Shown here in pieces: positions 1 through 64,000 of a stretch of 64,000 bases of DNA (its first letter is position 1; the number at the start of each line of letters is the position of its first letter). Source of the DNA: Nitrosopumilus sp. (GTDB taxonomy: Archaea > Thermoproteota > Nitrososphaeria > Nitrososphaerales > Nitrosopumilaceae); the NCBI GenBank assembly GCA_965206745.1, contig OZ242220.1:832001-896000 (forward strand), written 5' to 3'. Position numbers and translations under genes: made by a program. The notes under the pieces are model-generated. The model ran no database searches, was not told the origin of the DNA, and worked only from the letters and a program-made list of their open reading frames with translations.

Positions 1-1
1 A

Positions 2-808
2 ATGTGCTGCTTGACTGGCTCTGGTAAAATCACAACCGATGTAGACTCTTTGCGTTCCCAAATCCGAGACAAAAGCGTTAGAGTGATTGATGTAAGACGG
101 GAGGGAGATTATAAGCAGGATCACATTCCATCTGCCGTAAACCTGCCTCTTGCCAATCTTTTATCTGATGACAGTCCTGAACGTGTTTTGAAGCTTGTAA
201 ATTCCATGGGAATTGACGATGAAACTCCTGTCGTTGTCTATGATGATACGTTTGGTGCTTTGGCATCACGGGTTGCATGGACTTTGGAATACTTGGGACA
301 CTCAGATGTGACCCTGCTAGAAACCACATATGGTAATTGGAAATCCCTTGGATTGGAAAACGATTCTACCATGCCTGAAATCCAAAGTAAAGAACACTCT
401 CTAAAATTACGGCCTGAAATTTTGGCCACCTCTGATTATCTGGAAACTGCCAAAACCCGTGATGATGTGATCCTAATTGATAACCGGGAGAGGCTGAACT
501 TTCTTGAGCAGCATATCCCTGGTGCCATCAGCTTGCCTTATCGCACATTGGCCTCAAATGATAAAATCTTACGCCCAAAAGAGGACATGAAAAGACTGTT
601 GGATAATCGTATGGTCACAGGGGACTCTGAAATTATTACCTATTGTGGCAGTGTGGGCACTCTTTCTGGCTTGGCATACTATGCGCTAAAATCTGCCGGA
701 CTGCCTAATGCAAAATTGTATGTTCGTTCCTTCAAAGAGTGGAAGAATCTTCAAAAACCTACCGAAAAACAAGAGGATGCTAATTATTGGGATCTGTCTG
801 CTGAGTGA
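2..808 (+). CDS. Tandem-domain rhodanese / sulfurtransferase
   Basis: Two rhodanese domains (VIDVR..Y...HIPSAV; LIDNR..F...HIPGAI) and active-site loop YCGSVG. Start is uncertain at the window edge. Confidence 0.9.
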   Translation: MCCLTGSGKITTDVDSLRSQIRDKSVRVIDVRREGDYKQDHIPSAVNLPLANLLSDDSPERVLKLVNSMGIDDETPVVVYDDTFGALASRVAWTLEYLGHSDVTLLETTYGNWKSLGLENDSTMPEIQSKEHSLKLRPEILATSDYLETAKTRDDVILIDNRERLNFLEQHIPGAISLPYRTLASNDKILRPKEDMKRLLDNRMVTGDSEIITYCGSVGTLSGLAYYALKSAGLPNAKLYVRSFKEWKNLQKPTEKQEDANYWDLSAE

Positions 809-1930
809 TTAGGATATCTGCTCTCTGAGTTTTTTTGTTACGGTTCCTTCAATGTTGTCAAATAGCACTATCATCTTTTCTTTGTTGTCTATGAGATAGT
901 CTGCTCCCCTGTCCTTTAGTCTGATCTTCCACAATCTTATCTCCCTGTGTTCCTCAAAGAAGCTCTCTATCATCTGCTCCCCTGATCTTGTCGGGTCTAT
1001 GAACTCGTCAAAAATATCAATTGTTTTCTCTACGTCTCCCTCCTCTATTGATTCTTTGACTGATTGGATTGCCTGACTGAGTTCTTTCAAATTTTTGACT
1101 GGTCGAGGCAATGTCTTTTTAGTAATCCCAAACAATCCTTTTTTCTCCTTGCCAATTTTTTCTGCGATATTCTCTGCAAGATCATAGATTGGTATTTTAC
1201 TTAGTCCGTCACGTTTTTCATTTTGTACGATTAGTCCCTTTTCTAATAATTTCCTTAACGCTGTTTCGGCATCTATCTTGTCTAAAAATGTCGTCCATAC
1301 AATTGCACCCAACGTATGGTATCCCTGTCTGACTGATTCTAGAACAACTACCTCTTGAATTCTTTTGAATCCTTCCTCTATTCTGACATTCATAAAGTCT
1401 TTGTCCCTGATTGCTTTTCTAGCATTCTTTACATCTATCTCTATGGAGCGTTTGAGGGCCTCTAGTGCTTCAGGAACTTGATTTAGCAAAGACAAAAAGC
1501 ATGCTTGATTATACCATGCCATTCCGTACGTTGGATCTGACTCAATCGCCTTTTGTGTTGCATCTAGGGCTTTTGCATATTTTTTCTGCTCATAATGTAC
1601 CAATCCCTTGAGATTCCAAGCCTCTGGATTTGTAACATCAATCTCTAGAATCTTGTCATACACCTTCAATGCTTCTGCGTGTTCGTCTAGGTGAAATCTG
1701 GCATATCCCAACTTCATCAATGTTTCAACGTTATCTGGGTCAATGCGTAATGCTTGTTCAAATATCTCTACGGCATCCTCTAGCTTTTCATCTGCCATCA
1801 AATTGATGCCTTTTTTAAATAATTTTTTACGATTATAATCTATATCCACCAGACTTCTTTCTTGCGGGATTGTCTTCTCCATCTTTGTTTCCTCTGCCTC
1901 TTTTGACTTTTTCCCGAACGGTTTCTTCAC
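809..1930 (-). CDS. TPR-repeat protein
   Basis: Several TPR motifs (EQALRIDPDNVE, AWNLKG, AWYNQAC) followed by a helical/winged-helix-like C-terminus. Confidence 0.85.
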   Translation of the reverse strand: MKKPFGKKSKEAEETKMEKTIPQERSLVDIDYNRKKLFKKGINLMADEKLEDAVEIFEQALRIDPDNVETLMKLGYARFHLDEHAEALKVYDKILEIDVTNPEAWNLKGLVHYEQKKYAKALDATQKAIESDPTYGMAWYNQACFLSLLNQVPEALEALKRSIEIDVKNARKAIRDKDFMNVRIEEGFKRIQEVVVLESVRQGYHTLGAIVWTTFLDKIDAETALRKLLEKGLIVQNEKRDGLSKIPIYDLAENIAEKIGKEKKGLFGITKKTLPRPVKNLKELSQAIQSVKESIEEGDVEKTIDIFDEFIDPTRSGEQMIESFFEEHREIRLWKIRLKDRGADYLIDNKEKMIVLFDNIEGTVTKKLREQIS

Positions 1931-2055
1931 AGCTCAAATAGGCGTTTTCTCTAGATAAATACCAACCTTAATTGAGCCTATTGAGATGCGTACCAAATCT
2001 ACAATGGATTTTAGCGATCTAAATACAGAAATACTTGAAATATACATAAACGATT

Positions 2056-3654
2056 GTGTCATCACAGTCACGATTAGAGATTCAAGGTCAGGCGCCATTT
2101 AAGCAATCTGGTGTTTATGAAGCCCAAATCGCAGTCACTAAAAGTAAGCCATCTGATGATGAGATTCGTACCAAGCAATTTTCAACCCTGTGGAAGGGCA
2201 ATTTTCATCTTAGGGTAAAAGATGGATTGTTTTCTGAAACCATTGGTTCTTCTGCAAATCCACTACCTCCATCAATTGTCAGTCTTGACAGGGTTTGGAT
2301 TGTCGTTACTGACTTATTTTCCACACTTTATACCGTATTTGATGTTCCTTTAACTAGTCCAACTTCGCAACCTAGGATAAAACCTGAAGTAAAAACAAAT
2401 GATGTTCAAAAACCCAAACGTTCTACAAAAACAAATATTGTTGGAGAATCTGCCCATAGGGGTACGACCGGCTCAATCGGTCCACCTGGTGATAAAGGCT
2501 CAATCGGTCCACCCGGTTCACAAGGACCTGTGGGTGTTAAGGGTCCAGAAGGCCCACCCGGTTCGCCTGGCGACAAGGGTGCAACTGGTGATAAAGGCAT
2601 GTCCGGCGACAAGGGAATTGCTGGTGACAAAGGTGACAAAGGCGACAAGGGAATTACCGGCGACAAAGGTGACAAAGGCGACAAAGGAGTTACTGGTTCA
2701 CCTGGTGACAAAGGAGAAAAAGGTACGACAGGCCCAATTGGTGATAAAGGCCCAACTGGATTAAAAGGTCCCATTGGCGACAAAGGCGAAAAAGGCCCAA
2801 CTGGATTAATTGGTGACAAAGGTTCTTCTGGATTAAGAGGTGTTCCAGGTGACAAAGGTGATCAAGGTCCGCAAGGCGTTCTCGGCGACAAAGGATTAAC
2901 TGGCCCAATCGGGTCTCCTGGAGAAAAAGGCCCAACTGGTTCATCTGGAATACAAGGTGAAAAAGGAATTCAGGGTGGCCCCGGTCCAATCGGTGACAAA
3001 GGCCCTCTTGGTCTTCACGGTGACAAAGGCCCTCTTGGTCCGCCAGGTCCGCCCGGCGACAAAGGATTAACTGGTTCTACAGGCCCACTTGGAGACAAAG
3101 GTCAACTAGGCCCACCAGGCCCACTTGGAGACAAAGGAAACAAAGGCCCAGAGGGACAAATCGGAGAGAAAGGCCCACAAGGCCCACAAGGCCCAGCAGG
3201 TTCTAAAGGATTAACTGGAGTTCCAGGTCCGCAAGGAGAAAAAGGTGACAAAGGTCCAACTGGTCTAATCGGAGAGAAAGGTCCATCTGGTCCACTCGGA
3301 GCAACTGGAGAGAAAGGCCCACAAGGTCCACAAGGCTCTCAAGGTGAACGTGGCACCACTGGCCCCCCTGGAGAGAAAGGCCCACAAGGCCCACAAGGAA
3401 TTCAAGGTCCACAAGGTGAACGTGGCCCATCTGGCCCAATCGGTTCAATAGGAGAACAAGGCCCTGTGGGAGGACAAGGTCCTGTAGGACCGCCCGGCCC
3501 AAGAGGCCCCCCTGGCCCCCCTGGAGAGAAAGGCCCATCTGGAGGAATGTCTTCAGAACAGAAAGCTCTCTTCAAAGATTTGTTAGAAATTTTGACAGCA
3601 AAAAATACAATCTCTACTGAAGAGCAAATCAAATTGATGAGTTACCTTTACTGA
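2056..3654 (+). CDS. Collagen-like protein (120 Gly-X-Y triplets, globular N-domain, SHOCT-like C-terminal helix)
   Basis: Uninterrupted Gly-X-Y from nt 2461 to 3540. No signal peptide or TM segment visible. Confidence 0.9.
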
Positions 3655-4019
3655 GAAATTTAATTTCTAATTCCAAATAACTACCTCAACTATATGACTA
3701 TGATCTTAGGCCTGATGATTCATTGGCTTCATTACTGTTTATGCATTCATTCAACAAGCCTTTTTTAGCAAATCATTTTCAGAATAATGATTTGTCAATG
3801 TCTCTTTTTCACTATTTTGTCGTCAACATTACTTGGAAGATTTCTTAGTAGTTTCAGCATTTCTATATCTGTAGACATGTTGCATCATTTTGAAAAATAA
3901 ATGCAATGTCAACTGTGAATGTTTTTTTATTAAACGTTCTACAGCTAACACTGTTTTAAAATTTAGAAAAATGGAAACAATTCGCCGTCTTTGAGACGAT
4001 TGTTAATTTGCAGACGATA

Positions 4020-4442
4020 TTATCGTCTTTTTGCTGCAGTTCGTCTCTTTGGAGCGGCTCTACGTTTTACTGCTGCCTTTCTCTTTGGAGCTGTTCTGCG
4101 TTTTGCGACAGTTCGTCTCTTTGTAGCGGCTCTACGTTTTACTGCTGCCTTTCTCTTTGGAGCTGTTCTGCGTTTTGCTGCCTTTCTCTTTGGAGCTGCT
4201 TTCTTTGCTGCAGTTCGTCTCTTTGGAGCGGCTCTACGTTTTACTGCTGCCTTTCTCTTTGGAGCTGTTCTGCGTTTTGCTACCTTTCTCTTTGGAGCTG
4301 CTTTCTTTGCTGCAGTTCGTCTCTTTGGAGCGGCTCTACGTTTTACTGCTGCCTTTCTCTTTGGAGCTGTTTTGCGTTTTGCTGCTGTAGTAGATTTTTT
4401 AGTTGATCTACGTTTAGTTGCAGCTTTTCTTTTTGTTGCCAT
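4020..4442 (-). CDS. Histone H1-like / Hc2-like Lys-Arg-Ala repeat protein
   Basis: ATG start, 140 aa, 69 K+R and no acidic residue. Built from KR[KR][TA]A[PVA] units. Confidence 0.8.
   Translation of the reverse strand: MATKRKAATKRRSTKKSTTAAKRKTAPKRKAAVKRRAAPKRRTAAKKAAPKRKVAKRRTAPKRKAAVKRRAAPKRRTAAKKAAPKRKAAKRRTAPKRKAAVKRRAATKRRTVAKRRTAPKRKAAVKRRAAPKRRTAAKRR
4030..4385. repeat. Coding tandem repeats (102-bp and 72-bp higher-order units) inside the H1-like gene
   Basis: Near-identical copies of gctgcagttcgtctctttggagcggctctacgttttactgctgcctttctctttggagctg. Confidence 0.85.
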
Positions 4443-4737
4443 ACAGAATTCCGTAATTTCATCGTTTTTCAGTAGTTAAACTAAAGAAATTTACACAATT
4501 TGATTACAAATTGTCAAGTAATTTTATTTGGTTTTTTTTATTTTGATCGTAAAAATTCCAATTATCTCTTTTTCAAAGTATTTTTTCAGCCTCAAATTCA
4601 ATTATTTTCCTGCAAATCTTTCATTTGCAAGTATTTTAGGCACAATATTGATTATTTTTTCCAAAATTCTTTTTTTGCAGTTTGTTTTTATTTTTCTTAC
4701 AAAAATTTCCGTTGAGATTTTTTAGATCCATTTTTGA

Positions 4738-5847
4738 TTACACTCCGCGTCTTTTGATGATAGTTAACACGTCTTCATCAATCATCACGTGATTCAAACC
4801 CACTCTCTGTCCTCCAAACTTTACACTCTTTCCCCAAACTAAACCGTACCTGAACTCCCGTTTTAACCTTCGATGCAATTTGTTGCAGATATCTTCTACC
4901 GTATCTCCCTCCCTTGCAATGAGTGGCTCTTTGTAGTCTGTCTCTCCTCCTTTTGGCCTCAGGTATATTCTGATGAATTTTAATCTCCCATAAATTTTCT
5001 CTTTGAGCAAATCGATGTTGAGATCAGCATTTGCAGATACTTCTATTACGTCTGATTTAATTTTGGTTTTCAAATCTTTTAGGAATGTCTCATCAACCAA
5101 ATCGATCTTGTTTAGAATGGTCAGTGCTTTTGAATAACTTATGTTTCCTGCAATATGATCAGCTAACTGTTCTGACGTGACATCCTCCCTTACCACTACG
5201 CGAGCACTAACCAAACCATAAAGGTGTAAAATATCTTTGAGATGTTTTTCTGTAATTTTTGTTAACTTTACTTGCTGTGCAATTGCAATTCCGCCCATTG
5301 ATGCCTTTTCAATAGTAATGTTTGGCGGTAATTGGTTTAACCTAATTCCGATATTTCCTAGCTCATTAATTAGTACATCCTCGTGGTACGGTTGAAACAC
5401 ATCTAATACTAGTAAAACAAGATCTGCAGTTCTTGCAACTGACAAAATTCTCTTTCCTAACCCTTTGCCTGTGGATGCACCTTTGATGATTCCTGGAAGG
5501 TCCAATACCTGAATGTTGGCACCTCGATACTCCATCATTCCTGGAACCACTGTCAAAGTTGTAAACTGAAATGCCCCGACGGTAGATTTTGCACTGGTCA
5601 TTTTGTTTAGTAATGTGGATTTTCCCACACTTGGCAATCCGATAAAAACAACTGTTGCATCTCCACTGCGCCGTACATCAAACCCATCCTGCTTCATGCC
5701 TGACTTTTTGACTACATCTGCCTCTTGCTCTCTTTTGAGCTTTGCAATCTTTGCCTTGAGTAGTCCTATGTGGTGCTCTGTAGCTTTGTTGATCTGAGTC
5801 TTTGCCATTTCATCTTGAATGGCCTTAATTTTTTCAGGAATTCCCAA
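4738..5847 (-). CDS. DRG-family (OBG-like) GTPase with TGS domain
   Basis: TQINKATEHHIGLLKAK N-terminus, GLPSVGKS, FTT, DLPG, NKID, C-terminal TGS domain. Confidence 0.95.
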   Translation of the reverse strand: MGIPEKIKAIQDEMAKTQINKATEHHIGLLKAKIAKLKREQEADVVKKSGMKQDGFDVRRSGDATVVFIGLPSVGKSTLLNKMTSAKSTVGAFQFTTLTVVPGMMEYRGANIQVLDLPGIIKGASTGKGLGKRILSVARTADLVLLVLDVFQPYHEDVLINELGNIGIRLNQLPPNITIEKASMGGIAIAQQVKLTKITEKHLKDILHLYGLVSARVVVREDVTSEQLADHIAGNISYSKALTILNKIDLVDETFLKDLKTKIKSDVIEVSANADLNIDLLKEKIYGRLKFIRIYLRPKGGETDYKEPLIAREGDTVEDICNKLHRRLKREFRYGLVWGKSVKFGGQRVGLNHVMIDEDVLTIIKRRGV

Positions 5848-5931
5848 CGCTGCTCATTCATTTTCACTTTCTTTTCAAATAAAACCGTATAACTTAGTAG
5901 CAAATATTATTCGGTTCATAAAACAATTATC

Positions 5932-6627
5932 ATGAAAAAGAGAACATTTGCAGTGGATATTGATGGAACTATCACCGAAAATGGCGGGGGTAGAATACAT
6001 CTTGATGCCCTAGAGTCATTACGTCGTCTAACCAACATGGGGCATGATGTGATCTTTGTTACCGGACGTTCTTCTGTTGAGGGATTCTTACTCTCTGTTT
6101 TTGGTGGGACTACAAAGATCGCTGTAGGCGAGAATGGCGGGTGTATTACAATGGATTCCGATGATCATATTTTGTTTGGGAATCTTGACGAATGCAAAAG
6201 AGCTTTTGAAGTAATTAAGGACAATATTGACAACGTTCAAGAAAAACATGTTTTCCCAAGAATGACTGAGGTTGTTTTGGAGAGAACGTTTGATTTGGAT
6301 CTTGCAAGAAAGTTTCTTGCCCAAAAAAATATTTCAGTCGAATTGTCTGACAGCCAATATGCATACCACATCAATTCTCCTGGAATTGACAAGGGAACCG
6401 GCTTTACCAAAATCATGGAGAAACTCTCAATTTCTCGTGATGATGTGATTGCAATTGGAGATAGCGCTACTGATATCCCGTTATTCAAAGTGGCAAAAAC
6501 AAGCATTGCATTGGGCAATGCGTCTGATCATGTGAAATCTGAGGCCACCATGGTAGTTTCTGCGCATGCCGGGGATGGGGTTCTTGAGGCATTAGATAAA
6601 TTAGCGCCCACATTATCTGAGATATAG
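5932..6627 (+). CDS. HAD hydrolase (archaeal phosphoglycolate phosphatase / SPP-like)
   Basis: DIDGT, TGR, ENGG, DKG and GDSATD motifs. Confidence 0.9.
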   Translation: MKKRTFAVDIDGTITENGGGRIHLDALESLRRLTNMGHDVIFVTGRSSVEGFLLSVFGGTTKIAVGENGGCITMDSDDHILFGNLDECKRAFEVIKDNIDNVQEKHVFPRMTEVVLERTFDLDLARKFLAQKNISVELSDSQYAYHINSPGIDKGTGFTKIMEKLSISRDDVIAIGDSATDIPLFKVAKTSIALGNASDHVKSEATMVVSAHAGDGVLEALDKLAPTLSEI

Positions 6628-6629
6628 AA

Positions 6630-8516
6630 ATGACTTTCAAATCCATTCTTGATGAAATTGAAAATAATCTAAACAAAATACTATCCGATCTCCAAGTACA
6701 TGATGTTAAATTTTCTGTAGAGCCGGCCAAACCCGGATTCGGAGATGTAAGCTCCAATGTCTCCTATTTGCTTGCAAAACTGCTAAAGAAGAGCCCGAAA
6801 GAAATTGCTGAGATGCTTTCTGAAAAATATTCCCATTGTACAAGCACACTTGTCTTGAAATCCGAAGCACACCCCTCTGGATATCTTAACTTCTTTGCAA
6901 ACTGGGACAAGCTAAGCCAGTTGATCCTCTCTGAATCCTACCTTGATACGTGTGGTGATGTTGATATTGGCAATGGCTCTGCAATTGTAGTTGAGCACAC
7001 CAGTGTCAATCCAAACAAAGCGCTTCACATAGGCCATATACGAAATATCATCATCGGAGATGCCGTATCTAGAATCTTGGAGAAAGCTGGTTACAAAGTC
7101 AATGTGTTGAATTACATCGATGATTCTGGGCTGCAAGTCGCCGACATCATAGTTGGTTTTAAACACTTTGGATATGCGCAGGAGCCTCCAAACGGCAAGA
7201 AGTTTGATCATTATTGCGGTGATGATGTCTATGTCAAAACAACTGAAAAATATGAGGCCGATTCTGGTTTGAAAGAAATTACTAAAAACGTTCTCAAAGA
7301 ACTTGAAGATGGGGATTCGGAGACGGCAAAGTTTGCAGATAAGATTACCCGAAGGGTCCTGGCAGGACAACTTGAGACCTGTTGGAATCTTGGAGTTACA
7401 TATGACTGCCTGAACTTTGAATCACAAATTATCCGCTCAGGTCTCTGGAATGAAATCTTTGAGAAACTCAAAGAGATGAATCTGGCCGAGTTTGAAAATG
7501 AAGGTGAGAATGGGGGCTGTTGGGTGATTCGTGGCGATGGCAAAGAGGAAGACAAGGTGATTGTTCGCAGTAATGGGACTGCCACGTATATTGCCAAAGA
7601 CATTCCTTATGCTGCCTGGAAACTGGGCTTGCTTGAAGACCCGTTCAACTATGAAAAATACGGCAAAGACCAACCTGGTTCTAGGACTTTGTGGCAAACC
7701 ACCTTGAGCAAATCTGATAAAATCTCTAAAGATTTCACTGGTGAAAAAGTTGTCACCGTGATTGATTCAAGGCAGGCAAATCTACAAAAAATAATCACTT
7801 CGTTGATGGGCAAATTCAAGTCCGTACCTGATGCGTACAATCACCTCGGATACGAATCTGTCACATTGAGTTCGGACACTGCAAAGACCCTTGGCTTGGA
7901 AACTGACGGCAAACAAGCCCAAATGTCTGGACGAAAAGGATTCTACATCAGTGCTGACTCTGTATATGAAATTCTTAAAGAAAAAACAGGTAATGAAACT
8001 AGAAAAAGAAATCCTCAGATGAGTGATTCTGAAATTCAAGCCATCGCACATGCAGTTTCAGTTGGAACCATACGATACGAGATGATAAAGCAAGATTTAG
8101 ACAAGATCATTACCTTTGATTTGACAAAATCCCTTAGTTTGGAGGGTGACACTTCTCCTTATATCCAGTATACTCATGCCAGATCTTCTAGAATCTTGGA
8201 AAAATCTGGCCGTACTCCAATGATCGACGTTGATTTCTCTTTGTTAAAAGCAAAGTCTGAAATTAATCTGATTAAGACCATCGGTCTCTTTAATTTACAA
8301 GTCCGAGACGCTGCAAATAACCTGTCTCCTAAAGTGATTGCCCGATACTGCTATGATCTGGCCGTAGCATTTAACTCATTTTATGAAAAATCAAAGGTTC
8401 TTGACTTGGATGATGTGAAATTAGAAGACTCTCGCCTCTGCCTGGTAAACTCTTTTAAAATTGTTCTTGAGAAAGCATTGGATCTTTTAGGCATCGTAGC
8501 ACCTAGTAGAATGTAA
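6630..8516 (+). CDS. argS: Arginyl-tRNA synthetase
   Basis: VEHTSVNPNKALHIGH (HIGH), MSGRKG, EGDTSPYIQYTHAR, DALR domain. Confidence 0.97.
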   Translation: MTFKSILDEIENNLNKILSDLQVHDVKFSVEPAKPGFGDVSSNVSYLLAKLLKKSPKEIAEMLSEKYSHCTSTLVLKSEAHPSGYLNFFANWDKLSQLILSESYLDTCGDVDIGNGSAIVVEHTSVNPNKALHIGHIRNIIIGDAVSRILEKAGYKVNVLNYIDDSGLQVADIIVGFKHFGYAQEPPNGKKFDHYCGDDVYVKTTEKYEADSGLKEITKNVLKELEDGDSETAKFADKITRRVLAGQLETCWNLGVTYDCLNFESQIIRSGLWNEIFEKLKEMNLAEFENEGENGGCWVIRGDGKEEDKVIVRSNGTATYIAKDIPYAAWKLGLLEDPFNYEKYGKDQPGSRTLWQTTLSKSDKISKDFTGEKVVTVIDSRQANLQKIITSLMGKFKSVPDAYNHLGYESVTLSSDTAKTLGLETDGKQAQMSGRKGFYISADSVYEILKEKTGNETRKRNPQMSDSEIQAIAHAVSVGTIRYEMIKQDLDKIITFDLTKSLSLEGDTSPYIQYTHARSSRILEKSGRTPMIDVDFSLLKAKSEINLIKTIGLFNLQVRDAANNLSPKVIARYCYDLAVAFNSFYEKSKVLDLDDVKLEDSRLCLVNSFKIVLEKALDLLGIVAPSRM

Positions 8517-8519
8517 TGT

Positions 8520-8550
8520 CCTAGGGAGAAAACAATGTCCTCTCCCTAGG
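8520..8550. terminator. Perfect 10-bp inverted repeat just downstream of argS (hairpin; possible terminator or stability element)
   Basis: CCTAGGGAGA-N11-TCTCCCTAGG. Function is inferred from position only. Confidence 0.45.
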
Positions 8551-9064
8551 GATATTTTACTGAGGCGAACCTCTGTAGAATATCTTGGCGTGCAAACCAA
8601 TTACTGAATATCCCATATTTTTAAGCAATAAATCTTACTTTGTAAGGTTCTGTGTAATCTTGAGGATCTGAAATACGGATCTTGTTGCTATCTTGAAGAT
8701 CCTGATAGCATGTCAACTTTCAAACTCTTGTTTATCTCTTGTATGATATCGAGTTATTTTATAGGAACAATATCTTTTAATCTGATTCTTTCACTTTTGT
8801 ATAATGGTACTCTTGCAGGACCGTGTGTTTGACCATCAGATTATGTTTTATTTGAGCAAAAAAGTCTTGAAGGATTAGAATGGAGTGAGTCACTACGATG
8901 CTATTTGAGACCTTGATTGGCTCTGTCATATGAGGTCGCAAAGGTCCAATGTATGATGATTTTACATGGGAGTACCTTGCAAGCAAAAAATCTAAAAAAC
9001 ATTAAACTTGGCAGCTAAAAATGACTTTGGCCCAACCCAAAAACCATCTCAACATGCATGATGG

Positions 9065-9364
9065 TTATTTTCTTGGCCGTCTGCGGGGATTCTTTTCATA
9101 AAATTTCTCAACATTCTCATTCCACTCTTTAGTCTCTGCTAGTCTGGAACGGGCATGTGGCCTCTTTCCATTGTTTGATAGTACTGTGCTGTTATTCCCG
9201 TAGAACTGGTCTGTCTCATTAATTAGAACGTCTAGAAACTTTGATGCTTCCTTTGCCTCTTGGCCCTTTGGATCTCTATGCGTCATAATGGACTTTGCAA
9301 GTGTCTCAATCTTTGCTATCTTTATCCGGTACTCGCTTAGAACCCTATGATCAAAGGAAATCAT
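9065..9364 (-). CDS. Hypothetical protein
   Basis: 99-aa ORF with ATG start and normal composition, co-directional with neighbours. Confidence 0.7.
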   Translation of the reverse strand: MISFDHRVLSEYRIKIAKIETLAKSIMTHRDPKGQEAKEASKFLDVLINETDQFYGNNSTVLSNNGKRPHARSRLAETKEWNENVEKFYEKNPRRRPRK

Positions 9365-9406
9365 TTCATTTTTACTCCATTTTACCTGTGTATGTGCATT
9401 TCGGTA

Positions 9407-9919
9407 CTATCCATACATTGACTTTCCAATTGTCGCATCTGTAGTATTATTCTGTGCTGAAAATCCACTGAAATTGGCCCTTAGGATTTTTTGAACATGC
9501 CCTGACACTCTTGCAACATTGTCCCATGTGTCATGAAATGATACCCTGTCTAGAACCTGCTCATCCACATGGGAAAAGATTGCCAAACCTACGACATTCT
9601 CTCCGTCTTTAACCCATTGGTGCCCTATATTGCATATCGTACAAATCTCACCAACTTCCATTATTGCTTTAGAAAACGATGGGTTCTTCATTACCAGCAA
9701 CTTTGAATCTTGAGGTGGAAACCGCATGTTTACATTTACGTGGATTCTGTCTTTTCTGTTTGCATTCTTGCTAACTATGACATTTGTTCCCACATGAAAC
9801 TGCCAGTCCACAATCTTGCTCTTCTCCTTGATTTTTTCAGTCTGATCTTCATAATTGATGTTTGTAACCTTGATAAATTCCTCAACCAAATCTTTCATTT
9901 CTTGAGCTGTCTTTGCCAT
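9407..9919 (-). CDS. Hypothetical protein (possibly DUF2299/YbjN-like fold)
   Basis: 170-aa ORF. Fold guess from overall pattern only. Confidence 0.65.
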   Translation of the reverse strand: MAKTAQEMKDLVEEFIKVTNINYEDQTEKIKEKSKIVDWQFHVGTNVIVSKNANRKDRIHVNVNMRFPPQDSKLLVMKNPSFSKAIMEVGEICTICNIGHQWVKDGENVVGLAIFSHVDEQVLDRVSFHDTWDNVARVSGHVQKILRANFSGFSAQNNTTDATIGKSMYG

Positions 9920-9967
9920 GGATCTATTCCTCCTCGTTGGATATATCCATGTTGTGGAAAAAAAGAA

Positions 9968-10105
9968 CTAATGGCTGTGTCCACAACCACAAGAGTCATG
10001 TCCTTCCTGACCTTCTGATTCCTTACCTGCACATTTGGAACATTTCTCTGCCCCTGTTGGAGAAAAGAAGCCAATTCCACATGATACGCATTTTTGATTT
10101 GACAT
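9968..10105 (-). CDS. 45-aa Zn-ribbon microprotein with Cys/His tail (not in ORF track)
   Basis: Hand translation MSNQKCVSCGIGFFSPTGAEKCSKCAGKESEGQEGHDSCGCGHSH: two CxxC plus HDSCGCGHSH. Confidence 0.75.
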   Translation of the reverse strand: MSNQKCVSCGIGFFSPTGAEKCSKCAGKESEGQEGHDSCGCGHSH

Positions 10106-10191
10106 GATGACTGTAAAAAATTGCCGTATTTAATCAGTACGCATTATTCAGGCTGATAAAACAGCAAAGCTCAGAATTGATGTGTGCCTCT

Positions 10192-10527
10192 CTAGTCCTT
10201 CTTCTGAAACACTCTGTATTCCCCGATAATCGAGCTGCACTTGTGGCATGTGTATTGACCTCGCTCTATCAAAGTTAGTCCGTCTGCAACTGCCTCGTTT
10301 GGCTGCTCCTCGATCTGTATCTGAGTTGGGCCATCAAACTCGGAATTGCATTGCTTGCAAAAGTGTTTTGACATTTTTGCAGTATCTAGTTTTTCAAGTG
10401 ATGCCAAAAAATGCTTGTCCATATTTGGAACAAGTTTTGATTTTGTCACTTGCTCATCAGTAAGATCCGCATTGATCCATCCGCCTGATCCTGCTAACTG
10501 AATTTCTGTCAACTTGGCATTGCTCAT
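10192..10527 (-). CDS. Zn-ribbon hypothetical protein
   Basis: CKQC...CHKC pairs. Confidence 0.8.
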   Translation of the reverse strand: MSNAKLTEIQLAGSGGWINADLTDEQVTKSKLVPNMDKHFLASLEKLDTAKMSKHFCKQCNSEFDGPTQIQIEEQPNEAVADGLTLIERGQYTCHKCSSIIGEYRVFQKKD

Positions 10528-10580
10528 AACTTGGTATTAATATGCTGTTTGGATCATCATTTTGTTTATTCTGGCTAGTG

Positions 10581-10700
10581 AAAAAAAAGTCAGTCCCCCT
10601 TACTGTGGAGACTCAAAATGCATTAACTAGTTTATGTGAGCATTGGGCTCTTCCAGCTAACACCGCAAGATGTCTCTGACTCAATGACCCCTCTACGTCT
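10581..10700 (-). ncRNA. Candidate structured small RNA or leader
   Basis: GC-richer intergenic patch with nested stems, then a hairpin and a T8 tract on the minus strand. No family recognised. Confidence 0.25.
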
Positions 10701-10936
10701 ATGTTTTTGTTAAAAAACCAGAATCAAAAATAATCACTTTTAGGTTAAATTTCTAAACGTTGGATCAAACTCATGCGTGTAGGGCTTGAATCCTCAGTTC
10801 TCCCTTGTATGTCTGTAAGCGGCTCTGTTATTTGGCAATATCTCTTGATTTTTGGGAAATCCGATAGGATCCCTCATGATGATCATTTATGCACGACTTT
10901 GGTATATGTGGCACTTTGAATGGTGAATCTTCTCAT

Positions 10937-11164
10937 TTAGATCATTACTCCGTTGTCATCTTTGGAATCTGATTCCACTATTGCTTTGATTTGAGATGTA
11001 TCCTCACAGTTTTTCCTAAATCCTACATTGTGCTGCATGATTCTGACCATGCCATATCGTCTGTAACTGCCAGCTGATTCATCATATTCTTTGTCATGTT
11101 TTGTCAGAATCACCGCCTTTACTTTTTTCTTACATGTTTTGCAGTAAACAAAAACTTCATTCAC
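10937..11164 (-). CDS. Small hypothetical protein (CxxC...H...C)
   Basis: 75-aa ORF, GTG start, YCKTCKK. Confidence 0.7.
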   Translation of the reverse strand: MNEVFVYCKTCKKKVKAVILTKHDKEYDESAGSYRRYGMVRIMQHNVGFRKNCEDTSQIKAIVESDSKDDNGVMI

Positions 11165-11217
11165 ATCTTCTCTGAATTATTTACAAACTTAAGGTTATTG
11201 GGGGCTGATTGCAGATT

Positions 11218-11415
11218 TTACTGCGTGTCTTTTTCCATCTTTATCCTTCTGATGACATCCTGGACTAATTTTTCATCCTTTGTAACTAGTTCTTGAAGCC
11301 TCTCCTTGTATTGCTCATCCCCCCATTTTTCTAGGCTGAACATCTCTTTGACTAGTTTTACAATTTCTGATTTGTTTCTCTGGTGATCGCGTTTGGCTAT
11401 CTCCGAATCCTCCAT
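11218..11415 (-). CDS. Small helical hypothetical protein
   Basis: 65-aa charged ORF, ATG start. Confidence 0.65.
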   Translation of the reverse strand: MEDSEIAKRDHQRNKSEIVKLVKEMFSLEKWGDEQYKERLQELVTKDEKLVQDVIRRIKMEKDTQ

Positions 11416-11484
11416 AACCTAGTCTCAAATAATTGTGAACTTTAAGCGTATTGATTTTTTTAGTAGGTCTGTGAAATAACATCG

Positions 11485-11676
11485 TTGAATTTCAACTGTA
11501 TCTTCACATCTTGCAATTTCAAATGCAATAATATCGCAGTAGAGGATTTCACAAACCATCTAAATGAGGAACATCATGATGAAATTCTAGAGATTTCAAA
11601 AAAAGAGAACATACCAGTCAAAACTGCAGAAATGATTGCAGTGACTAATTCCACGGTATTCATTAATTCTGGTTAA
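11485..11676 (+). CDS. Small C2H2-like Zn-binding protein
   Basis: C-x4-C ... HLNEEH. Confidence 0.65.
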   Translation: MNFNCIFTSCNFKCNNIAVEDFTNHLNEEHHDEILEISKKENIPVKTAEMIAVTNSTVFINSG

Positions 11677-11698
11677 TCCGAGCCGATTTAGGGGCATA

Positions 11699-11806
11699 TC
11701 ACTTGCCTGTGACGTAACTGATATACAATATTGATGAGGCAATAACTGAAACTATGATGATTGCCGCTAGTTCTTTTGTTGAAAAAACACCTGTTCTAAG
11801 ACTCAC
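11699..11806 (-). CDS. 35-aa single-TM microprotein (not in ORF track)
   Basis: GTG start; MSLRTGVFSTKELAAIIIVSVIASSILYISYVTGK. Confidence 0.45.
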   Translation of the reverse strand: MSLRTGVFSTKELAAIIIVSVIASSILYISYVTGK

Positions 11807-11915
11807 AAATTGCCTGTAGGTATTATCAACTTAAGCGTATTGAAAGTAACTAGTGACTATGTCAAAAGCCGAGATTAACCAGTAGATTCTTATCTAAAAT
11901 TTTGAGGCAAAATAC

Positions 11916-12863
11916 ATGGCCAAAATTAAGAACAATTCGCCTGTACTGTTCTTCTATAACAATTCAAAAAAATGGCTGGCCAAAATTTCTAAAAAGGAAT
12001 CCTTTCACACTCACATTGGCATACTCAAGCACTCTGATGCAATTGGCAAGGAGTATGGCTCCAGACTGACGACAAACAAGGACAAGTATGTCTATCTTTT
12101 GGAGCCAACGATGTATGACTATGTAATGAAAATTCAGCACGGGACCCAGATTGTCTATCCTAAAGATATCGGATACATTATTGCAAGGGCAGGAATTGGT
12201 GACGGGCAGAAGATCTTGGAGATTGGAACCGGTAGCGGCTCGCTGACCTCGTTTGTAGCCAGTGTTGTAAAGCCACGTGGGCATGTATACACATTTGATG
12301 TGGATGAAAACTTTATGAAAATTGCTGAGAAGAATATCGCAAAAGCTGGTGTTTCAAAGTACGTGACCCAGCATAATCTGGATTTAAAGACTGCCAAAAA
12401 AATGCCTTTGGAGGATATGGACATGGCAATTATTGATTTAGGAGATCCATGGGTCGTGGTTCCACAAGTCCGGCAGATGCTAAAGGGGAGCGGAACCCTG
12501 TTTGCCATATGTCCTACAATGAACCAACTAGAAAAATTGACGATGGCATTAGTAGAAAATGAATTTACCGACATTGAATCCACCGAACACATAATTCGAA
12601 CTATCGAAGCTAGGGAGGGAAAAACAAGGCATTCCTTCCAGGGCATCGGTCATACGACCTATCTCTGCTTTGCAAGAAAGGCATTTTTTGACAGAGAGGC
12701 TCGAAAATCCGCAGATGCTGCCAAAACCTCTAAAACTCCAAAGAAAGCCGTTTTAAAAACCATCAAAAAGACTGGTACTAAACCTAGCACCAAAGCAACG
12801 AAAAAGACTGGTACTAAACCTAGCACCAAGGCAACAAAAAAGACAATCAAAAAATCATCCTAG
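11916..12863 (+). CDS. trmI: tRNA (adenine-N1)-methyltransferase TrmI/GCD14 with Lys-rich tail
   Basis: TQIVYPKDIG, EIGTGSGSLT, DLGDPW, HTTYL motifs. Confidence 0.93.
   Translation: MAKIKNNSPVLFFYNNSKKWLAKISKKESFHTHIGILKHSDAIGKEYGSRLTTNKDKYVYLLEPTMYDYVMKIQHGTQIVYPKDIGYIIARAGIGDGQKILEIGTGSGSLTSFVASVVKPRGHVYTFDVDENFMKIAEKNIAKAGVSKYVTQHNLDLKTAKKMPLEDMDMAIIDLGDPWVVVPQVRQMLKGSGTLFAICPTMNQLEKLTMALVENEFTDIESTEHIIRTIEAREGKTRHSFQGIGHTTYLCFARKAFFDREARKSADAAKTSKTPKKAVLKTIKKTGTKPSTKATKKTGTKPSTKATKKTIKKSS
12765..12836 (+). repeat. 36-bp tandem duplication encoding KKTGTKPSTKAT x2
   Basis: aaaaagactggtactaaacctagcaccaa(a/g)gcaac(g/a) twice. Confidence 0.9.
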
Positions 12864-12919
12864 TTATTCCCTGATACTTTAAAACAAGATTTATTCCTCT
12901 ATCTTGTAGAGTATGCTGT

Positions 12920-13783
12920 ATGGCTGGAAAAAATCTAACTTCATCAATGGTTAAAAAGTTCATTCCTGCCAGAGAATCAAAATCAAGAAAAGGTGACAAT
13001 GGAATTGCACTGGTTGTCGGCGGAAGCTACATTTACCACGGTGCTCCGATACTTTCCTCCCTTGCTGCATTGAAATCTGGCACTGATCTCGTCTATACCT
13101 CTGTTCCCAAAATCAACGTCACACCAACTCGTGCTGTTTCTCCCAACCTGATAGTGATTCCCCTAGTTGATCAGAAATTTACTTTGGGGGCAGCTAACAA
13201 ACTGATTGGCGCACTGCCTCGTAATTTACATTCAGCCACAATTGGAATGGGGTTGGCAATACAAGAAAAAAATTCTTTGTTGCACTTTGTAAAATCTTTG
13301 CTGAATAGGGATGTGAGGCTGTCTCTGGATGCAAGTGCATTGATTCCAGACGTTCTTCCTCTTTTAGCAAACAAGAATGTGGCAGTAACCCCCCATGCAG
13401 GTGAATTCAAACGATTGTTTGGTGACACCCTGCCAAACTCTAAAAATGAACGAATCAGACTTGTCGAGACCAAGGCAAAGGAATTTGGAATTACTGTTCT
13501 GTTAAAAGGTGCTACGGATATAGTCTCTGATGGCACTACCACATATCTTAATGAGATGAAAACCCCTGCCATGACAGTCGGTGGGACAGGTGATGTTTTG
13601 TCAGGATTAGTTGCAGGATTACTATCAAGGAATCGAAATTCCCTGGAATCTGCGGCAGCTGCCACATTCATTAACGGATTGGCAGGAAAGGCCGCTCAGA
13701 AAAGGTTGGGATTGCACATGACCTCGATGGATCTTTTGGATGAACTTCCTGCTGTAATGAAGCCATTTGACAGGATAGTATGA
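12920..13783 (+). CDS. nnrD: ADP-dependent NAD(P)H-hydrate dehydratase (YjeF C-terminal domain)
   Basis: KGDNG..LVVGGS..YHGAP, DASAL, TPHAGEF, GGTGDVLSG. Confidence 0.93.
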   Translation: MAGKNLTSSMVKKFIPARESKSRKGDNGIALVVGGSYIYHGAPILSSLAALKSGTDLVYTSVPKINVTPTRAVSPNLIVIPLVDQKFTLGAANKLIGALPRNLHSATIGMGLAIQEKNSLLHFVKSLLNRDVRLSLDASALIPDVLPLLANKNVAVTPHAGEFKRLFGDTLPNSKNERIRLVETKAKEFGITVLLKGATDIVSDGTTTYLNEMKTPAMTVGGTGDVLSGLVAGLLSRNRNSLESAAAATFINGLAGKAAQKRLGLHMTSMDLLDELPAVMKPFDRIV

Positions 13784-15141
13784 CTAGAATGATTCCAACA
13801 AAGCATGTTGATGCTCATATGGGTGATCTTGTCTCAGATTTACAGACATTAATTCGCCAACCCAGCGTTTCTGCAAAAGACGAAGGAATTGAGGAATGCG
13901 CATTTCTGGTTGAAAAATTATTGAAAAAATCTGGAGTGAAATCGGAGATTTTACGACTAAAGAAAGGTGTTGCACCACTAGTATACGGCGAGGTAAAGTC
14001 AAAACAAAATCCGAAAAAGACTCTGATGTTTTACAATCACTATGACGTCCAACCTGCCGAACCACTTGATCTGTGGACTGATCCGCCATTTAGCGGAACT
14101 AGAAAAGGCAATAAAATTTTTGGAAGGGGCGCCACTGACGATAAGGGCGAGTTGATCACTAGAATCAAAGCAGTTGAGGCATGTTTGAAAACAACTGGGG
14201 ATGTGCCGTGTAACATAAAATTTGTAATTGAGGGTGAGGAGGAAACTGGCAGTGCACACATTGAGGAATATCTGAAAAAATACAAAAAGAAATTCTCATG
14301 TGATGGTGTAATCTGGGAATTTGGTTACGTTGATGCAAAAGATAGGCCAATCATTGGGCTTGGAATGAAAGGACTCCTCTTTGTTGAATTATCCGCAAAG
14401 GAATCAATTCGTGACGCTCACTCTAGCTTGGCAGTATTGATTAAAAATCCCGCATGGAGGTTAATTGAGGCCGTAAACACACTCAGAAATTCAGATGGCC
14501 GGGTTCTCATCAAAGACTGGTACAAGGAGGTATCCCCGTTCTCCAAAAATGATCTGAAAATAATCCAAAACGAACCATTTGATGAGGATGCATTCAAAAA
14601 AGAATTTGGGATCAAGTCGTTTGTGGGAAACAAGAGCGGGTTGGATGCAAAAAAGGCCCTGGTTGGAGGCGCCACTTGTAATATTGCTGGTTTTGTTTCT
14701 GGCTATGCCGGGGATGGTGCAAAGACCGTTCTTCCTAGCAGCGCACTTGTAAAGATTGACTTTAGACTAATTCCCAAGATGAACCCCAAAAAACAGGTTT
14801 CACGATTAAAAAATCACCTGAGATCAAAGGGATTCTCCGATGTTGGCATCAGAGTTTTCCATGGGGAGGCAGCGGCAAGAACCGATCCTTCCCATCTGTT
14901 CGTATCCCAAGTCAAAGATGCTGCAGACAAGTCATTTGGAAAATCAATCATTAATGTTTCAAATGCCGCTACTGGCCCCATGCATCCGTTTGCCCAAATA
15001 CTAAAAGTCCCTTGCATCTCCATAGGGAGCACATACATGTTTTCACGAATTCACTCGCCAAATGAATTTGCAAGAATTGATTTGCTAAAGAAAGCTACAA
15101 AGTGCATGTGTGAGATAATGAGTAACTTTGGAAATCCCTAG
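13780..15141 (+). CDS. M20/M25/M40 metallopeptidase (ArgE/DapE family)
   Basis: HYDVQP, GRGATDDKG, EGEEETGS, HSPNE. Confidence 0.92.
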   Translation: MTRMIPTKHVDAHMGDLVSDLQTLIRQPSVSAKDEGIEECAFLVEKLLKKSGVKSEILRLKKGVAPLVYGEVKSKQNPKKTLMFYNHYDVQPAEPLDLWTDPPFSGTRKGNKIFGRGATDDKGELITRIKAVEACLKTTGDVPCNIKFVIEGEEETGSAHIEEYLKKYKKKFSCDGVIWEFGYVDAKDRPIIGLGMKGLLFVELSAKESIRDAHSSLAVLIKNPAWRLIEAVNTLRNSDGRVLIKDWYKEVSPFSKNDLKIIQNEPFDEDAFKKEFGIKSFVGNKSGLDAKKALVGGATCNIAGFVSGYAGDGAKTVLPSSALVKIDFRLIPKMNPKKQVSRLKNHLRSKGFSDVGIRVFHGEAAARTDPSHLFVSQVKDAADKSFGKSIINVSNAATGPMHPFAQILKVPCISIGSTYMFSRIHSPNEFARIDLLKKATKCMCEIMSNFGNP

Positions 15142-15554
15142 TGCAGGCATCTGGGTAATTTTTTGATGATCTGGGCAAGTGATATCCTGCCTGGTCCTAC
15201 TATCATAATTACAAGTGCCACTGCAAGCAGGATTAGATCCAATTCCACTCCTCCCTTTCCTGTGATGCTTGATGCGCCCTTGACCATGAAAATTGCGCCT
15301 AGCATGATAATTGAAATCAATGATGCAGACAACCTGCTGAGAACTCCGATAATCAGTAAAATTCCTGGAACTAGTTCTGCTAGTGCAATTGGAATTTGTA
15401 ACTCCGCTGGCAATCCCATATGTGGCAGATTCTCTGCAAACCCAGCGTCAAACTTTGAGATTCCATGAAGAATAAAGATCACGCCGATTGCAGACCTTAA
15501 ACCCATGAATACTGTGTCATCTAGAATCTTCTCTTTGATTTCAGCAGTGGTCAT
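15138..15554 (-). CDS. DoxX-family membrane protein
   Basis: Probable start MTTAEIKEK at 15554. LR..IGVIFILHGISK, AELVPG, GPGRISL. Confidence 0.88.
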   Translation of the reverse strand: MTTAEIKEKILDDTVFMGLRSAIGVIFILHGISKFDAGFAENLPHMGLPAELQIPIALAELVPGILLIIGVLSRLSASLISIIMLGAIFMVKGASSITGKGGVELDLILLAVALVIMIVGPGRISLAQIIKKLPRCLH

Positions 15555-15648
15555 GATACTGCCTTGAACTTTTAGTATAATTGTCTTGCCCTTGAATCCA
15601 ACATTAAATGTAGAAAGCCCTTTATTATGCGGTAAAATTATTTGAATT

Positions 15649-16245
15649 ATGTCCATGTATATGCCGGGAGCAACTGCTGTTGGGATTACTTTTGATGGTG
15701 GCATAGTTCTTGCCAGTGAGAAAAGGATCGCATTTGGAAACTTTTTGGTAAGCAAATCCACAAAAAAGACATTCCCAATCACTTCCAAAGTCGGCGCAAC
15801 TTGTGCTGGTCTTGTGGCAGACATGCAGATCCTGACTTTACAAATCTCCGCCTTGGCCAAAATCAGAAAGATGGAACTCAAAAGAGACGTTCCTCCAAAC
15901 ACCGTTGCCAAAATGATGTCAAATATGATGTATGAGAGAAGATACTTTCCATTGTTGACCCAGGTGATTGTTGGTGGTGTCGTTGACAAACCCATAATGT
16001 ACACATTAGATCCATTGGGTTCGGTACTCCCTGATGATTATGCTGCAGTAGGGACTGGGGCAGAGATGGCATTAGGCGTCTTGGATCCCCAATTCAAACC
16101 AAACATGACCAAGGACGAGGCAGTGAATTTGGCAAAACATGCGGTTCGTTCAGCCGCCCTTAGAGACTCTGCAAGTGGTGATGGATTAGACCTGCTTGTA
16201 ATTACCAAAGATGGTACTGAAGAGTTCTCCGAGGATATCAAGTAA
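15649..16245 (+). CDS. psmB: Proteasome beta subunit
   Basis: GATAVGI, AGLVADMQ, DPLGS, RDSASG. Ala rather than Thr follows the propeptide Gly, so possibly the non-catalytic beta paralogue. Confidence 0.93.
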   Translation: MSMYMPGATAVGITFDGGIVLASEKRIAFGNFLVSKSTKKTFPITSKVGATCAGLVADMQILTLQISALAKIRKMELKRDVPPNTVAKMMSNMMYERRYFPLLTQVIVGGVVDKPIMYTLDPLGSVLPDDYAAVGTGAEMALGVLDPQFKPNMTKDEAVNLAKHAVRSAALRDSASGDGLDLLVITKDGTEEFSEDIK

Positions 16246-16270
16246 AAACTCCACATCTTAAGAATCAGCT

Positions 16271-16747
16271 TTAGTCGTAAATTGTCTTACCTGTCTCCCA
16301 GAATCTGTCTGAGATGTAGTGCATATTTTTTATGACCTCACCTTTCTCCATGTCTTCTAATTCCAAACTACTCACCAGTGACTTTCCAACTGCCAGAAAC
16401 TTGTGCCGTGATTCCTCCACAATACACACTATCTTTTCCTTCTCAAACTCTGTAAATTTTTTAATTCCAGGCCTCATCAAATTTGCCCCCTTGCACATGA
16501 ATTTCACTGCCCCCATGTCCACTGTGACTGATGGGAATTTCTCTAGCATTTCAATCTCCGACAAAAATGGCAGATAATCTTCATCAACTTTTAATATTTT
16601 TATTGCGTTTCCTGTAATGATTTGTGCGTCATCTAAAATCTGGTGAACTTTGACATTTTTGATTTTGGGAAGCTCCATTCCCCATCTTTCTGAAATTGTC
16701 TTCAAAAGTGCATTGGTTTCACTTTTGGAAATTAAATTGGACTTCAA
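16271..16747 (-). CDS. PUA-domain RNA-binding protein (MCT-1/Tma20-like)
   Basis: VTVDMGAVKFMCKGANLMRPGI. Confidence 0.9.
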   Translation of the reverse strand: MKSNLISKSETNALLKTISERWGMELPKIKNVKVHQILDDAQIITGNAIKILKVDEDYLPFLSEIEMLEKFPSVTVDMGAVKFMCKGANLMRPGIKKFTEFEKEKIVCIVEESRHKFLAVGKSLVSSLELEDMEKGEVIKNMHYISDRFWETGKTIYD

Positions 16748-17754
16748 TCTCTGGCAATCTCTTGTTTGATGTCTAGCAGGTCTCTAAGAATTGAACTGGC
16801 AGTCTCCATGCCTCCTGCACCCTTGCCGATAATTGTTTGAGTGCCTGAATGCTCAGAGGTAAAAGCAATTGCATTTAGCGTTCCGTTCACACATAGTGGA
16901 TCGTCATTTGGCACCTCCTTTGGACCTACGACAAGTTCTTTGTTAGATGAAGCAATTAGTTTTATTGCACAGTTGTTTTTGGCGGCCTCCTTGATGTCCT
17001 CTACTGTAACTTTTCTAATCCCCGTACAGTTGATGTCTGGAAGGGTGACTTTCATTCCCATAATCCAGTTTGCAAGAATGACTAGTTTTGCAGCGGCATC
17101 AAGTCCATCCAAATCCAAAGACTCGTCAGCTTCAACATACCCCTTGTCCTTTGCATCTTTTAGTGCCTCCTCATAAGTTATCCCCGTACCCATGTTTGTC
17201 AGGATGTAGTTTGTGGTTCCGTTAAGTATGCCTGCAAATGATGTGATTCTTTCTCCGCTGAGGCTGTTTTTGGCATAATCTAGAATTGGGGTTCCGCCTC
17301 CCACCGTGCCGCTAAATTTGAACATTACCTGGTTGTACGTTGCAAGTTCTAGCAGTGACGGGAATGCCAAAGCCAGCGGTCCTTTGTTCACTGATATGAC
17401 GTGCATGCCTTTTCTCATGGCTGTGGTGATGTGGGTCATTCCGGGCTCTGCATCTTTGTAGTTGCTTGCAGTCGTCTCGATGAGAACATCTGCCTCTACG
17501 TTCTTTAGCATGTCAGTTCCTGACATTGAATTCCCGGTATCTGCATAATTTTTTACGGTCCCAAACTTTTTCTTTGTCTGAACCAGTCTGTTGAAATCCA
17601 ATCCTGACAGGTCCACTGCGCTTCCCCTGCTGTCAAAGACTCCGACAACCCTGGGTTTTAATCCGTATTTTGCATAAAGATCACCTGATCTTGAATCAAA
17701 TAATTTGACCAAGCTCTGGCCTACGATCCCAAAACCGCATAGTATGATCCTCAA
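16744..17754 (-). CDS. hom: Homoserine dehydrogenase
   Basis: GFGIVG, NKGPLA, TVGGGTP, GILNGTTNYIL, GKGAGGMETAS. Confidence 0.95.
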   Translation of the reverse strand: MRIILCGFGIVGQSLVKLFDSRSGDLYAKYGLKPRVVGVFDSRGSAVDLSGLDFNRLVQTKKKFGTVKNYADTGNSMSGTDMLKNVEADVLIETTASNYKDAEPGMTHITTAMRKGMHVISVNKGPLALAFPSLLELATYNQVMFKFSGTVGGGTPILDYAKNSLSGERITSFAGILNGTTNYILTNMGTGITYEEALKDAKDKGYVEADESLDLDGLDAAAKLVILANWIMGMKVTLPDINCTGIRKVTVEDIKEAAKNNCAIKLIASSNKELVVGPKEVPNDDPLCVNGTLNAIAFTSEHSGTQTIIGKGAGGMETASSILRDLLDIKQEIARD

Positions 17755-17882
17755 ACTGTCTCTTCCCCTTTTACCTCATTTTTGTGATTCATGGCTCTTC
17801 TTGATTTTATTATGATTAATTGTGTTTTATTAATAATTTTTGAATATTCTTTCACAAGTGGCATGCCTTTGTCGATCCATGA

Positions 17883-18290
17883 CTATGGCGTATCTTCATC
17901 CTTTTCATGTCGTAATGAAATTGAATTGATACAATATCTCTGATTTGTAGGCTTTGGGCCATCATCAAATACGTGGCCTAGGTGTGCCCCACACTTGTTG
18001 CAGTTGACCTCGGTACGAACCATGCCGTATGCCGTATCTGAAACGTATTCTATGCTCTCTTCTGAAACTGGTTGCCAGAAACTTGGCCATCCAGAACCAG
18101 AATCAAATTTTGTATCAGATGAGAACAATTCTTCGCCACAGCACGTGCATTTGAAGATCCCCTCTAGTTTGGTATTGTTGTATTTTCCAGAAAATGGCGG
18201 TTCTGTTCCATGATTGATGCAGATTTCATACTGATCTGCAGTTAGCTGCTCCTTCCACTCTTCAGGCTTTTTCTCAATTTTTTCTGCCAT
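17883..18290 (-). CDS. msrB: Peptide-methionine (R)-S-oxide reductase
   Basis: GTEPPF, KFDSGSGWPSF, HLGHVFDDGP, RYCINS. Confidence 0.97.
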   Translation of the reverse strand: MAEKIEKKPEEWKEQLTADQYEICINHGTEPPFSGKYNNTKLEGIFKCTCCGEELFSSDTKFDSGSGWPSFWQPVSEESIEYVSDTAYGMVRTEVNCNKCGAHLGHVFDDGPKPTNQRYCINSISLRHEKDEDTP

Positions 18291-18326
18291 GATGGTTTTT
18301 GACTATTCTGATATTAGAATATTTTT

Positions 18327-19946
18327 CTATTTTTTTAATTTCTTTCTCTTCTCCTCTGTTCTTTTCTCGGATTCGAATCTCTCCAAATCATATTCTTTCA
18401 TATCTGCATACTTTATAATTTTGCTGAGATTTGGGTGGACTCTGTTGATCTGTTTGAACATTTGCTGGGCCACCCTTCTGTAATCCACATGTCCTTGTGG
18501 TACCGTCCTTAGTTCAATTAAATGACATGCCTCCCTTAGGTTCATTTTCATAAAATACGGATAGTTGTATCCAAAGTTCACCACGTACTGTCCTTGTTCT
18601 GGGAATCTGACCCTGATCTTCTCAAATGCATCCTTTGTTTTGCTCATACAATCTTTAAAGTCTCTTTCAATTCCCAAAACTTTGATCTCATTTGGCATGC
18701 TGTATCCGTGATCCGTTGTTAGTAGCTGTCTTTCAAGTGTAAGTGCCCTATGTCTGTGAAAATCCCTGAACATTCCAAAATTATTGCACAAATCAAACGT
18801 ATAGTACACATTCTCAAAGGCCCTTGAGGGTCTGTGGCGTCTGTTTGTACGAATCTTTGCAAATTCATCAATAATCTTGATCTTTTTGCCTTTTGGCATT
18901 TTTCCTACCTGTTGTAGGATGTCCTGGTATGATGTGCTAGGGGATTGCTCGTACATTATACTTGTAACTATCGTGTCGATGGATTTTCTCTCTGTCTCAT
19001 AATCTACAAGTTTTGTAGCAGTGCCCTTTTTTGGTTCTGATTTGATCTCCTTGGCAACAATTGATCTTGTTTTACCTTTTACATCTCTGAGATATTTTTG
19101 GAATGCCTTGCCATATCTGTCATCAGCTCGTCTGACAAATGATTTGATCGTAGTGTCAAGCTCTTTTTTGATTTTTGAGGCTAAATCTTGCTCTTCTTTT
19201 AGCTCCGATGAGCTTAAAATTGTCAACAGATATTCAAACGCCCTTCCGTTTCCCGTGATTCCAACATTAGTCAGAGTCGATGCTGGCAACAGTCCTCTGA
19301 GTATGTCAAGGGCTTTGGCTTTGGTCGAACCTCTGTAAATCATATTTGCAGATTTTATGTCCGATTCATCTTTTAATTTGGAAAACGATTTTTCTTTTCC
19401 GTCTCTTGAATCCTTAAAGCTGTATTTTTCTATCGGATACTTTTCCCTGACATAACTTATCATCGGTTCTATGTTTTTTGAATAGACGTCAAATGAAAAA
19501 TTACAACTCTCTTCATAAATATCTGCAAAACGGGATCCAGTGATCTGGGCATCCCTGTAAAACCTGTACTTGCCATTCTCTTTTTTATTCCACGCAACAT
19601 ACCTTGATGATTTTTCCAAATATGACAGTCCGATGCGTCTGTCTTCAATTTTTTTTACTGCAATGTTTGATAGCCCCTCAATCGCAATTTGTGCCTCACC
19701 TAATTCTGCAACAGAGTCATCGCCGTATTCGAGAAGCACTCTGTTGTAAAATTCCTCGCCCCTGTTTTTATTTTCTAAAAATTCATCAAGAAAAATCCGT
19801 CTCATGCTTTTGTCTGTTCTGCTGTATCTCGACATCAGTGCTCCACGATCAACCTGCCTTGGTGTAATTATCGCAAAGACGTTGCCGTCGGTATTTGAAA
19901 AGTGATCCGATAGGACCTTTTCTTCTTTAGCTGAGAACTCTGACAA
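18327..19946 (-). CDS. thyX: FAD-dependent thymidylate synthase (tandem-domain form)
   Basis: [30 protein letters not shown]. Two ThyX-like halves. Confidence 0.92.
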
Positions 19947-19979
19947 TACCGATATTGCTGTTTGACAATTATTAATAGT

Positions 19980-20273
19980 CTATTTCTTTTTTCCAATCTG
20001 AATCAGATCGGGGCCCTTGTCCTTGTCTTTATCTTGACCTTTTGTCTGCCATCTTAGCAGGACCTGTTTGAACGCTTCTGCATCTTCCTCATTTTCGGTG
20101 TACAGTAGGGTCGTAACCCAGAATCCTTTTTTGGCTGTTTTCCCTCCAATGGAGTTCATCCAGAAATCATTTGGCAGGGTCTTCATTGCCTTGTTGTCTG
20201 GATCCTTTGTGGCCTCAGTCCATCGACTTGCTACAAAATTCAAAATCTGTTCAATTTCTTCTCTTTGAATCAT
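19980..20273 (-). CDS. Hypothetical protein
   Basis: Probable start MIQREEIEQ at 20273; the longer ORF overlaps cdvA antisense. Confidence 0.65.
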   Translation of the reverse strand: MIQREEIEQILNFVASRWTEATKDPDNKAMKTLPNDFWMNSIGGKTAKKGFWVTTLLYTENEEDAEAFKQVLLRWQTKGQDKDKDKGPDLIQIGKKK

Positions 20274-20405
20274 GAGCCTGCTACTTTCTCTCCCGATTTT
20301 AAAATTACTAAAAATAGGCGATGTGGAATTGGTGAATTTAATCTTACTAAAACTAAAAATATTTCTTACACTTTGTCGGTTATACAAACCTCTAAAGTAC
20401 CACAT

Positions 20406-21284
20406 ATGACAAACGACGATATCGAAATTATCGGCAAAAACGTCAAAGACATGTACGGAACATTCATGGGCAAAGTCGTAGGAACAATAACTGACATAGA
20501 CGGAAGTATTCAATCCGTCGGAATTGACTGCGGTTCTCAAGGATTACAGCAAATCCAATATGAGCAACTAGTGGTTCAAGGAGAGGTAGTCATATTTATT
20601 CCAAAATGGAGACTCGACTCACAAAGACTCATTCGTGAAAAACAGTTAACTCTACGCCGACTAAAGGCATTGATTGACATAGTTTCAGAAAATGATGACA
20701 TGAAAGCAGATGCAGAAATCATTCATGAGAAATACAAGTCAAAACTTGCATCGTTAGATGAAACAGAACGTGAAATCAAAGCAACACTGGAGGCTAGACT
20801 GACAGAGTTAGACGAACAAATGAAGTCTGCAAAAATGCTATCGTTTGATGCAAAAGTACAATACAAGAGCAATGAAATCTCTGATGCAACATTTGAGACT
20901 GTGAAATCATGCACAACTGAGGTAATTGAGCATGTGACTCACGAGACAGCAGAAATCGCAAATGTAAAGAGCAGAATTGCAGATCTTGAATTGGAAGTGC
21001 AACAGATAACAGCCCCTCCAACACCAGACATCCAAGAATCCGCCGTTTCATATCTGGAGACCTCTGAACCGCAACAAATAGTTCAGACCATACTTCCAGA
21101 AGTACCAGTCGAATCCGCAGCTATATCTCCAGAACCAATTGAGGCACCTAGTACCCCTATACCAGAGCCTCCAACTGAATCCGGAGTAGCACTTGCATTC
21201 CCAGAACCACCCCAACAGGTGACAGCAGATACTTCAAAAGACGACAATGATAACGATTGGCTTGCTAGAATGGAAGCACAATAA
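20406..21284 (+). CDS. cdvA: Cell division protein CdvA
   Basis: IGKNVKDMYG...G.VVG PRC-barrel, coiled coil, Pro/Glu-rich tail. Start MTNDDIE at 20406. Confidence 0.88.
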   Translation: MTNDDIEIIGKNVKDMYGTFMGKVVGTITDIDGSIQSVGIDCGSQGLQQIQYEQLVVQGEVVIFIPKWRLDSQRLIREKQLTLRRLKALIDIVSENDDMKADAEIIHEKYKSKLASLDETEREIKATLEARLTELDEQMKSAKMLSFDAKVQYKSNEISDATFETVKSCTTEVIEHVTHETAEIANVKSRIADLELEVQQITAPPTPDIQESAVSYLETSEPQQIVQTILPEVPVESAAISPEPIEAPSTPIPEPPTESGVALAFPEPPQQVTADTSKDDNDNDWLARMEAQ

Positions 21285-21403
21285 TTTTTTTTATATTATT
21301 TTTTTGACATTACAGAGATCTATCTTCATGCATTTTTTGGTTGCTACAACTTGGTTGCAGATATGAATTTGAAATGTTTATAGTTATTAATTGAAGAATA
21401 TTT

Positions 21404-23323
21404 TTGATGTCTGAGACATATGATATAGGGCTGGGAAATCATGATAACGTATTAAGAAAAAAGGCAGATGCCGATTTTGTATCTTTTTGGGATGAGCAGG
21501 CAAAAAATCTGTCCTGGTTTTCGACCTGGGAGAAAACACTCGACTGGAGGCCTCCCTTTGCCAAATGGTTCGTTGGAGGCACAATTAACGCCTCATACAA
21601 CGCTCTGGATGTCCATCAGCACTCAAAGTCTGGCAAATCGGCCATTCTTTGGGAGGGCGAAAACGGCGAATCCAGAGACATCACATATGGCCAGATGTTT
21701 TTACAAGTCAAGAAATTTGCAAACGTGCTCAAGTCCCTTGGCGTCAAAAAGGGGGACCGAGTCACAATCTACCTTCCCATGGTTCCAGAGCTGCCTATTG
21801 CGATGCTGGCATGTGCTAGAATCGGTGCCACTCACACTGTAATCTTTTCTGGATTTAGTGCTGCATCCATCAAAGACCGGATGGTTGATTCCCACTCCAA
21901 GATCATCATCACTGCAGATGGGGGATATAGGCGTGGAAAGACTGTCCCGCTAAAAGACATAGTTGATGATGCAATAAGCGAGCTTGATTTTGTGGAACAT
22001 GTGATAGTTCTTGAGAGGACTGGAAATAAAATTTCAATGACGCCAAAAGACAAACGCTGGGTGGAATTGATGGATGCTGCCTCTGATTCATGTCCTGCTG
22101 AAGTGTTGCCAAGTGATCACCCCCTGTACATCCTGTATACGTCAGGAACTACTGGAAAACCAAAGGGTGTCTTGCACGGTACAGGAGGATATCTCACGCA
22201 TCTGCATTCCACATTCAAATGGGCTTTTGACATCAAAGACTCTGATGTGTTTTTCTGTACTGCTGATATCGGCTGGGTCACCGGACACAGCTATGTCGTA
22301 TATGCCCCACTGCTTCATGGTGCAACACAGGTGATGTATGAGGGTGCGCCTGATTTTCCCGACGCCTCAAGAATGTGGGATATTTTACAAAAGTACAGAG
22401 TCACGATTTTTTACACGACTCCCACTGCCCTGCGAATGTTTATGAAGTTCGGTGATGAGATTCCAAACTCCTTTGATCTTTCGGCATTGAGATTGCTTGG
22501 AACAGTGGGCGAACCCATCAACCCCAAAGTCTGGAAGTGGTACTTTGAGACTATAGGAAAACAAAGATGCCCCATAATTGACACTTGGTGGCAGACTGAG
22601 ACTGGCGGGATGCTGATCTCTTCTCTTCCCGGATTGGAGACTATTCCACTAAAGCCTGGTTCTGGAACCTTGCCTATTCCAGGCGTGAATATCACGGTAG
22701 TCGATGAGAATGGGGATGATGTTCCAGCAAATACCAAGGGATCCCTTGTAATTAAGAATCCGTGGCCTGGAATGCTCTTGACCTTGTGGGGCGATGATGC
22801 AAAATACAAGGCAGTTTACTGGTCAAAGTATGAGAATTGTTACTATCCTGGGGACTATGCGCTAAAAGACGATGATGGATATATTTGGCTGTTGGGCCGT
22901 GCAGACGATGTCCTAAAAGTTGCAGGCCATAGAATCGGAACTGCAGAGCTTGAGAGTTGCATGGTGTCCCATCCTGATGTTGCAGAATCTGCCGCATGTG
23001 GCATTCCAGACGAGGTCAAGGGTGAGGTGATCATTGCATTTGTTGTTTTAAGGCAGGGGGTTACAAATGACTCTGATGTTTTGGAAAAAGAGTTATCTGA
23101 TAAAATTCGGGCCGACATTGGTGCAATTGCAACTCCTAAGCAGATCTACTTTGTCTCAAAGTTGCCAAAGACCCGAAGTGGGAAAATTATGCGAAGGCTG
23201 CTAAAGGCGATTGGAAACAATGAAAAAATCGGCGATGTAAGCACCTTGGAGGATGGCACAGCGGTAACTGAGGTCCGACAGGTTTTTGATCAACTGCAAA
23301 AGTCCGTCAAAGCAAAGTCTTGA
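21404..23323 (+). CDS. acs: Acetate--CoA ligase (AMP-forming acyl-CoA synthetase)
   Basis: YTSGTTGKPKG, TWWQTETGG, GRADDV, PKTRSGKIMRR. Confidence 0.93.
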   Translation: MMSETYDIGLGNHDNVLRKKADADFVSFWDEQAKNLSWFSTWEKTLDWRPPFAKWFVGGTINASYNALDVHQHSKSGKSAILWEGENGESRDITYGQMFLQVKKFANVLKSLGVKKGDRVTIYLPMVPELPIAMLACARIGATHTVIFSGFSAASIKDRMVDSHSKIIITADGGYRRGKTVPLKDIVDDAISELDFVEHVIVLERTGNKISMTPKDKRWVELMDAASDSCPAEVLPSDHPLYILYTSGTTGKPKGVLHGTGGYLTHLHSTFKWAFDIKDSDVFFCTADIGWVTGHSYVVYAPLLHGATQVMYEGAPDFPDASRMWDILQKYRVTIFYTTPTALRMFMKFGDEIPNSFDLSALRLLGTVGEPINPKVWKWYFETIGKQRCPIIDTWWQTETGGMLISSLPGLETIPLKPGSGTLPIPGVNITVVDENGDDVPANTKGSLVIKNPWPGMLLTLWGDDAKYKAVYWSKYENCYYPGDYALKDDDGYIWLLGRADDVLKVAGHRIGTAELESCMVSHPDVAESAACGIPDEVKGEVIIAFVVLRQGVTNDSDVLEKELSDKIRADIGAIATPKQIYFVSKLPKTRSGKIMRRLLKAIGNNEKIGDVSTLEDGTAVTEVRQVFDQLQKSVKAKS

Positions 23324-23326
23324 TGA

Positions 23327-23857
23327 CTATTCTCTTAATTCACTAAAGTTTATTGTAGATAGCATCTCAAACATCTTCTTCAACCCGTCATACTCTGATT
23401 TTGAATTTTCATCAAACTGATCATACTCTTTTTCTTTGATCTCCTCTAGTTTTTTGATTGACTCTTTGAAAAATTCCTCATACTCTTTTATTTTTTCATC
23501 TGACATTTGTGCCAGATCAAAAATTACAGTATTGCTTCCAAGCAAGTTTCTACTTTCATCATACAGGCTAGTGGCCTGCAGTAGCCCTGAAAAGGTATCC
23601 TCGTTTTGCCTTTTGAATGTGATTTTTCTGTCTGTGACCTTGCCTGTCTCAAACCATATTTTTAGTGAATTATTCATATCTCCCCACGAGTCTTTTGGGA
23701 CGTGTTCAAAGATTGCCTTTCCGAGGATTTCTGACTTTGCATATCCTAGATTTGCAGCATATGTGGAATTACAGTCCAAAATCACGCCTATGGAGTTGAT
23801 TCTTCTCCACATGATTGGCGCGTCTTTGAGCGTCTTTCTTGCTTCGGTTTGAGGCAT
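23327..23857 (-). CDS. Stand-alone PAS-domain protein
   Basis: G.ILDCN......LGY.KSEILGK PAS core with PAC-like end, then a charged helix. Confidence 0.8.
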   Translation of the reverse strand: MPQTEARKTLKDAPIMWRRINSIGVILDCNSTYAANLGYAKSEILGKAIFEHVPKDSWGDMNNSLKIWFETGKVTDRKITFKRQNEDTFSGLLQATSLYDESRNLLGSNTVIFDLAQMSDEKIKEYEEFFKESIKKLEEIKEKEYDQFDENSKSEYDGLKKMFEMLSTINFSELRE

Positions 23858-23895
23858 TTTTTAAAATTGTATCTACTAGTTATTAAACTGAAATA

Positions 23896-24918
23896 TTAGA
23901 ACCATTGATCTAGGTTCTGGCCCTTCTTCTCTAGTGCCTTTTTCAACCTGTTTAGTGTGGATTGAACCCTGTCCTCTGAGAAGCTCCTCTCTTTGACGAG
24001 ATAATTGACCATTCCCTCATAGTCTACTTTATCAAAGACAATTTCATCCACATCGGCAACTTCTGGATTTAGGAATATCTCCCTTATTTGCTGGAAATCA
24101 ATCCCTTCTAACTGCTCCTGAATCTGTGGAATATCCTCCAATCTTGAATGCTGTTTGATCAGTTTCATTGCCGTCTTTGGGCCAATTCTCTCAAAACCGT
24201 TTGGATTAAAATCGGTACCAATTAAGATTCCTATGTCAATTAGCTCCTCCCTGCTCATTCCGATTGCATCTAGTGTCTTTTGTGTTTCAATAATCTCTGG
24301 AAGTACGTCGATGTAGGTATTTCTGTTTGGAATTTTACGCCTTCCGCTGTTTGTAAAATTTCTTACCAGTTTCTTTGCTCCGCACAGTATAGAGTCGTAA
24401 TCTTGACTGGCTGAGGCGTAAGCTTGGCCTGTGTTTGTTAAATGAGCTGCTGTGGCCTCCCCCTCTGATGGTGCCTCAATGTATGGTATGCCAAAAAAAG
24501 TCAGAATCTGTTTTGACTCTTTTACCATTCCATCTTTCATGCTAGTCGTCTGCTGTGCAAATTTTCTTGCATCCTCCATGTTTCCTTCGGCGATTGCTTT
24601 TTCATATTTTACCGTGGCATCTTTTTTGATCTGTTTTCTACGCTCAATCTCTGCAGTCTTTAGCGACGGGGGCTTTCCATCAAAAACGTATACCGGTTGA
24701 ATTCCCAACGACAGAAAATTCACGTTTCTGTAAAGCAATCCGCTTAGATGGCTTGTGACCCTCCCCTCGCTGTCTGTTAGCTGTAATCCGTCAGGCCCCC
24801 TAATGCTTGCTAAAAATTGGTAAATTGCATTGTATGCATCTATTGCAATTACTTTGTTGGAAAATGCCTCAAGTGCAGTCTTCTCCCTGACTACCAAATC
24901 CTTTAGGTTTAACCCCAT
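23896..24918 (-). CDS. fen: Flap endonuclease 1
   Basis: [35 protein letters not shown]-terminal PIP box QNLDQWF. Confidence 0.97.
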
Positions 24919-25026
24919 GGATTCTGTTGCTATTTTGAGGTATTTTGTGTTTATCCTTCAGAGGTGATCGATGTTTTGGCATCCTTTGAAATCGTTTTTA
25001 ACATACAGGCGATCCTTTGATGATTA

Positions 25027-25287
25027 TTGCCCGTTGATCTGCCTGCATCCCTGAAAGACAAAGTTTTTGAGATACGACGTGCCGATGATGGGAGTATCTC
25101 TGAAATTGTCTCCTATTTTCCATTCTCTGAATCAGAAAAGCAAGAGATCATCTGTATTTTAGGCCATGATGGTTTTGATGGGTTTCATTCCATCTTTACA
25201 GATAGCCCAAGCGATGAGGAGTGGAATAGAACAAAAGATCAAATTAAAAGGAAATTCAAAGACGAACTATTTGATATTGATGGCTGA
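25027..25287 (+). CDS. Hypothetical protein
   Basis: 86-aa ORF, TTG start. Confidence 0.65.
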   Translation: MPVDLPASLKDKVFEIRRADDGSISEIVSYFPFSESEKQEIICILGHDGFDGFHSIFTDSPSDEEWNRTKDQIKRKFKDELFDIDG

Positions 25288-25337
25288 CCTACTTCTCCAC
25301 TGATTTGCTTTATTATGGAGTTATTCTAAGAGTAGGT

Positions 25338-25419
25338 GCCGAGATAGCCAAGTAGTACGGCGGCCGTCTCGAAAACGGCTACGCGCAAGCGTGCGGGGGT
25401 TCGAGTCCCTCTCTCGGCG
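25338..25419 (+). tRNA. tRNA-Ser (anticodon CGA)
   Basis: Acceptor GCCGAGA/TCTCGGC, anticodon arm GCCGT-CTCGAAA-ACGGC, long variable arm, GGTTCGAGTCC T-loop, discriminator G. CCA not encoded. Confidence 0.95.
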
Positions 25420-25611
25420 CTTTATGGTACATAAAAACAGTGATTTCCATACAATTGATAACAGTTTGTGAAGAGAAGATAGAATGCAATTATACAGGAT
25501 GTTCCAAATATCAGAAAAAACGTGCGATGATTCATTTTATTGATATTTTTTATAATGTCCATATTTTACAAATCCCTGTAACTGGTATATGTTTTATTGA
25601 TGTTCTGATCT

Positions 25612-25803
25612 TTGCAGTATCCCGTAGATCCGACAAACAATACAGCAGAGCATACACTGCGTTATGTAGTGGTGTTTAGAAAGATAAGCGGACAGATTCG
25701 TGGAAGTGAATCCATGAGAAGGCTGTCCAACTTTATGACCTGCATCCTGACATGGAGGGCATACGGGAAGAGCATCGTAGATGAGGTCATGGCTAGGATT
25801 TGA
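25612..25803 (+). mobile_element. IS66-family transposase C-terminal relic
   Basis: VDPTNNTAEHTLRYVVVFRKISGQIRG matches the IS66 xTNNxAERxLR...RKxSG motif. N-terminal part missing. Confidence 0.75.
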
Positions 25804-26096
25804 TAGGTGACCTCATACGATGCATCTTGCATAAACCCCTTCAGGTTTGATATGCTGAGCACCTGTATCATTTGAGATGTCTCTGATTGCAGAACGGCTT
25901 GATTGACTATGTGAGATTTGAATCAGAACCGAATCTGTATTTTGCTCTACTCATAAAGCATCAGCATCTTTTTTGTGTAATTTGGAGAAGATTTTGGCAT
26001 AAAAAGAACCCAAGTTCACAGTTGGAATGAAAAACCAAACCACGTCAAGTATCCCCGCTCAAAATGTTTAAACTAGCATGGCTGTCCAAAACCAAT

Positions 26097-26282
26097 ATGA
26101 CAGGAGAGACTGGATCAAAAATTCAAGATTCTGGCATCTCTGTTGCTGAACTGATCTCCCATTTCAGAGAAAAATGCAAAGTCTGTGGCCATCATCGCAT
26201 AATGCACAATGAACTAGGCGCATGTGAAGGCGTGATGAACAAACCATGCACTTCTGGCTGTGATCTGTTTGAAGCAGAATAA
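26097..26282 (+). CDS. Small Cys/His Zn-binding protein
   Basis: CKVCGHHRIMH...C...C...C..F. Confidence 0.65.
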   Translation: MTGETGSKIQDSGISVAELISHFREKCKVCGHHRIMHNELGACEGVMNKPCTSGCDLFEAE

Positions 26283-26327
26283 ACGGGATTTCTAATTCTT
26301 TAATAGGATATTTCCTGTAATCTCTTT

Positions 26328-26975
26328 ATGGGTTATGAGCATGATGGGGAAAAAATCTATCCCTTGGGATATGAGCCACAAGAAGTCCCTGATGCCCCTG
26401 ATCATGATGTAAGAAATCACCTGTTGGATTTTATCTTAAAATCCGGACCTACCGAAGTAGTAGACACTGATCTGTTTGCCGTAATGGCAAAACGACGCTC
26501 GACGAGAAAATTTTCAGACAAGCCTGTTGAAACTACGAAAATAGACAAGATAATTGCGGCAGCTGACACTGCTCCAACTGCCGGCAACTTTCAAGGATTT
26601 GAGATATTCTATGTGAAAAATCCTGAAAAGAAAAAACTCCTAGCTCAAGCCTGCAACAAACAGCCTTATGTTGATGCCCCCGTGGTTTTTGTCTTTTGCA
26701 AAAATCCCTCCAGAGTAAAGTTTGATTTTCCCGATTATATTCTGAAAAAATTTGCCATACAGGATGCCACCCTTGCTGCCGGATATTCCCAGCTTGCAGC
26801 CCAAGCTTTGGGATTAAGTTCGATTTGGATTGGGATGTTCGATGAGCAAAAAGTGATGGATGTAATTGGCACTGAGTTGGTACCGTCATCTGTCCTGTGC
26901 ATTGGATATCCAAAACAAACCAAATTCCCAAAACCAAGACGAAACCTCAAGGATCTGGTGCATGTGACTTGGTAA
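26328..26975 (+). CDS. Nitroreductase family protein
   Basis: RRSTRKFS, APTAGNFQ, LGLSSIWIG, IGYP. Confidence 0.92.
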   Translation: MGYEHDGEKIYPLGYEPQEVPDAPDHDVRNHLLDFILKSGPTEVVDTDLFAVMAKRRSTRKFSDKPVETTKIDKIIAAADTAPTAGNFQGFEIFYVKNPEKKKLLAQACNKQPYVDAPVVFVFCKNPSRVKFDFPDYILKKFAIQDATLAAGYSQLAAQALGLSSIWIGMFDEQKVMDVIGTELVPSSVLCIGYPKQTKFPKPRRNLKDLVHVTW

Positions 26976-27027
26976 GCTTTGCCTAAAATCACCCATCTTT
27001 AAATAATGATGGATTATTGTCTAGTTC

Positions 27028-27261
27028 ATGACAGACGCATATGTGATGCTAAATTGCGAGCTTGGTGCTGAGACTGTGATAATAGAGCAACTCAAAGAAC
27101 TTGAGCAGGTAGTTGATGTCTTTGAAACCATTGGCACCCATGACATGATGGTCAAATTACAGGCAGAAAATTTTGAAAAGGTTCGCGAGATCGTATCCTG
27201 GAATATTCAAAAACTAAAGAATGTCCGCTCTACTGCCACCTTGATAAAAAAAGATAATTAA
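27028..27261 (+). CDS. Lrp/AsnC ligand-binding-domain-only protein
   Basis: AYVMLNC..G.E, GTHDMMVK, VRSTATLI. Confidence 0.85.
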   Translation: MTDAYVMLNCELGAETVIIEQLKELEQVVDVFETIGTHDMMVKLQAENFEKVREIVSWNIQKLKNVRSTATLIKKDN

Positions 27262-27283
27262 GATTACCATCCTAGTAATTGAT

Positions 27284-27460
27284 ATGGATGATGAGAAAAA
27301 TGAGATAGACAGATTAATCGATAACATGATCTCCGGTGGCGATGAATTGGTAGATAATCTCAAATCCGTATTGCCAAATTCACTGTCTGAGTCAATGGTG
27401 ATGTTTCATGAGTCACATGTTGCCAATCTCAAAAAGATTAAGGAATTTTTAAATAAATAA
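27284..27460 (+). CDS. 58-aa helical hypothetical protein (not in ORF track)
   Basis: MDDEKNEIDRLIDNMISGGDELVDNLKSVLPNSLSESMVMFHESHVANLKKIKEFLNK; fills the gap co-directionally. Confidence 0.65.
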   Translation: MDDEKNEIDRLIDNMISGGDELVDNLKSVLPNSLSESMVMFHESHVANLKKIKEFLNK

Positions 27461-27516
27461 ACTGGTGCCTAGAATTACTACTATACCCTTTTTAATCATT
27501 ATACCGGATCAATATT

Positions 27517-27897
27517 ATGAGCAGATCCAGAACCATCTCCATTACCGTCGAAAAGAAAACCGGGGACGCATTTGACGCAATTTTGAACATGCCTCCAAAG
27601 ATGATGCCTGATGCCAAAATCAACGATTCTGGCTGGTGGTCATTTACCGGACCCCATGGAAAGTCCCTGCTAAAATTTAACGAGAACAAGTCTCTTGGAA
27701 TTTTGGATCACCAATATGTCGATGAAGAATCAAAATGGGACGTGCCGATGAGAGTCGTACCAAATGGAGACGTCTCTGAAGTCATCATCACGTTAAACAA
27801 GCCAGATGAGCTAACTGACGAGCAATTTGATCATAGGATGGAGGAGATTGGGGAGATGTTCAATTCGATGAAAAATATCCTCGAGTCTGAATGCTAG
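27517..27897 (+). CDS. SRPBCC / polyketide-cyclase-like protein
   Basis: SRTISITV, GILDH, VPMRVVPNG. Confidence 0.7.
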   Translation: MSRSRTISITVEKKTGDAFDAILNMPPKMMPDAKINDSGWWSFTGPHGKSLLKFNENKSLGILDHQYVDEESKWDVPMRVVPNGDVSEVIITLNKPDELTDEQFDHRMEEIGEMFNSMKNILESEC

Positions 27898-28062
27898 AGC
27901 ACTCTTGTTTCCTCTTGGACTAGTACAAATCGTTCTTTAAGCTTAAATGTAAATTCTACAACGGTATATTGAGAAAAAAATGCCATATGAAGAAGTATAC
28001 TATCAGAGATTAGAAGAAGAGCATCCCGAGGATTATGCAAAACTAAAATCCAAAAAACAAGG

Positions 28063-28434
28063 TTAATCCTTTTCTGTATTATCAGAATTATCGTTTTGAT
28101 TGTTTCCTGGTCCTACCATGTCTTCTGGTCTGACTTTGTTGTCCCAGTCGCCTCTGGTACCTTTGATCAGAGAGATAACCCCTGCCGCAATGAGTCCTAC
28201 GACTGCTCCGAAGAACACTGTCTGATCAAATATCTTAAACGAACAATTGATCTCGACTGGCGGAGTCGGGAGATCACCATTTCTGATCAGAACCTCGTCT
28301 GAATATTCATAGCAAGTTCCAAATTCGTTTGCTTCAATGGTGCCTGCTTGATAATGATGGCCAAACCCGCTCAGAATGATAAACCCTGCAAATACTAGGA
28401 CAATACCTGCAATGATAAATCTCATATCACTCAT
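28063..28434 (-). CDS. Two-TM membrane protein
   Basis: Two hydrophobic segments with a Cys pair in the loop. Confidence 0.75.
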   Translation of the reverse strand: MSDMRFIIAGIVLVFAGFIILSGFGHHYQAGTIEANEFGTCYEYSDEVLIRNGDLPTPPVEINCSFKIFDQTVFFGAVVGLIAAGVISLIKGTRGDWDNKVRPEDMVGPGNNQNDNSDNTEKD

Positions 28435-28487
28435 GATCTTTTTGCCTGTTTGTCGTATTTACATTTTGACTTTGAGGAATGCTAGTG

Positions 28488-28940
28488 TCACCTCTCAAGT
28501 GATGCCTTGAGGTTCTCAAGTGATGCCTCATAAAATGCAGCCATAAACACTATAAAGTCCAGAAATTCTTTCTCGGGGATCTTTTCACTATTAAGATACG
28601 ACTGCCATGTTAACTCGACCAGATTTTTGGATCTTGCCCTGATTGAGATAGTTGCAACATATGCTCTTAATGGCAGACCTTCGGTCGCAATATATGTGAA
28701 ATACTCTCCACTCTTCCATGCAACAACGTGCTCCTCAATCTCATTTCCATCTTCAAATGTAATCAGTCTGATGGCACCCACGCCCTTTTTCTTCTTTGAT
28801 AGGTAAACTGTTCTTTTAACATCTACTACCCACGTAGGCAGTCCTGCAATATTGCTGATCTTTCTCCAAACTCTGTCTTTTGATGCCCTGATCTTGATGG
28901 TTTTCTTGACGGTTCCAGTATGAAATGACTTTTTTGCCAA
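28488..28940 (-). CDS. SRPBCC family protein
   Basis: I.ASKDRVW..I.N...LPTW, GVGAIR, LENLKASLE. Confidence 0.85.
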   Translation of the reverse strand: MAKKSFHTGTVKKTIKIRASKDRVWRKISNIAGLPTWVVDVKRTVYLSKKKKGVGAIRLITFEDGNEIEEHVVAWKSGEYFTYIATEGLPLRAYVATISIRARSKNLVELTWQSYLNSEKIPEKEFLDFIVFMAAFYEASLENLKASLER

Positions 28941-29017
28941 TGATATCTTGAGGAGATTGCCGAACTTTAACTTTTATTCGAACAATATTTTTAATGCCCC
29001 GAGGACAAATATATCAA

Positions 29018-30298
29018 ATGGTCTTTGGATGGGGAAGAAAGAAACACGAAGAAACACCTGCTGAGGGAATCCTCCAAAATAAAGAGATCTCACTTGCAGA
29101 TGTCCCTAAAATCATAACTGATCTTGATGCGGTGAGAAAATCCCAAACATTGGCTGATGTCAATAATCTTAGAAATGAGACTGAACCTTTCATTGAGGAA
29201 CTGATGAAAATAGGACACCTTCTTGAAAAAGACAACCTCAACGTCGATGACGCTGACAAGCATATTGCAATCATTGTTGTTCGGGGCAAAAAACAAGTTA
29301 TTGACATGATCAAAAAGGACGTTGTCTCATTGCCCAAAGTATCCTCCCTTCATGATGCTGAAAAACTAAACTCCGTGCTGAATCTCATTCTTAAAAAAGT
29401 CGGTGACGTTTTGGGACGTCAAACCAGAGTCATTCATATTTTTGCCAAAAAGTATGCCGCGCAATTAAAAGAGAACCTTGCCGTGATGAACTCCAATCAC
29501 TCTGAAATCAGCAGGCTGCTGAAAAATTATCATTCTGCAAAATCGCTCTCCGAAGAGATACTTGATGCGATTAGCCGGATCAAAAATCTAAGAGAGATGC
29601 GAGAAAAAAAATCCCGCAAAATTGACGAGATTACAAAAAACACAATTACAATAAATGAAAAGATAGCCTCATCCCAAAACAGCATAAATGGGATAAGATC
29701 TTCTGATGATTACAAAAAACACCAAAATCTAAAAAAGACTCTTGATGAATTTGTCAATGAGAGATCAAAGATCAAAGATCAGATTAACATGCAATTTACA
29801 AAGATTTCCCGCCCTCTGAGCAGATACGAATATGCTTCCTCATTGGACAAGGATCAAAAAAATATTTTATCAAACTTGGTTTCCGAACCCTTTGGTGTAT
29901 TGACTTTTGCAAATAAGGACTCGATTATCATCATACTTGAAAATATACGTAAGGGGATCACCTCTGGCGCCATTTCTGTAAAAGATATTGCAAAGACATC
30001 TTCTCAGATAACTGAGACCGTAGAATCACTGGACGGATTCATACAGCAAATTTCCAAATATCATAAAAAATATCAGCAGATGCAAGATGATCTTGATTCT
30101 CTAATGCCCAAAGAGTTGATTTCTTTGGAAAATGCTCTTGCAAAAAATCTCTCCACAATTGATGAATCCCAATCAAAGTCTGAAACTATTCGGGGCGAGA
30201 TAGGTGAAATTGATTCGGAGATACCCAAACTGATATCTGAAATTGAGCAAAAACTGAGGCAATTCTCCAATACCCGATACACTATCTTGACATCTTAA
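29018..30298 (+). CDS. Long coiled-coil hypothetical protein
   Basis: Heptad-rich with no NTPase motif. Start MVFGWG is probable. Confidence 0.75.
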   Translation: MVFGWGRKKHEETPAEGILQNKEISLADVPKIITDLDAVRKSQTLADVNNLRNETEPFIEELMKIGHLLEKDNLNVDDADKHIAIIVVRGKKQVIDMIKKDVVSLPKVSSLHDAEKLNSVLNLILKKVGDVLGRQTRVIHIFAKKYAAQLKENLAVMNSNHSEISRLLKNYHSAKSLSEEILDAISRIKNLREMREKKSRKIDEITKNTITINEKIASSQNSINGIRSSDDYKKHQNLKKTLDEFVNERSKIKDQINMQFTKISRPLSRYEYASSLDKDQKNILSNLVSEPFGVLTFANKDSIIIILENIRKGITSGAISVKDIAKTSSQITETVESLDGFIQQISKYHKKYQQMQDDLDSLMPKELISLENALAKNLSTIDESQSKSETIRGEIGEIDSEIPKLISEIEQKLRQFSNTRYTILTS

Positions 30299-30327
30299 AA
30301 TTAATAGTTCCATGTCGGAGATTCTGT

Positions 30328-30726
30328 ATGCTATTTAAAAAGAAAAAATTTGAGCGGAGTGTTTTGCTAAAAAAACAGGTTCTTGACAGCATACTGTCCT
30401 TCTGCCAAATGAAGCATCCAAATGAGGGAATCCTAATTTTAAAAGGAAAGTCAAAGAATGGCCAGATAAAAGTAGACGGATTGGTAATTCCGCCATTTAG
30501 TGAAACTGGGCCTACTTTTGCAGGATTCCCCCATTCGTTTCTGCCCTTTGACATGAGTTATGTGGGGATCGTGCATTCTCATCCTAGCGGTTCAGCAGAG
30601 CCTTCTGTTACGGACTTGCATAACTTTTTTGGATTGGTTTCAATGATTGTAAAATCCCCCTACGATGATGATTCCATCTTTGCGTGGGACAGCAATGGAA
30701 ATGCCATTCCGCTTTTCATCGAGTGA
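30328..30726 (+). CDS. JAB/MPN+ (JAMM) metalloprotease
   Basis: HPNEG and HSHPSGSAEPSVTD. Confidence 0.9.
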   Translation: MLFKKKKFERSVLLKKQVLDSILSFCQMKHPNEGILILKGKSKNGQIKVDGLVIPPFSETGPTFAGFPHSFLPFDMSYVGIVHSHPSGSAEPSVTDLHNFFGLVSMIVKSPYDDDSIFAWDSNGNAIPLFIE

Positions 30727-30803
30727 TTTTGCAAAATTCCTGCCAACTAGCCTAAAAAAACTGAAAAAACTTTATATCCGTTTCAAGGATACTTTTTAGT
30801 GAA

Positions 30804-31151
30804 TTGAATCCACAGCTTAAACGATATTATATTTTTCTAGGTGCCTCTCTGGTATTTAGCATTGGATTGCAGATAGGACTTGGATATCTTGGGGTTCCAT
30901 GGTATATCAGCATAGGGGCAGTAATGGCAATCTTCATCTTACTTCCCATGATTATGCGTAGAAGACAGATGCGCAGTATGGGTAATTATGGCGGTAACTC
31001 GGGAGGTAACTCTGGAGGCGGCGGATTCTTTGGCATGGGCTCGCAAGGAGGTTCTACTGGAATTCGATACGTTTGTCTTGTTTGCAGCAGCAAGCACAAA
31101 GGCGGAACTTGTCCGCGTTGTGGCTCCAAAATGCAGAGAGCCGACTTTTAG
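30804..31151 (+). CDS. Membrane protein with Gly-rich linker and C-terminal Zn ribbon
   Basis: Two TM segments; CLVC...CPRCG. Confidence 0.8.
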   Translation: MNPQLKRYYIFLGASLVFSIGLQIGLGYLGVPWYISIGAVMAIFILLPMIMRRRQMRSMGNYGGNSGGNSGGGGFFGMGSQGGSTGIRYVCLVCSSKHKGGTCPRCGSKMQRADF

Positions 31152-31161
31152 TTGATGAAAA

Positions 31162-31479
31162 ATGGCATTGGAAGAATTAAGAAAGAAGGTTTTGTATCAA
31201 AACTCCATTGAGGTATGGATTGAGATAAGCAAGGAGAAAAGCCTAGACTGGGTTGATACTGACAGTTACCAAAAGTTCATTGCCTTTCTTCTGAAAAACA
31301 ACCAAAACATGAAACAAATATCAATATGTTTTGACGAGTCCGACAAGGCATCTGACGGCGGTCACAGCAAAAAAGTATTTGCAAACAAACTGGCAGCAAT
31401 CAATAACGAAAACTCGTCATGCTACTCAATAAAATTAAACGACGGTGCCATCGAGTTAATTCGAAAGTTTGCCCTCTAG
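31162..31479 (+). CDS. Hypothetical protein
   Basis: 105-aa ORF, ATG start. Confidence 0.7.
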   Translation: MALEELRKKVLYQNSIEVWIEISKEKSLDWVDTDSYQKFIAFLLKNNQNMKQISICFDESDKASDGGHSKKVFANKLAAINNENSSCYSIKLNDGAIELIRKFAL

Positions 31480-31484
31480 TTTTA

Positions 31485-32852
31485 TTACCGCTTTAGCTTT
31501 GGATTGACAATTGCATCAAGTGCGTTTCCTATAAAGACAAAAGCCAAACCCGTAATGGCTATCATCACTCCGGGCGGCATAATCCACCACCACATTCCTC
31601 TGGCTGCTGCGCCAAACGTATTTGCATCATGCAAAATCTGACCCCATGTGGGAAATGACGGATCTCCCAATCCCAGAAAACTCAGACCTGCCTCTGTGGT
31701 GATTGCAGCTGGAACTGAAATTGCAATGCTTGCAAAAGCGTATGGCAATAATTGCGGAACTATGTGCTTGAGTATGATTTTGGAATCTTTCTGACCCATC
31801 ATGTTTGCGGCATCCACATAGCCTCTGGTTTTGATCTGGAGCGACATGCTTCTTGCAACCTTTGCGATACCTACCCATCCAAAAATCATCAAAAATCCGA
31901 CCATCACAAATATGCTATTACTGATTGTCACCGAGAGGATGATCAGAAATGGCAGCGCTGGCAATGCGTAGATCACGTCGTTGAACCTCATCATGGATTC
32001 ATCTGTTTTTTTGCCCTTGTATCCGGCATACACCCCATAAAGCAGTCCTGACACCACTGATGCTATTGATACCACTAGGCCGATGAACAATGCAAGTGGC
32101 GTCCCCCAAAGCAACCCTATTGCTAAATCTCGACGCAACTCGTCTGTTCCCATTATCCCAAATGCCTTGCCTCCTATGATTAACTCTGATTTTGGAATTT
32201 GATTTTCTGAGTCTACCCCGTACAGGTCGATGGAAAAAATATAACTTCCTCTGAGTGGCTCGTTTGTATGGGTTTTGGAAAAAATAATGTCTGCGGCAGA
32301 CAACCTTTGAAACTCAAATTCGAATTTTTCTGATTGCAAGGCCAGGTTTTTCTTTATGGATTGATCTGTGGAAAAAACCCTTTCATCATGCGCCGTCATC
32401 TCATCAGAGTATGGCAGCGAAGTTCTCAGCAAATCCAATCTAACCCCGTCTGGCCTCATCACTGAGATTTGCAGCAATGGCGAGCCTGAATACTCTGCGG
32501 AGAACTCGTAGATGAAATCATTTGGAAAGTCATCATAATCGAAATTTAATCCAAACTGATGCGATGTGAGATCTACTCCGTCATTTGAAATATTCTCTAT
32601 GTTGGGGTTTTTCAGAATTTTATGTTCTGGGATCTTCTGAACCATCAGTATGTTTACCCAGACTGGAATTGCCCCTTTGGGATTTGAAATCCAGTTGCCT
32701 GGATTGTTCCATTCCTGAAACGTGTCTAGGGGGATGCTAATCATCGCAATGACTGATGTTGCAATCAGGACTGAGAGGATTGCGATTCCTGCCATTCCCA
32801 TCCTGCTTTTGAGAAACTCTTGCTTTATCTCCTGAGGTGTGATGCTGCTCAT
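31485..32852 (-). CDS. Peptide/nickel ABC transporter permease (DppC/OppC-like)
   Basis: GTDELRRD, YVDAA..MG EAA loop, EAGLSFLGLG, TWGQIL. Confidence 0.92.
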   Translation of the reverse strand: MSSITPQEIKQEFLKSRMGMAGIAILSVLIATSVIAMISIPLDTFQEWNNPGNWISNPKGAIPVWVNILMVQKIPEHKILKNPNIENISNDGVDLTSHQFGLNFDYDDFPNDFIYEFSAEYSGSPLLQISVMRPDGVRLDLLRTSLPYSDEMTAHDERVFSTDQSIKKNLALQSEKFEFEFQRLSAADIIFSKTHTNEPLRGSYIFSIDLYGVDSENQIPKSELIIGGKAFGIMGTDELRRDLAIGLLWGTPLALFIGLVVSIASVVSGLLYGVYAGYKGKKTDESMMRFNDVIYALPALPFLIILSVTISNSIFVMVGFLMIFGWVGIAKVARSMSLQIKTRGYVDAANMMGQKDSKIILKHIVPQLLPYAFASIAISVPAAITTEAGLSFLGLGDPSFPTWGQILHDANTFGAAARGMWWWIMPPGVMIAITGLAFVFIGNALDAIVNPKLKR

Positions 32853-33898
32853 TGCCCCGTCCTCACCCTCGGATCAAAGTAGCCATAGAGCAGATCCGCT
32901 ATGAATATGCTGACTAGGAAGAATACCGTAAGCATGTATGTTGCACCAATTATCACTGGCAAATCCATTACCGTGATTGCCTCAAAGTAAAGCCTTCCCA
33001 TTCCAGGCCAATCAAAGACTGCCTCTGTAATGATTGCCCCTCCAAGAGAGCCTGACAGACTCAATGCCAGAATTGTGACAATCGGCGGCGCCGCATTTTT
33101 TAACGCGTGAGTGTAGATTATCTTCTTTTGGCCAATCCCGATGGTCTTTTTTGCCATGATGAAATCCTCCTGCATAATCCCAATCATGAAGTTTCTTACC
33201 AGGTATGCCCACGAGCCAAAACCGATCATTACAATTGTAATTAATGGCAGTGTCATGTGGTATAGCAAGGATCCGATGTATCCTGGATCTGATGATGCAA
33301 TGTCCGGTGTTGCCCTTGCAGGAAATATCTGCCATGTAAATGCAAATAGGAATATCATCAGCATCCCTATCCACCATACGGGAAAGCTAGAGCTGATTAT
33401 TGCAAAACTTGATGTGATTCTGTCCGTTACTGATCCTGCCTTGCTGCTAGATAGCGCCCCTAGTAATATTCCTATGATTGAAATGATTATAGTTGCAGTT
33501 GTAAATAACAGTACGGTTCTGGGAAGTTTTTCAAAGATTATCTCCTTTACATCTGAGGAACCCTGATCACTGGTCAGAAATGTCGCATGCCCAAAATCCA
33601 GGAGTAATATTTTGTACATGCTTACTCCTATCCTGTATGGCGAATACCATGGCTCATCAAGCCCCAAAACCTGTATCCTTTGATCAATTTGACCCTGAAC
33701 GAATCCCTCAAAGTCTGCCACTGATGCGAAACTTTTGGCAATGGCTGGATTCTCCGTTATCTCGGTTCTGACTTGGAACGTGATTCCCTGCTTGAGAATG
33801 GCATCCATATTGGAGCCTACAAGCGCAATTGTGATTAGTAGGGTAATCATCAAGACCCCAAACATCGTTGCCATCCGTGTGGCAATGTACCTTTTCAT
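32849..33898 (-). CDS. Peptide/nickel ABC transporter permease (DppB/OppB-like)
   Basis: LPRTVLL, HALKNA, ITEAVFDWPGMG, DPRVR. Confidence 0.92.
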   Translation of the reverse strand: MKRYIATRMATMFGVLMITLLITIALVGSNMDAILKQGITFQVRTEITENPAIAKSFASVADFEGFVQGQIDQRIQVLGLDEPWYSPYRIGVSMYKILLLDFGHATFLTSDQGSSDVKEIIFEKLPRTVLLFTTATIIISIIGILLGALSSSKAGSVTDRITSSFAIISSSFPVWWIGMLMIFLFAFTWQIFPARATPDIASSDPGYIGSLLYHMTLPLITIVMIGFGSWAYLVRNFMIGIMQEDFIMAKKTIGIGQKKIIYTHALKNAAPPIVTILALSLSGSLGGAIITEAVFDWPGMGRLYFEAITVMDLPVIIGATYMLTVFFLVSIFIADLLYGYFDPRVRTGQ

Positions 33899-33992
33899 GC
33901 TCAATAACCTCAAGATGGGTTGATTAGTTTATAACAATAGATGTTTTTCCCATGGTTTATTACTCCACTAAAACACTACTATTCAGAAAGAC

Positions 33993-34316
33993 ATGTCCTT
34001 TGATAGAGAAAGAGAAATGCACACCACTACATGTGGTGACTGTGGAAACGAATGTCAGGTGCCATTTAAGCCCAAAGAAGACAGACCTGTTTATTGCAGG
34101 GAATGCTTCCAAAATCACAAGCCTGAGCCAAGACAAGGTGGCGGCGGATTTGGCAGAGACAGAGGTTCTAGATTTGGTAGAAGAGACGACCGACCCCGCG
34201 AAATGTTCGACACAAAATGTGGCGACTGTGGAAACGATTGTCAGGTACCATTCCAACCAAAAGAAGACAGACCTGTTTATTGCAAAGAATGCTTCGAAAA
34301 CCACAAACAACATTAG
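33993..34316 (+). CDS. CxxC-x17-CxxC domain protein (two copies)
   Basis: CGDCG.ECQVPF.P.EDRPVYC.ECF twice, joined by an RG-rich linker. Confidence 0.9.
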   Translation: MSFDREREMHTTTCGDCGNECQVPFKPKEDRPVYCRECFQNHKPEPRQGGGGFGRDRGSRFGRRDDRPREMFDTKCGDCGNDCQVPFQPKEDRPVYCKECFENHKQH

Positions 34317-34715
34317 AAATCCCGTTTTGAGTAATTTTCAAAACTCCTTTATTTTATAAAGCAAAGATCTAGAATCTTTCATTGTTGCTAAAGGACATTT
34401 TTCATTGCTCGACAAGATCTACACTGGGACATGCAAAGACCTGGTTTCATCTTTAGGATATCCGATGTACCAAGTAAATGCCTGTCCCTAGCTGTTTGGT
34501 GTCTTTGACAAATCCGGGTTGAGTCTGATTCTGCAAAGATATGCCCTGCCCAAAGCATAATCTGATCTCCAAAGTAAGCCGGAACAAAACAAACTCTGGG
34601 CTTTATCAAGACACAAGGATGCTCTCTTGCCATCGTGCTGTGTGAGATCGTGGAATTTGGACCTTGTGTGACGATGTAAAAAACAGATAAAACTTTGGAG
34701 TTTGTTATATTTCAT

Positions 34716-34961
34716 ATGAGTGCTAGCACAATTCGAAAAGCCAAAAAACTCGTTGAGAGTGGCGGTGTGATCAAAATTGAGGAGGATCTGTTCCAGATAA
34801 AATCATCATCTGATCCTGAAAAATCATATGTTGTAACCTCTGATACCTGCCAATGTCCAGGCTTCAAAAACTTTTACAAGTTCCATCACGGAAAGGGATT
34901 AAAGGCAAACTGTTCTCATTTGGAGGCGATTCGAATATTCAAAAAAGAAAACCCCGACTGA
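34716..34961 (+). CDS. SWIM zinc-finger protein
   Basis: CQCPGF...CSH. Confidence 0.8.
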   Translation: MSASTIRKAKKLVESGGVIKIEEDLFQIKSSSDPEKSYVVTSDTCQCPGFKNFYKFHHGKGLKANCSHLEAIRIFKKENPD

Positions 34962-35297
34962 CTATTTGAATTTCAACGCATCTGTTTTTCCAACATATGC
35001 CTTGTCTTTTGTGACTATGATTGGGCGTAAAATCAGACCCGGATATCTTGCCATCAATTTGATTATTTGAATATCTGTTTTTTTGCCCGTCTCCAAATCC
35101 ATCTCTTTGTACATTTTGTCCCTTTTCCTGAGCAACTCTGCTGGTTTCTTGCCTGTCATCCTGATTATTTTTTTTAGTTCTGCCTCTGAAAACGGATCCT
35201 TGAAAAAATCCCTTTTTTCAATATCTGCATTCACACGCTCCATTTCTGAAATTGCCCTCTTGCATGTAATGCATGCAGATTTGTGAAATATCTTCAA
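34962..35297 (-). CDS. ArsC/Spx-family thioredoxin-fold protein
   Basis: CITCKRA, P.LILRPIIV. Confidence 0.85.
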   Translation of the reverse strand: MKIFHKSACITCKRAISEMERVNADIEKRDFFKDPFSEAELKKIIRMTGKKPAELLRKRDKMYKEMDLETGKKTDIQIIKLMARYPGLILRPIIVTKDKAYVGKTDALKFK

Positions 35298-35563
35298 CTC
35301 CTTTCTGCTCTTTAATCTGGATTAAAAATTGTTTAGAAGTGCAATGCCATTATACGCGGCAGATGGATCTTTTAAAATCCTCTGTGTTTCCCTCAGAATT
35401 ACATTCCTTGTATCCCTGCCATCTTCTTTTTTTGAGGATTAAGAGTAATGGCTCACAAGAGACCAAATACATCTTCCATCTGCCAGGGGTGGCAGGATGC
35501 CTATCTTTTTTAATTTTTAATGTATGATTTTGAATATAACGTGCGTGTGATTTATCTATTGCT

Positions 35564-36484
35564 TCATTGGTCTTTTGATTGCGTTGCATTTGTGTTGCTT
35601 TGACTCTTTTCTGTCTTTTTGTTTAGCTGGTCTTCATTGAACTGTTCAAGTGTTTCCCTTGAGATTGACATTGTATCCAGGTATGCTTTTCTTGCTTCCT
35701 TAAACGTGCCTCCGTTCTTGAGAATCTCATCTCTGATATTTTGTGCTTCGACAAAGTTGCTATTTGTAAAATTCATCTGGTTTGAGATCAACTCTCTGAT
35801 TTTTGGTTCCAAGCTACCAAGGTAATAGTCTAGTTTGGCTCCATTGTAAACTCCTGCCTTTGGTTTAAATTCAGTAACTGCCTGATCTTTCAAACTCTCT
35901 GCAGCCCTTCTCTGCTCTCGGATCAAAACTTCATCCGGATCTAGTTTCATGGCCTCGCTCTTTTCCTTGACTAACTCCTTTAGCAGCCCCTGATAGTATT
36001 TGAACAGGGCCTGACCTATTGGATTCCTCTCAAAGTCGCCCTCTTCTGCGCCGATGTATCTTCTTGCTTCATCTGTTGCCAATTTTTCTTGCAATGACAT
36101 GCCTGGCGCTACATCTCCTTTGACTTGGAGTTGGGTACTGGCAAACCCTATCTTCCCATCTAATGATGCAGATATGTTTACGATATAGGTTCCAGGTATT
36201 CTCTGGACTTGATCAAATACCCCTCTAAACTCCCCGTCAGGCTTTGTAAACCTCTTCATCGTATCTGACCCTATCCGTATGACTATCTCTGCCCCTGCAA
36301 TTGGTTGGTATGCGTGGTCTACGACCCTGCCTGTCACGATGACTTGGTCTCCAGAGTATACTATGCTTCTTTCCACGCCTGCCTCAATTATCAACTCGTA
36401 CAGTTCTGCCTGGGAGGTTGGAATAAATGAGAATATCAGTAAAAGTCCAAATAATCCTGCGACTAGCATCCTGTTTTTATACAC
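35564..36484 (-). CDS. Exported protein with carboxypeptidase-regulatory-like beta-sandwich
   Basis: Signal peptide; G.VVD....PIAGAEI, T.PDGEF, PGTY.V. Confidence 0.75.
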   Translation of the reverse strand: MYKNRMLVAGLFGLLLIFSFIPTSQAELYELIIEAGVERSIVYSGDQVIVTGRVVDHAYQPIAGAEIVIRIGSDTMKRFTKPDGEFRGVFDQVQRIPGTYIVNISASLDGKIGFASTQLQVKGDVAPGMSLQEKLATDEARRYIGAEEGDFERNPIGQALFKYYQGLLKELVKEKSEAMKLDPDEVLIREQRRAAESLKDQAVTEFKPKAGVYNGAKLDYYLGSLEPKIRELISNQMNFTNSNFVEAQNIRDEILKNGGTFKEARKAYLDTMSISRETLEQFNEDQLNKKTEKSQSNTNATQSKDQ

Positions 36485-36645
36485 ATGCCCTCATCTTGAT
36501 TTACGCAATTAAGATAAAGTATGAATAAAAATTAGCCCTTTTTCAACTTTAATTGAGTAGTTTTGCCTTTTCTGCGCCTTGATATTTTGCCAACTTTGCA
36601 ATCCCTGCCAACTCTTAAAATCCAAAGATCACCTCATCTTAAATC

Positions 36646-37304
36646 ATGGATTTGAAAAGATTCGGCAATGATGTCTCTGAGATGTCACAAAGACTCTCAA
36701 AAGATCCAAATGAGGATGGTGCCTCCAAACTAAATCATGTCCGGTAGCAACTAGTCGAGATGTATAAAAAAACCTAGTCAAAATCAACCACTTCATCTTG
36801 GAACTGATCTGCGCTAGTAGCCTTATTTCAAGGGGGCACTCTGTGGATGTTGAAAAAGATGTCTCAGAGATTCTAGTGTGTGATATATTTGCAAAAAAGG
36901 GCGATGGGAACACCATCATAGAGTCTGAAACTGGTTTTACCCCTCCTGATCATGCCATGGATACTATGGATTATTTTTCTGCAAGAATTATGAGCAAGAT
37001 TGCCCGATACAGTCAGCACTGCTCGAAATTTTTTCTAGCGACTTCTGTGGTTGGATTGCTGCCAATACCGAAGATCTTTCTGTTGCCTCCAAATGCGCAA
37101 AAAAGAGAGGATGTGAAGAAGATCAAGGATCTGTGTGATCGCTATTATAGAAATCCGCCGGTGCAATACGATGATATCCTAAATGCCCACCTTCACTCAA
37201 TATATCTAATTAACATCGATAAGGGGTTTGCCAAGGAGATTGATCCGCAAGTATATGTGGATTTGACAGGTGGCCTCTTTGAACAAAGTCAAATCCTGTA
37301 TTGA
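36646..37304 (+). pseudogene. Disrupted hypothetical gene (PD-(D/E)xK-like motif)
   Basis: ATG at 36646 reads to an in-frame TAG at 36745. A 1-nt deletion in the A7 run (36766-36772) would join it to ORF 36798-37304 (CDIFAKK...IIESETG). Confidence 0.65.
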
Positions 37305-37357
37305 GGCACACCTGCAAGTGAAAAATTCAAATTCTTCTATTCTTTAGCAATACTAGG

Positions 37358-37498
37358 ATGATTTGTGCGGCCTGTGAATCAAGAAAGCATTTTGAATGCA
37401 TTGATTGTATGAACAATCACCAGACCCATCTTTGCAGCTGTGATTGTCATGATGAGAACACTCAGCCTCACGAGGTTGGAAAATCCCACCAAGTTTAA
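37358..37498 (+). CDS. 46-aa Cys/His-rich microprotein, copy A (not in ORF track)
   Basis: MICAACESRKHFECIDCMNNHQTHLCSCDCHDENTQPHEVGKSHQV. Paralogue at 53466 shows synonymous changes. Confidence 0.75.
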   Translation: MICAACESRKHFECIDCMNNHQTHLCSCDCHDENTQPHEVGKSHQV

Positions 37499-38175
37499 TT
37501 TTTGAATTTTCTTTCTATATCCTGAGCCCTGATTTCCAACTCCCTTGTATCACCCAACTTCCTATACGTTAGCTTTTCTATGGTCTTGATTATGCTGATA
37601 GCTGACCTGTATTGAGGGATTTCTGGTTCATTTAATTCCCCATACATCCCAATTCCTTGAATTCCATTTATCTTTGCAAATCCGAGTATGAGCCCATTAA
37701 ATCCCGTGATGATTGACTTTTGTGGTGTGATTTGAATATCTAGGCTCTCCATCTGCTTTGTCAGCTCCCTTGATGTCGTAGTGATGTATGTCTTTGGCTC
37801 TTTGTTGAAGATTTGATTCGTGTGAAATCCGCCTAGTGTGTAAATAAATTTTGCAGAGTATTTCTTTGCCGTATCTATTACATCTTGGCACAGGGCATTT
37901 AGTTCGCCGTTGCTTTGCGGCTGTCCTTTGCCTCCTCCGAAAACTATCAGATCTTCTGTATACCTGTACTCCCACCTCTCGTCTGGAAGATCAATGTATC
38001 CGCCTCTGTCAACAACATACGTTGGAAATGAAATCTTTGCGGTCCTGAATGTTTTTGTCCTCAGTGATTCATTGATAAAGTTCACAACAATGTTTCCCAC
38101 ATTTCCCATGTCCTGCATGGCTGCAATGATGATTGGTTTTTTCAGATCCGGCTCCTCATTTTGAACGAATTCCAC
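37495..38175 (-). CDS. PAC2-family proteasome assembly chaperone-like protein
   Basis: DMGNVG, IYTLGG, ITGFNGLILG, GMYGE. Confidence 0.85.
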   Translation of the reverse strand: MEFVQNEEPDLKKPIIIAAMQDMGNVGNIVVNFINESLRTKTFRTAKISFPTYVVDRGGYIDLPDERWEYRYTEDLIVFGGGKGQPQSNGELNALCQDVIDTAKKYSAKFIYTLGGFHTNQIFNKEPKTYITTTSRELTKQMESLDIQITPQKSIITGFNGLILGFAKINGIQGIGMYGELNEPEIPQYRSAISIIKTIEKLTYRKLGDTRELEIRAQDIERKFKN

Positions 38176-38552
38176 AACTCGTCTGGTATCTAATGAATTT
38201 TAAACGTATGTCGCATCTGCAAATCCTCTCTTGTGATTTTTAATGTTTTCTAGCGCCCTCATGCACAGATGTGGTCTTCCCTGATGTGGTTTTTTGCTGT
38301 AAACCCGTACTGACTGTTAATTTGCTGCAATCCTCTGATATCTTGCTCAATGCAACCCTCACATCCTTTCCGTATTTGGCCAATACAATGAAACCCTGCT
38401 TTGTCCTTCATGCCCGAATGTCATGCATATAATTTGACCCTAAAATTGAAACTGCCATCCTATTTTAACTCTTTGAGTTTTCTGATTCTTTTTTTAATGA
38501 TCGTGAAAAATATGAAGATTCATAAGGCAAAAAAACTTTCCAAGGACAAATT

Positions 38553-40277
38553 ATGGAAACATCCATGGAAAACATCGGCACACTAGAGTATGTTCTTGAT
38601 AAATATTCTAAAATCTGGAGCTGGAAAGTCACAGGTGATCGCGCAGTCAATATGATCTCCCGACTTGTTTCTCAGGCATGGTATGGAGAGAACGTCAATG
38701 AGATAATCATTCCTGACAGTACTGAAACTGTCAAGCAGCTAAAGCTCATCATGGACAGGTATCCTCTTGAAATTTTATCAAAATCCACCTGGCAGAGAAA
38801 GATCGTAAAGACGTATGCGCCAAAGCCTGCCATCCCTCCAGTCAAACTCAAACTAAAGCGAGCAAAATCCGGTGAGCAGTTTCGAGGCAAACTGTTAAAC
38901 TTTCAAAAAGAGGGACTGGACTTTCTACTCAAATCCTCAGGAAACGCCTTGCTGGCAGACGAGATGGGTCTTGGAAAAACCGTTCAAACACTTTCCTATG
39001 CTGCCACAGAAAAACAGACGTTCCCGATGCTAGTCGTTGCACCCCTAGTCACGCTTAACAATTGGGAGCGTGAAATTGAAAAATTCCTCAAAAAGAAGAG
39101 CAAGAATGGACGCATCGTAGAGTCTGCATCCCCTAGCGTGACTACCATCCGAACTGGCAAGTCCCACGAACTGCCAAAGACTGACATTTACATAATTAAT
39201 TACGAGTTGCTCTTCAAGCGAAATGCTGATCTGGCAAAGTTGGGACTCAGGACGATAGTCTGCGATGAGGTCCATAATTTGAGATCAAAGACAACCCAAA
39301 AATACAAGGCAGTAAAGAAGCTAGCTGCACTCTCGTCAATTCTTTATAGAATCGGCCTTTCTGGAACCCCGATTTATAATCGTGGGTCAGAAATTTGGCC
39401 CATCATAGATATCATAAAGCCTGGATTGCTGGGTAGCTTTAAGGAATTCTGTGAATACTTTTGCTATGTCAATGAAAAGGGCAAGGCCATAGTTCTGGAA
39501 AACAAACGGGCTTCTCTTAGAAACGAACTGCAGAAGCACGTGATGCTTAGGCGGAAGAAGGCAGATGTCCTAAAGGAGCTCAAAGACAAAGTCAGGTACA
39601 AGGAAGTCATTGCCGCTGACACTGATTACTATCTTGACGAATTAGATAAAATTTGGAAAAAGGTCGAAGCCGAACAAAAAGATGCCAAAACCGAATTTTT
39701 CAAATCCGCCTCATACAACAGGGCGATTCAAAGTGAGCGACAGATTGCTGGCGTTGCAAAGCTTCCGCACGTGATTAATTTTGTCAAAAATATCATGGAG
39801 ATTGAGGAAAGTGTCGTGGTGTTCTGTCATCACAAGATGATACACAAATTACTTCATGAAAGCCTGCAAGAGTTCGCACCCGTATCGATCATCGGCGGAC
39901 AGACTGATTCGAACCGCCAAGATCAAATTGATAAATTTCAAAGGGGCGAATCCAAATTGATGATTGCAGGAATCCGTGCCGGTAATGTGGGAATTAATCT
40001 GACCCGTGCAAAGTATGTCATATTTGCCGAACTTGATTGGAGTCCTGCAATTCACAGACAAGCCGAAGACAGGCTTCATAGAATAGGCCAGAAAAATACC
40101 GTGTTTGCATACTATCTGATAGGGAAGGGAACCCTTGATGATCATGTGGCCAACATCCTAGTCGATAAAAGCTATGAGATTGATGAAATCCTAGACGAGT
40201 CAGTAGACAACTATGAGAATAAAGACAAGGCCGAACTCATCTTGGCCCAAATACAGGATAAAATTCGCGCAAAATAA
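38553..40277 (+). CDS. SNF2-family helicase (SMARCAL1/HARP-like core)
   Basis: LLADEMGLGKT, DEVH, LSGTP, QAEDRLHRIGQ. Confidence 0.92.
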   Translation: METSMENIGTLEYVLDKYSKIWSWKVTGDRAVNMISRLVSQAWYGENVNEIIIPDSTETVKQLKLIMDRYPLEILSKSTWQRKIVKTYAPKPAIPPVKLKLKRAKSGEQFRGKLLNFQKEGLDFLLKSSGNALLADEMGLGKTVQTLSYAATEKQTFPMLVVAPLVTLNNWEREIEKFLKKKSKNGRIVESASPSVTTIRTGKSHELPKTDIYIINYELLFKRNADLAKLGLRTIVCDEVHNLRSKTTQKYKAVKKLAALSSILYRIGLSGTPIYNRGSEIWPIIDIIKPGLLGSFKEFCEYFCYVNEKGKAIVLENKRASLRNELQKHVMLRRKKADVLKELKDKVRYKEVIAADTDYYLDELDKIWKKVEAEQKDAKTEFFKSASYNRAIQSERQIAGVAKLPHVINFVKNIMEIEESVVVFCHHKMIHKLLHESLQEFAPVSIIGGQTDSNRQDQIDKFQRGESKLMIAGIRAGNVGINLTRAKYVIFAELDWSPAIHRQAEDRLHRIGQKNTVFAYYLIGKGTLDDHVANILVDKSYEIDEILDESVDNYENKDKAELILAQIQDKIRAK

Positions 40278-40892
40278 CTAAATTTTCAACTTGCCTTTCA
40301 GCAGGGATAACCTCCTAGTTATCGAGTCTTTTTTGATCTGCTCTATCTGCGAGTCCTGAACCTCTTTTATCACCTCATCTATGATGCTGAGAATCTCGAC
40401 ATCCTGCCTTGCCTCCTCAAATTTTATGCCCTCAAACCCGTCTGTCTCTGTTTTGTCGATTTCTGCAATCCCGTCTGGAAGAATCTCATAAATTTTGATA
40501 ACCCTCTCCTCTATTCTCTGTGGCGACATTAGCACAAATTGGCTCTTTCTTAGCCTTTCAATATCCTCTGCAATCTCGTTTCCTGATACCTTTAGAATGT
40601 CTTTGATCTGCTCCAAACTGCATGATCTTATTTGCAGCAGCCGTAATATTTTTGCCCATGTTGGAACGCTTTTGCTCCAAAGAACCTCTCTTGCTAATTT
40701 TGTAATCGAGAAGGATCCGTCGCTATTTAACGAAATCATCTTTCTATCTTTTAGTGTTGCAAGCGAATCTAATAGTTTGCCGACCCCCAGCCTCCTCAGC
40801 TCTGAATTCTCAAGATTCTTTTCATTAAATGTCCCGCCTTCATTTATTGCCAGATGCAACATTTCCAAATCTATGGTTCCCATCTTCCTCAT
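40278..40892 (-). CDS. Tandem winged-helix hypothetical protein
   Basis: Two wHTH-like segments (..FSITKL; ..YEILPDG). Confidence 0.65.
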   Translation of the reverse strand: MRKMGTIDLEMLHLAINEGGTFNEKNLENSELRRLGVGKLLDSLATLKDRKMISLNSDGSFSITKLAREVLWSKSVPTWAKILRLLQIRSCSLEQIKDILKVSGNEIAEDIERLRKSQFVLMSPQRIEERVIKIYEILPDGIAEIDKTETDGFEGIKFEEARQDVEILSIIDEVIKEVQDSQIEQIKKDSITRRLSLLKGKLKI

Positions 40893-40965
40893 GCTGTTGG
40901 CATCTCTTCAGGATTTATCATTCTTTCGACTTGAAGAATATATGTGGATCATGTTGAATTGATCT

Positions 40966-41589
40966 GTGGTTAGATACGAACTTCCAAGACTCCCTTATGG
41001 CTATGATGAGCTAGAGCCGTTCCTTGATGAGGAAACTATGAAGGTTCACCATCTAAAGCATCATCAGGCATATGTGGATGGCCTGAACAAGTCTCTTGCA
41101 GATGTGGGCAGCGCATCGCATCCGCAGTACATCTCATCTATTCTGTCTGACTTAAAACCCATTCCTGAATCTGGAAGAAGTGCAATCAATTTTTTTGGCG
41201 GCGGCTTTGAGAATCACCGGTTGTTCTGGGACACTATGATTCCTGATGGTGACGGGGAACCTGGGGGACAATTAGAAGATCAGATTGATGTCTACTTTGA
41301 TAATTTTGAGAATTTCAAAAAAGTTTTTTCTGATGAGGCAATCTCTGTTGAAGGGAGCGGCTGGTGCTGGCTGGTCTTTAATGCAACGTATCACAAGATT
41401 GAGATCATCACAACTGAAAACCAGACCAGCCCTTGGACCATGCAAAAATTCCCCTTGCTTGGTCTGGATGTCTGGGAGCATGCATACTATTTGAAATATC
41501 AAAATAAGAGGCCTGACTATGTCAAAGCCTGGTGGAATGTAGTCAATTGGGATTACGTGGGAAACAGATTTTCAGAACTTGCAAGCTAA
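40966..41589 (+). CDS. sod: Fe/Mn superoxide dismutase
   Basis: HHLKHHQAYV, NHRLFW, GSGW, DVWEHAYY. Confidence 0.95.
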   Translation: MVRYELPRLPYGYDELEPFLDEETMKVHHLKHHQAYVDGLNKSLADVGSASHPQYISSILSDLKPIPESGRSAINFFGGGFENHRLFWDTMIPDGDGEPGGQLEDQIDVYFDNFENFKKVFSDEAISVEGSGWCWLVFNATYHKIEIITTENQTSPWTMQKFPLLGLDVWEHAYYLKYQNKRPDYVKAWWNVVNWDYVGNRFSELAS

Positions 41590-41641
41590 GGCGTGCCTGA
41601 TTTGGATACATTCTTTTAAGGCACAATTTTGCCTTACACGT

Positions 41642-43000
41642 ATGAACAAGAGTCTAAGATACATTGCACTTCTTGCAATTTTACCCTTGTTTACAGCAGG
41701 TATGACGACTGACTACTTTTCAGATGCTGACGCCGCAAAAGGCGCAGGCGTTGGAACCGCCAAATATGGTTCTAGCACTGGCATCTGTGGATTAGATCTT
41801 TGCTCTAAGTTTCCCGGTGGCAAAACCGCATGGGAATCATCAAATAGAGTCGCACCTGTAGCTCCAGTTGAAGAACCCGTGGAGGATGCCGTGATAGAAG
41901 GAGTACCTTCTGTGACTGGTGATGCCATGGATGATGTCATGACGGATAAAGTCATGGAGGATACCGTGGATGAAACCATCGAAGAACCTTCTGTGACGGA
42001 TGAAGTCATGGAAGAAGCAACTGAAGCTGACTTGGGCTCTGTACTTAGGTTATCAAGAGCAAATGTTCCAGCAACAATTCCTCTGCACCACGGTTACTAT
42101 GACGGTGGGGATGTTTATTACATCATCACCGACTCTAGTGATCCCACACATGCAGATTTAATCAGTGAAAAACAGGGATGGCAAGTCGAACTTGCTCCTC
42201 TGTTACAGAATGCTCCTGAAGACGCACTCTCAAAGGTATACTTGTTTACCAACGGCATAGAAGGCAACGGTATACACGGATATCAAGATCAAATCTTCAC
42301 TAGTACGCCTGCACAAGCAGACGTGTATAGTGCATTGACCTCACATGTCCATGTAGCATGGGGTGAGGATGCATCTCCTAGAGTGCTTGATTCAGAAGCA
42401 ATGGTTATGGAAGCGGCTGAGAATGGCGAAATTACACTAATTGATCTTGGTGTGGTTTTGAACATGCCCCAAATTATTTGGCCTGAAGGCCAGATGATGG
42501 TTAAGGACGACAAGACGATAACTGACGTCACTCCTTACGGTGGCGGCCAAGTTCTTGATATCAATACAGAAGAGATGAATGTAACTTTCATAGCTCATCG
42601 CGGATGGGGTCCAGACGGTAGAACAATCTATTACATTGTAACAGATGCTACCCCAAGTGGTCCTGCCGGAGCGATGGGTGTCGTAAGTTCACCAACATCT
42701 GCAAGCTTGATTGCAAACTCAGCAGCAGTAGACTTGTATCAGTTCAAAAATGGTATAGCAGGCACTGGTCCATTGGGATTCCAGCCTGGTATTGCAGCAG
42801 GATCTCCTGGTGATATCAACTATTCTCCAATGTGGAGAATCTTTCTGATTGACTGGGCTGACCCAGAATCTGCACAAATATTGGAGACCATTAATGATAT
42901 GAACGCATACAGGGAAGCTGGTTTGATTGACGTTGGTATTGCGCGTCCGATGGATAGTGACCACATTGTTAACTGTCCATTTATTGACCCATTCCAATAA
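41642..43000 (+). CDS. Secreted protein with acidic linker and an internally duplicated domain
   Basis: Signal peptide from MNKSLRY; YYI.TD...Y.F.NGI.G.G..G.Q...YS motif occurs twice. Confidence 0.8.
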   Translation: MNKSLRYIALLAILPLFTAGMTTDYFSDADAAKGAGVGTAKYGSSTGICGLDLCSKFPGGKTAWESSNRVAPVAPVEEPVEDAVIEGVPSVTGDAMDDVMTDKVMEDTVDETIEEPSVTDEVMEEATEADLGSVLRLSRANVPATIPLHHGYYDGGDVYYIITDSSDPTHADLISEKQGWQVELAPLLQNAPEDALSKVYLFTNGIEGNGIHGYQDQIFTSTPAQADVYSALTSHVHVAWGEDASPRVLDSEAMVMEAAENGEITLIDLGVVLNMPQIIWPEGQMMVKDDKTITDVTPYGGGQVLDINTEEMNVTFIAHRGWGPDGRTIYYIVTDATPSGPAGAMGVVSSPTSASLIANSAAVDLYQFKNGIAGTGPLGFQPGIAAGSPGDINYSPMWRIFLIDWADPESAQILETINDMNAYREAGLIDVGIARPMDSDHIVNCPFIDPFQ

Positions 43001-43131
43001 GATCAAAAACCTTTTTTTATTTTTTAACATTTATGGCTCTGGCCACATTTGTTTGCTTTTAAAGATTTTTTTTAACATTTTCTCTGACAATTTTCCGACT
43101 TGCTTATTTATGATTACGAGTATACTATATC

Positions 43132-43506
43132 ATGAGCACTACAGGAATGTATATGCTAAACTCTGAGGAGTATAGTCTGGAGAAAATTCAACAGGCCCTT
43201 GACATGTTGTACATTGATAGAAAGAATGAGTTTCGAGAACTGTCTCTGGTTCTTCTCAGTGAGAATGCATTTCACTGCATACCCAACTGGAAGGAGTTTA
43301 TCTTGAATTTCAGTTTGGATGTTGAGGAATCCTTTAAGACTTGGTCCGGACAGATGTCGCTGTCTCCAAACTCCCCGCAAAAAGCATTGACTCTCTTAAG
43401 GCAACTAAGTCATGGCAAGACTTCGATGAACCAACTTGTACATCTGCTGAATCTCTCATACAGCATATCGCGCGAATTCAAGGAGATTTACAGACGTCTG
43501 AAATGA
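43132..43506 (+). CDS. Hypothetical protein
   Basis: 124-aa ORF, ATG start. Confidence 0.7.
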   Translation: MSTTGMYMLNSEEYSLEKIQQALDMLYIDRKNEFRELSLVLLSENAFHCIPNWKEFILNFSLDVEESFKTWSGQMSLSPNSPQKALTLLRQLSHGKTSMNQLVHLLNLSYSISREFKEIYRRLK

Positions 43507-43561
43507 TCTCTCTTTCTTTTTAATCTCAATACCTAAATTCCCCTTTTTTGAATTACACGTA

Positions 43562-43813
43562 ATGGATTTCATGTTGGAGGAGGAACTAATTGATCTGATG
43601 ACTTTCTGCCTTCAGAATCCTGACTCAGCAGAGGTCCCAGGCAAGCACCGGCGAATCACAGAGATTGGTCAGGAACTGTATGCTGATGGGGGAGTTGATG
43701 CCTTGGAGAACTTTTTCTTTGTGCTGAAAAACAGAATCACTCAAGAAATAGAAAAAGATCCATCCCCGATGCGCTCGCTATGGAATGGCCTTACTGATCA
43801 ATGGCAGTACTGA
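43562..43813 (+). CDS. Hypothetical protein
   Basis: 83-aa ORF; IGQELYADGG...LWNG..DQW. Confidence 0.7.
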   Translation: MDFMLEEELIDLMTFCLQNPDSAEVPGKHRRITEIGQELYADGGVDALENFFFVLKNRITQEIEKDPSPMRSLWNGLTDQWQY

Positions 43814-43831
43814 ACCTTTCTGATGAAAAGT

Positions 43832-43975
43832 CTATCCACTGCCTATTCTGAAGATGGCTGTGCTGCATGTAGGGCAGGTGCCCTTGATTGCAGGTTTACC
43901 ATTTTTCATGGTGTATGGTTTAGGGCCGCCGATTTCTCGTTTGTCTCGACACTTTACACAATATCCTATTGTCAT
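43832..43975 (-). CDS. DUF5679-like Zn-ribbon microprotein (not in ORF track)
   Basis: MTIGYCVKCRDKREIGGPKPYTMKNGKPAIKGTCPTCSTAIFRIGSG. Confidence 0.8.
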   Translation of the reverse strand: MTIGYCVKCRDKREIGGPKPYTMKNGKPAIKGTCPTCSTAIFRIGSG

Positions 43976-44164
43976 AATTTCATTAGGCTCTAGGTCATAT
44001 TAGCGAGAACTTGTCGAATTTTTTTCACTATTAGACAAACCTCAGATCCCATTTATCGCGTTGCAGATTCGTCTTCCTCCTGTCTGATGGCAATCTGATC
44101 CTTTTTTGGGAACAAATCGCTTAAATGGATGGTGGATTTTTCGGCAAAGTTATTTTGTTAAATT

Positions 44165-44587
44165 TCACACGACGCTGATTGATATCTTTGAATGCCTTGT
44201 CAACGCAACGCTGTCTTTCAAGTTCTCCCAGAGAAAAATCTCTGCAACGTACTCCCCTGAACTGCTTGGTGTCCATGACAATGATGGGCTGAATTTTTGA
44301 TTCGGTGTTAATTGGGCGCTTATCCATTTCAATGCTACGACTGTGTCTTCATTGTTTTTAATCTGAACAATGTATGAAAAATCCTGTGATTTTGTCTGGT
44401 GATTTACAATGTCTGCTGAAATCTGTATCGGCTGATTGACATTAATCTTATCTGTGATTGCGGTTTTGGAGGCATCCTCCAGCCTTGAATCTATGATTGA
44501 CATTCTTTCTAACTCTGTCTGTGCAAATGCTGGCATGATGCTTACAGTAGCTAGTATTACCAACAGTCCCACACCCTTGCATATCAC
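44165..44587 (-). CDS. Exported Ig-like beta-sandwich protein
   Basis: Signal peptide (..PAFAQ); YIVQIK, SWTP..GEY.AEIFLW. Confidence 0.75.
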   Translation of the reverse strand: MICKGVGLLVILATVSIMPAFAQTELERMSIIDSRLEDASKTAITDKINVNQPIQISADIVNHQTKSQDFSYIVQIKNNEDTVVALKWISAQLTPNQKFSPSLSWTPSSSGEYVAEIFLWENLKDSVALTRHSKISISVV

Positions 44588-44668
44588 AATTTTTGAGGTA
44601 TTTTTTAGTTACAAAAGCCTTTCTGAATTCAAATTTCCAACTTTGACTGCAAACTGCTCAAACGCTAT

Positions 44669-46006
44669 CTAGAGGACGATTCTATAGTAATCCCATCTTT
44701 CTGGATCAAACAGTGTTACAAATTCTGCCTGCTCTTTGTCTATTCTGGCCCTGATGACGTCTCGCAGCGCAAAGCTTGTCATGAATTTGAATTTCAACGA
44801 GTGGGCCTGCATGACAAACATGTGGCGCATCTCGCTGCCTCCCTTCAATCCCCAATATCCCATCTTTAGTGCGATTGGTTCTAAAAATATCGTATTTCCC
44901 AAGCCGTAATTTTCATCCCTGATCTCTTCTCGAAGCTTGTATTTTTCTAGAGGGCCTCCTTTGGAGAACCCCACGATCTCCCCGTCTTTGTCATTTAACC
45001 TCAATGTGTTGATGATCACCTGCGGGTCCTTGACTGATTTTTCAAAATTCTCCTTTTCAAACTGGAGCGGGGTTGGCAGTTCCAAAAAGATCTCATACAA
45101 TGATTTTATAAATTCCGGATCCGCCCTTGTTGTCATCGACTCTATCGTTGGAATCAGCTTTAGATTTTCATACGAATAGTCTGCCTGTATTGCAATCTCC
45201 TGCCGTCTGATTTCCATAAACGACAGCACGGTGTCAAAGAAATTCTTCCTCATCTCTTTTGGCAGCGCTTTGAGAATCCCTTTGGACATGTCTGTCTCCT
45301 TGCTTAGCAATTCTTCAAAATATGCAACGGCATTTTTGACAATTAGTGACGATCTCCATGCCAATGCATGCGCGTTCATCTTTGCCATCTCCATTGCCTT
45401 TGCAAAATCCCCTATCGCATAACCGCTTATCCTGTCCACCACAGAGAGATACCATCCCATCTCCATGATGTGTTCCTGATACGGCAGGTTGTTCCTTGTT
45501 ATCTCTGATCTGTTGAAACATTCCTTGATTTGAACTTCCATATTGTCTTTTATCTTTCCGTTCCATGGATAGGTCGTCCTTAAAATCAAAACCTTGATTA
45601 TCTCTAAATCCATCTTTGCGTCGTTGATCAGCTGGAGGAGTTTTTTGTCCATGGAAATGAATTTCAAAACGCTCTCTTCATGAGGCTTGTCGACACTTTT
45701 TTGAGGATCAAAATCGTGAAACAGCGCTGCAACGTACAGGTACTTTACATCCTCATGCGTGAGTTTGATTCGTTTTTGGTTTATGGCCAAAAGTGAAACA
45801 TATGTGACTTCTAGTTCGTGGTTGATGTTGTGGTATCCGTAATACTCTGTCCCCAGCCCCTGGCTCTCAAAGAGGTCAATGGTATAATCCAACATCTCGA
45901 CATAGCAGTCATCTGCTAATCCGTTCTCTGCCATCAGATTGAGAATCTCACTTCTCATCGAATGGACATTTGCAAATTGCTGCAATACAGACAGATCCAA
46001 ATTCAT
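44669..46006 (-). CDS. HD-domain phosphohydrolase fused to a GNAT-like C-terminal domain
   Basis: YHNINH, AALFHD, HEE, D; C-terminal IVGF...IFLEPIAL..GYWG..GG. Confidence 0.75.
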   Translation of the reverse strand: MNLDLSVLQQFANVHSMRSEILNLMAENGLADDCYVEMLDYTIDLFESQGLGTEYYGYHNINHELEVTYVSLLAINQKRIKLTHEDVKYLYVAALFHDFDPQKSVDKPHEESVLKFISMDKKLLQLINDAKMDLEIIKVLILRTTYPWNGKIKDNMEVQIKECFNRSEITRNNLPYQEHIMEMGWYLSVVDRISGYAIGDFAKAMEMAKMNAHALAWRSSLIVKNAVAYFEELLSKETDMSKGILKALPKEMRKNFFDTVLSFMEIRRQEIAIQADYSYENLKLIPTIESMTTRADPEFIKSLYEIFLELPTPLQFEKENFEKSVKDPQVIINTLRLNDKDGEIVGFSKGGPLEKYKLREEIRDENYGLGNTIFLEPIALKMGYWGLKGGSEMRHMFVMQAHSLKFKFMTSFALRDVIRARIDKEQAEFVTLFDPERWDYYRIVL

Positions 46007-46164
46007 GTTTTTAAAGATGATCTCTCTGATCCTAGTCTGTGATTTTTTTGCTGACTGTGGGCAGACTGTTCACGTGCAATCTCAATCATGGCCTGTTTAA
46101 CTATGCATTCCAAGAGGACTCTCTGTTTTTCTGGCCGTGGCACCATTTTGCCACTTTCTGCCAA
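46003..46164 (-). CDS. Small hypothetical protein overlapping the HD-gene start
   Basis: ATGA overlap with the downstream gene; start uncertain. Confidence 0.4.
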   Translation of the reverse strand: MAESGKMVPRPEKQRVLLECIVKQAMIEIAREQSAHSQQKNHRLGSERSSLKT

Positions 46165-46331
46165 ATTTGGCCATCCCTCCAAAGATATGTAAATGTACCA
46201 TTTTACAATCTCATGGAATTGTCGATTGACTCTGCATCTTGATCTGTAAATTGTCTGATTTATACAAAAACATTGAATGTCGTCTGTTTTTATCAAAACA
46301 TTCAATAGAATTATGACTCTCTGATCATTCA

Positions 46332-46736
46332 ATGTCATTTGATACAGAACTGCTTGATAGGCTAATGGAGTTTAATGAGAAAAATTCCCCTGCATTCACA
46401 CTTTATGTCAATGACGTGGCCTACCGGATTGCAAGCACATCTATAACCAATTCCCCAATACCTGTAAACGAACCCACGACCCGTGGAGGCGTGTACTTTT
46501 CAGATAAATTTGCATACAAAATTAAATGTGTCGTCGAGGATCTCTCGATAGTTCCTTTGTTGACAAAGAAGATGCTTGGACCAAACACTGAATTTGGCGA
46601 ATTAAGAATCACCGTCTCCATCGAATCTGATGGAAGGGTGATTCCAGTTGAAATCTTTACCAATCTTACAAACAGCGTTCAGACTCCGGACTCTATTGAG
46701 CTTGGCATGATTATTGTAAAACTAGGGTCTGCCTAG
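46332..46736 (+). CDS. Hypothetical protein
   Basis: 134-aa beta-rich ORF; PTTRGGVYFSD. Confidence 0.7.
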   Translation: MSFDTELLDRLMEFNEKNSPAFTLYVNDVAYRIASTSITNSPIPVNEPTTRGGVYFSDKFAYKIKCVVEDLSIVPLLTKKMLGPNTEFGELRITVSIESDGRVIPVEIFTNLTNSVQTPDSIELGMIIVKLGSA

Positions 46737-47284
46737 TCTTCCTTAAAGTATCTGTCGTATTTTTCCCTGCGTTCCTTGTCTGATAACACCTCGTATGCTT
46801 TGTTGAGTTCTGTCATCTCCTCTTGGGAGTCCTCCCTGGTTTTGTCCGGATGTGTCTTCTTTGCAAGCGCCCTGAACTTTCTTTTGATCTCCTCAGAGGT
46901 TGCATCCTTCTCCACCCCGATGATCTCATAGTAGTTTGGAAGTCTTTGATTGTTGAGTGCATCTAGGAACTCCTTGTCATCTTGGGTGTTGCTTCTCTGG
47001 CCTAGCTCCTCATAGTCATCCCCCCAGTCTGAGTGGTATTTTTCAAACGTCTTGTCCTTTTTTGACTCTAGCTCCTCCCTGTCATAGGATGTCTTTCTTC
47101 GAAGTATGACGTCCCTTGAAAGAAACAAGGCCAGTGCCAGTACTGCAATTGCAAAGCCTGAGAACAGCACTATCTTCTCCTCATCTGTCACCTTCAACTC
47201 CGTCTCAAAACCCTCCTCCTGTGCATGTGCCACTTGAATGCCCAAGATGATGACTGTGATTATGAAAATACCTTGTGTGTTCAT
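46733..47284 (-). CDS. Membrane-anchored J-domain protein
   Basis: Signal plus TM; NYYEIIGV, HPDK, AYEVLSD...R..YD. Confidence 0.9.
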   Translation of the reverse strand: MNTQGIFIITVIILGIQVAHAQEEGFETELKVTDEEKIVLFSGFAIAVLALALFLSRDVILRRKTSYDREELESKKDKTFEKYHSDWGDDYEELGQRSNTQDDKEFLDALNNQRLPNYYEIIGVEKDATSEEIKRKFRALAKKTHPDKTREDSQEEMTELNKAYEVLSDKERREKYDRYFKED

Positions 47285-47295
47285 CCCTTATTCCT

Positions 47296-47739
47296 CTATG
47301 ATAGCCTAAAGTCTTCCTTTGCGGTATTTAGAACTAGATGGGTTATCGTATTTTCCACGTTTGGAATGGTTGCCAGATCCTTTACAAACTTGCTCAACTC
47401 CTTTCTCTCTTTGAATTTTGCGATAACTATGGTGTCTGTCGAACCCGTAATGTCATACACCCCGCAGACATTTTCAAATTTTGCTATCTCTTCCTCGATA
47501 TCCATCACTTTGTCGTTCTTGGCCAGAATTTCAATAATGGCAGTCAGCGAGTATCCTATTTTTTCATGGTCGACAATTGCAGTATACCCGTGAATTATCT
47601 TGGCCTTTTCTAGTTTCTTGATTCTAGATAGTACCGTGACTGTTGACATTCCAAGTTTGAGTGCAAGGTGCCTTGCCGACTGCCTTGCATCCACTAGCAG
47701 GTTTTTGAGGATCCTCTCGTCTGTCTCATCTAGGCTCAT
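47296..47739 (-). CDS. Lrp/AsnC transcriptional regulator
   Basis: LDETDERIL..L..DAR HTH; YDITGSTD. Confidence 0.92.
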   Translation of the reverse strand: MSLDETDERILKNLLVDARQSARHLALKLGMSTVTVLSRIKKLEKAKIIHGYTAIVDHEKIGYSLTAIIEILAKNDKVMDIEEEIAKFENVCGVYDITGSTDTIVIAKFKERKELSKFVKDLATIPNVENTITHLVLNTAKEDFRLS

Positions 47740-47858
47740 ATCATACCGTGGTGAAAAATTTATTTAAATTTTGATGAAATGCGTGTAAATCTATTTGATC
47801 TGACTCGTTTTTGGTTCTGATTCCTCTGATTTAATACAAATGATGTCCTTGCTGATTC

Positions 47859-48086
47859 ATGGATCAGATCAAGGAACTCGTCAGGAAGGGCCAAGTTTTG
47901 CTCGATGAGGGGAGATACGAGGATGCTCTGGACTTTTTTGAGCAGGCACTGCTCTTGAACCAAAACGATCCTGACCTCTGGAATCACAAGGGGGTTGCCC
48001 TTCGGAGTCTGGGACGATACGAGGAATCCATGGCATGCTTTAACAAGTCCCTTGAGATTGAGCCCCGCGACAAGTCTGCATCCTGA
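47859..48086 (+). CDS. Small TPR protein
   Basis: Two TPRs (LWNHKGVAL..LGRYEES). Confidence 0.85.
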   Translation: MDQIKELVRKGQVLLDEGRYEDALDFFEQALLLNQNDPDLWNHKGVALRSLGRYEESMACFNKSLEIEPRDKSAS

Positions 48087-48178
48087 ATCCGATTCAATCG
48101 TATTGCAAGAGACATCCCCAAAGTTTGGTTATTGTACTGTAATTACTGATTTAATACAGGACTGTTCATATCTGATCA

Positions 48179-48751
48179 ATGCCTGTTCTGTCTGCACAAC
48201 TGACTGGCAGGACAAAAAATCAGTTTATTATTGACAAAATATCACCAAAGGCAGTGAATGAAAAGACTGAGAAGATACTGGCACGGGCACTAGAGTGCGT
48301 TGAGGATGGGAATCCCCATGATGCCTTGAAATTATATGATGTGGCACTAAAAGAGGAACCTGACAACCCTGGCATCCTAGTTGACAGGGGCCTGACACTG
48401 CAAAATATGGGAAGATTCAAGCTTGCCATCTGCTCGTATGATGAAGCACTTGGTATCTCTCCTGAAAATATTGATGCGCTGGTAAACAAGGGGGTCGCTT
48501 TACATTGCAATGAGGGATACCTTGATGCAATAGCGTGCTATGATGCTGCCTTGAAGATTGACCGAAGATGTGCAATGGCTCTGGCATACAAGGGACTCTC
48601 ATTAGGCGAGCTTGGTGATCTTCAAGACGCAATCAGACACTTCAAAGAGGCACTATCTGTTGACCGGCATTATGAGCTGGCAAGTATCTCAAAGGATGCT
48701 GCCTTGCAACTGTTAAAATCAGCCAAAGAGAGTGAATCTAAAACACGGTGA
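48179..48751 (+). CDS. TPR protein
   Basis: About five TPRs; true start probably further downstream. Confidence 0.85.
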   Translation: MPVLSAQLTGRTKNQFIIDKISPKAVNEKTEKILARALECVEDGNPHDALKLYDVALKEEPDNPGILVDRGLTLQNMGRFKLAICSYDEALGISPENIDALVNKGVALHCNEGYLDAIACYDAALKIDRRCAMALAYKGLSLGELGDLQDAIRHFKEALSVDRHYELASISKDAALQLLKSAKESESKTR

Positions 48752-48911
48752 CATCGCCTGGTGCCGGCTCCCGCTTGTCCTGCTTTGTATTCTCCTCAAA
48801 AAAGTCACTATGGGCAGAATTTTGATGCTCCCGCAGTTCCTCTATGTTCTGAAAGCCCTCGTGGCACAGGTAGCACTTGGGCTTGTGCTCGTCGACTAGG
48901 GGAAGTACCAT
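48738..48911 (-). CDS. 57-aa C2H2 zinc-finger protein (not in ORF track)
   Basis: MVLPLVDEHKPKCYLCHEGFQNIEELREHQNSAH...: canonical C-x2-C-x3-F-x5-L-x2-H-x4-H. Confidence 0.8.
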   Translation of the reverse strand: MVLPLVDEHKPKCYLCHEGFQNIEELREHQNSAHSDFFEENTKQDKREPAPGDVTVF

Positions 48912-48985
48912 GGTATCTCTGGTACGACTGGCTACTTATTTCTTGAGACTATAAGGAATATATCATGATGAGATGGCCATCCATC

Positions 48986-50083
48986 ATGCTAGAAGAATTG
49001 GTTGGAGATTCACAAGCTCTGGATCGCGCTCTTGCCGGAGAGGAACTCTCCTACAAGGACGGACTTGAGCTGATGAACTATGACAATCTGCATCTGCTTG
49101 GGGCAGTAGCTGATGACTCTAGAAAGAGACTAGTCAGTGACACTGTGACCTTTGCTGCATCTTACTACATGAACTATACCAATGTCTGCGCCGCCAGCTG
49201 TCAGATGTGCGCGTTTTATCGCAAGGACGGGGCAGATGACGCATACACGCTGACCCCCCAGGAGATTGAACAGAGGGTGGGCATTGCAAAACAGATGGGC
49301 GCAACTGAGGTTCACATAGTTGGTGGCTTTCATCCCAAACTCCCCCTTGAGTACTATGAGGACATGATGATGGCTATAAAGAAGAGCCATCCCCAGCTTA
49401 ACATCAAGGCACTGACTGCAGCTGAGATTTACTACCTATCCAAACTTACAAAAAATTCCACAAAAGAGATACTCTCCCGCCTCAAGGATGCGGGTCTTGA
49501 CTCGATGCCTGGCGGGGGTGCGGAGCTGTTCCATCCTGGGATTAGGGGAAAGATTGTCCGAGGAAAATGCACGGGACAGCAGTGGCTTGATGTCATCGAG
49601 GAGGCACACGGCATGGATATCAAAAGCAATGTCACCATGCTTTATGGTCACATTGAAAAGCCAGAGCACATAGTTGACCACCTAATCAAGGTTCGTGACT
49701 TGCAAAAAAAGACCGGCGGATTTCTGACACTAATCCCGCTAAAATTCAGCCTTGATAACACAGAGCTAGAACAAGAGCACCTGGTAAACAATGAGTGCTC
49801 ATCAGTATACGACTTGAGAATCATCGCACTATCCAGACTGATGCTTGGAGGCGTACTGGATAACATTTCAGTTTACTGGGTCGCATATGGCAAGAAACTT
49901 GCACAGGTAGCACTCTCCCATGGCGGGAGTGATTTAGTCGGCACTGCCTTCTCTGAGGAGATTTACAAAGCTGCAGGAAAGGCGACCTCCTCATCAGTTG
50001 AGGAGCTTGCAACAATGGTCAAGGAGATTGGCAGGCTTCCTGCACAGAGAAGCACACACTTTGATATTCTAAAGAGGTTCTAG
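48986..50083 (+). CDS. mqnE: Radical SAM enzyme, CofH/Mqn family; most like aminofutalosine synthase MqnE
   Basis: NYTNVCAASCQMCAF, EVHIVGGFHP, IKALTAAEI, MPGGGAE, TMLYGHIE. Confidence 0.8.
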   Translation: MLEELVGDSQALDRALAGEELSYKDGLELMNYDNLHLLGAVADDSRKRLVSDTVTFAASYYMNYTNVCAASCQMCAFYRKDGADDAYTLTPQEIEQRVGIAKQMGATEVHIVGGFHPKLPLEYYEDMMMAIKKSHPQLNIKALTAAEIYYLSKLTKNSTKEILSRLKDAGLDSMPGGGAELFHPGIRGKIVRGKCTGQQWLDVIEEAHGMDIKSNVTMLYGHIEKPEHIVDHLIKVRDLQKKTGGFLTLIPLKFSLDNTELEQEHLVNNECSSVYDLRIIALSRLMLGGVLDNISVYWVAYGKKLAQVALSHGGSDLVGTAFSEEIYKAAGKATSSSVEELATMVKEIGRLPAQRSTHFDILKRF

Positions 50084-50385
50084 TCCATCTGTCTTTTGAT
50101 CGAATCTACCTTCTCCTCCATTCCGTGATGCTTGTCCCTTCTTGAGTCAATCTTGACTATCACCTCGACTCGGGCAACCCCGAGATTGTGAACTGTCTCT
50201 GTCATCTGCTTGATGGCAGAGTTTATCACATCGATACTCTCTGATTCAAGAATCGTCCCCATTGCATTGATCTCATACCTGAGATTCTCCATTCTCTGAA
50301 CTGACTCTATTGCCTTTGCGATGTAAAAACTGGCACTGGTGGTTCTGGTGGCCATCGGGTATATGCTGATCTCTGCGTGAATCAA
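50080..50385 (-). CDS. MTH1187/YkoF-family thiamine-binding protein
   Basis: AEISIYP, AMGTILE, KIDSRRDK. Confidence 0.85.
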   Translation of the reverse strand: MIHAEISIYPMATRTTSASFYIAKAIESVQRMENLRYEINAMGTILESESIDVINSAIKQMTETVHNLGVARVEVIVKIDSRRDKHHGMEEKVDSIKRQMD

Positions 50386-50826
50386 TATGCCTCCCTCCAA
50401 ACCCCTTGACTAATAATTTCTTCTAGACCAGAGCCAGCCTGCAAAAGAAATTATGACTAGATCATAATTATATATTCTCTAAAATTAACAACGTCCTTAT
50501 GATCAGTATTCACATACAAGATCGTTTTCAATTCTTACTGCAATGCAATTTTTTGACGAATCAGATTATGATCTCACATTTCTTGATTCGCGTATTGACT
50601 TTATATCCGTACAAACATATGTTTATTTATCATTATGGATATTGGTTACGTATTACTAAAATGGGAAAAAAATGAAACAGAGTTTGAAATGAACATGATT
50701 GACGATCAAAAACAGAGTAGGTTTGTGAGAATTCTCCACCCATTAGCTAAATTTTTAGAAATCTCTAATACATTAAAATTCATAATAAAGGGTAGGACTA
50801 TGTTAATTATAGTGAGAGGAAAATAA

Positions 50827-51618
50827 TTGCCAGCACGGCGTTGCAGATTCTTCATAGATGACGCACTGGACAAATTGAAAAAAATCAGTTCCAACTCAGT
50901 AGATCACTGTATAACCGATCCACCTTACAATATATCTGGATATGACGGGAAAAAACCAATAGGATGGTTAAAAACCAATTCATTATGGACCAAAGATAAA
51001 AAATTTAACAAGATTGATGAAAAATGGGATTCTTTTTCTGATGAAGAATACATAGAATTTACCAAGAAATGGCTAGATGAGGTTTTCAGGGTCGTAAAAC
51101 CCAATGGCAATGTGATAATTTTTGGCACTTTTCACAACATCTACACACTTGGATATTTGATGAGAAAATATAAAAAGAAAATTATTGGTTCAATTACATG
51201 GTACAAACGTAATGCATTTCCAAACATAACCCGGCGTATGTTATGTGAAAGTACGGAATATTTGATTTGGGGGGTAAATAACAGTGTCAAAGATGCTAAA
51301 TGTTGGACTTTTAATTATGACGTGCTAAAGGAAATAAACAACGGAAAACAAATGCGTAATGTCTGGGACATCCCCATGACCAGTAAATCAGAAAAACAGT
51401 ATGGAAAGCACCCAAGTCAAAAACCGATTGAAGTATGTAAAAGGCTTATCATTGGAATGACAAATGAGAATGATGTTGTTCTTGATCCCTTTGCAGGAAG
51501 CGGAACAATTCCATTGGTTGCCAAAATGAATAATAGAAAATACATTGCCATTGAAAAGGATAAAAAATATGCAAAAATTGCTCAAAAGAGACTAAAAAAT
51601 ATAATGACCTCCGTCTAA
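50827..51618 (+). CDS. Beta-class N4-C/N6-A DNA methyltransferase (M1)
   Basis: ITDPPY precedes HPSQKP and LDPFAGSGT. Confidence 0.93.
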   Translation: MPARRCRFFIDDALDKLKKISSNSVDHCITDPPYNISGYDGKKPIGWLKTNSLWTKDKKFNKIDEKWDSFSDEEYIEFTKKWLDEVFRVVKPNGNVIIFGTFHNIYTLGYLMRKYKKKIIGSITWYKRNAFPNITRRMLCESTEYLIWGVNNSVKDAKCWTFNYDVLKEINNGKQMRNVWDIPMTSKSEKQYGKHPSQKPIEVCKRLIIGMTNENDVVLDPFAGSGTIPLVAKMNNRKYIAIEKDKKYAKIAQKRLKNIMTSV

Positions 51619-51665
51619 TTTAATTCAGCATTAAAACTAAAAACAAATCGAATCCAAAAAAATTA

Positions 51666-52670
51666 TTGGATGATGAATTATTAGAAAAAGACATACAACG
51701 TCTAAGAGATTTACAGATTAAACTAAAAGAAGAATTTGGAATTATTGATATTTATTCCAATAGTAAAATCTATGAAATAATAATCGCTAATGAGTTAGGA
51801 CATACGCCCATAGCAGGACATTCTGGGACAAGAAATGGAAAAACCGAGAATGGTGAATTTGAATACAAGCATTATAAGGAACGAAGTTCGAATCACAGCT
51901 GGGCATTTAACGACTATTCTGATACCGTAATTGAAGGATTAAAGGGGGCTGAATCCGTTATCTTTGCACATATTGACAATGATGATGAGAGTGGCCAAAA
52001 ATTTGATTGGTATATTGAAGTACAAGGTACTATTTGTTCTGACTATTTGAGACAACGTACAGAAAAACTTCTAAAAGAAAAACCAAAAGGAAGAGTCAAT
52101 GCGAGGAGAATGATTAACTTTTCACCCCAACAACTCATGAAAGATCTAAAAATTCCTAAAACTTGGATTACACCAATATTTGACAAAGGAAAATACACAA
52201 CCTGCATAGATGAGTTAAATGAAATAGTATTATCCATAGAGAAAAATACAGGAATTAAACAAATTTTAACAAGTAACAAATTATGGGAATTGGTTGTATC
52301 TATTCCTTTAAAACATCAAGTATTGTCTGAACAGTCTGGACATGATGCGATAGATGCTGTCGGAAATTATTATGAGTACAAAGTATCTACCAGTCATTCA
52401 TGGAATTTTCAGGATATATCTGAGACAGTGCTAAAAAAATACGAATCAGATAAAGAGATAATATTGGGAGTCATTGACAAAAAAATTATCAAAATACATG
52501 AAATTTATATTGCAAATTCAAAAGATGTTGTGAATTTACTTAGATGTAAACTTGTAGATAAAGAAATAAAATATAAAAAAAATGGAAAAGAATTAAGACG
52601 TTTGTCAATTTCTTTATCAAAAGGTGATTTGAAGAAAGTTAATGCTCGCATATTTACTGAACGCAATTAA
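51666..52670 (+). CDS. Putative restriction/nicking endonuclease with two fused PvuII-like domains
   Basis: Internal duplication. Domain 2 GHDAIDAVGNYYEYK resembles PvuII GNDAVDNAGQEYELK (recalled). Flanked by two MTases. Confidence 0.75.
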   Translation: MDDELLEKDIQRLRDLQIKLKEEFGIIDIYSNSKIYEIIIANELGHTPIAGHSGTRNGKTENGEFEYKHYKERSSNHSWAFNDYSDTVIEGLKGAESVIFAHIDNDDESGQKFDWYIEVQGTICSDYLRQRTEKLLKEKPKGRVNARRMINFSPQQLMKDLKIPKTWITPIFDKGKYTTCIDELNEIVLSIEKNTGIKQILTSNKLWELVVSIPLKHQVLSEQSGHDAIDAVGNYYEYKVSTSHSWNFQDISETVLKKYESDKEIILGVIDKKIIKIHEIYIANSKDVVNLLRCKLVDKEIKYKKNGKELRRLSISLSKGDLKKVNARIFTERN

Positions 52671-53406
52671 CAATCTTTTCCTGTTGATGTATACGGATAG
52701 ATTCTTTCTCAATGCTTTTTTTTGCATCCATACAGTATTTTTTATTAGTTTCGAAACCAATATAATTCCTATTCAACTGTTTACAAGCAATACCTGTTGT
52801 TCCAGAACCCATGAAAATATCCAACACTATGGCATTTTCTTGAGTTGTCAATTCTATTAATTCCTTGAACAATCCTAATGGTTTCTGTGTGGGGTGTACT
52901 CTGCTTTTTCCTTTTGGAGCCTGATATTTGAATATGTTGTGGGTACAGTATCCACCAAAAAAGGCACTATTCTTTTTCCCAATTATTGCAGACTCCCACG
53001 CGTTTAGTAGTTTTGACTTTCCGTTGAGAGGTATTGGATCTGGTTTTTGCCATACTATAACATCGATTGCTTTGAAACCATGTTTTTCAAAATAACTCCA
53101 GTATTTGCTTATGTCTTGTTTTGCACAGAATATGATTGCCCATCCTTTTACTTTCTTTAGTGCCACATCAGCCCATTTGATAAATTGTTCATTGTCCTGC
53201 CATGATTGATCCCATTTGCCATAATCAAAATCCAATTTTGCAGTAGTTCCTAATTTTTGACCTTTACAGTTCAATTTCTGACTTATGCCATAAGGAGGAT
53301 CTGTAATCAATAGATCAATGCTGCTGTCTGGAATCTTGTCTAATCCTTTCACTCCATCTGAATTATAAATTCTGTTTAATACCAGATCACCATGTTTTTT
53401 TAGCAT
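52654..53406 (-). CDS. Beta-class N4-C/N6-A DNA methyltransferase (M2)
   Basis: ITDPPY, HPTQKP, LDIFMGSGTT. Confidence 0.93.
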   Translation of the reverse strand: MLKKHGDLVLNRIYNSDGVKGLDKIPDSSIDLLITDPPYGISQKLNCKGQKLGTTAKLDFDYGKWDQSWQDNEQFIKWADVALKKVKGWAIIFCAKQDISKYWSYFEKHGFKAIDVIVWQKPDPIPLNGKSKLLNAWESAIIGKKNSAFFGGYCTHNIFKYQAPKGKSRVHPTQKPLGLFKELIELTTQENAIVLDIFMGSGTTGIACKQLNRNYIGFETNKKYCMDAKKSIEKESIRIHQQEKIVNCVQ

Positions 53407-53465
53407 GTGATATTTTGAATATTTAGGTGATTATATAAAACCTAAATTTTCTCCCTTATTACGTA

Positions 53466-53600
53466 ATGATCTGTGCTTCTTGTGAAATGAGAAATCATTT
53501 TGAGTGTATTGATTGTCAAAACGATCATAAAACCTATCTATGCAATTGTGATTGCCATGATGAAAATACTAAATCGCATGGGTCTAGTGAGACTCGTTAG
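53466..53600 (+). CDS. 44-aa Cys/His-rich microprotein, copy B (not in ORF track)
   Basis: MICASCEMRNHFECIDCQNDHKTYLCNCDCHDENTKSHGSSETR. Confidence 0.75.
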   Translation: MICASCEMRNHFECIDCQNDHKTYLCNCDCHDENTKSHGSSETR

Positions 53601-53691
53601 ATCAATCACTGAGATCCATATTTTTGGTCTCCAAGATTGCACAGAACTATTCATAGAAAGATGTTTAAATTGAATTAAAAAATTCAATATA

Positions 53692-55701
53692 TTGCAGGCA
53701 CGATACATAAATCTAATAGAACTATTAGAAGGACGGAATCAATTCAATATACCGATATATCAGCGTACATATGATTGGCATCAAAAACAATGCAAACAGT
53801 TACTTGATGATATTATCAAGGCAGGAAATAATACAAAGCCAAAGCATTTTCTAGGAACAATCACATATCTATCTGAAACAACCGATGCAGTAGATGTTCG
53901 TACTCATCAAGTTATTGATGGTCAGCAAAGACTGACAACTCTTATGCTGTTACTAAAAGCATTGAAAAGTTCACCTAATGTGGATACATCATTGGAAGGT
54001 AAAATTGAAAATTTATTATTTAATCCACATGAGAATAATGACAAACGGTTCAAATTAATATTGACAGATGATGATGACTCAAATTTGAGAAATATTCTAG
54101 ATGATGATGACATGGAAATATCAAGCAACCTTTCTATAAATTACAACTATTTTAAAATTGAACTAAATAATTTAGATACTAATTCTATATGGACTGGAAT
54201 AAACAAACTTACTGTGGTAAGCGTTATGGTTGACCCAGAAAATGATGTACAATCTATCTTTGAAAGTATGAATTCTACCGGTCTTAATTTGTCTGATACA
54301 GATATGATACAAAATTACATGCTAATGTCTCATCCTCAAACCAAACAAAAGGAAATCTATACAAAGTACTGGAAACCTATGGAATCTAGGTTACAAAATG
54401 ATGATGATTTTGATGAATTTTTAAGAAATTATCTAATCATGCATAACGGAAAGATAATACCAAAGAAGCAAACCTATGAATTTTTTAAAGATTATATGAA
54501 CAGTCGTGATAGGGAAGAGGAAATTAAAAAAATGCATAAATATTCAAAATATTATGCAGAAATTCTAACTTTATCTGAGCACGAATCTACTAAGATAGGT
54601 ACAGTACTTCAATTCATACGTAATCAAAACACAAATGTTGCCTTTTCTTTTATGTTAAAGGTTTTATTTGATTATGATGATAAAATACTTGATGAGGAAC
54701 AAGTAGAAAAAATATTGTTATTAGTTGACAGTTATCTACTTAGATGTCATGTATGTCAAACAACCAAAGGTGGAAATAAGGTTTTTCCAGAGATGATCCC
54801 GAAGATAAATAAAAATGATTATGTAAAAAGTGTAGAGCAGGTATTGATGTCAAAGAGTGGAAACAGACAGTTCCCAAGAGATGTTATGTTTGCAGATAAA
54901 CTAAAGCAGGCACAGTTATACAACAATAGAACTATCTGCAAGTACATACTTGCTAGATTGGAATCTGATAAAACTAGAGAACTGGTTAATCCTAACCACC
55001 TCCAAATAGAACACATTATGCCTCAAACTTTATCTCCTTCATGGGATGATTGTCTTGGAGACAAGTATGTAGACATTCATATACGATATGTTGACACCAT
55101 TGGGAATCTTACACTTACAGGTTATAATCAAAAACTTGGCAATGATTCATTTTCAGAGAAATGCAAAACGTATGAGGAGAGCAATGTGACAATTACTAGG
55201 GATTTAAGCAAATATGAAGAATGGAATGAACGAACCATACAAGATCGTGCTGAGCAACTTGCCAAACAGGCCATTACAATATGGAAATGTCCGGAAATCC
55301 CAATAATATTTGACCCTGAACCAGATGTTCTTGAAGAACAACATCTTGAGGGAAAAGAATGCGTGGATCTATGGAGAACTTTGAAAGATAAAATTATCTC
55401 AGAATGCCCAAATGCAAAGTTTTACATGTCTACGATATATGGAGGTTTTAGAATATCTAAAGAAAATAATGAAAAGATATTGTGTACTATGGAGATCCTT
55501 AAACATCACATATATCTTGCATACAATACAAAAAAAGACGAACAAATCATTCATGTATCTGAATTTGTAAAGGATGTTTCATCTATTGGCACTCGTACAC
55601 TTGGAGACTTTAGGTCCACTATTCGAACTAATGACGACATTCAGAAAGCAGTAGAAGTGGTAAAGAAAGTATGGTTACATATGTCAGATAATCCAATTTA
55701 A
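53692..55701 (+). CDS. GmrSD-family protein (DUF262 + DUF1524 HNH) with extra C-terminal domain
   Basis: IPIYQRTYDW, IDGQQRLTT, IFESMNSTG, IEHIMPQ, IGNLTL...N..LGN..F.EK. Confidence 0.9.
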   Translation: MQARYINLIELLEGRNQFNIPIYQRTYDWHQKQCKQLLDDIIKAGNNTKPKHFLGTITYLSETTDAVDVRTHQVIDGQQRLTTLMLLLKALKSSPNVDTSLEGKIENLLFNPHENNDKRFKLILTDDDDSNLRNILDDDDMEISSNLSINYNYFKIELNNLDTNSIWTGINKLTVVSVMVDPENDVQSIFESMNSTGLNLSDTDMIQNYMLMSHPQTKQKEIYTKYWKPMESRLQNDDDFDEFLRNYLIMHNGKIIPKKQTYEFFKDYMNSRDREEEIKKMHKYSKYYAEILTLSEHESTKIGTVLQFIRNQNTNVAFSFMLKVLFDYDDKILDEEQVEKILLLVDSYLLRCHVCQTTKGGNKVFPEMIPKINKNDYVKSVEQVLMSKSGNRQFPRDVMFADKLKQAQLYNNRTICKYILARLESDKTRELVNPNHLQIEHIMPQTLSPSWDDCLGDKYVDIHIRYVDTIGNLTLTGYNQKLGNDSFSEKCKTYEESNVTITRDLSKYEEWNERTIQDRAEQLAKQAITIWKCPEIPIIFDPEPDVLEEQHLEGKECVDLWRTLKDKIISECPNAKFYMSTIYGGFRISKENNEKILCTMEILKHHIYLAYNTKKDEQIIHVSEFVKDVSSIGTRTLGDFRSTIRTNDDIQKAVEVVKKVWLHMSDNPI

Positions 55702-55973
55702 ACACAAAACATGGTGAAAAACCATAATTGATAATGAAAGAAAAAAAATTCCAAGTTTTCTTTAATCCCTTCCAAATCTTTGACGTTACGTCTGTACAAT
55801 TTCCCACATCTTATAATTTTTGAGATGCCTTTAGAATTGTAGAATTATTTGATTAACTAACTTACCTCACTTCAAATATAGGATTTTATGAATCCGAATA
55901 AAAACCATATTTCAGTCTATTAATCGAAGATTATACAATACTAAACTATTCTATCTGAGAGTGACATTCTAAT

Positions 55974-56159
55974 CTATTTGGATTCATCTAGAAATGTTTG
56001 CAGTCTGGGAAGTGTCTCCTCCTGATAATGATTTAACGTAACATGGCATTTTTCACACAACTCAGTTGTCACCTCACCATCCAACTCCTTGACATGGTGT
56101 TCTGTAGTATTTGCTATCTCTTTGCAGGCAAAGCATATGTTGATTTTCTGTTTTCCCAT
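55974..56159 (-). CDS. Minimal HNH-like Zn-finger protein
   Basis: CFAC...EHHV...LCEKCH. Confidence 0.6.
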   Translation of the reverse strand: MGKQKINICFACKEIANTTEHHVKELDGEVTTELCEKCHVTLNHYQEETLPRLQTFLDESK

Positions 56160-56315
56160 GATTCAGGCACATAGATGATTGATTTAAAATTATAGGCTCA
56201 AAAGAATAATTTATGCATGATTTCAACCCCTGAAAACCTATAAACATCAAAATTCAACCAATCAGAATTGTAAAAATAGATACAGAAATACTATCCCATA
56301 AGGGATGAGGCAACT

Positions 56316-56570
56316 CAGGATAAACCTGCATCGTGTCTTTGTGGAAAGGGGGACTTTAAGACATATCCGGAAAGGCAATATCCGATACATCTGCAGAAAC
56401 TGCAATACGACCTATTTTGTAGAGTCCTGTAAAGGATGAGCAGAAACTCAAAAGTGCCGGAAACATATTTGACAATATTGCATTTGGGATGAGCACTAGA
56501 GAGGCATCCCTTAGGACGTTTGTGGACTGGGGAGACACTATCTCATGCGACTATTCTGAATTGATCTGAG
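56316..56570 (+). pseudogene. Decayed transposase N-terminus (IS1/IS6-like Zn finger + HTH)
   Basis: Frameshifted pieces KPASCLCG / GNIRYICRNCNTTYF / FGMSTREAS. Confidence 0.4.
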
Positions 56571-57289
56571 AAACACAACAACTACATATGCAGAAATTCA
56601 AATTGGTAAATTTTTTGAATTCAGACGAAAACTTGTATTTCAGATCCTTACATCTTCAGAACAGATGATTCGGAGTGGCAGTAATGTTTGCAGTGACAGG
56701 AATATCCCTATGCAACTCAGGGCGTTGTAGGAATATTTTGTAAATATCTTGCTATTATGGTATTGTTCAGCAGGAATTTCTGCTGGGAACGGTATATCAT
56801 CAGCGGATTTGCCTGTCACGTATACTTCTAACGTGGTACAGTCAAACCAGCGAAAATCCAAACACGATAAAACAAAATATGTCAAATTGCATCATATATG
56901 ATATATATCTCCGAAACTATGTCTTGACTTTTCCATTTCCATGATTTTTGAATTGTGTATTAAATATTTAAAATGCTTTTTTATTAACGGTGCCTGATTT
57001 GAATTTACAGATGGGGTTTTTTTGAATTCGAGGAAGATCCATATTTTGTGCTTTGTAGTAACTTGACAAAATTCCAAGTTTGAGGGATTTTTTGGATCGG
57101 AATAAGATCGATATTTCAGATCATACATTCATAACCATATGCTGAAAACACACTAACTTGCCAAGGGGTGAAACCTTCGTTCAACTTAACAGAGCACCTA
57201 GACAGGTTTGTTTTTATCATGGTCTGTTTAATCAGTTACATGACTGACATACAAAGGCAAGGTCTGTCAATCCCGACTGGAACCGAACT

Positions 57290-57400
57290 ATGATTAAAAC
57301 CAAGTGTGATCGATGCGGCTCTGATTTGGGCACGGAAAGTAAAAAGACCAAACAGAAATTTTGCGGCAACTGTAAAAAAAAGTTTGATTTGTACCGTTAA
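57290..57400 (+). CDS. 36-aa Zn-finger microprotein (not in ORF track)
   Basis: MIKTKCDRCGSDLGTESKKTKQKFCGNCKKKFDLYR. Confidence 0.55.
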   Translation: MIKTKCDRCGSDLGTESKKTKQKFCGNCKKKFDLYR

Positions 57401-57408
57401 TCGGCCTT

Positions 57409-57684
57409 TTATTCTGCAGGCTTTTTCTCGACTCTCTTGGCGCTGTCTCTCTTTTTCCTTGCACCAAAACTGATCAAGATTAGCAAAAATCCCACCCCGA
57501 TGAAGATCCCTGAGAGCATCTGATATGCCTGGTTCTGATCCTCTGCCATAAACAGGTCAATTACCTCCTCTTCTGTCATGTTTGACTGGCCTGCAGGTTC
57601 CTCCACTGATGCTGCGATAAATACAATTCCTATAATGATCATTGCCACTCCTCCGCCTAGAATCTTTTTATCAACAAGAACCAT
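57409..57684 (-). CDS. Two-TM membrane protein
   Basis: Two hydrophobic helices and a basic tail. Confidence 0.75.
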   Translation of the reverse strand: MVLVDKKILGGGVAMIIIGIVFIAASVEEPAGQSNMTEEEVIDLFMAEDQNQAYQMLSGIFIGVGFLLILISFGARKKRDSAKRVEKKPAE

Positions 57685-57731
57685 CTCTGGTTAGAATTTG
57701 GACTTTACCATATATTAGGTATATGTGAATT

Positions 57732-58022
57732 TTAGAATCCTTCGGGAGGTCTCTGTACAAAGACGTTGCATACTAGCGCGTCTGTCTTGGTATCCCTGTA
57801 CTGGACGTTGCATGAAACAAACTTTCCCTTCAGTGCCCGCTCTAGGTCTTCCTTTGTCTTCTCCTCGTACTGCGGCTGGCTTGGGTCATCAATCTTGCCG
57901 ATGATTACCTTCTCGATCTTTCCATACTGCTCCTGGTTGTCCTTTCTTGTATGGCTGATTAACAGTTCAAAAGCATTGTTTGCAAGAATGCTCAAAACTG
58001 CCCCGCCTATGCCGTCTCCCAT
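57732..58022 (-). CDS. Hypothetical protein, possible degenerate SNase-like OB fold
   Basis: KIDDP...LERALKGKFVSC.V..RD...LVCNVFV pattern. Confidence 0.65.
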   Translation of the reverse strand: MGDGIGGAVLSILANNAFELLISHTRKDNQEQYGKIEKVIIGKIDDPSQPQYEEKTKEDLERALKGKFVSCNVQYRDTKTDALVCNVFVQRPPEGF

Positions 58023-58049
58023 GGTTGCTGAATTTTTTTTGTTCTATAA

Positions 58050-58886
58050 TTACTTGTTGGCAATGCTGATCTCAAAGTCCGGAACCAGTCCCTTCTGCCT
58101 TGCCATCTCAAAGAGTCTTCTGATGGACTCCTCACCTGGCTCTCCCATGTTTACTGTAACTCGGTTTACGTACATTTTTACGAATCTCTCAATTAATCCT
58201 CTCTCCTTGCCCCTGGCATACTGCATTGCGTACTCTATGGCATCATCAAAGTTATTCATTCCAAACTCGATTGAGGCCTGAAGGTATCTGTCAAACTTTG
58301 TTATCGTCTCCATGCCAAGGTCGGTTCTCATCACGTTAATCCCCAGTGGAACCGGCAGACCGCCTGTCGTCTTGTCCCACCACTCACCGACATCCAAAAT
58401 TTTGAGGTTCCCCTCCTGCTCGTATGAGAGCTGCGTCTCATGGATTACCAGCCCCACATCGACCTTGCCTGACTTTACGGCCTCTGGAATGTCGCTAAAG
58501 TTCATCTCTACGTAATCAAACTTTCCAATCATCAGTTGTAGTAGTAGAAATGCCGAGGTCATCTTTCCGGGAATTGCAATCTTTGATCTCTTTACCTCAT
58601 CTATGCTCATCTGCCTTCTGGCAGTGACTATTGGGCCGTAATTAATTCCAAAGCTTCCGCCGCTCCTCAAAATGGTATACCCTGGGATAAACGCACATGC
58701 GTGAACTGATACTGCAGTCACATCCAGTTCCGGATTTGCAGCCTTGCGATTTAGCTTTTCTATATCCTCAATTACGTGGTTTACCTCAAATTCTGCAGAT
58801 GGAACCTTGCCTGTAAACATGCCATAAAACATGAATGCGTCATCTGAATCAGGGGTGTGTCCTACTGAAATCTTCATGACTGTCAT
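58050..58886 (-). CDS. mqnD: MqnD-type menaquinone biosynthesis protein (1,4-dihydroxy-6-naphthoate synthase)
   Basis: GHTPDSDDAFMFY, DIEKLN, IAIPGKMTSA, IHE, LPVPLG, MYVN. Confidence 0.88.
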   Translation of the reverse strand: MTVMKISVGHTPDSDDAFMFYGMFTGKVPSAEFEVNHVIEDIEKLNRKAANPELDVTAVSVHACAFIPGYTILRSGGSFGINYGPIVTARRQMSIDEVKRSKIAIPGKMTSAFLLLQLMIGKFDYVEMNFSDIPEAVKSGKVDVGLVIHETQLSYEQEGNLKILDVGEWWDKTTGGLPVPLGINVMRTDLGMETITKFDRYLQASIEFGMNNFDDAIEYAMQYARGKERGLIERFVKMYVNRVTVNMGEPGEESIRRLFEMARQKGLVPDFEISIANK

Positions 58887-59032
58887 GCCGGATTCTCGTA
58901 ATAAATATCACAACCAGATTAATGTGGCAGAAAACAGACCAGTTGGTTTCCCAAAAAAGATTGACACAGTTTCAAACCCTCTGATCTTTTGGAAGGCTAA
59001 GGTTTAATACCTGAATCCAGAGTTTTGCGAAT

Positions 59033-61225
59033 ATGGCAAAATTCAAGTCAACTGCTGAGGTGATGAAGATCATCAAGAACAAGTCCAACATCCGTAACTT
59101 TGGTGTCATTGCCCACGTTGACCATGGAAAGACTACCATGAGTGACAGCCTTTTGGCGTACTCTGGAATTATTGCCCCCTCTGCTGCCGGAAAGGCACTT
59201 GCAATGGACTTTGACAAGGAGGAGCAAGAGAGAGGAATTACAATTTATCAGGCAAACGTGACCCTGCTGTTCTCACAAAAGGATCAAGAGTATGTAATTA
59301 ACATGATTGATACTCCAGGGCACGTCGATTTTAGCGGAAGGGTGATTCGAAGCCTTCGGGCAATTGACGGCGCAGTAGTCGTCTGTGACGCAGTGGAGGG
59401 TATAATGACTCAGACTGAGACTGTAACTCGAATGGCCCTTGAGGAGAGGGTAAGGCCTGTCCTGTTTATCAACAAGGTAGACCGGCTCATCAAGGAACTG
59501 CGACTGACTCCTGAAAAGATGCAGGCGCAGTTGGCAGATGTGGTCTCAAGCTTTAACACGTTAATTGACACATATGCAGAACCTGAATACCGGGACAAAT
59601 GGAAGGTCTCCATTCAGGATGCCAGTGTGACGTTTGGTTCTGCAAAGGACAGATGGGCAATCAACGTTGATCTGATGAAGGAGCGGGGAATCACATTCAA
59701 GGATGTCATTGATGCATACACCAATGAAAAGGTTGAAGACCTTGTAGAAAAGGCACCTTTAGCTGATGCCGTACTTGGAATGGTCGTCAAGCACCATCCT
59801 GCACCTGCTGATGCGATAAAGTACAGGATTCCGCAGATCTGGAAGGGTGATCTAGAGTCTGATGTTGGCAAGGCACTCCTTGCCGGTTCTGATGACGGTC
59901 CGACAATAATGATGGTCGTAAACATGGTATTGGATCCTGCAGCAGGTCCCGTTGCAATCGGAAGGCTGTTCTCTGGCACCATCAAGGACGGCCAGAACCT
60001 TCACATCATAGATGAGAAGAGAGAGGGAAGGGTCCAGTCAGTCAATTTCTTTATGGGAAATCAGAGGGAGCAGGTAGGCGAACTCGGAGCAGGAAACATT
60101 CCTGCCTTGTTGGGACTGACTGAATGCAGAGCCGGAAACACACTCTCCTCGATTAAGGGGATTCCAATGTTTGAAGGAGTAAAGTATGTCTCAGAACCTG
60201 TCGTGCAGATTGCAATTGAGCCCAAGCATCCAAAGGATCTGCCAAAGCTTGTAGATATTCTAAAGCAGTTAACCATTGAGGATCCAAACCTTGTCGTAAA
60301 GATTGACGAGGAATCCGGCGAGACAATAGTCGCTGGAATGGGCGTGTTGCATCTGGATGTTGCAACGCACAGGATTCAGGATGCAAAGTGTGAGATTATA
60401 ACATCCGAACCGCTGATTAACTATAGGGAGACTGTAAAGGGTCCGTGCGAGCCTGTCATGGCAAAGTCTCCAAACAGGCACAACAAGATCTTCATGAAGG
60501 TCGAGCAGCTGGAACCTGAAATATCACACATGCTAAGAACCGGTGAGATTAGTGATCTAAAAGACAAGAAACAGGTCTCTGACTTGCTAAAGGGGGTAGG
60601 ATGGGATACTGATACGATCAAGAGGGTAATGAAGTTTGACTCTCGTGGAAATGTTTTGATTAACGGCACAAAGGGTGTCCAGTTTGTTCAAGAGTCAACT
60701 GACTCTATCAACTCTGGATTTGAGGATGTCATGAAGGAGGGTCCTCTGTGCAAGGAGCAGATGAGGGACTGCAAGTTTATCTTTACCCACTTTGTCCCTC
60801 ACGAGGATACTGCACATAGGGGCCTGTCCCAGTTGGGGCCTGCCTCACGCAGGGCATGCATGGGTGCACTATTAACTGCAGGTACTGCCGTCTTGGAGCC
60901 GACACTTGCAATCGAGGTCCGTGTTCCGACTGACCTGGTTGGTAATGTTGCAACGATTCTCTCAGGCAAGCGTGGCAAGGTCCTTGACATGTCACAAAAG
61001 GGCGCATCAAGCATTGTTCTTGGTGAGATTCCCGCATCTGAGACATTCACACTGTCTGAGGCAATGAGGGGACAGACTGCAGGACGTGCAACATGGAACA
61101 CCTCCTTTAAGGAGTGGACCGAGGTTCCAAAATCCATGCTGGCAACGGCAGTTGCCGATATCAGAAAGAGAAAGGGACTGGCACCGGACCCACCTGGCGT
61201 TAACGAGTTTATCGATAAAGTGTAG
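59033..61225 (+). CDS. fusA: Translation elongation factor aEF-2
   Basis: AHVDHGKTT, RGITI, DTPGHVDF, NKVD, diphthamide motif HEDTAHRG. Confidence 0.98.
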   Translation: MAKFKSTAEVMKIIKNKSNIRNFGVIAHVDHGKTTMSDSLLAYSGIIAPSAAGKALAMDFDKEEQERGITIYQANVTLLFSQKDQEYVINMIDTPGHVDFSGRVIRSLRAIDGAVVVCDAVEGIMTQTETVTRMALEERVRPVLFINKVDRLIKELRLTPEKMQAQLADVVSSFNTLIDTYAEPEYRDKWKVSIQDASVTFGSAKDRWAINVDLMKERGITFKDVIDAYTNEKVEDLVEKAPLADAVLGMVVKHHPAPADAIKYRIPQIWKGDLESDVGKALLAGSDDGPTIMMVVNMVLDPAAGPVAIGRLFSGTIKDGQNLHIIDEKREGRVQSVNFFMGNQREQVGELGAGNIPALLGLTECRAGNTLSSIKGIPMFEGVKYVSEPVVQIAIEPKHPKDLPKLVDILKQLTIEDPNLVVKIDEESGETIVAGMGVLHLDVATHRIQDAKCEIITSEPLINYRETVKGPCEPVMAKSPNRHNKIFMKVEQLEPEISHMLRTGEISDLKDKKQVSDLLKGVGWDTDTIKRVMKFDSRGNVLINGTKGVQFVQESTDSINSGFEDVMKEGPLCKEQMRDCKFIFTHFVPHEDTAHRGLSQLGPASRRACMGALLTAGTAVLEPTLAIEVRVPTDLVGNVATILSGKRGKVLDMSQKGASSIVLGEIPASETFTLSEAMRGQTAGRATWNTSFKEWTEVPKSMLATAVADIRKRKGLAPDPPGVNEFIDKV

Positions 61226-61291
61226 TCACATCGCTTAATGATGAATTCACTCGAGCTTAATATTTAAAAAGAATCACATCTTGGATTACAT

Positions 61292-63505
61292 ATGATTCCA
61301 ACAATATCGGGAAACCCTTTGTACACAGGGCATCTCAAGGGCAACGATGAGCTGTATGTTACTAATGACCAACTCATTATTATTCATCAGAAAAAAGGTA
61401 ATCGTTTCACCATGAATTTAAGTGATATTCGATGTGCATTTCCAATATCTCATGACGTGGTCAGAATTTTTTGGAGAGCTACAAAATCTAAAGGCGATTA
61501 TATGTGGACGTATTGGAACAGATATCAAAAAGATTTCAAACTTGACCTGAAAAAATCATTTCCTGATAAAAAAGAGAGACAAAATGCCGAAAAGACTGAA
61601 TCCAAGAAACTGACAAATTTGATTTTACACGCAATTCAACAGACACATTCAATCAACAAACCAAACATGAAGGGTTATCTTGCAATGCATACTGGTGAGT
61701 ATCTGATGTCTTCTCATATGGGTCAATGCAAGTTTGGCAAGGGTGATGTGTTGATAACCAACTTGGGAGTCTATTTTGTAACCTTTGATAAGGGATTGTG
61801 TTTTGATATGCCACTGGATCTCTTGGATTCCTATGATTTCAAGAACAAGACTGTGAAAATTCACTATTATGAGCCAATGTGGCAAGATGGTCGTGATGAA
61901 ATCCATCGTAAAAATCATAATATCGAGATAAGGGTTACAGGTTCTGCTCAGGATGTAGTCTATTCAATTAGTAAAGCATGCACTGGTGGTGGTGTAAAAG
62001 AGATTCGCACACTTGCAAAATATGCTGATATATTTGGCAATATGGCCTCTGATGAGATTTATGCCCAATATTTTTCTGGAAAGCATGGTGTATTCAAGGA
62101 GATTGATGATTATCTTGCAATTCTTGCAAAGAGAAAATGGGGCGTACCTCCAACTCCTGAGATTGGCCTGCGTGATGCCAAAGTTGTTCTGGCTTGTCTC
62201 TGTGCTGGAGTTTCACTTGATGTTGCAGGAAACATGACTGCAAAAGACAAGCAGTTCAGGGAGAATATCGTCCGATATCATACTCAATATGAAGAATATA
62301 TTGGTAAATGTGGGGTCCTGTTGACTGATATAATGGATATTGTTACAAAAAACCTGGAATCTGATGATTCAGAAAAAATTCAAAAACAATGCAATCCCTT
62401 TATCATCTTTGATACCGTCAAAGAAATAGCTAAAAACGGTTCAATACCTGAATCATTTAATCCTGATTCTCTTATAGAATGGATCCAGTTCAAGAATGAA
62501 GTCAATACCAAAATCACGCAACAGAAACTGCTTACAATGCCATATGGTTATGATTTTGAATGGACTGACGACATATTTTGTCCTTGGAGTGTTGAGGATG
62601 CAAAAAGAATTGTATCTGATACGGATTTCTTGAAGATATTGAAATCTATCGAGCTCCTTAATGCACAATATCCTGACATTGATAAATTTCAACCTAGTTT
62701 CATGTATGCCAAAACATTTGAAATGGATCATTGTGAAGCGATAAAAGTCCGTGTAAGACGTGTCTATGATAGATGGTGTGAATCAAACCCATTAAGTGGC
62801 TTGACAAATCCTGCTGATAGAAAATGGGTCAAACATCTGACTGATAATCTCAATGAGACCAATTTGGAGATTAGACGAGATCACTTTGGCTCTGAACTGT
62901 CAGCTGTTGAAGAGATCAGAGACCTTGAAATGGAATCACAAAATATAAAGTCTCGACTTGAGAGAACCAAACTACCTGATAAAATTCCAGTCGATGATGT
63001 CTATGGTGATGCCTGGTTTGATCAAAACTATGGCAAATGGTTCACCACAAACCCATACTTTAGAATTGAAGAGTCTAGTTTGGCATTAATGACCCCTGAC
63101 GAATGTGAACAAACATATGGATACAGAGCTTTTGTATTTGATATCGATACCGTCAAGATGATACATGAATACCCTGCCATCTTCAATCCAAAAATTCAAT
63201 GGTGGGTTTTACTCTCCACTGTACCTGATGACAAAATCACAGAAAAGATGGTGAAAGAAAAATTCGTTTATGACACACTTCGTTATGAGGCTGTTGAATC
63301 TGATGTTAGTATCAGTAATGAAGGAACTATAGCATATGCAACTGAGAAAGAACTCTCCTTGCAAACTTTTAATGATGAAGGTCCTCTTTTACCTCTTGAT
63401 GAAAGAATTCGCCGATTCATATTCGCAGAAACTACTGGGTTCACTGTCTTGATCACAGAAGAAGATATGAAGCAAGAGAATTCTACAATCACAGATACTG
63501 TGTAA
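61292..63505 (+). CDS. 737-aa hypothetical protein with two N-terminal PH/GRAM-like segments
   Basis: ELYVTNDQLII...MNLSDI and GDVLITNLGVYF...MPLDLL. The rest is unrecognised. Confidence 0.75.
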   Translation: MIPTISGNPLYTGHLKGNDELYVTNDQLIIIHQKKGNRFTMNLSDIRCAFPISHDVVRIFWRATKSKGDYMWTYWNRYQKDFKLDLKKSFPDKKERQNAEKTESKKLTNLILHAIQQTHSINKPNMKGYLAMHTGEYLMSSHMGQCKFGKGDVLITNLGVYFVTFDKGLCFDMPLDLLDSYDFKNKTVKIHYYEPMWQDGRDEIHRKNHNIEIRVTGSAQDVVYSISKACTGGGVKEIRTLAKYADIFGNMASDEIYAQYFSGKHGVFKEIDDYLAILAKRKWGVPPTPEIGLRDAKVVLACLCAGVSLDVAGNMTAKDKQFRENIVRYHTQYEEYIGKCGVLLTDIMDIVTKNLESDDSEKIQKQCNPFIIFDTVKEIAKNGSIPESFNPDSLIEWIQFKNEVNTKITQQKLLTMPYGYDFEWTDDIFCPWSVEDAKRIVSDTDFLKILKSIELLNAQYPDIDKFQPSFMYAKTFEMDHCEAIKVRVRRVYDRWCESNPLSGLTNPADRKWVKHLTDNLNETNLEIRRDHFGSELSAVEEIRDLEMESQNIKSRLERTKLPDKIPVDDVYGDAWFDQNYGKWFTTNPYFRIEESSLALMTPDECEQTYGYRAFVFDIDTVKMIHEYPAIFNPKIQWWVLLSTVPDDKITEKMVKEKFVYDTLRYEAVESDVSISNEGTIAYATEKELSLQTFNDEGPLLPLDERIRRFIFAETTGFTVLITEEDMKQENSTITDTV

Positions 63506-63560
63506 TCTTGGAGATCTGAAATATGGATCTTATTTTGATTCAAAAAATCTCCGACTTTGA

Positions 63561-63737
63561 TCAAATACGGCGACTGATCATCGTTTGCGATCAGAGCTCG
63601 AGATCGGCCAGGGCATTCCATTGATCATCGATGATGATTCAAAAATAACAAAAATCATCGCAGAGAAAAAAGTCACACAAGGTAAGTCATTTTATGATGT
63701 AGAGATTGAACCCCTTCATCATCATAATGTTCAATAG
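63561..63737 (+). pseudogene. Possible Hint/intein-domain relic
   Basis: Start-less frame ATDHRL..ELEIGQGI...KITKI...FYDVEIEPLH. Confidence 0.3.
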
Positions 63738-64000
63738 TTGCCAAGACTGTATACAAGATACCTTGATCAAGATAAGTAGAGAATCTGGCATTACACAACT
63801 TTATGCATCTGTGACTGATTTTGCAGACTCTTTGGGATACTGTGAATACAAAATACCACTGTCCATTCAAGGCATAAAGCCAAAACCATCACAATCACTA
63901 ATCATGGGAACCAGAGCACACCGTGCAGAAGAAAAATATGAGCAAGAACACGTTGACCTAGAGCCGGTTTCAGCAGAACAGATAGAGGACAAGGAGGAAG
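63727..64000 (+). CDS. Exo5/Cas4-like nuclease, N-terminal part (truncated by the window end)
   Basis: Open frame LYASVTDFADSLGYCEYK...LIMGTRAHRAEE. Absent from the ORF track because it has no stop. Confidence 0.6.
   Translation, partial: MFNSCQDCIQDTLIKISRESGITQLYASVTDFADSLGYCEYKIPLSIQGIKPKPSQSLIMGTRAHRAEEKYEQEHVDLEPVSAEQIEDKEE

Follow-up and report, generated by a model that had tools for sequence, protein, structure and literature searches.

The locus analysed here raises the question of what a PvuII-like restriction enzyme would do if one of the two catalytic sites in its chain carried asparagine in place of the first catalytic aspartate. The gene concerned, R, lies at 51666..52670 (stop codon included) on the forward strand of a 64,000-nucleotide stretch of DNA from the marine ammonia-oxidising archaeon Nitrosopumilus sp., hereafter the window, and is an intact open reading frame with a TTG start that encodes a single-chain tandem PvuII-like endonuclease of 334 amino acids, whose length and N terminus agree with those of its homologues. 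The N-terminal PvuII-like domain (51666..52160, about residues 1–165, forward strand) contains GHSGTR-N57-G58-KT...E66-Y-K68, in which the site-1 aspartate is replaced by asparagine, and the C-terminal PvuII-like domain (52161..52667, about residues 166–334, forward strand) contains an intact H-D227-A-I-D...E237-Y-K239. In the window sequence, N57, E66 and K68 are encoded by AAT (51834–51836), GAA (51861–63) and AAG (51867–69), and D227, E237 and K239 by GAT (52344–46), GAG (52374–76) and AAA (52380–82), respectively; each of these six residues, which had been named in an earlier note on this DNA, is found in the translated sequence. The spacing of the motif is N57-x8-E66-x-K68 in the first domain, as compared with D227-x9-E237-x-K239 in the second.

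The Asn57 codon AAT (51834..51836, forward strand) stands where the R family has aspartate (GAT or GAC), and the Asp and Asn codons at this position are one transition apart. An assembly error at base 51834, which the earlier note had raised as an alternative, can be rejected, since a Logan contig with a word depth of 399 covers 51600–52700 with 0 differing letters and Asn recurs at this position in 14 other homologous proteins; together these observations indicate that Asn57 is real. A second Logan contig (13.6x) over 51600–52493 has one other letter, and the table of other letters lists no difference. Both Logan runs possibly represent the source sample, and it is the 14 further family members that provide independent support.

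The internal duplication that had been read from the letters of R is borne out by both pairwise and profile comparison. BLASTP aligns residues 1–167 with residues 168–334 at 27% identity over 95 residues (E 1e-11), and hhalign aligns the N-half and C-half profiles of the family (194 members) over 148 columns with a probability of 99.5% (E 1.5e-22), pairing position 57 with D227, E66 with E237, and K68 with K239. By sequence evidence alone, the case for PvuII membership is weak. The Pfam model PF09225 scores 18.6 bits on R, below its cut-off of 25, and covers residues 173–270 only, the N half has no Pfam match of its own, and a phmmer search of R against PDB sequences yields nothing meaningful. 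Compared with PDB sequences, the R family profile retrieves the single-chain PvuII 3ksk with an E value of 0.001, as compared with 0.4–0.7 for PvuII monomers; in the alignment with 3ksk, the family consensus GHSGSRDAKD..EFEYK is paired with PvuII GNDAVDNAGQEYELK, placing its acidic and lysine residues on D58, E68 and K70, which constitute the active site of PvuII.

Our structural comparison used an AlphaFold2 model of R built from a 50-sequence alignment (pLDDT 92.1, pTM 0.86). The top PDB match of this model in Foldseek is 3ksk (339 columns, E 1.2e-12, TM 0.60–0.65), followed by PvuII monomers. VIA-align superposes the model (residues 1..333) on 3ksk with a Z score of 19.5 and an rmsd of 4.8 over 297 aligned residues, and superposes model residues 169..331 on PvuII monomers with Z scores of 11–12.8. 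The fold searches were run with the whole-chain model, the N half being covered through the whole-chain match to 3ksk. Because both programs match the whole chain to 3ksk, the model strongly supports that the two halves of R and their mutual arrangement resemble a PvuII dimer fused into one chain, and the earlier proposal of a single-chain PvuII-like pseudo-dimer is upheld at the level of predicted structure. The PvuII-type Asp...Glu-x-Lys signature is complete in the C domain, but the N domain combines E66 and K68 with Asn57. The last four residues apart, no ten-residue block of the model scores lower than residues 51–60 (mean pLDDT 75), which may for this reason be flexible. R departs from the PvuII pattern, in which two identical subunits of ~157 aa act together on a palindrome; given a single 334-aa chain of two diverged copies, R is better described as a variant than as a plain member of the PvuII family.

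R is flanked by two genes for beta-class amino-DNA methyltransferases with a DPPY motif. The CcrM-like M1 (50827..51618, forward strand, 263 aa) ends 47 bp before R, and the DpnA-like M2 (52654..53406, reverse strand, 250 aa) lies convergently to R, with which it shares 17 bp. Pfam PF01555 (N6_N4_Mtase) scores 161.3 bits on M1 and 124.6 bits on M2, and the NCBIfam CcrM model scores 199.8 bits on M1, below its cut-off. The best PDB sequence matches of M1 and M2 are CcrM 6pbd (E 5e-42) and DpnA 5hek (E 2.7e-35), respectively. By rule of thumb, we take the DPPY motif of both proteins to indicate N6-adenine methylation. Across 63 genome loci compared by tblastn, M1 orthologues (53–69% identity; 74% in L065) adjoin R in 40 and M2 orthologues (54–68% identity; 73% in L065) are found in 25, such that 24 loci have both, 16 have M1 only and one, on a short contig, has M2 only. 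Twelve loci were then picked for a Pfam check among those without an M2-like match, often also without an M1-like match, and adjacent amino-methyltransferase genes are present in all 12, with two genes or two modules in nine. The forms encountered there include a second methyltransferase of 536–540 aa, fusions of D12-class and N6_N4 modules of 870–973 aa, an 875-aa protein with two N6_N4 stretches, and N6_N4 + Mrr_cat fusions of 794–802 aa. The two-methyltransferase partnership noticed at this locus is therefore a property of the family in these 63 loci and the 12 picked from them.

This constant link to two methyltransferase activities, as an asymmetric site requires, fits the R system to the Type IIT class. 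Two different catalytic sites in one enzyme, which is a Type IIT/IIA feature, are the norm in the R family, and in the R of the window site 1 is without its Asp. R, whose halves have diverged and which is accompanied by two methylases, is very probably the nuclease component of a Type IIT/IIA restriction-modification system and a natural counterpart of the single-chain PvuII made by engineering. The system is part of a low-GC island (50400..57200; GC 0.29–0.38, as compared with 0.41–0.49 on both sides) that contains M1, R, M2, a GmrSD gene and small unassigned ORFs and is accessory, horizontally moved DNA; no tRNA gene was found within positions 46000–60000 of the window. The GmrSD-type (Type IV, modification-dependent) endonuclease (53692..55701, forward strand, 669 aa; Pfam GmrSD_N 122.1 bits, GmrSD_C 101.9 bits) probably belongs to a separate defence function, and apart from one partial match in L052 it is absent beside R in the other loci.

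A search for proteins of similar length (E<=1e-3) recovers at least 545 R homologues, and in a library clustered at 50% identity the family occupies only 59 clusters, mostly fragments. The family is a single compact group with 37–74% identity to the query and has a patchy distribution over both archaea and bacteria. According to the record titles, the archaeal homologues come from Nitrosopumilus-type archaea and from Woese-, Nano- and Aenigmarchaeota, and the bacterial homologues from many candidate phyla, Cytophagales, Pelagibacteraceae, Prochlorococcus/Synechococcus and gut Clostridia (Firmicutes). Within the taxonomic family of the window, R occurs in 2 of 201 genomes, the window's own counted. 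In the sources examined, every homologue is named 'hypothetical protein' except one 'plasmid maintenance system killer protein', and most carry a precomputed PF09225 label; no NCBIfam model matches R, no RNA data set is listed as containing it, no annotated R homologue was found in plasmids, and one unannotated phage-like contig is among the matches. Short homologues (P0127–P0145) look like truncated or frameshifted gene calls rather than stand-alone half-size forms, and broken copies of R exist elsewhere, two loci (L035 and L055) matching in pieces. The literature searched, outside which REBASE and most subscription journals lay, yielded no paper that reports a tandem PvuII-like enzyme from nature or the R family.

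Whether position 57 is normally Asp can be answered from 194 full-length rows (>=290 aa), retained from 245 proteins obtained by two homologue searches together with seven cluster representatives after short or fragmentary rows were dropped. It is: Asp is present in 179 rows, Asn in 15, and no other residue occurs. E66, K68, E237 and K239 are invariant in all 194 rows, and D227 is Asp in 193, the exception being Tyr in P0025. Since the Asp is normally intact at both sites across the family, Asn57 is, as judged from the alignment, a derived minority state limited to site 1. Asp57 is kept even in Lachnospiraceae proteins of 37–41% identity, and in 61 loci covering the position with one genome per species, 59 have Asp and two (L002 and L014) have Asn. 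Among loci with DNA, the Asp codons are GAT (32) and GAC (9) and the Asn codon is AAT in four cases, two of which are the window itself.

The 15 Asn57 rows, all with full-length ORFs, belong to two clades. Clade 1 comprises 11 rows with 'GHSGTRNGKT', including the window, the Nitrosopumilaceae genomes L002 and L065 and a protein of a Cenarchaeum symbiont, and clade 2 comprises four rows with 'GHSGSRNG.D' that include a Zixibacteria MAG and are 71–76% identical to each other. Asn57 rows differ consistently from Asp57 rows in two columns only, 57 and 58. Residue 58 is Gly in all 15 Asn57 rows, as compared with Ala in 161, Gly in 17 and Thr in one of the 179 Asp57 rows; at the second site, the Ala after the catalytic Asp (A228) is kept in 193 of 194 rows, and PvuII has it too. 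An independent-pairs sign test of the association between Asn57 and Gly58 gives a median p of 0.5, the comparison being underpowered with two Gly58 backgrounds only. In each of the four Asn57 loci with DNA (window, L002, L014 and L065), both M1 and M2 are kept.

The tree indicates that this position has changed repeatedly. In a 78-row tree, the clade of the window (14 rows, SH-aLRT 97) contains 11 Asn and three Asp rows, and each of these Asp57 rows nests beside Asn57 rows. One of them, P0003, is the sister and closest relative of the window's R at 74% identity. Position 57 changes five times on this tree, and four of the changes are forced by well-supported branches; a FastTree of 194 rows computed without columns 55–63 also gives five changes. 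By parsimony, with the root not inferred, an Asn ancestor of the window's clade followed by three reversions is cheaper than an Asp ancestor followed by at least eight losses.

Early decay, which had been offered as one explanation of Asn57, is rejected on the grounds that conservation among the Asn57 proteins is higher in the N domain than in the C domain: in the clade-1 rows, the mean identity is 0.74 in the N-domain core (residues 25–135), as compared with 0.60 in the C-domain core (residues 198–300). For 13 Asn57 rows, we further examined 77 positions that are at least 95% conserved in Asp57 rows outside clade 1. D57N is the sole miss among the near-invariant N-domain positions in eight of the 13, and the other five miss one to three more, namely T80A (three rows), A101T (two rows) and D114N (one row), with three in P0044. 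Outside position 57, strong purifying selection acts on the N domain. Furthermore, no alignment column shows an acidic residue gained in both Asn57 clades, and the earlier suggestion that another acidic residue might fill the domain-1 site finds no candidate common to the two.

In PD-(D/E)XK nucleases, the first Asp of the motif coordinates the metal ions of catalysis, and variants with Asn or Ala in its place bind DNA and do not cut it; equivalent changes inactivate PvuII, EcoRV, BamHI and RecU. RecU(D88N) crystallised on DNA (5fdk) is itself among the fold matches of R in Foldseek and VIA-align. On the strength of this D-to-N effect, the lack of a compensating acidic residue, and an N domain that is otherwise conserved in Asn57 proteins and under strong purifying selection, the simplest and best reading of Asn57, which we hold at about an even chance, is that R is a strand-specific nickase or a strongly strand-biased cutter. 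The loss of site-1 catalysis and the specificity for one strand are inferences, as are the asymmetry of the recognition site and the identity of the methylated base, whereas the duplication, the fold, the family and the methyltransferase partnership are shown by the data, as is the real, derived and recurrent nature of Asn57 and its confinement to site 1.

A possible course of events is as follows. The R system would have been acquired horizontally, with two diverged PvuII-like PD-(D/E)XK domains placed like the subunits of a PvuII dimer, each of which presumably recognises half of an asymmetric site and serves one of the strands. M1 and M2 would protect the host DNA, probably by m6A, one per strand. 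Site 1 with Asn57 most likely still binds DNA but would be catalytically crippled, and the C-domain site (D227/E237/K239) would nick its strand, leaving the second strand uncut or cut far more slowly. Different half-sites for the two halves are plausible, because the loop that follows E-x-K is conserved in each domain but is not alike in the two. Word avoidance brings out no clear candidate for such a site. In the window's own genome, strong depletion is seen for no 5- or 6-mer; among 6-mers the smallest ratio is 0.55, for the palindrome CTCGAG, and the PvuII-like or known asymmetric hexamers looked at have ratios near 1. When the own genome was set against 400 kb samples of G013 (without an R system) and G044 (with one), GACTTA/TAAGTC was the sole word with a ratio of 0.75 or less in both carriers (0.59 and 0.62, versus 0.98); it is one of 1720 words tested, and a control pairing also yields one. 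Whole-genome counts of GACTTA relative to the reversed word overlap between four carriers (0.069–0.173) and six non-carriers (0.114–0.178).

Several observations weigh against a nickase. At least four to five Asp/Asn flips on the tree would also fit two near-equivalent residues, both methyltransferases are retained and a pure nickase might not need both, a nick is easily religated and its defensive value is uncertain, and the carbonyl oxygen of Asn can ligate metal ions, so that residual activity is possible. The strongest alternative is accordingly that R still cuts both strands, either because Asn57 together with E66 and K68 binds enough metal or because the second strand is cut slowly; restriction would then be normal, and Asp and Asn would be nearly neutral given Gly58. 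The alternation of Asp and Asn in close relatives, with at least four forced changes in 78 rows and five in 194, speaks for it, as do the invariance of E66 and K68 in all 15 Asn57 rows, the retention of both methyltransferases in four of four loci, and the restriction of position 57 to Asp or Asn in 194 of 194 rows, which suggests that a constraint persists. We nevertheless consider double-strand cutting rather unlikely: the Asp is kept in 179 of 194 rows at site 1 and in 193 of 194 at site 2, which is the mark of normally strong selection, its equivalents are needed for cleavage in the four nucleases named above, and no acidic residue compensates for it.

It is more doubtful still that D57N is an attenuated or disarmed allele that reduces restriction, and hence self-toxicity, in a slow-growing host with a new system, R being mainly a DNA-binding partner or on its way to loss while the methyltransferases are what matters. 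A recent and rare acquisition (a low-GC island, and a system carried by 2 of the 201 genomes searched in the taxonomic family) and the broken copies of R elsewhere (L035 and L055 in pieces, fragments such as P0145) would suit such an allele, whereas the N domain is not degenerating (0.74 identity, with hardly any other invariant residue lost), all 15 Asn57 rows have an intact ORF, the replacement is always the isosteric Asn and never another single-base neighbour of GAT, and Asn57 persists across 24–29% divergence in clade 2.

Asn-Gly is the dipeptide most prone to spontaneous deamidation. This has led us to entertain, as a highly improbable extension, that position 57 is an evolutionary and perhaps post-translational switch between nickase and double-strand cutter, in which Asn-Gly arose on Gly58 in two clades, by parsimony on an unrooted tree reverted three times in the archaeal clade, and may deamidate spontaneously, the resulting delay in second-strand cleavage sparing a new host while methylation of its DNA is still incomplete. 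The least credible alternative, a deamidation timer in which Asn57-Gly58 is converted to Asp or isoAsp after translation so that fresh enzyme is hemi-active, double-strand cutting is delayed and the methylases get a head start, draws on the Gly58 of 15 of 15 Asn57 rows (17 of 179 Asp57 rows, 161 having Ala58), on the near-invariance of Ala after the catalytic Asp elsewhere (A228, 193 of 194) and on a perhaps flexible segment (residues 51–60, mean pLDDT 75), but it is set aside as extremely unlikely because the Asn-Gly link rests on two independent Gly58 backgrounds (median p 0.5), deamidation gives mostly isoAsp, which would distort the site, a search of the own genome for the PF01135 repair methyltransferase returned weak, generic SAM-methyltransferase matches while the control was positive in 14 of 14 genomes, and we know of no restriction enzyme with such a timer.

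The nickase or strand-biased reading of R invites comparison with known systems. PvuII is a homodimer that cleaves CAG^CTG, and a single-chain version (PDB 3ksk) was reportedly engineered by Simoncsits et al. in 2001. Our model suggests that each half of R has the same fold as PvuII and that the halves have the same relative arrangement as in PvuII and 3ksk, and the D-A-x-D...E-x-K of the R family aligns to PvuII D58/E68/K70. R differs from 3ksk in being a natural fusion rather than an engineered one. It differs from PvuII in that its domains are 26–27% identical to each other and 16–22% identical to PvuII in structural alignments, with different loops after E-x-K, in that its partners are two DPPY amino-methyltransferases with distant likeness to M.PvuII (1boo, E 5e-6 and 8e-9), and in that one of its sites has Asn for Asp. 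An architecture that was built in the laboratory as single-chain PvuII has thus been made by nature, which diverged its halves and spread it widely.

Single-chain two-site Type IIT/IIA enzymes include Mva1269I, BtsCI, BsrI, AciI, BssSI and BsrBI, as given in section 35 of the review by Pingoud, Wilson & Wende 2014 (PMC4081073), and BmgBI is described in the same review as having two similar-sized domains. Compared by these descriptions, R resembles such enzymes in having one chain, two catalytic domains, two methyltransferase activities and an expected asymmetric site, whereas the two domains of Mva1269I, BsrI and BtsCI are of different kinds and those of R are duplicates. Our guess is that the R family may include, under another name, a characterised enzyme, for instance one that, like BsrBI or BmgBI, makes blunt cuts in an asymmetric hexamer. 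Two-site single-chain enzymes, and nickases obtained by knocking out one site, are already established; what is new here is that duplication of a PvuII-like domain has given rise to a Type IIT single-chain enzyme in which a catalytic Asp-to-Asn variant recurs naturally.

Natural nicking endonucleases derived from restriction enzymes include N.BstNBI, the large subunits Nb.BsrDI and Nb.BtsI, as well as Nt.CviPII, as set out in the review by Chan, Stoddard & Xu 2011 (PMC3017599). If our reading of Asn57 holds, R would resemble them in being sequence-specific and in having lost second-strand cleavage. N.BstNBI, Nb.BsrDI, Nb.BtsI and Nt.CviPII nick through failed dimerisation or a missing small subunit, whereas the candidate route in R is a point change of the catalytic Asp in a two-site chain, the route by which enzymes such as Nt.BbvCI and Nb.BbvCI were obtained in the laboratory. 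Natural pairs with and without the catalytic Asp, such as the window's R with Asn57 and P0003 with Asp57 at 74% identity, offer a ready-made test of how a nickase originates from a two-site enzyme and might supply a new nicking enzyme with sequence specificity; they are also relevant to the question of whether natural selection favours restriction systems that nick.

Residue 80 of the single-chain tandem PvuII-like endonuclease R (window 51903-51905) lies within 'SSNHSWTFNDYS' and is otherwise a near-invariant threonine. It is replaced by alanine (T80A) in three of the proteins that carry Asn57 at the first site, namely P0001 on one sub-branch and P0007 and P0008 on a separate one. The three rows of the window's clade that have Asp57 all lack T80A, but the number of rows is too small for a judgement on this substitution.

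Some members of the R family are broken. In two Cytophagales metagenome-assembled genomes (loci L035 and L055), the match to R falls into separate pieces. Among the short database proteins of the family (P0145, P0136 and P0138, for example), several have a truncated or frameshifted look, whereas in others the first residue is Met149, a conserved internal methionine within 'MIN(F/V)S'. The aspartate of the C-terminal domain is changed in P0025 only (D227Y; 1 of 194 rows of the full-length alignment), and this single database sequence may represent either an error or a dead copy.

In the two genomes with the R system that were sampled, GACTTA/TAAGTC is the only hexamer whose count falls in both to 0.75 or less of that expected under a Markov model, with ratios of 0.59 and 0.62 as compared with 0.98 in one non-carrier. 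A control pairing of genomes yielded as many depleted words as the carrier comparison, and the whole-genome counts of this hexamer in carriers (G000, G044, G201 and G202) overlap those in non-carriers. As a lead to the recognition site of R, GACTTA/TAAGTC is untrustworthy.

In the window, the methyltransferase gene M1 (50827-51618) precedes R and shares its strand, with a gap of 47 bp between the two, whereas in three related Nitrosopumilaceae loci (L001, L002 and L065) its orthologue lies upstream of R on the opposite strand, in a divergent arrangement. M1 is therefore inverted in the window's genome, and the inversion may alter the coupling of methyltransferase and endonuclease expression.

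Immediately past the restriction–modification genes, within the same low-GC island, lies a plus-strand gene (53692-55701) for a 669-aa GmrSD-type (Type IV, modification-dependent) endonuclease, with Pfam matches to GmrSD_N (122 bits) and GmrSD_C (102 bits). It is no regular companion of R at the other genome loci of the family that we compared. The rest of the island (55700-57400) holds only small ORFs with no Pfam matches, including a 61-aa ORF on the minus strand (55974-56159) with two Cys-x-x-Cys/His pairs.

In Lachnospiraceae and other gut Firmicutes (L043, L045, L049 and L052), the R homologue is adjoined by a 794-802-aa protein composed of an N6_N4 methyltransferase module and a C-terminal Mrr_cat endonuclease domain, which is encoded downstream of the homologue in the first three loci and upstream in L052. 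A further ORF of 155-168 aa accompanies the homologue at all four loci, encoding an HTH_3 protein in L052 and having no Pfam match at the other three. The same endonuclease family as R is thus found in these Firmicutes with a different partner architecture.
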